DNA of 63,913 nucleotides, the filler included, from Reticulomyxa filosa (lineage: Eukaryota > Protista > Foraminifera), in NCBI GenBank assembly GCA_000512085.1. It is 17 parts of 17 records of this genome, joined end to end, with 100 filler letters (N's around TTAATTAATTAA, not from the genome) between each part and the next. Parts side by side here need not be neighbours in the genome. Positions count along the whole stretch, not along the records: positions 10,775 to 13,922 come from ASPP01000396.1; 16 more parts are not named here. One strand, 5' to 3'. The position numbers were made by a program, and so were the translations under genes. Below the pieces are notes generated by a model that saw nothing but the letters and a program-made list of their open reading frames with translations, searched no databases and was not told the origin of the DNA. Positions 1 to 63,913 of this stretch are shown here, one piece after another; the first letter of the stretch is position 1, and each line of letters opens with the position of its first letter.

Positions 1-1186
1 TATAAATGTTGCCATATTAGTTCAGCTCGTCCCATTCTTTTGGTGTTGGTCTTGGTCATCCACTTGAATTAAATGATATGGCCAACCTTTCACAATTGAT
101 AATACATTCCCTTCACGGGGGAATTATTACTACTACAGTACAAATATTTCATATTCTTATGGCTTCCACTATCTTTCAATATTATTGCTTTAATATAAAC
201 AACAAGAATATCTAATGTTAAAAATGAGAATGGATCACATTCTTCATCTAATTTTTTTGCATTTGAATTTTCTGCTTAATTAATATGATAATTTGACCAG
301 CAGCCCAATACAATAAATTATTTTCAATTAATACTTTTTTTAATTGTCTCTGAATCATTCCCGATAAGAATGCTGCACCTTCTTTCAATAATGGTTTATA
401 ATTCTCTTCATTAACGATTTTGATTACACCATTTTGATCAATCAATTTATCTTTTACATATTCAATTGCATACTCAATTCTTTTCATTGGATACATTTTC
501 GTTGTTTAATATCCATTTACACATTTCTATTGCATCTAAATACTCTTTGGTATTCTTATTCTTTTATGTTTCATCATAAATTTCATGATATTTTCAAAAG
601 ATGTTCTCAAGATGAGAGTTAATAGTACCCTCTTTGATATCAATATATGCATCTTGTTCAATGCAATAACGGGCAATATCCCAATGTTGATTTTGATTGC
701 CAAATGTAATGGAGTTTGTCGATGTTTATTACATGAATCATTTATATCGATATCAGGATGATTTTGCAGCTTCATGACAACAGTGTGGTATTGCCTGTAT
801 GTCCTTTCATTATTAGAAATTTTTTCAATTTCATTACTCAGACAAGGATATGGAATTGCAGCTCAATTGAATATGAGGAATAAATATCATCAAACCAAAT
901 GCCAATAATCCGATATTCGTGTTATTTGCTGTTTTCCAATATGATTATTTGAATTCTCTTCGTTCATCATCAATGTATTTCATTTTCATTTTGATATTTT
1001 CTTTCAATCCACCAACTGCTGCACGTTTCCATATATCTTTGGATATTTTTGATAATGCATTTGAGCATACTGTGCAAATCCCTTTCCAACAGATATATCA
1101 TCAATAAATATAATTGTTCAAGTAATCTCACCAATGATTTATCGCTTGTGTTCATTCAATGTTTGGAAACAAATATCAAACCGTTT
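1..1186 (-). pseudogene. Degenerate ankyrin-repeat-containing gene fragment
   Basis: ORF 536-775 has an ankyrin-like stretch (PDIDINDSCNKHRQTPLHLAI). Neighbouring frames are broken by stops and shifts. Confidence 0.45.
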
Positions 1187-1286
1187 NNNNNNNNNNNNNN
1201 NNNNNNNNNNNNNNNNNNNNNNNNNNNNNNTTAATTAATTAANNNNNNNNNNNNNNNNNNNNNNNNNNNNNNNNNNNNNNNNNNNN
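1187..1286. other. Artificial contig spacer N44-TTAATTAATTAA-N44 (first of 16; others start at 7966, 10675, 13923, 15967, 38037, 39296, 41039, 42842, 44618, 47187, 53506, 56401, 57501, 61363, 62773)
   Basis: Identical 100-nt linker with stops in all six frames; genes are truncated at it. Confidence 0.98.
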
Positions 1287-1498
1287 TGGCATTTTAGGTG
1301 TCAACTTTCTTTTTTATCTTACAACAACAATTCAAAAACACGTGTCATTTTGCAAACATGCTCAACCTGGTTACTTACGCAAACACACAAAAAAAGAAAA
1401 ATCAATAGAATATATCTTCGCTAATTGACACAAAAACGTTTAAGAACCTGATAAAAAAAATCACTTTAACAACTAATTTATTGAAAAACTTTGTGAGG

Positions 1499-2380
1499 GC
1501 AAGTCCCTATTATACAATCTCAAATACTAATGGAACGGTGGGACCCCCCGGTGGGTTAAAACCCTCTTCACAACTCAACTCACTTTTATGTCTTCTTTAC
1601 TTGTTTTCCTTTATTGTGTTGAAATTATTTTTGTTAATTTAATTTCCTTTTACTGAAGTTGCTTTTTGGAACTAAGTTCCTTTCTTATTACAGTTAATCG
1701 TATCAATATTCCTACAACTGTTAAAACTAAAAAATCACAACACACACAAAAAGCAAACAAAATTTAAAAAATAAACAATCAAAATTTAAAAAAAGGCAAA
1801 AAATAGAAAAGCAAAATTTTATTTGTCTTTTTTTAAAATTAGCACGAAAATCTAGCAATATCAATTTTATCCAACACAACCAGTAACGATGAAAAATCCA
1901 AAATTAGTTACAGTGTTCACTCATTATTTAACTGCACAAAGTGTTACTGGTTTAATCAAATACTTTATTTGTCAAACGGCCAAATAATCGAATTTAAAAC
2001 TGATTTGTATCAATTAATTCGCAAAATGTCTTCAAGTTTAACAATGCTACAATTGATACACTATCAAACAAACATACTTTCAAAGCTCAATCTACAACTT
2101 GTACAATTTTGTAGTATGATCGAAAAGAATATTCATACATTTGCAATTATAGTTAAATAAAATATTATTGCTAGCAATGAACACTTATCAAAAAAATAAT
2201 TTGTATAAACTACGTATACTGTACTTTTGACTATAAAAATTATAATATTGATACTGGCTAAGATACAGTACAAATGATATCAGAAACAATCGACTTATAA
2301 AAATTTGTACAAATGTCTAACTTAATTGTATGATTAAATTTACTTGACAATAATGTATTTACATTAACGTCAACACTAAT
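1499..2380. repeat. Dispersed non-coding repeat, copy A (related to 49552-50090)
   Basis: Shares GCAAGTCCCTATTATA, a GGAACGG..CCCC..GGT..AAAC block, TATTACAGTTA and a distal ATAGTYAAATAA motif with a region on another contig. Right boundary uncertain. Confidence 0.55.
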
Positions 2381-2867
2381 CTGAACTTGTTCCTCAAAAA
2401 ATTGCTTCAAATGGATATTGTCTCCATTGCAATAAGATATTTCTATTTCGTAAATCTTTTTTCTAATTTCTTCATTCTATCAACTATATACAAAAACTAT
2501 ACTCAAGCGTTCAAATCTTTTTGTTTTCGTGTCCCAGTACTTTTTATTACCCCAAGAAAACAGATAAGTAGAACGGCGTGTATTCTTTGTTTTGTCTTGA
2601 AATCCACAGCGTTTAAGTAATGACGTTTTTTACATTGAAAAATGAACAATATTTTAAAAAAGAAATGAGACCAACTTTTTTGAGCTTTGCACAAATGGCA
2701 GAGTTTTAAAATGAAAATATTGCTTTGTGAAATAAATGCTGTATGAATTTGATCCAACAAGTTAAGATCATAAGCAATTTTATTCTAGTAGTTTCCCTCC
2801 TAAGAATCTCAAGCAAATGAACCACTTATTGCAAAACAGGGCAAATTAATAAGACAAACAAAAAAGT

Positions 2868-4196
2868 TTAATTTGCATCAAAGGCGTCAAACGTATACTT
2901 TCCACCATCATTTTCATTTTCATTTTTGTCATTAGGAGAAAATTCATTCAACCAACGTCTTCATCGTTTGTTTTTCCCAACAGACCTTGAGCGTCTTGTT
3001 TTTTGTGTTCTTCCTTTTTGGTATTCTCTTCTTTTGCTTTTTTTCTTTTATTTTGTTGTATTGCGAAGCCTATGAGACCGGTCTTCCAAAGTATCCCTCT
3101 CTCCCCCCCCCCTCCCTCTCTAATTAAAAAAATATTTTCGTCAATATTTGTAAAAACTTAACTGCGAATTCTCTCGTGATGATTTGGCATCTGTGTCGAC
3201 TCCCTCATCACTTTCATCCCTTTTGGTTTTTGGTTTCTCTTTTTCCGTCTCTTGAGTTTTTTTTCTTTTTGTAGTGTATTTACAAAATGTTTTCCAATGA
3301 CCGTCCTCAGCACCTTTCATACCAAGCAGCAAAGAAAACGTAGATGGGAACAAAGAGGCTTAACTTTGGAACTCTTCATTTGACAAAAAAATCACATGCA
3401 AAAAAAAAAAAGTGAGGAAAAATCGCATTATCTGATTTGTTAAAAATAAACAAAAAAAAAAAAGAGCATTATTTTACCCTAAGGCTTCGTCACGAGCATC
3501 CTCCAAATCCTTATCGTGTGTCAAATAGTGCACAACTCGGTTTGCATTTTTTTCGCACTGTGCAAAAATCAAGCCAAAAACAATACCACTGTTTTTCTTA
3601 ATTAAAGACCTTTCTCTATCTCTTTTAAAGAGAAAAATGAACCACATAATGGTACATTACCTTCAATACCGTAATCTTTTCCATACATTTCATATTTGTA
3701 TCCTTTCAACTTTTCAAAATGCTTTAAATGGGATTTACAAGACTTTACAAATCTTTCGTCTGCATGTTTTAACAAATGTTCCACTACGATTAGTCCCTAT
3801 TCAAATTAAAAGAGTTTTATCACCGATTCAATTGCAATTCGGTTTTGCACTGTGTTTTTTTGTTTTATTTTTTAGGTCTTGACGATAACTCACTTTTTCC
3901 ATATGCTTGGAATATCGATAGTCAGTGACTCTTGTCATGAGCATAGTGTAAGTTTTTTGGTAGTTTTGTGGCTGATTTGTCAACATATACACCAATTCTC
4001 GTAGTCTTTGAGGGTCTGGAGTCTCGTCGTCGGCTGCTGTTAACTCACGGACAATTCTCTCCCCTTCGCAATATTCATTCTTGTCGTTTTTTCTTTTTAC
4101 CAGAGCAAACAACTTGCACTGCAAACAGCACCGAACAAGAAAAAAAATTATTTACAAAAAAAGTGATACATACAATCCTCGCAATACTGCTTTCAT
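2868..4196 (-). CDS. ENTH-domain (epsin-like) protein, multi-exon
   Basis: Exons give VRELTAADDETP...LMTRVTDYRYSKHMEK / VEHLLKHADERFV...YKYEMYGKDYGIE / VRKNANRVVHYL..DLEDARDEA, matching the ENTH helix pattern. Start uncertain. Confidence 0.75.
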
Positions 4197-4682
4197 GATT
4201 TATTATTCGCTCTGATATTAAATGTATAATTGTTTTCTTTTTTTCAAGCCGGGTCCTGTGATTGGCAGTTAATTTTCAAGTTTTTTTTGGAGCTTGAAAA
4301 CACTGGCATGTCGATAAACATTACGTTTGACAAACCTAAATTTACTACTTTGCAAACCAATATTGAAAATGACAGAGTATAGATATACTTTGGTTTTGTG
4401 GATATAAGAAGAAATGTTAGAGCTGAAAACAAAGATTTATTGGAAAGCAAAAAAAAAATAGTCAGATACATCTCCAACAACGCTATTGTAGTGAATTTGA
4501 AGAATAGTTGTAACCAGACAAATACAGATCTATAAAATTAATTGGGCGAGTTGTGATGTGTTATCTTTTGTTGTGTTCGTGATTAGAACTTTTGCGTTTT
4601 TGTTTTACTGTTCAAACTAGGTTTTTGCGACACGAGAACCAAAAATGAACTTTTATAAACGCTTTTTCGTATATTTGATTTC

Positions 4683-5417
4683 ATGGTCCGCAGTTTGTTG
4701 CAGATTATTAATGCCTTCCCTCGTTTAAATACTGTTCAGAAAAATAAACTCAGCTATGTTTGGATTAGGAAGTTTACTGACCACAAAAACTTCGACGCTG
4801 ACAAAATTCCTTCTGCTCAAAAACTGGAACCAGATCAATCCAAACATAGTGTTCAACGTAGCAAAAGAGGTTATAGAAAATATTTCGAAAATGACCGTGT
4901 ATCCATGAAAGCCCTATTTGGCAGGTTGTTGTGGGGTGCTACAACAGTTGGAATCGTTTATTTATTTTATTATTGGGTTAGTACAATATATGTAAATTAT
5001 CAACGTTATTGTGAAGTGAAGAAGTTGCAACAACATTGCATTCACACCTTGGAAAAAGATGAACAATTGTTGAATGCCTTGGGCCGTGAGGTCCATATGA
5101 CCAAATTGCAGTGGAAACATCATCCAAAACTCTCGGATGACTTAAGTCATAGCCAAACTGATCAAAATAATGTCAGGAAAAACACAGACCCGGTTGAGTA
5201 TCAAGGACTTCGGGATGTCTACCACCTAATGATGGCAGTTGAAGGATCAAAACAAGTGAAAGGAGTGTTGGAGGCCTCGTTTGAGAGGCGACCAATTTCT
5301 AAGATGATTGCTCAAGACGAAGGCCATCGACAATTTTGGAACGCTCATATCGTGGCTTCGGTTGATCCATTCGAGGAAACTTACATCTTGAGTGAAAATA
5401 GTATTTGCTCAACATGA
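4683..5417 (+). CDS. Putative mitochondrial inner-membrane protein, Coa1/Tim21-like
   Basis: Intact 244-aa ORF with a basic N-terminus, a single TM (LLWGATTVGIVYLFYYW), then LEKDEQLLNALG and MAVEGSKQVKGVL, resembling the Coa1/Tim21 fold. Confidence 0.55.
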   Translation: MVRSLLQIINAFPRLNTVQKNKLSYVWIRKFTDHKNFDADKIPSAQKLEPDQSKHSVQRSKRGYRKYFENDRVSMKALFGRLLWGATTVGIVYLFYYWVSTIYVNYQRYCEVKKLQQHCIHTLEKDEQLLNALGREVHMTKLQWKHHPKLSDDLSHSQTDQNNVRKNTDPVEYQGLRDVYHLMMAVEGSKQVKGVLEASFERRPISKMIAQDEGHRQFWNAHIVASVDPFEETYILSENSICST

Positions 5418-5806
5418 ACTAAAGCTTGCTATTTCATAAGGCTGACATTAAAGTTATGTCAACTTTTGGGTTCCGAATTTTGTCAATCTTGGTAAAGTTT
5501 TTTACTTGCCATTTTTCAACGTACGTGGCTCAATGACCGTTTGCCGAATAAAATTTCATAAGAGTATTTTTTGTGTTAAATGTTAAAATATTTGTTTGAG
5601 GGAAAAAATAAATACTGGCAAATACGAACCAAAAAGTATTCTGCTTAAAAACGTAATACTTGAACTTGTAAGAAAATTTAAAACATTTGTTCCAATATTT
5701 TTGTTGTATCAGTTAAAAAAAATCAGACACAACACTTGCTCATTTAACTTCTTTGAATGCAATGATTTTGCAAATATGTGTTATATTTCTTCTTAAATAT
5801 GTTGAT

Positions 5807-7949
5807 TTATTTGATGTTTGGATTTAAACACTGATCAACTCTATCTAAAGTGGCAGTCGGGGAGGGGCATATTGATATGGATGAAGACAGTGTCTTTGTG
5901 AATGGCTCTACATCGTGACAAGATCCTTCTTTTGCAGTCATAATGATATTTTCAGTTGGAGTTCCATGTCCAGCCATTTTTTTCAGAGTCGCTACTCTGC
6001 GCCTTGGCCTTTTTTTGTACTTATCTCTCCTGTTTCAACAGAACCTAAATCTGCTGATCTTTCATTGGGTTCCTTTTGCTTGTCATGCACAATAGGAGCG
6101 ATACCGTTTAGTATTGTGTTTGTGTTATTTGGTGTTATCATCGTCATTTCATCTCCAACGTTGCCATTTTTTTTTTCATTAGCAATTTCTGGAAGTGTTT
6201 GTTTACTGGGTGGAGACCCCAAGGAGAGCATATACATACATAAACAATCACAAAATGAATCTCTGCGCAAAAAAAAACAAAAAGCAAACAAAACAAAAAA
6301 CACCAACCTGATGGTTCAATAAAATTAACCTGGTGTGTTCCCATTTTTGTGGTGTCTCTTCCACAAGCTGGGGCGTTGCACTTTGTAATGGCGTTGTTAT
6401 GTGCACAGCCGAAGTTGCCACATGTTTTTTTCTTTTTTCATTTTTCCAAAGTGTCTCTCTATTTTCATCACTGTCTGAAATGTGTTCCATAAGCAAATCT
6501 TCTTCGTTATCTTCCTTGCTAGTTTGATCACTTCGTATCGTTAATCGGCGTTTTTTGGTACTGAGACCTATTATTTTGTTCAACGAAGTAATAAATTTGG
6601 TTGTTTTTTAAAATCTTTCCTCTCTTATATACATCACCAAAACTTGTCTGTATATCTGTCAGACGTGGAACGGAGTGATCCATTGTCATGTCTGTAAACG
6701 TTCTTTTCTTAGATAAACTGTACGTTGTTGCATTGTTGTCAATGGGGACAGTTTGTTCTTTTTCGATTGTTAGATGAGCAACATCTGTATGATTTGCATT
6801 CGACGATTGCTTATGAATATATTCATGATCGTCATTCATAATTGGCGCTCCAGGCACTACATCATCGAACAGGTGATCCAAATATGCCATTTCTTGTATT
6901 GCAATTTCTTCATCATCACTATTAACCGTGTTACGGTAGGTGTTGAGAATATCAGAAAATTCATTATCACTTTCGGAATTGCTTTCGTCCAAAACAATAA
7001 AGGGTGAATCTTTTACACTACTTTTCTTAAAAAAAGATTCGATTGATCCTTTTTTGCTATTAATGGCATCGGTTACATCCCCCTTGACTTCGTCGTTACC
7101 TTCATTATTATCCTCATTATTATCCTCATTATTACCCTTGCCATTGTTTTCATCACTGTCTTCATCATTATCGATTATTGCATCATTTAATTTTTTTGTT
7201 TTTTTTTGGAGGCACTAGTTGACTTTGCTTTTCGTTTCGTTTTGCCCTTTTTTTTGCTAACAACAGACGATTTTGACTTTTTTGTTGTGCCTTCTTTGGC
7301 TGCTTTCTTTCTTTCGGCCACTTTTGGCAAATGAACTATTATTCGATGACCTGATTGACCCTTTTTAGTTTGTTTTGTGTATATTTTCCTTTCATCATGC
7401 CCGTTGGAAGAGAAAAAAAACAAACCGGTTCAAAACTTGACCGAGATGCTACTGTAATTGCGTGCGCATTAGGTCCACGTTGCACACATGTAACCGTTTG
7501 ATAGGATGTGTGACGAAAGCAAAGCTCCAAATATCCTTTTAAAAGAAGATGCATAAGATATATTCACGTTGATATTTTGTAAAGTGCTCTGTTTTCGAGT
7601 CAATGATATGTGTCAAAGACGACAGTTTTGCTTTTTGCGGGGTACCATTCCAAACATCGCATAGTCTGGGCGTGCATATAAACATACACAAACATGCAAA
7701 TGCAAGAAGGAGAGAAAGAGCAAACAAAGGTCACAATAACTGAGAGACGGATATGTGATGACCAGCAGCAGACTTTGCCTTTGTTACTACTTTTAACAGC
7801 TGTTGAGCCTGTTCAGTGATATCTGTTTCTTGCGTTGATACTTTTTGTTGGCACAAATCACATCCTTTGTTGCATTGATCTAGTGTTTCATTGAAATGTT
7901 TTGCCATTTCAAGTCGACGACATGTTGTGCAATGAACATACGATAACAT
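5807..7949 (-). CDS. RecQ-family helicase C-terminal part (Zn-binding + RQC domain, long low-complexity tail); 5'-truncated
   Basis: CRRLEMAKHFNE..CNKGCDLC is the RecQ Zn motif. HLLLKGYLELCFRHTSYQT resembles the RECQ1 RQC wing. Introns and apparent 1-nt frameshifts present. Confidence 0.8.
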
Positions 7950-8120
7950 CTTTTTTTTTTTTTTTNNNNNNNNNNNNNNNNNNNNNNNNNNNNNNNNNNN
8001 NNNNNNNNNTTAATTAATTAANNNNNNNNNNNNNNNNNNNNNNNNNNNNNNNNNNNNNNNNNNNNATACATGAGTCAGGTACAAGCCCAACTAATGTCAG
8101 TAAACCAAAAAATATTACAA

Positions 8121-9458
8121 CTAAGAATTTGCTTCCTCATTCTTTTCATCATTGTCAACTTCAGGTACTTTTTTTTTGTCATTTGCAATACAATCTTTTT
8201 GTGTTTGCTTGATTTTCCATTTGTCCAGCCTCTTTCTATATTTCGCATAGACTGGATTTGTTTCCATGCGCTTCATATGAACCTCGCTGCATTCGAAATT
8301 TTCACAGAGATTTTTGAGAGAAGCAATCAAATAGTAGCCAAAAGTGCGAGTAAACCAATTAACCAAAAGATGAGGAAAAGCAGTGCAGAAGTCAATATTG
8401 AATACAGCGGTAATCTCAATCCAATCTTTGTCGGATTTGGACGAAGCTAATTCAACCGGGGCGATCATTCCATAAGCTAATTGAAGATCTTTCAGTATAA
8501 TAATTGTAGGAACATTAAATGATTGTTTTTTTTTTTTTTTGCATGTTAAAAATATATGTCTATTTTTTTTTTTAAACCTAATCGTGCAGTATTTTGAGAG
8601 ATTTGTGGCACTTCCAGATCAATCTGATCAGCACAAGATCCAGAATATATTGATGCACCAGTCAGAATAATGGCTCCGGAACAATCCAAGCAATCAAAAG
8701 CAAATACCTGAGCCACACAATCTCTGTTTGTTAATGGCCAACACAAATTAATCTTACAATAGCACACTTTATTTACATCAGTAATTTCTTTCAAATATTT
8801 GGTTTCGATTGACGCCGCTGGAATTGATATATCTCTTGTATTAAATCAAATTCATTAATTGCTGCCACAAATGCCAACAAGTCACATTGACAACGAAACT
8901 TTGTTTTAAACGTATGAATTTCGGTATTTTCTTCTTTGCGGTAATACACTGATATTCCCTTTTTTTTTTTTTTTTTTTGCAAATTATCAACACAGTTATG
9001 TACCCGTCTTTAATAAAAAAAAAAAGTGAGCGCCAAAGTTAGAGTCCTTGATCGACCTTGTGATTATCCACTTGTGTTGTCCAACCCTGATGGGATGTCA
9101 GTTCTTGATATATTTTTTGAATATTTTTGGCTTGTGCTGCCAATTCATCGATAAACTCTTTGTTTTCTTCGTATTGTGGATCATTTGGAACAAGCTCGCC
9201 TTTTGATAGCTTTTCTTCTATTAGTTCATTCACTTGCATCACAAGACCTTCTTCTTTTGCCAAACGCTTCCATTCTTTCCATTCCCATTTATCGCATTCT
9301 CTTGTTTTTTCTTCTTCCTTGTCCTCGTTTGATTCTGATGTAATGCAATTGTGTTCCACGACTGTCGTCTTTTTTTAAATAAAGAGTATACAAGTGATGT
9401 AGCACAAAGAAAAAATGAAAAAGCTGAAACACACTTTTTTTAGAGGTTGAGATTCCAT
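8121..9458 (-). CDS. START/SRPBCC-domain lipid-binding protein, multi-exon
   Basis: CYCKINLCWPLTNRDCV (START P-x-x-x-RD motif), FVAAINEFDL, and C-terminal helix FPHLLVNWFTR. Confidence 0.7.
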
Positions 9459-10078
9459 TTGAACAAAATCCAGCTGAGAAAGAAAGAAAAAGGGACAACA
9501 AAAGTACTTTTTACTTGGCTACAACGTGAAGTACGAATTTATTCACATTTTGCATCAAGAGCACAATTCAAATGTATTACAAAAAAAAAAAATGCATTGT
9601 AATCTTTACACATACTGTTAAGACAAATGTCTCTGCATTGTGCCTAAATCAAATCAAGATGTATCATCAACAAAAGGGTAAGATAAAAATAACAGAACAA
9701 TAATGTGAATAAAATGTCAAAAAAAAAAAACACGAAAGCAGAGTGATCTACATTGCAGTAGGAATCTATATGCGTCGTGGATCATTGAAATAAAAATACT
9801 TCCCATTTTTTTTTGGGTTTTTGTGTAATTTTATTTAATTTATTCTCTTTTAAAAGAAAATCTAAAAAGTAAACACTTTCGTTTACATTTTCGAATCAGC
9901 TCTTCCTTATACTGGTCTGAAACAATTATCTTTTTTTTTATTTTATTTATTCCCAAATAAAATGATTTACAAATTAAATATTTTTATAAAAAAGTGATTT
10001 CTAAATTTTGAAAACACTTACCATGCAAAAAATATAAAATAGATATGAATCCATTACAAAACATGCTTTTTAATATTT

Positions 10079-10640
10079 TTATAAATTATTTGGAGCTTCT
10101 CTAATCTTTCTCACTTGTTTGCACATTTTTTTGTGAATTTTATAGTCCAGTTTTTGATGATCCTATTCAATCCAATCAAACGTATATTATAACCGAATTT
10201 GAGAAGCAAAATCAAACGAAACTTTGGAACAGTAAAAGGCAATATTGCAACCACTACACAGCAGCAAAGGTCCTCCGTTGTGACTCTTTGTAGCATTACA
10301 AAAATAGCAGTTAGATTGAATACTTGGTATGATTGATTGCTTTCGTGGAAAAGACCTTAGCCCTTTTTGATTATTTGAATCACTTGTTTCACAACTACCC
10401 AAAAAGCCATTACTTAATGTATTTGTGGTATTCATATTTTCAAACGTACTTTTCGTTATATCAACAAAGGATGAGGAATCATTTTGAAAAAATTCGCTAG
10501 GAGTAATACCAAAATTGCTTGGGGTGATTGGTAATGCTGGCAATGGTAGAGGATTATTCAAGAACGTACAACACCAGCCAGAATTTAGTGATCCTGTTTG
10601 TTTTTTACATCATTTTGGTGTAAGTTTGAAGGCAGTTCTT
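10079..10640 (-). CDS. MYND zinc-finger protein C-terminus (5'-truncated)
   Basis: CYFC..LLLCSGCNIAFYCSK, intron, then DHQKLDYKIHKKMC. Confidence 0.8.
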
Positions 10641-10774
10641 CTAAAAACAAAAGGGAAGAAAACATATAATATATNNNNNNNNNNNNNNNNNNNNNNNNNN
10701 NNNNNNNNNNNNNNNNNNTTAATTAATTAANNNNNNNNNNNNNNNNNNNNNNNNNNNNNNNNNNNNNNNNNNNN

Positions 10775-12125
10775 CATGATGAATGATATTAAAATGATTT
10801 TTTTTTTTTTTTTTTTTGTTCTTGTTTCGTTTTACCTTATAGTGCGTTTTACCGTAAGGACAAAACTTACGTTTTCGTTTAGTCTTTAGATAATAAGTAT
10901 GAAAGTTGTTTGCAAAGTGTAAGAGTATAAAGCTTGTTAAAGATACCAAATGGTAAATTTTGGTTATTGTTTGGTTTGTTCTGTTTTGTTTTAACTGTTA
11001 AAAAAGGAGCTTTGAGTCCAGTAGGACGAAAGCGCTACTCCAGAAAAGTTTTTAACTAGTTCAAAATAGGATCAATAGATTCTATAAGCCTAAAACAACT
11101 TTAAGGAAAGCTTATAAGAATCCGGACTGACTGAGTCGATACAATGTGGAAGAGCGGTCTGCAAAAAAATCCACTCTAAAAAAAGTTTGACAAAAATCCA
11201 CTCCGAAAAAAAGTTTGAGGAAGAAAAATCGAAAGAAAATTCCTCTTAAAAGTACAAAGAAAGTGAAATTATAATAGAAGAAGGAGAGACAGAACAGAGA
11301 TTTGGACCACTGGAAGCAGAAAAAATTAAACATTATAATGATGAAGACATGTTTGATAGAATAATAACACAGAAAGAAAGAGAATGGCTGCTTGAGCCAA
11401 TTACACAGAAGAAGGAAGAGAAGCAATAAAGGCGTACCCAAATAAAAAAATTAAGCAAGAATGTATAGAAGTTTGGGAAAGCTATGACACAGAATTGTCA
11501 GAAAGTATGCAAATGGAAGATTTTGAAAGAAATAAATATTTAGCAGATGAGATAAAAAAAGAAAAACAGAATGGGTTTGGCAAACATAGAAGACAAAGAA
11601 TACAAAAACAAATGTTTAAAGAGATAGATAAAAAGAGAATAGTACTAGAAAGTATCATAAGTGTAGTATGTAACAAAGAAGTCACAGCACAAAGCAAATG
11701 GTTATGAATGAAGGCTTTGGAAGATACTGAGAGTAAGGAAATAGGACTAAGAACAAATACAACGGTATACGTTGGTAGACTCGTAAATGATGAATACTAT
11801 AATTATTACATTGGAGTAAATATTGGATAAACGTAGAAAGAACATTGGTAACAAGAAAAGTGGAAGAAATGTTAGATAAAAGATAATTAATAACAGTTGA
11901 GCATGTACAGACCATGGAATTGTGGAATGATCTATAAAGACTTCATGGGTATGTGGAAAATAAATGTGGTTGTTACAGCTTGATAAAAAGGGCGTTAACC
12001 AACAAGATGTAATATGCGAAATTTCGTGTACGGGACAGTTTTAGTATAGGATATTGTACTGCTTATTTATAAATGTTTTTTTCTAAGTTATTAAATACTG
12101 CAACAATTTTATGCATTAATTAGTA
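10775..12125 (+). repeat. Left arm of ~1.35-kb inverted repeat
   Basis: Reverse complement of 12570-13922 apart from ~2 single-base indels. Mirrored ORFs appear in the ORF track (11112-11441/13254-13583; 11495-11707/12988-13200). Confidence 0.97.
10993..11061 (+). ncRNA. Type I hammerhead-ribozyme-like motif with variant core
   Basis: GGAG-CTTTGA-GTCC(AGTA)GGAC-GAAA-GCGC-TA-CTCC, with distal helix AACT(A)GTTAAAAA/TTTTTAACTAGTT. Core is CUUUGA rather than CUGANGA. Confidence 0.6.
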
Positions 12126-13703
12126 CCTTTCTGAATCCCATGAATTTTCTAATTAATACTACTGGCCCATTTGATTCTTGCTGATACCTTTCTAGATATT
12201 GAACCAGTTTTCGTATGGCTAACGCACCTTGAAGTTGCAATTTATTTAATCTTTTATGCTGTCTACATTTAAGCCTAAAGCAGCAAATGTTTTGCTTCTT
12301 TCTTCTATCTTTTGGCTTCCAATGATATGCTAATCTCGTAATTAACATTAGCAATGGCACCAACTCCTAAATTTATGCTTCTTGAAATCTTCATTTCACG
12401 TGTAGGTTCTTGGATTGCCCACACATCTGGTATTAGAAGGCCAATCTTTTCAATCCCTTTCATTTCAACGTCGTCTTCGACAGTTAAATCGATGAAAGCC
12501 GTAGTCATTCTTATAAATAACTTACTGTTACTTATTTGAAGAACTATTAAGCAATTGATTCGGCATTTATACTAATTAATGCATAAAATTGTTGCAGTAT
12601 TTAATAACTTAGAAAAAAACATTTATAAATAAGCAGTACAATATCCTATACTAAAACTGTCCCGTACACGAAATTTCGCATATTACATCTTGTTGGTTAA
12701 CGCCCTTTTTATCAAGCTGTAACAACCACATTTATTTTCCACATACCCATGAAGTCTTTATAGATCATTCCACAATTCCATGGTCTGTACATGCTCAACT
12801 GTTATTAATTATCTTTTATCTAACATTTCTTCCACTTTTCTTGTTACCAATGTTCTTTCTACGTTTATCCAATATTTACTCCAATGTAATAATTATAGTA
12901 TTCATCATTTACGAGTCTACCAACGTATACCGTTGTATTTGTTCTTAGTCCTATTTCCTTACTCTCAGTATCTTCCAAAGCCTTCATTCATAACCATTTG
13001 CTTTGTGCTGTGACTTCTTTGTTACATACTACACTTATGATACTTTCTAGTACTATTCTCTTTTTATCTATCTCTTTAAACATTTGTTTTTGTATTCTTT
13101 GTCTTCTATGTTTGCCAAACCCATTCTGTTTTTCTTTTTTTATCTCATCTGCTAAATATTTATTTCTTTCAAAATCTTCCATTTGCATACTTTCTGACAA
13201 TTCTGTGTCATAGCTTTCCCAAACTTCTATACATTCTTGCTTAATTTTTTTATTTGGGTACGCCTTTATTGCTTCTCTTCCTTCTTCTGTGTAATTGGCT
13301 CAAGCAGCCATTCTCTTTCTTTCTGTGTTATTATTCTATCAAACATGTCTTCATCATTATAATGTTTAATTTTTTCTGCTTCCAGTGGTCCAAATCTCTG
13401 TTCTGTCTCTCCTTCTTCTATTATAATTTCACTTTCTTTGTACTTTTAAGAGGAATTTTCTTTCGATTTTTCTTCCTCAAACTTTTTTTCGGAGTGGATT
13501 TTTGTCAAACTTTTTTTAGAGTGGATTTTTTTGCAGACCGCTCTTCCACATTGTATCGACTCAGTCAGTCCGGATTCTTATAAGCTTTCCTTAAAGTTGT
13601 TTTAGGCTTATAGAATCTATTGATCCTATTTTGAACTAGTTAAAAACTTTTCTGGAGTAGCGCTTTCGTCCTACTGGACTCAAAGCTCCTTTTTTAACTA
13701 GTT
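12109..13703 (-). mobile_element. Degenerate, internally deleted non-LTR retrotransposon (RT remnant + putative restriction-like endonuclease remnant)
   Basis: WLLEPIT/EEGREAIKAYPNKK resembles RT domain 0 and YYIGVNIG resembles RT domain 7. The spacer encodes GLLIPDVW...LGVGAIA...FAALGL...LQLQGALAI, resembling the PD-(D/E)xK RLE tail. Many stops and shifts. Confidence 0.5.
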
Positions 13704-13922
13704 AAAACAAAACAGAACAAACCAAACAATAACCAAAATTTACCATTTGGTATCTTTAACAAGCTTTATACTCTTACACTTTGCAAACAACTTTCATACT
13801 TATTATCTAAAGACTAAACGAAAACGTAAGTTTTGTCCTTACGGTAAAACGCACTATAAGGTAAAACGAAACAAGAAACAAAAAAAAAAAAAAAAAAAAT
13901 CATTTTAATATCATTCATCATG
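12570..13922 (-). repeat. Right arm of ~1.35-kb inverted repeat
   Basis: Reverse complement of 10775-12125. Both contig ends read CATGATGAATGATATTAAAATG inward. Confidence 0.97.
13634..13703 (-). ncRNA. Type I hammerhead-ribozyme-like motif, second (mirror) copy
   Basis: Same motif as 10993-11061; here the distal helix AACTAGTTAAAAA/TTTTTAACTAGTT is a perfect 13 bp. Confidence 0.6.
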
Positions 13923-14022
13923 NNNNNNNNNNNNNNNNNNNNNNNNNNNNNNNNNNNNNNNNNNNNTTAATTAATTAANNNNNNNNNNNNNNNNNNNNNN
14001 NNNNNNNNNNNNNNNNNNNNNN

Positions 14023-14648
14023 TCTCCTTGGATACTAATTTGACGTATTTTTGATTCATTTTCTTTGTCATTCCAAATATCTTGCAATTCAATATTTTGA
14101 GTTTGATTTCCATAGATTAATGAATAATCTAATGAATTTGGCCATTTTCCATTTTCTTCGTTATAATAATCATATTTTTCATTTTCTTCGTTATAATCGT
14201 CATATTTTTCATTTTCTTCATTATAATCATCATATCCTTCATCTTCTTCACTTTTTTCTTTTTCTTGATTGTTGATCATTTTATCTTTTTGTTGCTGGAA
14301 TTGTTGTTGAGTCAAAAGGGCCAATCGAATATAGCAAGTATCAATGGATTGTTCAGGATCATCAAATAATTGAGCCAACTTGTCTTGTGATTGGTAATGT
14401 CGCCTTAATTTTTTTTTCGTTATGTCCAATTCTTCATTTTTATTTTCTTTTTCTGCTTCTGAAGTTTTGTTTGCATAAACCCTTTTCGTTATTTTTTCAT
14501 TTTTTTCCTTTGTTCTTGCAGTTTCATGTACAGGGACCTTTTCGCCTGTTTTTTCATGTTCGTCTTTTGTTTTTCTTTTGTCACTTTCTTTTCCGTCCTT
14601 TCTTGAAGCTTCAGCAGGAGTTTCTTTTTTTTCTGCTTGATTGCCCAT
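14023..14648 (-). CDS. N-terminus of a putative NACHT/STAND NTPase (truncated at the start of Walker A)
   Basis: LRRHYQSQDKL..LF..SIDTCYIRLALL..IELQDIW..IRQISIQGE follows the pre-P-loop pattern of NACHT proteins. The contig ends before GKS/T. Confidence 0.6.
14151..14240. repeat. 30-bp coding tandem repeat x3 (YDDYNEENEK)
   Basis: ATTTTCTTCRTTATAATNNTCATATYYTTC repeated three times. Confidence 0.9.
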
Positions 14649-16219
14649 GATTTAACTTTTTCCACTTTATTGTTTTGAAAAAATTAGGAGGAAGGGACGC
14701 TTCAAGTTTTTTAGAGTTTTTGTTACGCTTGTAGAGTTTTTTTTGCCAAGTGGATTATTTGTACAATTTCAATGTATCTCAAAGTTTTTCTGTTAAATAA
14801 AAATATTGACAAGTATCACATTTTTTTTGAATTATAAATAAAATACTCCAATTTGTCACTCCTTTGAAAGAAAGAAAAAACTGAATTGTATCAAGACAGT
14901 TGTATTTGTTAGGACCTTCCTCTAGTTGATGCAAAATTTTTTTTTTTTTGTATGATATGGAAATCTTCGTATCGTGCTTATTTCTTCAATACAGTTTCAA
15001 TGCAGAGTCTAGTAAATGTGTGCTGAGAACAGACTCCATTTCAATTGCAGTTTTGTGACAATTGGATGGTTGCGATTTTGTATGGATGTATCTGTTTGAT
15101 TGTAAGTGACTGACACAAGAAGTTTGTAAAGAAATTACTACATGCCAACGATGACATACAATCACACAAAAGTTGTAAAAAAAGAAAAAGATATGCGCGC
15201 ATATGAAAAAACAAAATTATAAAAGCGTGCACAAGAATGAACCACCTCCATACAAAAACAATGACGATAGCATCAAACACAACATAAATGCAATGAAAAT
15301 ACTCAGTAGTAATGTAGTGGACAATTTTAATGGAAATGATAACAAAAAAATTTTATCCATTCAAAAGATTTGGATAAAATATCTTTGCCATTGAAATCAT
15401 TGCTTGCAAACACATATCGGCATCTTTATCTTCTTTTAATGAAACGAATGGAACATTTGTTTCTGGTCCATAAACATAAATGCGCAGATTCCTTCCACCC
15501 CGATGTTTGTATACACTATGTTTTGATAATATCTGCATCTTCGATTAACTCTTGAAATATTTGCACTTTTTCATTTCTGGAATTTGTTGAAATGGCTCTT
15601 TTTTTCTCCAACAATTGTGCAAATCCCTAATGGAATACCACACCGGGTTTTTTATGCACGCCTCAATCACTTTCTTTACACAATTGAACACGTTTTCAGT
15701 TGAATTGCTCAAGAGCCACTCTAAGAATAAACAATTATACATTTAAAATAATGCACTCCAAAAAAAAAAAACACACACACGCACATACACATATACACAT
15801 TTTACAATAAACAAAGAAATAAAGTATATGTAACTGAATGCATTCTTCAGTGCTTGCATTGCACTTCTCGAAAGTGGGATTGTTTGATTTTTCGTCTATC
15901 CAAATCCAAAACAAACAAATAAACAAAACATATTCAATTGCATATTACGATTTCACATTACGATTTNNNNNNNNNNNNNNNNNNNNNNNNNNNNNNNNNN
16001 NNNNNNNNNNTTAATTAATTAANNNNNNNNNNNNNNNNNNNNNNNNNNNNNNNNNNNNNNNNNNNNTCGTATTACATTTAGTACACCTCTTCCAGCTGAC
16101 GTCCCACAATACAAGATATCAACCTTGATATCTGGTACTTGGCAATATAAAAAAGTCAATTTCAATAAGTTTAGCTTGCTCAAAATTTTTGTTTTAAAAA
16201 AAACTAAAAAACAGAAAAC

Positions 16220-19200
16220 ATGCTGAACATCAAAAAGGGTTTTTGGGTGAAGAAGATGTTTTCAAATTTTGTTGGCAAGATAAGCAGCGCTTTGACAAGC
16301 GCAACTACAACAGATTTTCCCTTTGTCCTGGGGGATGAAGTGATTGAATGGAAAAAGGCAAAAGATTGTGGTTTAATATGGCGTATGTTGGAAGCAACCC
16401 GAAGTGTATGTAAAACGAAAAGTTGCCTTCCTCCCCCCCCCTTGTCTGTCTTAAAAAAACAAAAAAAGGGGAGCAAATCCAAAAGGGATAAAAGAAACAA
16501 GTAAACAAACATAAGACATTAAAATAAAAAAGAGCGACAAAGAAATTGTGAGTGTATTTGAAGTAAACAAGAAAGCGAGTGTGGCATTTCGAACGGACGC
16601 AGCAAAAAACGGGTTACAAAAATTGAAAACGATTCGACACCCGAACATATTGAAATGTGAAGGCTCGCATGAGACCGAAGAAAAAATCTATTTAGTGACC
16701 GAGCATGTGTTGCCATTGGCAGCATCAATTGACAAAATTGGCAAAAGTTGTGTGATCAATGAAGCATTTAATGCATTGGGATTATATCAACTGGCGGTTG
16801 AGTAAAAATATGTTGTGTCTTCGAAACTTGTATGTACGTTTGCCATCAATGAATAAAAAAGAGTAAATAATTTGGTGTGACTAATGTCATATGATGGTAT
16901 ATGCTCATATTACACATATACATATATATATAAATATAAATATATATATAAATATAAATATATATATGTATATGTATACATAGACGGCATTATCATTCGT
17001 GCACAATGACTTGGGGATGATCCATGGCCAAGTATCACCTAGCAGCATTTTTGTGACGAAAGCGGGGGATTGGAAATTGGGAGGGTTTGAACTAGCCCAT
17101 GCGTATGGGACAGCCCCGGATTACTTGGTCGGAAACTTCGATTTATTGCCGAGTCGCTACAAGCCGAAAGAGCTCGCCGCTAATAATGGGAGTTTGGAGG
17201 TTCTTTCCAAAAACCCGATCCACAGCTTAGACTCGTGGTGTCTCGGCTGCGTCATTTACGAAACCTTCAATGGGAGATTCGAAAAGCCTCAAGAGCTGTC
17301 CAAGCTGAATAATATCCCAAAAGAGCTACAACAGCATTACAAGAGATTATTGGCCACACAAGTTACGGATGAATGAGTGACTGACTGAGTGCGTGCGTGA
17401 GTAATCATATTGTTCATTTTTTATGTAACACTCTGTCTTAAAAAAATATATATATATACATATATGTACATATATATAATACAAATGAAAGGCACAATTG
17501 CGTTTGACAACAAAAAGTCTTTTGTCGTCGCCGTTTTTTGAACACCCGTTGGTTCGAACAGTGACATTTTTGGACGAAATTGCGCTGAAGTCTGACAAGG
17601 AAAAGGCTGGGTTTTACAAGAGCTTGGACCAAGACATTGAGTCATTTCCGATAGAGCGGTGCAAATACCGCATCCTGCCTGCTCTCAGCCACGTGCTGGA
17701 ACACGGCTCGGGATCGAACCCGGTCATATTGTCTTGCGTCTTAAAAATCTCGAAAATGCTGACACAAGAAGAGTCCGAAAAGATGGTCAAGCCCGTTCTC
17801 ATCAACTTGTTCAAAAACAATGAAAGGGGCATCCGTATCAATCTGTTGAAAAACTTGGACAAGTTCGTTGATTGTTTGGATAGCAAGACTATTTCCAAAG
17901 ATATTTTCCCTTGTGTTATTAATGGTTTTACGGATCAATCACCAGTTTTAAGGTATAATAAATAAATAAATATTTATTTATTTATTTTTATTTGACAAAT
18001 AATTTTAAGATTAATATTTTTTTTTTTTTTTAAATGTATGCTGGAATGACCTAATTCTCTAATGAAGAGAATGCTCCGTTCGATCAGTGCTACACTTTGC
18101 GTCGAAATTGGACACGAAGACGCTGCATGAAGTGTTGATGCCGGTGCTGGTGAAGCTGCAAGCGCAAGACACGGAGCCGGCGATTCGCACGAACACCACA
18201 ATTGTATTCGGGAAGATAGCGTCGTACTTGGAAATATCAAAGATGGAGGTGGTGTTGGTGAAGGCGTTTGCCAGAGCGCTGCAAGACGCATTCACGCCAG
18301 CCAGAAATGCGGCGCTGAATGCGCTGAATGCCACAATGGGCTTGTACTCACCCGTCGTGTTGTCCAAGCACGTTTTGCCAATGATCTGCACGTGCACCAC
18401 AGACCCGTACAAGAGCGTGCGCGACCAATCGTTCAAATGTTTGGAGCTGGGACTGCAAAGACTGCAACAATATGCGCTTACGTTGCCGGAAAAGCCCCAG
18501 CAAGAAGGTTCTGTCGGGGACCCCACTTCGTCACAGACCGCCGGCTCGTCGGGCACTCACGCAAGAAGTACAGCCGATTCGAACGCGGACCAAAATGCCA
18601 CTACTACTGCTGCTGCCGCCGTCGCTGTCGGCACTGCACTGACCTCGGTTGGCACTTGGGCTGCGGCCGCTGTTTCCAACAAACTGAAAATGCCCGATGC
18701 TAACCAAGATAACAATGCCAATGATAATCACGGAGGCGGAAGCAATCACATTGGCGAATTGAGATCCAAACCTACCTATAAACCGACCCAAGAGAAGGCT
18801 AGTAACAAATCCATGTCCGCGTCTTCTTCCAATTTGGACAAAAATGCTTTGAGACTCCAACACAGAACTAAAGACAGTGACACTGATCTTGCAGGTGTTC
18901 TTTGTTGATTCATTGTCCATCCATTCGACTACCAATAGAATACATATGCATACATACATAAGTCTATGTTTGAATATTGATGTCGTTTTTTTAAATAATA
19001 TACACAAAATGGACCATGACAGAAATTACAACAACAACTGCTTCTACCATTGATCCTTTGGATGCATTCGATAATTTCAATGATCAAAACAAATCAAAGA
19101 CACAAGAACCTGAAGATGATTTGGACACATTTTTGTCCACAAAACCTGCAAAGCAAACTAAAATACGTTCAGACCCCTTTTATGTACCTTTTTTTATTAT

Positions 19201-19601
19201 TATTATTGATGGCTTGATTGTTTCATTGAATCTTATTCTTATCCTCAAACTCACATCACAAACATAGGCAAAACTCCAGGGAAAAAAAAAAAACGACAAG
19301 CGCATCGTCGTTTGAAAATTTAGATGATAGCACTTTTGATGTGATGGGAAGCATCACTACAAGCAACGATTTGAACAATGAAACAGCTATCAATAGTACC
19401 AACAACACTTTGGATGACTTTTTTGCGGATACAGGAAAAAGCATTGCCACTGAAAAAGTTAAACAATCCAACATTGCCAGCGCTTTGAAAACAAAAATAG
19501 ATATGAAAACTGACTCCACGGCAACAGACAAAAGCAAAAAAACCACATATGGAGCTTCCAACACAACATCCAATTTCGACAGTGATTTTGATAATTGGTA
19601 G
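16220..19601 (+). CDS. SCYL1: SCY1-like pseudokinase with HEAT repeats, multi-exon
   Basis: LKTIRHPNIL, IYLVTE, IHGQVSPSSIFVTKAGDWKLGGFE, IRINLL, GFTDQSPVLRE, EPAIRTNTTIVFGKIA, RALQDAFTPARNA, DPYKSVRDQ; acidic tail ending DFDNW. Confidence 0.93.
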
Positions 19602-19979
19602 GGAAGCCATACCTTGATTCTATTTTGCTTTTTTTTTTTACATTTATTCTTGATTTTTGGAGGCTTTGTACGACAAAATTTAAAGTGTGACAATAGTAAA
19701 AAAAAAGTGGTGACCTAACAAATTTTTCTATTTTTTTTCCTCCTTTCTTCTCATGTTTCTTCCTTTCAAAGGTCGTTTCGAATTTAATGAAAGACATTTT
19801 TTTCCCCTGAAATATACTTTTTTTCTTTCCTCCTTTTCCCTATCCACTATCTTTGCCCCTCTAAAAGGGCAAATAAAAAGAATATAAAATAAAAAATAAG
19901 AGCTGAAATTAAAATCCAAAAACAGGACAAAGCTGCCAGTTTAGTAAAAACATGTGCTTACAAACAAGCTAAAAGCAAG

Positions 19980-20846
19980 TCAAAGCTTAGCGTCGACTGC
20001 CTTGAGATTGTTCTGAACGAAATCCCAATTAACACAGTCCCACCACACAGTAACATAAGCACCCCTGTCATTTCTATGATCGATGTAGTAGGCATGTTCC
20101 CACACATCGATAGTAAGCAGTGGAGTGAACCCTTCTCTCAGCGGGTTGACTGCATCATGGCCATCAATAATCACTAACTTATTCTTTTTTACGTCTTTCG
20201 CTAACCATACCCTTTTTTTTTTGAATGAGTAAATATCAATCCGAGTGAAAAGGGGCAATAACAACAAAAAAAAAGTGAACTTACCAACCCGATCCAAAAT
20301 GATTTACTGCGCGATCGGTGAATGTTTTCTTAAAATCGTTGAAAGAGCCAAAGTCTTTTTCTATGGCTGTCAAAAGGGCTCCGGTTGGCTTGCCGCCACC
20401 TTTTGGGCACAGTCTTTGCAAATGTTTTATAATAATGACAAGGACAACAAAACAATGCGATTGAAAATGAACAAAACAAACACAAAACAATAAAAAAAAA
20501 TAACGTAACCCGTTCCAATAAAACGTGTGATTCCAAATTTGGCCAGCCAAATTAAGAACTCCACCCTTTTTTTATTTTTTTTGATTAGTTTCGAATTCAG
20601 CTTTTTTTTATTATTATTTGCTTTTTGTGTTGTATTAACTGAAGCGTTGCAAATCAAGTATTCCAATGTTGAATTGGCTATCTTGCTGTCTTTCGCAGCA
20701 AACTCATTCAGCTTGCGCACGTAACCCAGATGATGTTTGCCGTAATGATACTCAATTGTTTCTACAGATATCCCCTTCTTTGCCAAGGCATCTTTTGCCC
20801 AAGGCAACGACGGAGCTGCAAAAGCAGGCTTAGTTGAACTTGCCAT
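19980..20846 (-). CDS. Iron superoxide dismutase, 4 exons
   Basis: HYGKHH, AGQIWNHTFYW (Fe-type Gln), FGSGW/VWL, DVWEHAYY. Confidence 0.95.
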
Positions 20847-21267
20847 TAATTGCTCTTTTATTACGAGAAAAACCTTCACCAGAAAAACTCAACAGAACTG
20901 CTCGCAAGAGAGCTTGTTGAAAACTTCAGCCAAAACAACCAAAAAAAATATGCATACATAACGTATATTTTTTACAACACGAGCAATTGGATTACTTGTT
21001 ATAAAATTAAGTAAAAGACAGTTTTTTATTTAGTTCTTGATAATCAAATATACTAATTATTTTGATAGTACTATAAAATTGGATTTTGATTTGTAACACT
21101 TTTCTTTGTAGCGTGTCAAGATTTATCTGCTGTTTAAGTTGTGGATACACAACTATTTGCTATTTGTAGTCAATCTCATTGATGACACAAGTAGATCGTG
21201 AAACAATAAATCGACAAGAAAAAGCTCAAAGGTGCAAACCAAAGATCTGAAACATCAAGCTTTTTAG

Positions 21268-22303
21268 ATGTTGGATTTTTTTCTCGGCTATCTAAGTTAT
21301 ATCATTGGAGGTCTTGTAATTATACTATGCTTTGTAAAGGCTGTATTGGATCCAAAAAATAAGGATCGGGAAGAAGACGCCTTGGAGATGAGAAATTTTG
21401 ACCACTTAAGAACTACTTCAAATACAAGCTCATCAATATCAATTCAATCGGATAAATACGAATGGACAAAAGAGGAGGCATCCTTGCGTACAGAACTGAT
21501 CGCGAAAGCGTTGGAAGTGATTTCGAATAACGTGAGATCGAAGCCCACGAATATCACCATAAATACAACATCAAGCGCAAATGCAAATAGCAATGCGCAT
21601 TCAACAGACAACAAATCGCAAAGCAGCCACGGAACACCATCGAAAATTCGGGACGATATTTATTTGGGCGATCATCACAGTGCCTCCAATGTAAACACAT
21701 ATCAAAATCTCGGAGTCACCCACGTAGTAAATTGCGCAGGGGGCGAATACAAAAAAAAGTACCCTTCTCACGTGCAAGTACTTTGCGTTAATGCCGAAGA
21801 CAATACTAAGTTAATTCTTTTTTTTTTAAATCTCACACTCTGTTATTTCTTTTGAGCACGCAAACAAATATGCACATTTAGATATACGTATATATGTATA
21901 TTATACACAAAATATAAGTTTTGTTATGATTGTGATTTTTTGCTACTCTGATCTCTTTTTGTATCTTTTCCTTGTCTCCAGTTATAATATAATCGAGACA
22001 CACCTAGGAGATGTCATTACGTTTGTGCACCATGCATTGTCAAATAAAAAAGCAAATAACAAAGTACTATTTCATTGTTTGGCTGGCATTAATCGGTCAG
22101 CTGCTTTGTGCGTTGCGTATCTATTGAACGAAAAATATCAAACACAAACGCACACGACTTCCTCTTTTTCCCCCTATCTACTTGACGTTGTTCATTTGGT
22201 TTCAATCCAACGGCCTATTGGTATACTCAGCAACCTTGCCTTTGTCCAACAACTGGGATCCTATCAAATTAAGTGTCTGAGGAAAACTACTCATTCTTCC
22301 TGA
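21268..22303 (+). CDS. Dual-specificity phosphatase with N-terminal membrane anchor, 2 exons
   Basis: IYLGD, GVTHVVNCA, VLFHCLAGINRSAALCVAYL, N..FVQQL; hydrophobic residues 1-25. Confidence 0.9.
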
Positions 22304-22633
22304 CCTGTTTGTCTCTGTCTACTTTTTTCTTTTTTATGTATCATTTTCGTGACTCTCTTTCATCTTCAGCATGTTTTGCTTAGCTTTCTTTTTTTTTTTT
22401 CTTGAAATACAAAGAGTCAGTTGCAGATGTTGGGAGATCACTTTTTTTTTTTGAGAGTTTTCAAATCTCACGAGTATTAAAACTTAAAAAAAATCATTTT
22501 TTCCTTTTAGAATCTGTCCGTAAATTAATTAAGTTGACGCTGGCTTCGCTCATGACACCAGAGCGTGTGAACAACTAAAAAGGAGAGGTTCTTTGAAAAA
22601 GTTTTTTGTATTCTTTTACAACATCATTCAGAC

Positions 22634-23601
22634 ATGGTTTCGTCCACCCCTCAGGGGACGGTCCTGGTGTTTTGTTTTATATTATGTTCCCTATTTTTCG
22701 CGTTTTATTTTGCGAATGTCGGGATATATACGCACCCAGGGCTCGTGCAAGCAATAAAGAAAGGATACCCTCCCATACTTCCCCCTTTGGAAGATCCAGG
22801 ATCGGAAGTAAAAATGGACGACATATTGTGGCAATGGACCCTACCAACATTGTTTTACTGGATTACATCGTTTGTATTTTGTTACTGGACATTTATTGTG
22901 ACCGAAATAATTGTTTGGATTTATACAAAATCTATGTTCCATTGCGAGTGACACCTACTCCCAAAGTAAATTGGAGTTTGTACCAAGAAGCGGCAATACT
23001 AGCCTATAAAAATACGTGGCTCTCGCTTGCGTTGCAATACATGGTGTTTCAGCGTTTGATCGTGATGCGAGGAGGGGATATACGTATGAAAAAATGGACG
23101 TTTGGAGAAACAAGCATTGACATTCTATGGTTTGTACTGAAAATCCCATGTATCGTATGGCTGACGGATATCGTATTTTATGTTGGACATCGAGCGTTTC
23201 ATTTGAACCCATGGCTGTATAGGAACTGTCACAAGATTCATCACCGATGGGTAGAAACGTATGGATGCGTTGCCACGGCCGCACACCCTTTGGAGCAATG
23301 GTTTGTCAATCTGCACACAGTGCAATTGCCAACGCTTTTGATGAATGTTCCTTTTCATGTGCATACCGCATTCATTTGCTATGCGTCGTTTTATACGGTT
23401 TGTGATCATAGTGGTTATTGGTGGATTGGCCGGATTACACAGTCGGGAATTACTCATGACTTTCATCACCACTTTCAAAATGTCGAGTTTGGTATTAACT
23501 CTTGGTGCGATCGCTTATTTCGTACAAGAATGCAAGACAAATATCCTTCCCACTGGCAAGACTTTAAGCAACATATTGACCCCCCCAAAAAAATCAACTA
23601 A
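22634..23601 (+). CDS. Sterol desaturase / fatty-acid hydroxylase family (ERG25-like); one apparent frameshift near 22877
   Basis: His boxes HRAFH, HKIHH, HDFHH plus AHPLE and DHSGY. The N-terminal part is in ORF 22634-22951. Confidence 0.88.
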
Positions 23602-24330
23602 TTTTGTAAAGTATTTCTATAACTGCCAGACAAAAAAAATCTACATTAGCATATTACATAAAATTTTTTGTAATAAATACTACTGTTACATCAATGTAAA
23701 CTAAGAATACTAAACTTTTTTGAAATATTACATACAGCAAATTTTATTGTAATTTCAATTTTAAATAACTTTCAAAACAATTAAAAAAGCTTGTATTTAA
23801 AATTAATCACAAAAAAGTACTCGAACCGAAATGTAAAACAAACTTTCAACGCAAAAAAAACAAAAAACGAAACAAAAATATAAAAAGCAGTAAAAAAAGT
23901 CAGAGATATCAGGAGGCACTTACATGCCGCCACTTTTCTTTTAATTTTTTACTTTAATAAAATTTTTAAACATAGTTAAAAAAATCACAAATGATGAATG
24001 CCGAAAATGTGTTTTGAATAAAGTGGATATTTGTGATAAACTTTGTAATTTTGATAGATAAAATGAAAATTAAGCTATTTTCAGAACGTGTTACCGTGAA
24101 ATGAATGTAGCTTTTTTTTATTATTTAAAAGTTACTAAAAAAGATGGAAAAAGATGTATAATGATTGATAGTTCTATGTTCAAAGAATTTATACCGCTAA
24201 TATATTTTATGATCTGATTTTGTTTGTAATTCATTAAAAGAGGCCGAAATTTTGTTGATTTGCGCGTTATCAGTTTTTGTGAAAGTGTTTAGCGAGGGTA
24301 CAATTTTGCGTTAAGTCTGGTTAAAAAAAA

Positions 24331-27300
24331 ATGTATCTTCGAACCATAGCGGATGAGAACTTACTCCCAGGAGATGGTACTTTATATGTTTGCGTTTTCT
24401 TTTATGTACCTTTTTTTCTCGTTATGTGCTAAGTATAATTGAAAGACAAATGAAACGGCACAGAGCTATATGTCCTCAAAAATGTTCCAAAATCGACTGC
24501 GGAGCCTCTGGCCGATGCAATGGTGTCGTTTTTAATGCAGAAGGCTCATGAAGACGCGACATTGTTATCAAAAGAGCACGTTGAATGGGTGATGCAAATT
24601 ACAGGCCACGCGTTTAGTTTGACAATCAATGAGAGTGTAAACCGTATTTTGGACAACGCGACACAAATTTATGAGCGATGGTTAAACCCGTTAACCCAAC
24701 CGAAGTCGATCGCCGAGAACTGTGAGTATTTTGCAAAAGTGAGTAATGTGATTTTATTATATGGCGAGTGTACTTGTTTTTTTTTTTGAGAGGAGGGTGA
24801 GGAAAAAAAAAGGGACAGACAATTAAAATCCAAAAACGTATACTAAAAAAAATTCCTTCCCTTTTTTTTTTTAAGTAAAAAGAAATATAACAAAGCATTG
24901 CAAAAAAAAAAAAAAAAACGGAAAATGTGTGGTCATTTATCATTTGTCTTCAAAACTCGTGACATCACACCAGAGAACCCAATGTTTGCAAAGCACGTCG
25001 AGTTGTGTCGACGTGTGTTATCTATCTACTCTCGTTCCGCAAGAAGCCCGCCAAAGGCAGTGGACATAACCAAATGGAATGAATTCTTGTGTCGTGTATT
25101 TTTAGGTATTTGTTCGGAAGTGATGAAAGTTTTGTGAGTCGAATAATTTTGTATATATGTATACATATTTATATATACATATATATATGCACATATGTAT
25201 ATATGTACATATATATGTATATATGTAATGATTAGATGACTGGAGAACGCGCAGCTCTTGGCAATCAGATTGAACAAGACCTATTCTTTTGTTTGTTTGA
25301 CATATGGATCCGTGCGCAAATCCAAAACAACGAGTTGTGGGAGAAGCTGTCGAAGCTAGTGCGCAGCGGCGACTGGGTATACCGACAGTGGTTCATTGAG
25401 GGTTGGGGTTTGTCTTGCACAGCGCTGGCGCGTCGATTGACGTATATGCTGTACGGGGGCGACAACGGCAGTTCGGTGGTGGAGATCTATTGGCCGTTGA
25501 TCGGGTCGCAATCGCGAAGTGTGGACTACTCATTGCGAGGGAGTCAGTTGATCAACACGCATCACAAGCGTCTGAACGTAACTACGCCGACAGGCGCAAT
25601 AAATGCGACGGGAGTCCATTTCGTGAGTGGCCCGACCTCACCGACGGCACATGTGGACAATGATAAAGACGAGAGAATGTTCCACTCACCTGCCAGTCCC
25701 ACAGGCGGTGGTAGTGGTGGTGGAAACGATGCGTATCATCAGAAGACATATAGGTTTGGCCAGAGTGAACTGAATGTTATCAGCGAACATAAGACCGACA
25801 AGCAAGATAACGAGTCGAGGTTCGACTCGGAGAGCAGTCCGAGAGCCACCGTGGCGAGCAAGAAGCAACAACAGCTGGTCGAAGTGGCCTACATGCAGGG
25901 ACAAGGCTCAGTGTTTGGACAGTCGCAGAGCAGTGTCTCCAATCTTCATTCCACCACAGGGGGGGATGTCTTGGCCATGGTCACCGCCGTCGACGTCACT
26001 GAGCCCAAATTAGTTGGGTCAATTTTATTTATTCTATTCCCCTTCCGATCCCATTACACAAGGAGGAGAGATGGAGGGATACACTACTTTTTTTTTTTTT
26101 TTAAAACTACAAATAATAAATAAATATCCTCCCCCTTTTTTTTTTTTTTTTTTAGGTAATATACTTATGGAATGAAATGCTAAGTGTGCTGGACATCAAC
26201 TCGGTCAGTGACCCGGACTGCTTTGCCATTGCCGTGGCATGGGTGTCGTACATGGTGGACATGTTCAGCAATGTGACGGTGACGATCAACCAACGACGCA
26301 GCGGACTGCTCCCTCCAGATGGCAACACGGTGCTACAGATCTTTGGAAACAAACTCTTCACGGCCTCGCTGAAAGTGAGCGGATTCGAGGCTGCCCATGC
26401 CATTTCCTTAGGGGGTCTCTGTCGTGTGTTTTGCGGACGACCCTTCACTGAGTTCCAAGACAAGTATCTGCTCAACTTTTATCACACCGTCGAAAGCTTT
26501 CTCAAAAATACACAAGACATCAAAGAGGCCAGGAAGCAAGTCATCATGCATGGCGCAAGTCTGTTCGCTTGCGGCTTCGCCGGCGCCCGATCTTTGGTCG
26601 ATGTCTTTCTCTATCATATTCGCGCCATTTTCCAAAGTCAGACCAAAGACGCCCGTCTGCGATCGTGCGCCATTACCATGTTGGCGTCCTTTGTTTGCTT
26701 GGAGTGGCATTTTTGGCCGTCTGATGCTGTTATTTATCTTTTTTTTTAAAAAAATAAAATATATATATATGTATATACTTTTGATGATAATGTTGAAACA
26801 GAGCCAGTCAAAAGGAAGAGGGGAGAGAGGATTAGGTGGTTCATGATTTTTTTTTTTTTTAATCGTTTAAAAAAACAAAAAAATTTTGTTGATACAGAAT
26901 AAACCGTCCACTCAAATGAGCAAATTCAAGCACAGCTTGAGCAAACTTTCTGATACTTTGGCAGCTGGTCTGTCTACAGAGGAAAATGAATATAACCTAG
27001 TCAATTTAATTTGGCTTATTTGGTGAGCCTATATTTATACATATATATGTTTATGTATATATGTATGTACACGTATGTAATGTCGCATTGACAAACCATT
27101 TGGATTGAATGACAGTACGTATCTCCATGTCTGCGCTCGAAATATTACACCGTCGAGACAGTTCCCGGTGAAACTGGTCAATTTGATGTGGGAATGTGTG
27201 AGCAAACGTATTTCCCGAGTTTGGTATTGAGCCTAGAACAACGTTTTTTTGTTTTTTTTTTGATGATATTGAAACAACAACAACAAAAGGTTGTTTGAAA

Positions 27301-30300
27301 AAAAAAAAAAAAAAAAAGGTAAACAAGAACGGCGTTTGAAGCGTTGTCGAGCGTGATATCGCTGGCAAAGTATTTGAAAAAGTCGCAAACGCCAGTGCTG
27401 ACAGCGAAATGGTTCGAAGATATGTGTTTGTACGCAGTGGACAATCTGACGAAAAAAAAGAGCGAGTTTGAGTCGAGACGGTCGCTCGGCTTGGAGTGCA
27501 TGAAGTGTCTGTTAGTGTGGGTGCGAAGTGATCCAGAGATTCTGACGCAGGTGGATGCGTCCATGCAACTGCAAGCATTGGTTCGAAAGAGTCTTACCGT
27601 TGGCATCGACCAGGCCAATGCCCCAAACACGCCGTGGCAAACGGCAATGACGTCCAAGTCTTCGCAAGACACGATCCAAAGTCGAAACAATATCCGCGAT
27701 ATTCGTGTCACCGCCCTGGCTTTGGCGAGAGAGTTGACTAATGACTTGGGCAGTTATACGGGCACTACTACTCAGCCTCTGCAAAAATTTGCTGAAACTG
27801 CTTTGGAAGAGGTTTATTTATTTATTTTATTTTATTTATTTTAAAAAAGCATATATATGTATATATATATATATATGTTTGTTTGTTTGTTTGTTTGTTT
27901 GTTTCTGAATCAAAAAGAGCCAAATTGAAGAGCACATAGAGCGTATCAAGCAGAAGCTGACACCAAGCGAAGCAAGCAAGTGGAAATGGACGTCGACTGA
28001 TCGCATTCGCTTTTTCAGCTATCGACGCGAGCGTATGATAACGATCGTGGAAATGCCCAGAGTCGACGACTCGTCCTTCTTGGCCGACACTGCGGATGTG
28101 ACTAGTCTCGATCTAAACGATTCATCCGGAGGAGCAGGAGCAGAGGAAGTAACTCCAAAGAAGCCAGGGAAACAGACGGAGGATCTCGATCGTGACACTG
28201 TCGTGAGTCCAAATGCCAAGTCCCCGTCGCGCACGTTGTCTCCGTCGTCCGAAAAAAGCAAAGTGGAAAACAGTTCCGCGGGGGCGGCGAGGACGAGAAA
28301 AAAAAGGAGAGTCAAAGCGGATCGGTGAAGTCGTCCTTGTGGGGGTCGTGCATCGACGCGACGATGAAACAGAACTTGGAGCGGTATCCGTGGAGAAAGC
28401 CGCCGTTGTCGCAGGCCAACTTTGCCGACGAAAAGGACTTGGAAAACTATTGCAATCTTTACAAAAACAAGCAGGAAACCAAGTCACGTCTCTGCAACTT
28501 AATCATCCTTGTGCGGGATGCCTTTGGCAAATACGCTTGGGAAACCACTTGTCACTATGATGACTTGCACGAATTGGCTCCTCCTATTCAAGAATCCAAG
28601 ACCAAATCAATTCATTCCTCTCCTGAAGTTTCTTATTTTTATCCCATATACATATATACATATATGTATATATATATGTATATATATATATATATATATG
28701 TATTGTGTATAGACACCGAGCACTCAAGATGTGTTTAGTGAAATATTCGCAAATTCGCAACGATTTGCGAAGGACAAGAAATTTCTGGAAAAGTCGAGCG
28801 AGATAATGGTGAACATTGACACTGACGTTGACGACGGCGAGACAAAGCCAAGCGACGAGAAACAGGCGAAAAAACGACAAGTGGACATCGGTTCCCACGC
28901 GACCGTAAGAAGGTGAAGAGTGTGAAGATGAGTCCGGACATTCTCGAAAAGCAGATTGAAAACAAGGTCAAGTCGAACCACGCGGCGTGGAGCTCTTGCT
29001 TCGTGTCGGACAATTGGATGCTTGATCTGAAGCAAGACTCGTCGGTCAAGCAATTGGCGGATGCAATTCAAATGCAGCAAGTCAACGAAGCGAGTATTAT
29101 CGAGTTCCACAAGAAATTTCAAGAAAAGTCGGGCTACTCAACCAAAACAATAACAACACCAATATCTCCTTCTTCTTCATCATCATTTCCTTCGTTTATG
29201 GATAGTGTAGATATCTACAGTGCGACGAAGCCTCCATCTCCGCCTCCGATAGACGAAGCAGCGACATTTTGTATGGCCGCAAGTTGCTGAGCACTCTGGG
29301 ACTGCTAAAGTTCCACTTGCCGACACCAGAGCACGACCGGGACTTGGAGATATTGGACACGGAGTGGAACGCGGCAGCGGCGGAGATGTTTTCCTCGTCA
29401 GCATATTCGAATGGAGGAGGGGATGAGAGTCATGAGCCACCAACATTAGGAGTGGTCGATTCATCATCGTCATCATCATTGCCATCGTCGTTATCATCAA
29501 CAGCAATGAATTGGACAAATCGCAATGATCTACGGTCGGCATTGGACGCGTTGGACAAGGTGGCCATGTTGGATCAATTGGACGTGTCGCTATTGGTACA
29601 CGATGTAGATCGCAACAAGAATGTGCCGTTGGAACAGGTGCAATTCAGCGACTTGGACATGCTTCGCACTAGCGACGCGAGGAGCCATAGCAACGAGTTC
29701 AAGCATTTGCTAAGCAAGCTATCCAATCATGTGGACCTGGACACGCACTCTGGCTATTGCGGAGGACTGACTCGCCACGACTGCAAGCGCATCTATTACT
29801 ACGCCAATCGCACGCACGAAATCGTGTTCCACGTGCCGTCGCTCATGACTAAGTCCGAGTTTGCACGCAAAAAAGACATTTACTTTTCCACACCCATTCG
29901 AATCATTTGGTCCAAGTCCAAAGCGCCCATCTTCTTGTCCACCCAATTCAAACCCAATCCACGCTTCAAGCGTCCAGACACGCCCATTATTTACATTCGT
30001 CTGACCCCGCTCGAGGCCGGGCTCTATCGCGTGTCCATTCAAGGAGACCTGGTCCTTGAACATTTGCAAGGCAAACGAGACAAGAGAGTCGCTATTGATA
30101 ACGACACAAACGTTTTGGCTCTTTTTTTTTATTAAAAAAATATATATATATACATATATATGTATAATGTATATATGATATATGTATATAATGCAAGTTG
30201 GTTTGTGTTGTGCATCCTCTCAGACATTCATCACCTCGGAATTGACAGGACGAATTATTGGTCCGGAAATCCCAATGACAGGGGCATCCAAACTCGTCAT

Positions 30301-30668
30301 TGGACCTTTGCTGGACTCCATGGTGGTCTCCGAAAGCATTCTGCCTCATTTGCTCAGAGAGACTATTCTAAATGCAGCGCATCTCATTTCTGGAGAAACA
30401 GTTGAGCATTTTGCTTTGCATTGCAATGCATATTTCTTCTCGTTGTTTGAAACTGCCATTTTTTGTACACTTTGCACAGAATGAATGTCCCGTTTATGAG
30501 TCGTTGCTTATGCGGCAGCAAATGATCTTCCAAATTTCAACCAACTTCTGTCGCTTCAATTCCAATGAAACTGCTGATTACTACAAGTGTTTCTTCCTTG
30601 ATCCAAAGCAAACCAAAAAACAAAGACCAGACCGAACCTCGCGATCCAAATCCATTCAACCTGAATGA
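24331..30668 (+). CDS. RALGAPB: Ral GTPase-activating protein beta-like (C-terminal RapGAP-type domain), multi-exon
   Basis: HVEWVMQITGHAFSL, PDGNTVLQIFG, IILVRDAFGKYAW, VDLDTHSGYCGGL, YYAN..EIVFHVPSLM, GPLLDSMVVS..L..LLRETILN. Confidence 0.8.
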
Positions 30669-31254
30669 AACTACTTTTTTTTTTTTTTTGAACCGTGATG
30701 AAGTTGTTGACACATTTGGACTAATCTTTTTTTTTTTCATGTTGGCATATCAAGCGAAAATGTCTAAATTTCAATAATTTTTTTTTTTCTCGTTTGCTTT
30801 CTTGTGTATGATTTTGTTGTAATTGGATTTTTGAATTTGGAAAAAAATACAAGGTATTCTGATGATTTGTGTGTTACTTCGGTTGGATGATTTTTCTGGG
30901 CTCATCGACTTGTGTTTGTTCACTAGGTTCTGTATAATTTCATGATTGAAATACTGTTGGTTATGTGGCTAATATTAAATCACATTTTAAAATTGTGTGA
31001 AAAACTCACCACTTCTATTCAAAGGACTCAGCTAACATTAAAATCTCAAAACTGCTAGTGATGTTAACAAAAATTGGTGATAGCATGCTTTTGTTCCACG
31101 TGCCAATATGAATGAAAAAGAGACTTGAAAAGGCTACCATAAAGCAATGAAATTGGATTGTAAAAAAAAAGGATTGATTTGGTTTGTTAATAACACAGAT
31201 ATGGAATAACAAGCAATTTGATTTAACAACTCCAAAAAAAAAAAAAAACTTGTG

Positions 31255-32446
31255 TCAATCAATATATGTGCAAAAATTGTTAAACAAGGATATGTTAAAA
31301 GTAAGACGAGTTTGTTGTTTACTCCTCTTCTTCTTCGAAAGGAGATTTTTTTCCTTTTTTTTGAGGAAGGATTCGTTTGAGATCTGGAGGGGTGGACGAA
31401 TGGTGTTGCGTTGCAGTAGACTTGTTTGCCTCATGAAAGACCTGGTCTTGGTCCGTAAAACCAGGTTTGAAGCTCTTCCAACCGCTATCCCAACTGGACG
31501 AATAGGAGTCATAGTCTTCTTCATTGTAAGTGAAGGTACGATCCAACACACTCCAACCTTTGCCAGTGTACCGTTTCGTAATGTCGTAATTTTCAAAATC
31601 CACATGCGTCCAATCATGACCTTCGTCTACATCATAGTACTTACCGGAATTGGCTCCACCTTCGTGCCACTTTTTGTTTACGTCCAAACTACGGGTGAGG
31701 TTTGGAGTTTTCGATGAGAATTTGCTTCGTTCTACGGGGTCTTGCTGAGGTAGTCGATTCACTTTGTTTATTTGTTTTGTTTGTTTATCTTGTTACTGGC
31801 TCTATCTTGGACATGGCTCCAAATTTATTTTTTGTTTGGGAAAGGAGAAAAAAACGGAACAGTCCCAAGGACCACGACTCTTGGAAAGTAAATGAGGATT
31901 TATTGGATCATGTTCTTTCTTTTTAATATTCAAAATGGATTGTATACGGTCTACTGGACGAGCAATTATAGCGTGATTCTCGGCACGATGATAAATAATG
32001 GGTAATTTGAGTTGATGTGTTCTGTAGTTGTCGCGGGTTAACTTTTGCACACATGCCTCGACGTCTTCTTCGAAGGAACCAATTGAGTCCGCCAATGGAG
32101 GCTCTGTCCAATAGCTGAAAGGTAACTCCAACTTTTGACGGATCTCAAACAATTGTTGCTTCCTTGGAGGATCGACGGTCACGTCTTGTAGTGCTATCAC
32201 TGTGTCCAGTCCTAACGATGTCAAATATTTTAAAGCCTTTTCTGAGTGCTCACATTTTGAACGATACAACATCACCAGTCCCTTTATCGTTTGATTGATC
32301 GCCGGAGTATTATCAAACGAAAAACCCATTCGTTTGGAATGATGGTGTAATGAATGCCGGAGTATTCGTGATATTCGTGTGTTCATCATTTTTTTGGGAG
32401 GAAGGGGAAATTTCAATTTTTTAGAACTGTCTGGTTGTTCCTTCAC
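31255..32446 (-). CDS. Hypothetical protein, multi-exon, possible mitochondrial presequence
   Basis: Long ORFs 31802-32446 and 31319-31762 separated by intron-like tracts; MMNTRISRILRHSLHH resembles a targeting peptide. No family recognised. Confidence 0.5.
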
Positions 32447-32790
32447 TGAATAAAAAAATTAATTTTTCATTGCCTTCAATGTTTTACTGATCCTTTTTTT
32501 GTTTTGTCAACCTAAGATACTCACAATTTGATTTTATAGAAAAACAGCAAAAACATCATGCGCAGACATGTAACAAAGATCAGTCAACGAAAAAAAATCT
32601 TCAACAAGTACTAAGTGTTGAAGGCCTTCCGTAAATGTTTCTGGAATTGTTAAAAATGTCTGAAGGTCAGTTTTGCGGAAGTGGGGAAAGGGGAAAAAAG
32701 AAAAGGCAGCAAAAATTGTTGATCTAATCATGATCGTGAAGACATACCTCTAGAAAAGTGAATCATTTTTAATTCTATTTTACCAACTAC

Positions 32791-34595
32791 ATGAAAAGCA
32801 AAGGGCAAAATCATAATTTCGAGACTTCAACAATCCCTAGTCCGCGACTGAATGGCAGCGCAAAGCTAGCCCATCGTCGTCATTTCCACAAAGTAATGAG
32901 AACACACAACCCCTCTCTGTGGAGAAAAAAAACAAAATAAAAACAAAATAAAAGAACAACCCCATCCACCAGCTTTGGCAAAAGACGCTAAAGAATTGGG
33001 ACGCATCAAACAAAGAAATGTTAAAGCCCGTGGCGAAATTAGTGTGCAACTACGACGTACCTGCATGCATTCGCTTCAAGGCCTGGTATTGTTTGGGGGA
33101 TGTGAAGTCCTTTATGGAGAAGTATTGAACACCAAAACAAAAACAGAGACAGCAGCATAAAGAGTACGTACAGACGGTTGCTATCTGATTCCAAGCCGAC
33201 TCCGCTATTCCAAAAGATTTACGTCGACGTTGTCAGAACATTCTCCCCAGCCCAATTGCAATCGTTTTGTATGTGTGTATGTTTAAAAAAAAAAAAAGAA
33301 TTGAAGTTCAATCCCCCTCTTTTTTTTTTAAAAAAAAAAAACAAAAACAAAAAACAAACAAATAGTAACATGTTACTGTCAGTTAGATTGCAGCGTATAT
33401 TGACAGGCATGTAAAAGTACATATATGTATACACACATATGTATGTGCATCATTTCTCAAATTTGAACAAATTTTAAAAAAAATATGTTTTTTTTTGGGG
33501 GGGGGGGGGTAAAAGTAAATAAAATGAAGCATATGCAACATTAGATACGGGGATTGGGTATTGCCAAGGGATGAACTATATCGCGGCGTTTATTTTGAAG
33601 CAAAGTGAGGTGTATCGGGAGTGCCTGCACGCGCAGACGTGTCGAGATACGATCGACAGCGAGAGTGACGAAGAAGACGAGGCCGGGGATGGCTGTCGTC
33701 AGCAGCACCTGAAATCGCAGATCAAATCGGATCGACATGATTCTTCTCCAAGCGCTTCCAGGGAAGACCATCCAACCGACGCACTCCAAACAGCAATCAC
33801 AATTACCGACACCTCCACTCCATTGGACACTTCTACTATCGATGAATTGGAAGAGCAGTCCTTTTGGTTGTTTGCTCGGATGATCTCTAAAGTTCGTTCA
33901 CTGTTTACTGATGGAATACCTGGGTATCATTTTTTTTTTTTTTGTCCATTTTTTTTTTTGGAAAATATTTATTAAAAAAAAATAGGTTTTACGTAATTTG
34001 CGACGTCTTCAAAGAAATGTGCAGAAAATACTTAGGAGAAACACTGTCGAAGCGCTTGGTTGACGACTTTGAGATGATCCCGTTGGTGTGCAGTTCTTGG
34101 TTTCATACGCTTTTCATAAACAACTGCGATGTGAATACAGAAGATGTAAGCTTGCGACTTTGGGATGTCATGATTGGTGTGCATCGCATGGAAGTCACCT
34201 TTTTTTTAAAAATGGGCCTTTCGATTCTTCGCTTTTATGAAAATGATTTGCTGGTCATGAACAGCGACCAAATCGTCTCTTTTTTGAAGATGATTGACAT
34301 GTCCAAACTGCACCCTTTGCACAGCTTGAGCAAGGCACGGTCGTCCAATGACACACATCGAACTACACAAACTGCCAAGCGCCCTCGTCTTAGTCTTCTT
34401 CCGAGGAGCACAAGTTTGGGTGGTCATCTCGGGATCATAGCAATATCGCTGGTAGTGTCGTACGACCCAATTTTTACAAAACGTTGGATCTCAATGACTG
34501 TATCAAATATGCTATTCAACAAATCCATTTTGATAAACATATCTCACATAAACTCTGCAATTTGTGAAAGGCTTCAATTGACTTGTCGTTTTTAA
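32791..34595 (+). CDS. TBC-domain Rab GTPase-activating protein, multi-exon
   Basis: IYVDVVRT (Arg finger), GYCQGMNYIAAFIL (Gln finger), EEQSFWLF, WFHTLF, LRLWD. Ends approximate. Confidence 0.88.
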
Positions 34596-35648
34596 TTATT
34601 TGATCAATCCATCTCTTTTATCCTCCTCTTTGCTCTCTCTTCTAATTTTTTTCTTCCGTTTTCTTCAGTTCCAAATGTTTTGTATGTCGCACGGTTAAAA
34701 ATTGTATCAAATTTTTTTTTAATAATACGATTATTGTCTGTTTTTATGTTTTTTGTTTTTGGATACTTGGTGCTTTTCAATTTCTCCTAAATATTTTTTA
34801 TGCCGTTTTCAGTCAAGCGCCATTTATTTCATTCCTCCTTTTATCTTTTGTTGTTTGTTTAAAGCATTTCTTCCTAGAGATTTATCTTTTTCAAAAAATC
34901 CTTTTTGGAAGGTATTTTTTTAACATTGATACGAACATTTCATTTCCAGCGAAGAAAAGACGCGTAGATTGTGGGCTTCAACACCAAATTTTTTTTCTTA
35001 TATTTTATCTTATTTTTTCAATAAGCCTTTAAAAATGTTTAAAAGAAGTGTTGCTTTTATCCAGGCAGGACAAAATAAACAAGTAAGATATTTGAAGATG
35101 AATTGTAAAACATTAACAGAGTGAACACTTTTATCCACAACAATCAATTTCAGTAAAAAATTTTCAATATACCTTTGAGTTATTAAATTATGAATATACA
35201 TTTTGACACATCATACTGTATACGTTATTATTCATTTGGCCAATTGTAATCGATTTGTTGAAATCTGTTTGATTTGTCTCAAAATGAAAGGGATAATAAG
35301 TACTGAGAAAAAGTTTATTTCAAAAAAAAGCAAATGCTATTGTATTGGAGCTGTCAAGTAATAGAGCATAAGAACTTTTTCTATCTTTATCTTAGTTGTC
35401 AATTGTAGTTTTTTTTTTAATGTACGTAATAATGTTCATCCAAAAAAAAATGTATTAGTTTTTTCCTCCTTGAATTATCTACAATCAAAAATCGCATTAA
35501 ATGTTGTCAATTGTTGTTATTCACACAATTGCGCTCACACAAATCAAAAAAAAACGAGACAAGCAAATAAAATAATTTTTAAAAACACGAAAAAAAAAAT
35601 AATGGCGTTTTGAACTGGGAACCAGCATGAAGGACAATTTACAACAAA

Positions 35649-36065
35649 CTATCTCTTTCCTTCCTGCTTGTTTTTATCAACAGTAGCAATGAACGCTGCA
35701 ACCGCAACAATGATAATCAAAAGAAATATGACGACAATCCACCCGTTTCTCCGCGTGAACGAGTTACAAGGGGTGAGCTTATGCAAACGTTTGATGCCTT
35801 TGTCACCATCCTCGTTGATACCAACAAAAGTGTGTGACAAGCCGTCTATATCTGGTTGTTCAGGGTCAACAAGGGAATCCATTCTGGCAAACATTTCTTT
35901 CATCTCGGACAGTTCATCTGACACGTCATTAATCGTTCGATGTGTCTCTGCAAACTTGTTTTCGTCGTCACTTCTTAACTCATTTGTACCCATTTCAATT
36001 CGGTATTGCTCTTGCAAGTCTTTCATCGACAATAAGTTCGAAAACGCATTGTCGGAATTTGTCAT
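35649..36065 (-). CDS. Short syntaxin-like t-SNARE with C-terminal TM
   Basis: INDVSDELSEMKEMFARMDSLVDPEQPDID resembles the Qa SNARE motif; TM segment WIVVIFLLIIIVAVAAFIA. Confidence 0.7.
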   Translation of the reverse strand: MTNSDNAFSNLLSMKDLQEQYRIEMGTNELRSDDENKFAETHRTINDVSDELSEMKEMFARMDSLVDPEQPDIDGLSHTFVGINEDGDKGIKRLHKLTPCNSFTRRNGWIVVIFLLIIIVAVAAFIATVDKNKQEGKR

Positions 36066-37448
36066 GTCATTTTTTCTAATTCCATAAATTTAAACAAAAC
36101 AATCCTCCATTTATCTTTTAAAACTTTCATCAAAAATTTTTTTAAAAATAACTTGGATAACAACGGCACTTTCTCCGAGTTTCCGTCTTTCAAAACATCG
36201 CTACTCAAATACGTATTCATCCCAAACTTCCATTTAAGTTTCGAACATCAAAAAAAAAGGGAAGAAAAGGCAAAACTCATGGGGCTTATAGGTTTCAAAT
36301 CGGTGTTTGGCTGTTTGCAGCAAGCCACGAAATTGTTTTACATATCGACCAAGTTCATTCTCAATTTCCTTTTTTTTTTTTGTTAAAGGGACAGAACCCA
36401 ATGTCCGCTTTAGTGAACGACATTAGTGTAACGAGAGAAAATAAATTTATTTTTAAAAAAATTTATAAATTTTTTTTTGAACAGGGACCCGAATATGTTA
36501 ACGCATGTTTCTCAACTGGTCTGACGTACTCCATCTTGCGTAGGGTGGATGTCACTTGTTCCAGCTTCGTTTTTATATCTGATCTGAAGGATAGACTAAT
36601 TTACCCCCCCCAAAGTATGTATGTGGTACCCACTTGTTGTTTACAAGGGGCATGCATCCTTTTTTTTAAAGATGAATAGAAACAGAGATTAATGACACTG
36701 ACAATCGTTTACGCTCTTCGCTGGTGTCTAGTGATGTACCGATCGAATTTGTCATCTGCTTCATCATTGCTAAGTTCTCACCGACATCTTGTAGCATTTG
36801 TATCACTTCCCACGCTCCGTCGTCATCACTTTAGTTTTTCCCCCACAAAAATCACCTTTTTTTTCCCTTATATTGTCCATCTTTCAACCATAAGGAACAC
36901 ACAATCAAATCAAAAATCCAAAACTTTGAACTTAAATAATTCTCTTCTTGTCGCATGCCTTGTTGGATGCCGCGAGCAATAATAGCGGCAAAGAGGGGAA
37001 AAAAAAAAAAAAAATCATTATGGTTCGTCTTTGCGTGATACCATTGTTACTTATTATGAAGTCAAAACATTTGCTTGAACAAAAAAAAGAAAGCTAGCCT
37101 TTTGTGATAAAATATAGAACAAGTGAGTCACAGTGATGTTATAGTGACACTTTGAGCACGAACTTAGTTTCACTTAAATTTAAGGTAAAGCATTTGATTT
37201 TTCCACCAACAGTGGTAATTGTGCTTGATTTATCAAAAAAAGTGGATTTTTTTCATTTTGTAGCCCTCATTTTTCTCTTTCTCTAGCCAACGGTTTCTAC
37301 CTATGCAATTGGTAGAAGAATTTTTAAGTGACTGGTTGAAAAATTTTGTGCGTAATATCTGTTTTCTTATGCACACCTTTCACAAAACAATCAAATGCTT
37401 TTTTTTTCCCGTTGCAAAAAAAAATAAAAAAGGGAAGACATGTTTTGC

Positions 37449-37935
37449 TCAATCGTCTTCTTCCATTGCCTCTCGCACCATCTGTGCGACTTCCTCTGGC
37501 GACATCATATCATCATCATCTTCTTTTTTACCCGCCAACTCTTCTTGTGGCGGATATCTCAATGACTGTTGTAATTGTTATTATTGTTAATTATTGTAAT
37601 TGTAATATGTTGTTGAGCAATGCAATTAGTTAAAAAAAAAAAGATTAACTTTGATGGCTTGAGTATGAATATCTAAACAAAAGCGAATTCTGGTGGCAAA
37701 GTTTTGATAAGGCTCGTCAGTGGTATAGACATGATGAATTTGCTTACTTTGCACCCATTTGTTGTCATAGTCAATGGTGGCATCAATGACCCATCGCGAA
37801 TGGCTTTGCCGACAATATAATAGGCATCTTCTTCCGTGTCCAATGACAACTTGCGACAGACATCGATCAATGAAATGCGGCTGTAGCTTTTATTGATTTT
37901 GCGGAGACCAGTTTTAATGACATTATGGCGCAATC
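37449..37935 (-). CDS. PSMD3: 26S proteasome lid subunit Rpn3 C-terminus (5'-truncated)
   Basis: LRHNVIKTGLRKINKSYSRISL..YIVGKAIRDG/IDATID..YTTDEP..F..RIRFCLDIH..LRYPP. Confidence 0.93.
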
Positions 37936-38136
37936 TTTTTTTTTTTTGTGCAATGGTGTGGTGTGGTGTATTATTTGTATGTGATGAGAATCAATATAAT
38001 GGATATATACACACATCATAATACAAATAAATAAGTNNNNNNNNNNNNNNNNNNNNNNNNNNNNNNNNNNNNNNNNNNNNTTAATTAATTAANNNNNNNN
38101 NNNNNNNNNNNNNNNNNNNNNNNNNNNNNNNNNNNN

Positions 38137-38650
38137 TTTTGCTAATTGATCAATATTTGTTGCAACAACAACAATTCCCTGTTGCTTATTATTAATCATT
38201 TCATTTACCATTTCATGTGCTTTTTTATTTGCTTCATTCCATGAAAAATCTTTATCAAGCTCAGTATCTAAACTTTTATATTTCACTATATCATCTTTTT
38301 TTTCATTTTCTGGATATTTCTTTTCATCATTATAATAATTGTCTATTTTATCAATCCGTTATTATTGTCAACAAGTAAATAAAATTAAATAAAAAATAGA
38401 AACAAAACTTTGAATAAAATGGATAAAAAAAAACAGACTTCATTTTGAACGCAATTCTTAATTCTCTGTTACTGGTAATATACTGATCATTATTGTCAGC
38501 AATTTTAAAATTGGGTATAGAATCTATTGTTTTACTGTTAGTAGTGTTAATAAGCTCTATCACTTTTTCTTTCAATCTTTTTAATCTCAGGAAAACAAGT
38601 GTCACTTTATGCATTTCGTTTTCAATAGAAACAAAAGCTTTGTAAGGCAT
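38137..38650 (-). CDS. Lineage-expanded family protein N-terminus (ubiquitin/PB1-like start), 3'-truncated
   Basis: MPYKAFVSIENEMHKVTL..LKEKV..YITSNRELRIAF is paralogous to 39396-39685. Confidence 0.5.
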
Positions 38651-52029: not shown

Positions 52030-53445
52030 CTAACTTTGGAATATTAGTTAGTACTATTGTTGGAACATTAGTTGGTAACAAAGTTGGAGCATTGGTGGGA
52101 ACTCTGGTAGGACGACGATTATGTTTACGAGTTGGCCTTCTTGTCGTTGTCTTTGTTGGCGACAACATTGGTACCTTATTCAATCATTTTTATCATCAAA
52201 TGCATTTTTATAAAAATCATAAAAAGAATGGAGTGTGTATATAATCACAAACAAACATTTACTTGGTGATAATCTCGTTGGAATATTAGTTGGTCGTTTG
52301 GTATGTGATCTTGTTGGACCATTGGTTGGTCTTCTTGTTAGTATTGTTGGTAACAAGGTGGAGCCCTATATTTAAAAAAAAAATGTAGCCATTTGTTTTG
52401 TAACATTTTCATTAGAAAAACAAAAAAAGAAATTATAATTGTTAAAAAATATACTTTGTGGGGCTATGTCTTGAAAGACGAGTAAATCTGGTGTTGATCT
52501 TTTAGTTGGTAACAAAGTTGAAGCATTGGTAGGAATTTTGGTTGGAGGACAAGTGGGTCTACGAGTTGGACTTCTTGTTGGAAAACGAGTAGGCGTCTTT
52601 GTCGGCACTTTTGTTGAAGGTCTGGTTAGCACCTTTGTTGGGACTCTATTTTGTACATGTTCACAAAAAAAAAATTGATAAATTTGTGGGAGGTAAAAGA
52701 AAAAAACGAGTACGCACTCGGTAGGACGAGGAGTCGGTCCACGAGTTGGTTTTTTGGTTGGTAATTTTCTTGGAAGTTTGGTGGGTATTCTTGTTGGCAA
52801 CAAGGTTGGGAGCAAAGTTGGAGCCATTAATGGGGACTCTGGTAGGACGACGAGTATGTCTACAAGTTAGCCTTTTTTTTGGTAGGCAATTGTGTTGAAG
52901 GTCTAGTTGGTACCCTATTCAATCATTTTTATAAAAATCATAAAAAGAATGGAGTGTATATGTAATCACAAACAAACACTTACTTGGTGGCAATCTGTTG
53001 GAACATTAGTTGTTCGTTTGGTATGTGATCTTATTGGAACATTGGTTGGTCTTCTTGTTGGTAACAAAGTTGGAGCCTTGGTAGAAACTTTGGTTGGATG
53101 AAGAGTTTGTCGTCGGGTTAGTTTGTGAGTTGGCAATCTTGTAGTTGTCCTTGTTTGTCGTCTTGTTGGAACTCGAGTTGGTACTTGTGTTGGAATCAAA
53201 GTTGATGCCAAAGTAGGAGTCCTTTTTGTATTCATACACACAAATTTTATTTAGAAAAGCGTTTGTCATAATATCAATAAACAAATTGCTAACTTTGATG
53301 GCGATAGAGTTGGATGTCTGGTAGGCCTACGAATTGGTCGTCGGATTGGTCTGTGAGTCGGCAATTTTGTAAGTGTCCTTGTTGGTTGTCTTGTTGGAGG
53401 TCGAGTTGGTACTTTTGTTGGTGATAAAGTTGGAAACCTTCTAAA
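52030..53445 (-). pseudogene. PTxx-repeat (mucin/extensin-like) protein, multi-exon, probably degenerate
   Basis: Repeated PTRRPT/PTKVPT/APTLLPT in several ORFs; duplicated exon-intron units; frame disruptions. Confidence 0.65.
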
Positions 53446-53628
53446 TATTTCATTATCAATTTTTTTTTTAAATAGTTTTTGATTTCGCACTCCAAAATAA
53501 CAATTNNNNNNNNNNNNNNNNNNNNNNNNNNNNNNNNNNNNNNNNNNNNTTAATTAATTAANNNNNNNNNNNNNNNNNNNNNNNNNNNNNNNNNNNNNNN
53601 NNNNNATATATATATATATATATTGCAC

Positions 53629-56347
53629 CTACTTGATTCCGAGCAATGCACTATAGCGTTCTCGATCTTGCTCTGTTGCACAATGGGTCACAATAAAATG
53701 TCTCAATTCTTTCAATTCATCAATTGCTGCTTGCTGGGCAAAGGAGTTGCTATACTTTTGTATGGATAACAGCTTGTGCTCTATCCATTGGTTACTATCA
53801 TTCCATTCCTTCTCCTTATTCAGAGGATCTTCTTTTCCACTTTCGATCATTCGCGCTTTCTCTTGTTCGTCGCACACCGCCTTTGGAGATTGCTTTGCTA
53901 TCTCATTCCACGCATTGTATCGCCATGGGTCATTGCTGTTGCTGATATTGTAATCACACAATAGTTGAACAAATGACTCCACTGGAAAGTGCTCCATGCG
54001 CGCACGCCATTGCAATACTATATACTTTGCACCTTCCAAATCGTGCTTGTACATGCATGTCGATAGCATATCACTGAACAAGGATTGATTTAATATTATA
54101 TTCGATTTTTCCAAAAATTCCAATAATTTCTTTTTTTCCCCCCCCCCCACCAAAAAAAAGAAATTTCTAATACTTTCATGGATTTTTTTTTTTTTGTCTG
54201 ATATATGCTTTGGGTGAAATGAAAAAAAAAAATACACACTACCTCCACTGAAATTTGATGGTTGGAGTTTTTCCATGCTAACAATACCAATGACAATAGT
54301 GTAGCACTTTGTAAATACTCATCATTGTTCATCATTGTTTTCAATATTTCAATCGAGTCGTTCCATCGCTGACATGCCATACACTCCTTCAAATAGTCTT
54401 CATATTTTGTAGATTTGGGCTCATTTTGTGGAACAATTGCACTTTCAGATGGATTTTTAGTTAAATTAACATCGTTTTGAGAGGTCCTTGAGAAGAAGTG
54501 CACGTTTATCAACGCTTGAGTCGCTTTGAGACTTAATGAAGGATTGCAAACCAATAGCATATTCTTGAACCACACAAGGCGGAAGTAAACTGATCTGGAA
54601 AGCATTGATAATAAATCATCAAGTTTTTTTTTTTTCTCTAAGAGATCCCTGTGCACACGAAATCTTTTGAATAGAAAAAGGTTGAATCAAAAGAAAGCCT
54701 AAGCAATAGCGTGAAAAAGTACAAAACAAGACCAAGCAACACGAAGCAAAGAGAACAAACAAGACAAAAACAAAGACGAGTCAATGCACAATTGATAAAA
54801 TAAGAAATTTTCTACGACGTATTTATTACTTTTGTACAGGTGGTTGTTGTAGCTGTGACTGTGTATTTTTAAATTCTTGAGCCAGTTCTTTGATTTGATT
54901 CAAACACTCAGTACTCAGTTTTTTGGTGTCGAACAACAACAGCAGTGACTCTTCTACATTTGGAGTTTGGCACAAGTTGGCAATGGGTTTGATCCCATAG
55001 CCACATTTGAAATAATCATTTGGCAAGTCAGTGAACATGGACAACAAGGGAACGGAATGACGGCAAATGTCCAAAAAAGACTGAACCTTTTCGTCTTGAA
55101 GAGAATTCCGCAGAAGTAATTTTCGTGTCGTCCGAATGTCGTTCAAGCAATGACCAATATTGTGAACCTCATCTTTTTCGCGACAAATTTTGGAGTGCCA
55201 GTAATCGAGCACAGCAAGAGAAGTGAGGGGTGCCAGTTTGTACGTAACATAATTTTTTTGTCCACTGCTGTCGCCCTTGTGAGCAAGTTTGAACATATTA
55301 AAAGTCTCATTAGTCATTGGCAGTAGCAGCTTCACATAGCCTTTGTGACTCGAATTGAGCCAATGTTCGATGGCATTGAGTTGGAAACGAATGTGTTCAA
55401 GAGTGTCAAAGACATGATGGAGTTCGTCCAAAATGACCAAGACGTGTTTGGGATTGTGTTCGATGAGACTGTCGTAACGTTTCGAGATAACAGACTTGCG
55501 AATAGTGCCGTGTTTGTATCGGATTTCATCCGCCAAAGCAATGGAAGAATCGATATATTTGCAGTTGAGATAGATAATTCCCCCATCAAATTTGGTATCC
55601 CACCAATTTCTGGAAAAAAAATCGGCCGCCATCAAAGCGACGTGTGTTTTGCCAGAGTTCCTTTCTCCGAGAAGCACAACAACAGGACGCTCTTCCAATT
55701 GAATATCACTATCCAACTGTTCTAATTGTCGTTCATACAAACTTTGATAGTTTTTCATAAAGCCGTCTTTGAAGCAATCGTTGAGTTTCAGCTTTTGAAG
55801 CTGTGCGTCGTCGCGAATAGGTTGCAAGTAGTTGATCAGGATGTAAATATCGCATCTACGCTGTTCGATGGTTATGCTTTTGTCGACGTGGGGTAGCAGG
55901 GACCCGGGTTTTTCCGGGGATGACCATTTGCCAGACCTCCAGTTAAAATCTTTTGCTTTTTTGCGTCGCAAGGTGGCGGAGGTCCTCAACTCAAACTTTT
56001 TTTCAGCCTCATGGGGTAGGTCGGGACGACAACAAGTCGTCTTCTCCTCTTTCTCCGTAGTGGTGGTGGATACGTTGTAATGGAAACAACACTGTTGATG
56101 CGGACATTTGCTGCTGTGCAAATGCGCGCAGCAACATTCGACATGGTAGTCTCGGAACTCGGTCGCGTTTTTCGTATTTTCAAACGATTGAAAAATGCTC
56201 TGATAGTGAAATAGCTGTTCGTAAAAGTACACTGCAAATTTCACGGCGTTGGTGTCACTTATTTTGACATTATCATTCACGCATATCACATTGGGAACTC
56301 CTATTGACATTTAATAATTTTTCACACTCGAAAAATCGCAACAAATA
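53629..56347 (-). CDS. CHAT-like domain end + Cys/His cluster + STAND (NB-ARC-like) P-loop NTPase + helical repeats, 5'-truncated
   Basis: GVPNVICV..ISDTNAVKFAVYFYEQL..SIFQSF (CHAT C-terminus), CCCAHLH..CCRPDLPH, Walker A GERNSGKT, FDGGIIYLN, Walker B VLVILDE. Confidence 0.7.
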
Positions 56348-56500
56348 ACATTCAAAAAGTATGTTGTGTGTGTGTGTGTGTGTGTACCTGCTATTGATAC
56401 NNNNNNNNNNNNNNNNNNNNNNNNNNNNNNNNNNNNNNNNNNNNTTAATTAATTAANNNNNNNNNNNNNNNNNNNNNNNNNNNNNNNNNNNNNNNNNNNN

Positions 56501-57500
56501 GACTCGACATACTGTGCAAGCAATTTTCGCGCTTTTTCTGCCAATGGCGAAGAAATGTTGTATCGTCGACACGCTCTTACTGCTCTTGCCAATCTCTCAA
56601 AGAATAGCTCTGGTTCATCGAGTGAGTTTGGATCGGTACTAATCAATTCTTCCAATGTCTCATTCATTTTTCGTTTTTCCATGATGATGGAGCGCTTTAA
56701 TTCTATTATTTTATGTTCACCAGCACGATACAACATCATCGTTTTGCCTTCTCTAATATTTTCACGATTCATGTTCAAAAACTTGAGAATATCTGTGCAT
56801 CCTGTTCGTCCGGATCCGCAACTTCGCCCAGCCTCTTCCAAGATGCACTTGTATCTTTCAGCAAATTCTCCATGTTTCAAACGAAATGGAAATCCTGCTT
56901 TACGGATTTTGACAGCTTCAAACACTCCCGAATACGTGAGCTGTTCAAAGCAACTTCGTGGCACAAAGTACAGTGGCTCTTTGTCTTCATTCGGCTTAAT
57001 ACATCGAATGTAATGAGGTTGCGTTGACTGCAAAGTTTTCATCAAGGCACCTAATTGGGTGCGGAATTGCAAACTCAATGTTGCTTTTCGCTGTCCTGCG
57101 CTCATATCTCCGACATCCTTCGGGAACAAAACTCGAACCATGTGCTCTTTCGACTTGTCCAACATCATCAATAAGCCTCTATCCAACTCATCCTTGTTCT
57201 TTTCAATAAATCCTCGAACATCATATACGACATCGCCGGCGTAATGAGACAAAATGAAGGCCATGGTATCTTTTCCATTGTCTTTGAAATATTGGTTTGA
57301 TCCATGACAATCAGTTAATTTGGCTCGGAACTTTTCTTCGCTTCCTCCAGGTGTTTTTCCTTCTTCGTCCAACAATGGCAGCATTCCCTTTGGTTTTTCT
57401 TCAATCATATTTAAGATGGGCTCATTGTCAATAAATGGGACATGATCAAAACCAATGGCCTCGGATTGATAAACCTTTTCTTCTTGTTTAAACACGGTAA
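56501..57500 (-). CDS. Myosin motor domain (internal fragment)
   Basis: FKQEEKVY..EAI, LLDEE, HYAGDVVY..FIEKNKD, TQPHYIRCIKPN, QLTYSGVFEAVKIRKAGFPFR. Confidence 0.97.
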
Positions 57501-58339
57501 NNNNNNNNNNNNNNNNNNNNNNNNNNNNNNNNNNNNNNNNNNNNTTAATTAATTAANNNNNNNNNNNNNNNNNNNNNNNNNNNNNNNNNNNNNNNNNNNN
57601 AGCCGCAGCCCTCTGTCCAAAAATAAAAAAAACAAATTATACGTGTCCACCATCCAAAGAAAAACTCAGGGGTTGAAGCTATCCCCGTGTTCAAAAAAAA
57701 ACTAAAAGGTTTATTTTTTTTTTTTTTAGTTTTTTTAATAAAGTATACGTGTGTTTTTGAATAGGCATGCCCCCATCAAAAAATAAAAATGTTTGTCTCC
57801 CTCCATTCACAACGCAAAAGAAAAAAAATGTAGGAATTGGAATGAGAGCTTTGAGCTCCAAGTCAAAGTATGTTTGTTTTTTTTAAATGAAACAATTTAC
57901 TTTGTGAATGTGCATATAGGAGTCAAGATCAAGACAATTTTGGAAAGTTTTTATGTTTTTTTATTTTTATTTTTGTTTATATTTGAGAGGGAAAAAATTG
58001 ATGGGAAAAGTGGGGAAAAAGATGAGAAAAAAAAATGAAAAAATTAAGGTGAAAAATGTAGAAAAAATTTTGTTTAAGAAAAGTGAAAAAGAATTAGAAA
58101 ATGAAAAAATAAAAAAGAATTCGAAAATAAAAAAAATGAGAAATGTTCAAAAATGAAAAAAAAATTGGCAATTTGAAAAAAAAAAAATCAAAAAGGAAAA
58201 AATAAAAAGATAAAAAAAAAGAGAAAAATGCAAAAGGGAAAAGGGGTAAAAATGAAGAATAAGAAAAATGAAAGAAAAAGAAAAAGAGCTGCTCAATTTA
58301 GTGGAGGAGTTGTGCGAACCTCCATCAAAACATTACCAA

Positions 58340-61300
58340 GTAAGATAATGGTATTATTATGAGAAGGAAGAGGACGCGGAGAAAAAGGGAGCATCGAAAC
58401 AATATCGCGTTGGATCTTTTTTTAAAAAAAACTTGTCGATAAATTTGATGTGTGGATATGTACTAGCTCTTCAAGCCAGCGAGTGGAGACTTCGTGTTTA
58501 CAGACATGAACTATTTTATCATAGAACGATCAGTCAAAGATAATAAACAAGTTGTGGAATGTCAAGAACTGGTAATCGAAACAATTGGAAATAACTCGAT
58601 CATCAACATATGTGCGCACAAGTCTATTGCGCTTTTTCACTCCAACAATTATCCGCAAAGATGGCGCCGAAGTGCTATTTACAAACTTCAAAGAACAAGA
58701 GAAAATTGTCGTTAAGAAAATGACGATAACTATTAGTGTAGTGTGCGTGAGCACATTCGCGACTTGGATTTTTGATCGTAAGTATGCTGCTGATGTGATA
58801 AATCGTTGGTCCTCCAGAAAAGAAGCAAATTCGCCAAAAAGAAAAAAAAGAGTGTTATATCGTGCAAAGTGGTGGAGAAGATGTTGAAACTCAGCCAAGA
58901 CACCAGCAAGAAGATGAATATTCAGAGGAGGAGGGTGGACAGAAGAAAATCTCGAAGTTACATCGCTTTGGATTTGTTTTTTAAAAGACAACTGTCTGCT
59001 AGCTTTCTAAGCTTTGTTATAGAAATTTTCAGTCGTCTCAGAAACGTGCAAAGTCGCCACTTGCAGGTGTGAACTAACCCACATAGCGTGCTCCAGTGAA
59101 AGATGAAGAACTAGCGTTGATTGGCAACCTGAAGCATTGAAAAGAATTTGCTCACCATCAACATCATCACGCAAGTCTATGCAAATAATTGTTGACTTGC
59201 ATATCGCCAAAGAGAGCGCCCAACTGCAATCTGCCGGCGTCAAAAACAATGTAACCTCAATTGTTATGAAAATTGCGCTAATTTTATGAACGCAAAAAAA
59301 AAAAAGAAACTTGTTATATCGTACATTCGCAACTTTGAAGTTTGTATCGTGCATATGCCGATAAGAGAAGCGAATACGCCCAAGAATGGAAAAAAAAAAA
59401 TAAGAATGGTACTATCTCAATCGTCAAATAATCAATTGAAACTTTGGATAAACTGGAAATATCCGTGCAAACTGTGTATCTCATTATAAATGGCGATGAT
59501 GTTTTTCAATTATGAAGTCAATCAGCCACCGTTGATCAAATTTTTCTAGATCAATCCCGGATAATCGATGTCTTGGTGTCGCCAGACGAAAGCAAGCTCA
59601 TCAAATAGAAAAAAAAAAAGAAGTTGTGAATGTGCAAAGTAGAAAAGATGGTATTGCAATGGTGTCAGAGAAGAAGTGGAAATGGAGGAATTTGTTAAAA
59701 AATGCACACTCAGAGCGATCGAGAAAACCATCACCACATCGGGAGAATTGTTTCATGTGATAGCGGTTCATTTAGTGGAGGATGAGCTGTGCAAAACTCA
59801 GTCAACACAGCAGCAAGCAAGGAGAAAAAGATGGTGAGTAGGACGATGAAGAGAAGAAAAAAAATGGTAAGTAAGTGTCGCTTTGAATTTGTTTTTTTAA
59901 AAAAAAATCAATAGTCAAATGGCTTTGTTGAGTTTTGCCACAGAAGTTCTTCATACCCAGAAACGCGCAAAGTCGCCACTCGCGGGCGTGGTTTAACTTT
60001 ACATATCGCGCCCCAATGAAAAACTCTTAAAGAGTGCGGCGATTTCAAGCAGTGGCAGCCTGAAGCATTGTAAAAAGAGTTTTGCTATTAACACAGGCGC
60101 ACAAAAGTTTCTACTGATAATGGTTGAACGCGGCACAACGCCAAAGAAGCTGCCGAACTTCAATTTATCGGCGCCAATGAACAAGAAGCAATTGATCGTT
60201 ATGAAAATTGTGCTATTTTGTTAACACAGAGATTGGGCACTAGTGCCAAAACTTGTTGTGTGTGCGCGTGCACATTCGCAACTTTGTGTTTTGGATCGTG
60301 CTTATACTGATGGGGGGAAACCTTGAACTCATGAGGCATTGGACATTGTTAAAGAAAGCTAGTTATATTTTCCGAGTCCGTCGTTGCAAGAGTTGTATGC
60401 CTTGCGTTTGTCGAACAAACGCATGTTATCTTTGCCGAACTGCCTCCGGGGATCAACTTTGAGTTGCTCACGACGTGTTGGATGGCAATCAAGAAAGCAA
60501 GAAGTGGAAAACGAAGAAGAAATGAACGTGAACATGGTCAAAAAATATTCGACATTGCGATCGAGCAACCACTACATCGAGGGAATCACCCTATGTAAGA
60601 ATGCTTTGATTTAGCTGTGTCAAAATTCCAAGATATTGGCAAGAAAGAAGAGAAAGAGTAGGATGGTGATGAAGAGAAGAAAAATAATATCAAGCCTGTA
60701 TCAAGTTGGATTTGTTTAAAGGAAAAAAAAAAAAAAAAAAAAAAAGTTGACCGACTTTATTGGAATTGGTAATTGATTTGCTCTTTTAATCTTACGTCCG
60801 CGAGTGGCGATTTTGCGTGTTTCGATACGTACGTGCGCCAATGGAAAGTGTTAAACAAGTATGGCAATGTCTAGCAGTGGTAGTCCGAAGTATTTCAAAG
60901 AACTTGTTTACATTCAGCGTAAACAGACATAAGTGCCACGCCAACAATTAGCCTCAAAGATGGTATCGAACTGCGAGCTACTAGTGCCAACGAACGAACA
61001 ATGGAAACTTGGTCGTAATTGAAATGGCGCGCTCATTTTATAAACTCAGGACAACAAACGAAACTGGTTGTATGCGTGCGCAAATGCGCAAATGTTGGAT
61101 TTTGAATCATGCGCGTGCTGATGGGAAGAATGGTAAACTCACAGGCAACATTGAATATTAATGATTCGTGAATAGATAGCGATTGTTGCATTTTCTAAAA
61201 CTCCATCATTGCAAGAATTGTGTCTTGCGTTTATTAGCAAACGCATATTATATTTACCGAACTGCCTGCTGGATCGACTATTGACCACAGGCGACGTGTT

Positions 61301-61350
61301 GGATGGCACTCAAGAAAACAAGAAAGGAGAATAACAGCGAATACGTCAAA
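58340..61350 (+). pseudogene. Tandem array of ~4 diverged, degenerate coding-like units (0.6-0.9 kb)
   Basis: Recurrent motifs: GAAGAGAAGAAAA..TTGGATTTGTTT-like near 58370, 58930, 59840, 60660; CACATTCGC..TTGGAT..TCGT-like near 58750, 59320, 60270, 61080. Confidence 0.65.
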
Positions 61351-61949
61351 AAAAAAAAAAAANNNNNNNNNNNNNNNNNNNNNNNNNNNNNNNNNNNNNN
61401 NNNNNNTTAATTAATTAANNNNNNNNNNNNNNNNNNNNNNNNNNNNNNNNNNNNNNNNNNNNATTAAAATTTTACTACTGAAGCAATAAACTGGAATAAA
61501 AGAATAAGCCTTGTATCATTCGTAGTCTTTGAGAAAAATCAAATATTTTTTTTAAAAGTATCTACGTGACTTGAAGATTCCTAAAATGAAAACAAAAAGA
61601 TTTAAAAATTTATTAATTTTAATAAAGTGCAAATGATACGCATTCTCGCAGAATTTTCAAAAATCATTTGAAATAATGTTGATTTCATCAAACAAAAAAA
61701 AGTTATTAAAAAAACAATATCATATTTAAAAACTACAATATTTATAGATGTTTTTAAAAAAATTATGTCTAAATGTTGATTTTTCATGGATAAAATTAAT
61801 TATAATCATAAGATATCGTTTTAAGCGTTCAGTTTTCTTTGCAACATACTGTAGTACAAATAAATTCTTAAAAATGTGAATAGTCATTTGAAAAATAACA
61901 AAAAAGATTAAAGACATGGAAACGTTTAAATAAAAAGTAACACTGCCTT

Positions 61950-62051
61950 AAAAAAAAAAAGGTGGAAAAAATCCCAAAAAAAAGATTAGGCCAGGCGAAG
62001 CAATCTTCGCCTGGCCCAATCTTTTTTTTGATTTTTTCACCTTTTTTTTTT
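61950..62051. repeat. ~100-bp near-perfect inverted repeat (hairpin)
   Basis: A-tract-GGTGGAAAAAATC..AAAAAAAAGATT-GGCCAGGCGAAG(CAAT)CTTCGCCTGGCC-AATCTTTTTTTT-GATTTTTTCACC-T-tract. Confidence 0.92.
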
Positions 62052-62872
62052 GAACGTAAAAATGATGGGAAAAAATGAAGTTTTATAGGATCATGGTAAT
62101 GCTAACTATCTATTTATCGTAGAAACGTTCTGATTTCAACCTTAATTGTATTTGGCGATAGTTATCAAACTTGTAGTGCAGTATTTATTTGTTGCGTTTA
62201 TATTTTCCTTTGATTTAACTTTTTTGATGAAAATCGCTTTGCACAATGCAATAGTTTTATTTTGATATTGATAAACTTGAAACTGGAAGTATTTACTAAA
62301 ATCAAACGTCGAAAATACCATATTAAAATGATAATGCTAGCAAATCATTGTTTTGATTACTTGAAAGTCAAAAAGTGAAAGAAAAGTGGAATTTTTTATT
62401 AAACACGATATATAAACGACTCACAAAATGTAGTGGGAAAAACGACAGAGAAATAAACACAGTAAGCGTTTCTCGATAGAAAAAAAAAGAGGAAGGGGAA
62501 AAAAAAAGTAGAAAGTTTCAATTCGGGTTTTGACGCTTCCATTCATTGGAATATTCAAGTATCCATTCATGGAGCAAAGAAGTAAACTCCTCTTTTTTGA
62601 TAGATGTTTTAGTGACCATTTTTGTTTCGACAACCCAATTTCTTACTATCTTTAATTCCTCTTTCATTGCTTGCTTATTAATTTCCACATTGTTTTGTTT
62701 CTGAGCCTTTTTTTTTTATAAATAAACAATAACATGAGTCGAAATAATGGATCAGATTATAAAAAAAAAAAANNNNNNNNNNNNNNNNNNNNNNNNNNNN
62801 NNNNNNNNNNNNNNNNTTAATTAATTAANNNNNNNNNNNNNNNNNNNNNNNNNNNNNNNNNNNNNNNNNNNN

Positions 62873-63590
62873 CCTGCTTCAGCTCTTCGAGGTTGGCTTC
62901 GCTGACGGCGGCTTCGTCGACAGCTTCGTCTTCTTCGTCTTCGTCTTCTTCTTCGTCCAGCTCGGTGTCTTCTACCACCGGCTCGGCAAATTCCACGGCG
63001 GCTTCGGCGGTGTCGGCTTCGGGGTCGATCATGCCGTCGATCACTTCGTCGATGCGCAGTTCGCCGGCTTCTACCTTGTCGATCAGGGCCAGTACCTCTG
63101 CCACGGAGCCCGGGCAGGCGGACAGCGCCTGGATCATGAACTTCAGGCCTTCCTCGATGCGCTTGGCGATGACGATCTCGCCTTCACGGGTCAGCAGCTC
63201 TACCGAACCCATTTCGCGCATGTACATGCGCACCGGGTCGGTGGTGCGGCCGAACTCGGAGTCCACGCTGGAGAGGGCGGCTTCGGCTTCTTCCACTGCG
63301 TCTTCGTCGGCCACGGCAGGGGTGGCGTCGGACATCAGCAGGGTTTCGGCATCGGGTGCCTCATCGTATACCTGGATGCCCAGGCCACCGATCATGGTGA
63401 CGATGTTTTCGATCTGTTCGGCGTCGGAGACGTCTTCGGGCAGGTGGTCGTTAATCTCTGCATACGTGAGATAGCCACGTTCCTTGCCCAGAGCAATCAG
63501 CTGGCGCAGGCGTTTCCGCTGCTCTTCCAGGCTCATTGGCTCGGTTGCCGGTTCGTTGTTCTGTTTCTTGGTGTCGGGAGATGCCGCCAT
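62873..63590 (-). CDS. rpoD: RNA polymerase sigma-70 factor, N-terminal part (bacterial contig)
   Basis: GKERGYLTYAEINDHLP (region 1.1), GRTTDPVRMYMREMGSVELLTREGE..IAKRIE (region 1.2); GC-rich; AGGA SD upstream. Confidence 0.98.
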
Positions 63591-63628
63591 TTGGTTTCCT
63601 GCTCGAAAAAAGCCGAAAAAAACAATTG

Positions 63629-63637
63629 ATTATATCA
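63629..63637 (-). promoter_or_regulatory. Putative extended -10 sigma70 promoter upstream of rpoD
   Basis: Minus strand reads TGaTATAAT about 40 nt upstream of the rpoD ATG. Confidence 0.55.
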
Positions 63638-63663
63638 CAGCTACGTGTAACTAACCGAGCTCG

Positions 63664-63913
63664 CTACCCTGAGGTTGGCCGCATGCGGCGGGTGAGCAGG
63701 GTGCGCAGGAGCTGTAGCTCTTCTGCAGTGAGGTGCTCGTACCCCTTGCTGGAGAGGGTGGAGACCAGTTCGTCGTCGTAGCGGTCCATCAGCCGGGCAA
63801 AGCCCAGCCTGAAACTTTCCTTGTCGTGCTCGTCCGGGTTGGCAAATTCTTCCGGCTCGCGCAGCGACTCGTGCAATACCGAGTCGATCATGGTTTCGTG
63901 CTCGGTATGGCGG
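63664..63913 (-). CDS. dnaG: DNA primase C-terminal (DnaB-binding) region, 5'-truncated
   Basis: Position directly upstream of rpoD (conserved dnaG-rpoD order); ends LTAEELQLLRTLL like DnaG tails. Confidence 0.7.
   Translation of the reverse strand, partial: RHTEHETMIDSVLHESLREPEEFANPDEHDKESFRLGFARLMDRYDDELVSTLSSKGYEHLTAEELQLLRTLLTRRMRPTSG

Follow-up and report, generated by a model that had tools for sequence, protein, structure and literature searches.

The question raised by this locus is whether a hammerhead-like fold, carried in a palindromic contig of the foraminiferan Reticulomyxa filosa, is a self-cleaving RNA, the remains of one, or a hairpin of other origin. The window is a stretch of 63,913 nucleotides, filler included, joined from 17 parts of 17 records of this genome, and all positions given here count along it. 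A first-pass annotation had proposed that the fold is a decayed copy or a new variant of the type I hammerhead, and that it is a self-cleaving RNA which defines the 5' end of an element. Our own reading is that the motif is probably an inactive remnant of a type I hammerhead, a solo and decayed copy of the kind that metazoan Penelope-like elements (PLEs) and retrozymes carry.

The motif takes up 36 nt of the + strand at 11006-11041, and reads GGAG-CUUUGA-GUCC-AGUA-GGAC-GAAA-GCGC-UA-CUCC. All of the parts originally described, namely helices I and II, CTTTGA, AGTA, GAAA and AGCGCT, were located. Helix I consists of 4 bp between GGAG and CTCC (11006-11009 with 11038-11041), and is followed by the non-canonical, 6-nt 5' core strand CTTTGA (11010-11015) and by helix II, 4 bp between GTCC and GGAC (11016-11019 with 11024-11027) with AGTA as its loop. 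GAAA (11028-11031) provides G12-A13-A14 and A15.1, and the self-complementary AGCGCT (11031-11036), running from A15.1 to U16.1, occupies the place of helix III. The cut had been predicted to fall after 11037, and this is correctly placed, the A at 11037 being A17 (H17, non-G). The topology is that of type I, with helices I and II present and the open ends in helix I, and every helix is perfectly Watson-Crick. The closing pair of helix II, G10.1-C11.1, is present (G11016 pairs with C11027), as are the 3' core G12-A13-A14, the A15.1-U16.1 pair (U at 11036) and a non-G residue at position 17. The AGCGCU palindrome amounts to a minimal helix III, which can form solely between two molecules.

The motif is the only match of a relaxed type I descriptor on the + strand, and an identical copy lies on the - strand at 13654-13689, in the other arm of the palindrome. 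Positions 10775-13922 (ASPP01000396.1) are a single palindrome of 3148 nt with ∼31% G+C, made up of a left arm of 1351 nt (10775-12125), a unique centre of 444 nt (12126-12569) and a right arm (12570-13922) that is the left arm's reverse complement except for two single-base indels. A global alignment of the piece against its own reverse complement places these indels at ∼10818 (TT vs TTT) and at 10996 (AACTGTT vs AACTAGTT), with 0 substitutions over the 1351 nt. Indels without substitutions look less like diverged repeats than like noise from sequencing or assembly, or else a duplication of very recent date. The centre shows no self-complementarity and has a base composition distinct from that of the arms, and both arms stop at the same base at the contig ends, which are thus exactly symmetric. 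The palindrome goes back either to an inverted duplication of very recent date or to a fold-back or chimera arising from library preparation or assembly. ONT template-complement fold-back was rejected as its sole cause, given that the 444-nt centre is genuinely unique, and twin-priming inversion was rejected because the same segment is found in both arms. A read-through transcript of the palindrome would be expected to form a 1.35-kb duplex.

There are two copies of the motif because the 1.35-kb segment carrying it exists as an inverted duplicate. The first-pass annotation placed the fold near each end of the palindrome, and the identical sequence in both arms bears this out; as arms of one palindrome, however, the mirror copies are not to be counted as independent support.

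The arms hold some further repeats. A T23 run at 10798-10820 is mirrored as A22-24 at 13877-13899, each being 23 nt away from a contig end. In the outward direction the run resembles the poly(A) tail of a retroposon, with a small hairpin, CGTAAG-N7-CTTACG, and a tandem repeat of 17 nt, TACGGTAAAACGCACTA/TAAGGTAAAACGAAACA (family D8), before it. On the strand of this run the hammerhead-like motif would be antisense. At 11165-11218 (mirror 13477-13530) there are two tandem units of 27-28 nt, AAAAATCCACTC(C/T)(G/A)AAAAAAAGTTTGA(C), with 92% matches.

It is at the 5' core strand, the most important feature of the class, that membership fails. Instead of C3-U4-G5-A6-N7-G8-A9 the motif has the six bases CUUUGA, without G5 and A6, and we therefore file it as a hammerhead-derived relic rather than as a ribozyme. 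CUUUGA is two edits from CUGAUGA, with C3, U4, U7, G8 and A9 still alignable; a CUGANGA box is absent from both strands of the whole 3148-nt piece. In the course of events that we propose, the motif works, or once worked, like a canonical metazoan type I hammerhead, and would have acquired a small lesion in which a single U took the place of the G5-A6 of CUGAUGA to give CUUUGA. Such a lesion would delete two catalytic-core residues and shorten the core strand, and would let CUUU pair with A13-A15.1/G15.2, so that an ordinary imperfect hairpin would form and not a three-way junction. A survey of hammerheads found the core to fit the consensus almost invariantly (PMC3088659). In that survey kobs was <0.1 per min with a single A6C change, activity was low when there was an insertion after A6, and candidates whose cores were altered in a highly disruptive way showed no activity (PMC3088659). 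No natural core variant in that survey or in the paper on PLEs (U3-A8 covariation) is without G5. From these published mutational data we infer that the motif is most likely catalytically dead.

Folding predictions give a competing hairpin. The hammerhead-like pairing has a predicted energy of -7.2 kcal/mol, the plain hairpin with CUUU paired to AAAG one of -10.6, and the minimum free energy (MFE) fold one of -11.6, so that the hairpin is favoured by 3.4-4.4 kcal/mol, in a calculation that ignores tertiary contacts. The pair probability of helix I is 0.03-0.13. In the predicted two-molecule fold the dimer joins via the flanking TTAACTAGTTAA palindromes, not via AGCGCU. The 3.1-kb contig contains no second copy of the motif on the same strand, and since the sole other copy is antisense, a single transcript cannot dimerise through AGCGCU. 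Self-cleavage, as originally proposed, is thus unsupported, given that G5 and A6 are absent, the core is one base short, no Rfam hammerhead model matches, the hairpin is predicted to be stabler and the partner lies on the other strand.

How often might such a motif arise by chance? We used a relaxed type I descriptor (a 4-bp helix I, a CU...GA core of 5-8 nt, a 4-bp helix II, GAAA, 0-10 nt, U and a non-G), and took its chance rate, counted per Mb along one strand, from Markov-1 sequence of the piece's composition, a model that under-represents the hairpins of real genomes. With G-U pairs allowed, the descriptor matches ∼1 per Mb, a rate that is not negligible across very many windows; restricted to Watson-Crick pairs, it matches 0.11 per Mb (34 matches in 310 Mb of random sequence). 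Just two of these 34 carry G10.1-C11.1, and one has a palindromic helix III, both being family features that emerged in real hammerheads without being constrained by a descriptor (PMC4209133). None of the matches in the 310 Mb combined G10.1-C11.1 with a palindromic helix III and with a core no more than two edits from CUGANGA. A relaxed match alone is thus unremarkable in a scan of many windows, while the full combination of features is unlikely to be due to chance and makes hammerhead ancestry likely. Such ancestry is, as far as one sequence can tell, the most probable origin of the motif, and of the two options left by the first-pass annotation, the decayed copy is the one favoured by this resemblance, beyond chance, to a dimer-type type I hammerhead.

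Homology searches returned nothing that could be placed beside the motif. Rfam cmscan of the 3148-nt piece (E<=10) found no hammerhead, and gave only two insignificant, mirror-image matches to the sR20 snoRNA. This C/D-box match, at 11334-11365 (+) and 13330-13361 (-), scores 18 bits (E = 1.7), far under the gathering score, and its AAUGAUGA box is probably due to chance. With the 76 nt alone, the search at its most permissive, there was again no hammerhead match at E<=10, from models that may be weak on forms lacking helix III, and only insignificant matches to mir-240 and U4, both on the opposite strand. Thus the Infernal/Rfam check that had been suggested for the motif came out negative for both the piece and the 76 nt. 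Exact 22-mer and 25-mer scans had 0 matches in viral, metagenome and prokaryote-genome collections, blastn in its distant mode found nothing among phages or plasmids, and a full-text search of the literature for the motif string had no match. A looser pattern, TGAGTCC-N3-8-GGACGAAAGCGCT, matched two metagenome, three genome and no viral sequences. All of them lie in bacterial contigs rich in GC, and none has a hammerhead core upstream; we rejected them as relatives and ascribe them to chance. A tRNA scan of the piece found none.

The sequence bracketing the motif can be read in two ways. The 5' flank TTTTAACTGTTAAAAAA (10989-11005, +) and the 3' flank TTTTTAACTAGTTCAAA (11049-11065, +) form the two strands of an outer stem, and each is also one copy of a 17-nt direct repeat, TTTTAACTAGTT(A/C)AAA (family D1), which brackets ∼45 nt holding the motif. 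The mirror arm (13629-13707, -) carries the motif with both repeats intact (13691-13707 and 13629-13645), and its outer stem has 13 contiguous pairs plus 7 more (fold z = -3.3); the left copy, whose 5' flank has one A fewer, has a weaker outer stem (z = -1.95). The direct repeat doubles as a distal stem I because its core, TTAACTAGTTAA, is itself palindromic. The distal extension of stem I that had been described is therefore real as an outer stem, with 13 bp in the mirror copy, although it is equally a direct repeat. Read as a repeat, it could be a target-site duplication (TSD) around a solo insertion of ∼45 nt ending in AGAAAA, a reading that we regard as equally good. Such a bracketing repeat would fit a solo, heavily truncated retro-insertion, and a retroelement origin of the motif is likely. 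Cervera & de la Pena describe PLE hammerheads as mostly single motifs, probably from truncated PLEs (PMC4209133). In an Anolis PLE the point where reverse transcription begins is only ∼110 bp inside the ORF and near the hammerhead, so that 5'-truncated copies keep the hammerhead.

The surroundings of the motif give one hint of a boundary. The AT skew flips from T-rich upstream to A-rich downstream exactly at the motif (10985-11045), which suggests a junction of two differently oriented sequence units. This skew flip is the one weak hint in favour of the first-pass proposal that the motif defines the 5' end of an element, and no RT/EN or other homology was found downstream. Downstream of the motif the left arm is A-rich on the + strand and has broken K/E-rich frames only. 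These frames, of 59, 103 and 40 aa at 11250-11830 (+), are interrupted by all three stop codons, and may represent either a decayed ORF or mere A-rich non-coding DNA. The unique centre has a 67-aa ATG ORF of non-repetitive composition (12305-12508, -). A Pfam search of the frames of the piece gave no match, the 103-aa arm fragment had no HMMER match in 1.8 billion representative proteins, and an ESM Atlas search gave no lead for the arm frames or the centre ORF. For the latter no homologue was found in Pfam, in the atlas or in a word-based search, the best PDB match having E = 1.5, and exact look-ups of nine ATG-start ORFs were blank. No RT or GIY-YIG domain or other signal of a retroelement protein was recognised in the piece, which leaves 1.1 kb, with broken frames, between the motif and the palindrome centre, and it showed neither a pair of pLTRs nor a tandem unit of the retrozyme kind. 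A candidate Penelope 'DKG' motif at ∼11976 (LDKKG) was dropped, having no profile support.

What else might the motif be? One alternative, which we think unlikely yet deserving of serious weight, is that it is a chance or structural look-alike, a nested imperfect hairpin without hammerhead ancestry, built from the outer TTAACTAGTTAA stems, GGAG/CTCC, GCTTT/AAAGC and GTCC/GGAC. It could then be a small fold-back, a MITE-like or miRNA-like hairpin, or a palindrome at the level of DNA. The MFE and centroid folds are indeed a plain hairpin, with simple complementarity between CUUU and GAAAG, and the best Rfam match of the 76 nt, insignificant and on the opposite strand, is a miRNA precursor hairpin; the failure of any hammerhead model to match and the chance rate of the relaxed descriptor favour this explanation too. 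However, a hairpin accounts neither for the asymmetric insertion of GCGCUA nor for the GA/G internal loop, and it leaves A15.1/U16.1, the non-G at 17, G10.1-C11.1 and the exact palindrome AGCGCU unexplained as well. Random sequence amounting to 310 Mb had no instance of these features together, and the string UGAGUCC...GGACGAAA fits the layout of the canonical core and helix II. A different explanation accepts hammerhead descent and supposes that the stem-loop has been kept for a role other than cleavage; a retroelement protein might recognise it, for example, or it might act as a boundary or processing signal where the A-rich unit starts. The sign change of the AT skew at the motif is consistent with this, as are the perfect Watson-Crick helices and the confinement of the changes to the core, where they add pairing. 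Against it, no associated protein was found, and the two copies are one duplicated sequence whose intact helices may just reflect youth; we consider such a functional derivative quite improbable.

That the motif is an active variant with a novel 6-nt core, CUUUGA, and cuts itself after A11037, be it in an intermolecular dimer or with the aid of a protein, strikes us as scarcely credible, even though all requirements outside of the core are present, rare natural core variants exist (U3-A8, A6C, insertions), some with low activity (PMC3088659), and one PLE hammerhead is known to be protein-assisted. G5 and A6 are both missing from a shortened strand, and no such natural active variant is reported in PMC4209133 or PMC3088659; added to this are the competing hairpin, the predicted dimerisation via the flanks and not AGCGCU, and the lack of a same-strand partner at the locus. 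It is likewise very unlikely that CUUUGA is the selected consensus of an undescribed lineage which cleaves without G5 and A6, between molecules or helped by a protein, or that it has become a stable stem-loop signal for where a new retroelement of the fold-back type has its 5' boundary. Were CUUUGA to prove both conserved and active, the long-held indispensability of G5 and A6 for hammerhead catalysis would be overturned. If the motif is a decayed hammerhead, which is the reading that we prefer, it is nothing out of the ordinary, a by-product of active Penelope-like elements or retrozymes in a eukaryotic genome rich in AT, and is useful only as a marker of the past activity of these elements there.

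Known hammerheads place the motif as follows. Like the variants described by Perreault et al. 2011 (U3-A8, A6C, the A6a/U13a insertions and the saltern 2a/2b insertions), it deviates from the near-invariant core, but those variants alter or insert one position and keep G5, whereas the motif is without both G5 and A6. With the min-HHRs that PLEs carry in their pLTRs it shares a palindromic minimal helix III and a short helix I. Published PLE min-HHRs have a helix II of 6-8 bp and an extra base between A9 and 10.1, in contrast to the 4 bp of the motif and no such base, and, unlike them, the motif has no recognisable RT/GIY-YIG ORF or pLTR nearby. Min-HHRs are often solitary and are sometimes found as opposite-strand pairs 100-700 bp apart (PMC4209133), whereas the motif copies are 2.6 kb apart and lie in the arms of a palindrome. 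In the canonical metazoan hammerhead of type I, helix II has 4 bp and helix III 1-2 bp with a palindromic loop, and the active form is a dimer (PMC4209133; PMC6765202). From hammerheads of this type the motif differs in its core (CUUUGA vs CUGANGA, with G5 and A6 lost and one base fewer), in its helix I of 4 bp vs ∼6, and in having neither a tandem same-strand repeat nor an Rfam match. Type I topology, G10.1-C11.1 and a palindromic helix III are published features of metazoan and PLE hammerheads (PMC4209133; PMC6765202). The motif resembles the metazoan type I hammerheads, such as Schistosoma Sm-alpha, newt satellite 2 and the animal non-LTR retrozymes, in topology, in its 4-bp helix II and in G10.1-C11.1, and further shares with them GAAA and A15.1-U16.1 (PMC4209133). 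Two more points of likeness are a helix III so short, with its palindromic loop, that dimerisation is needed, and the interruption of helix I by an internal loop (PMC4209133; PMC7229834).
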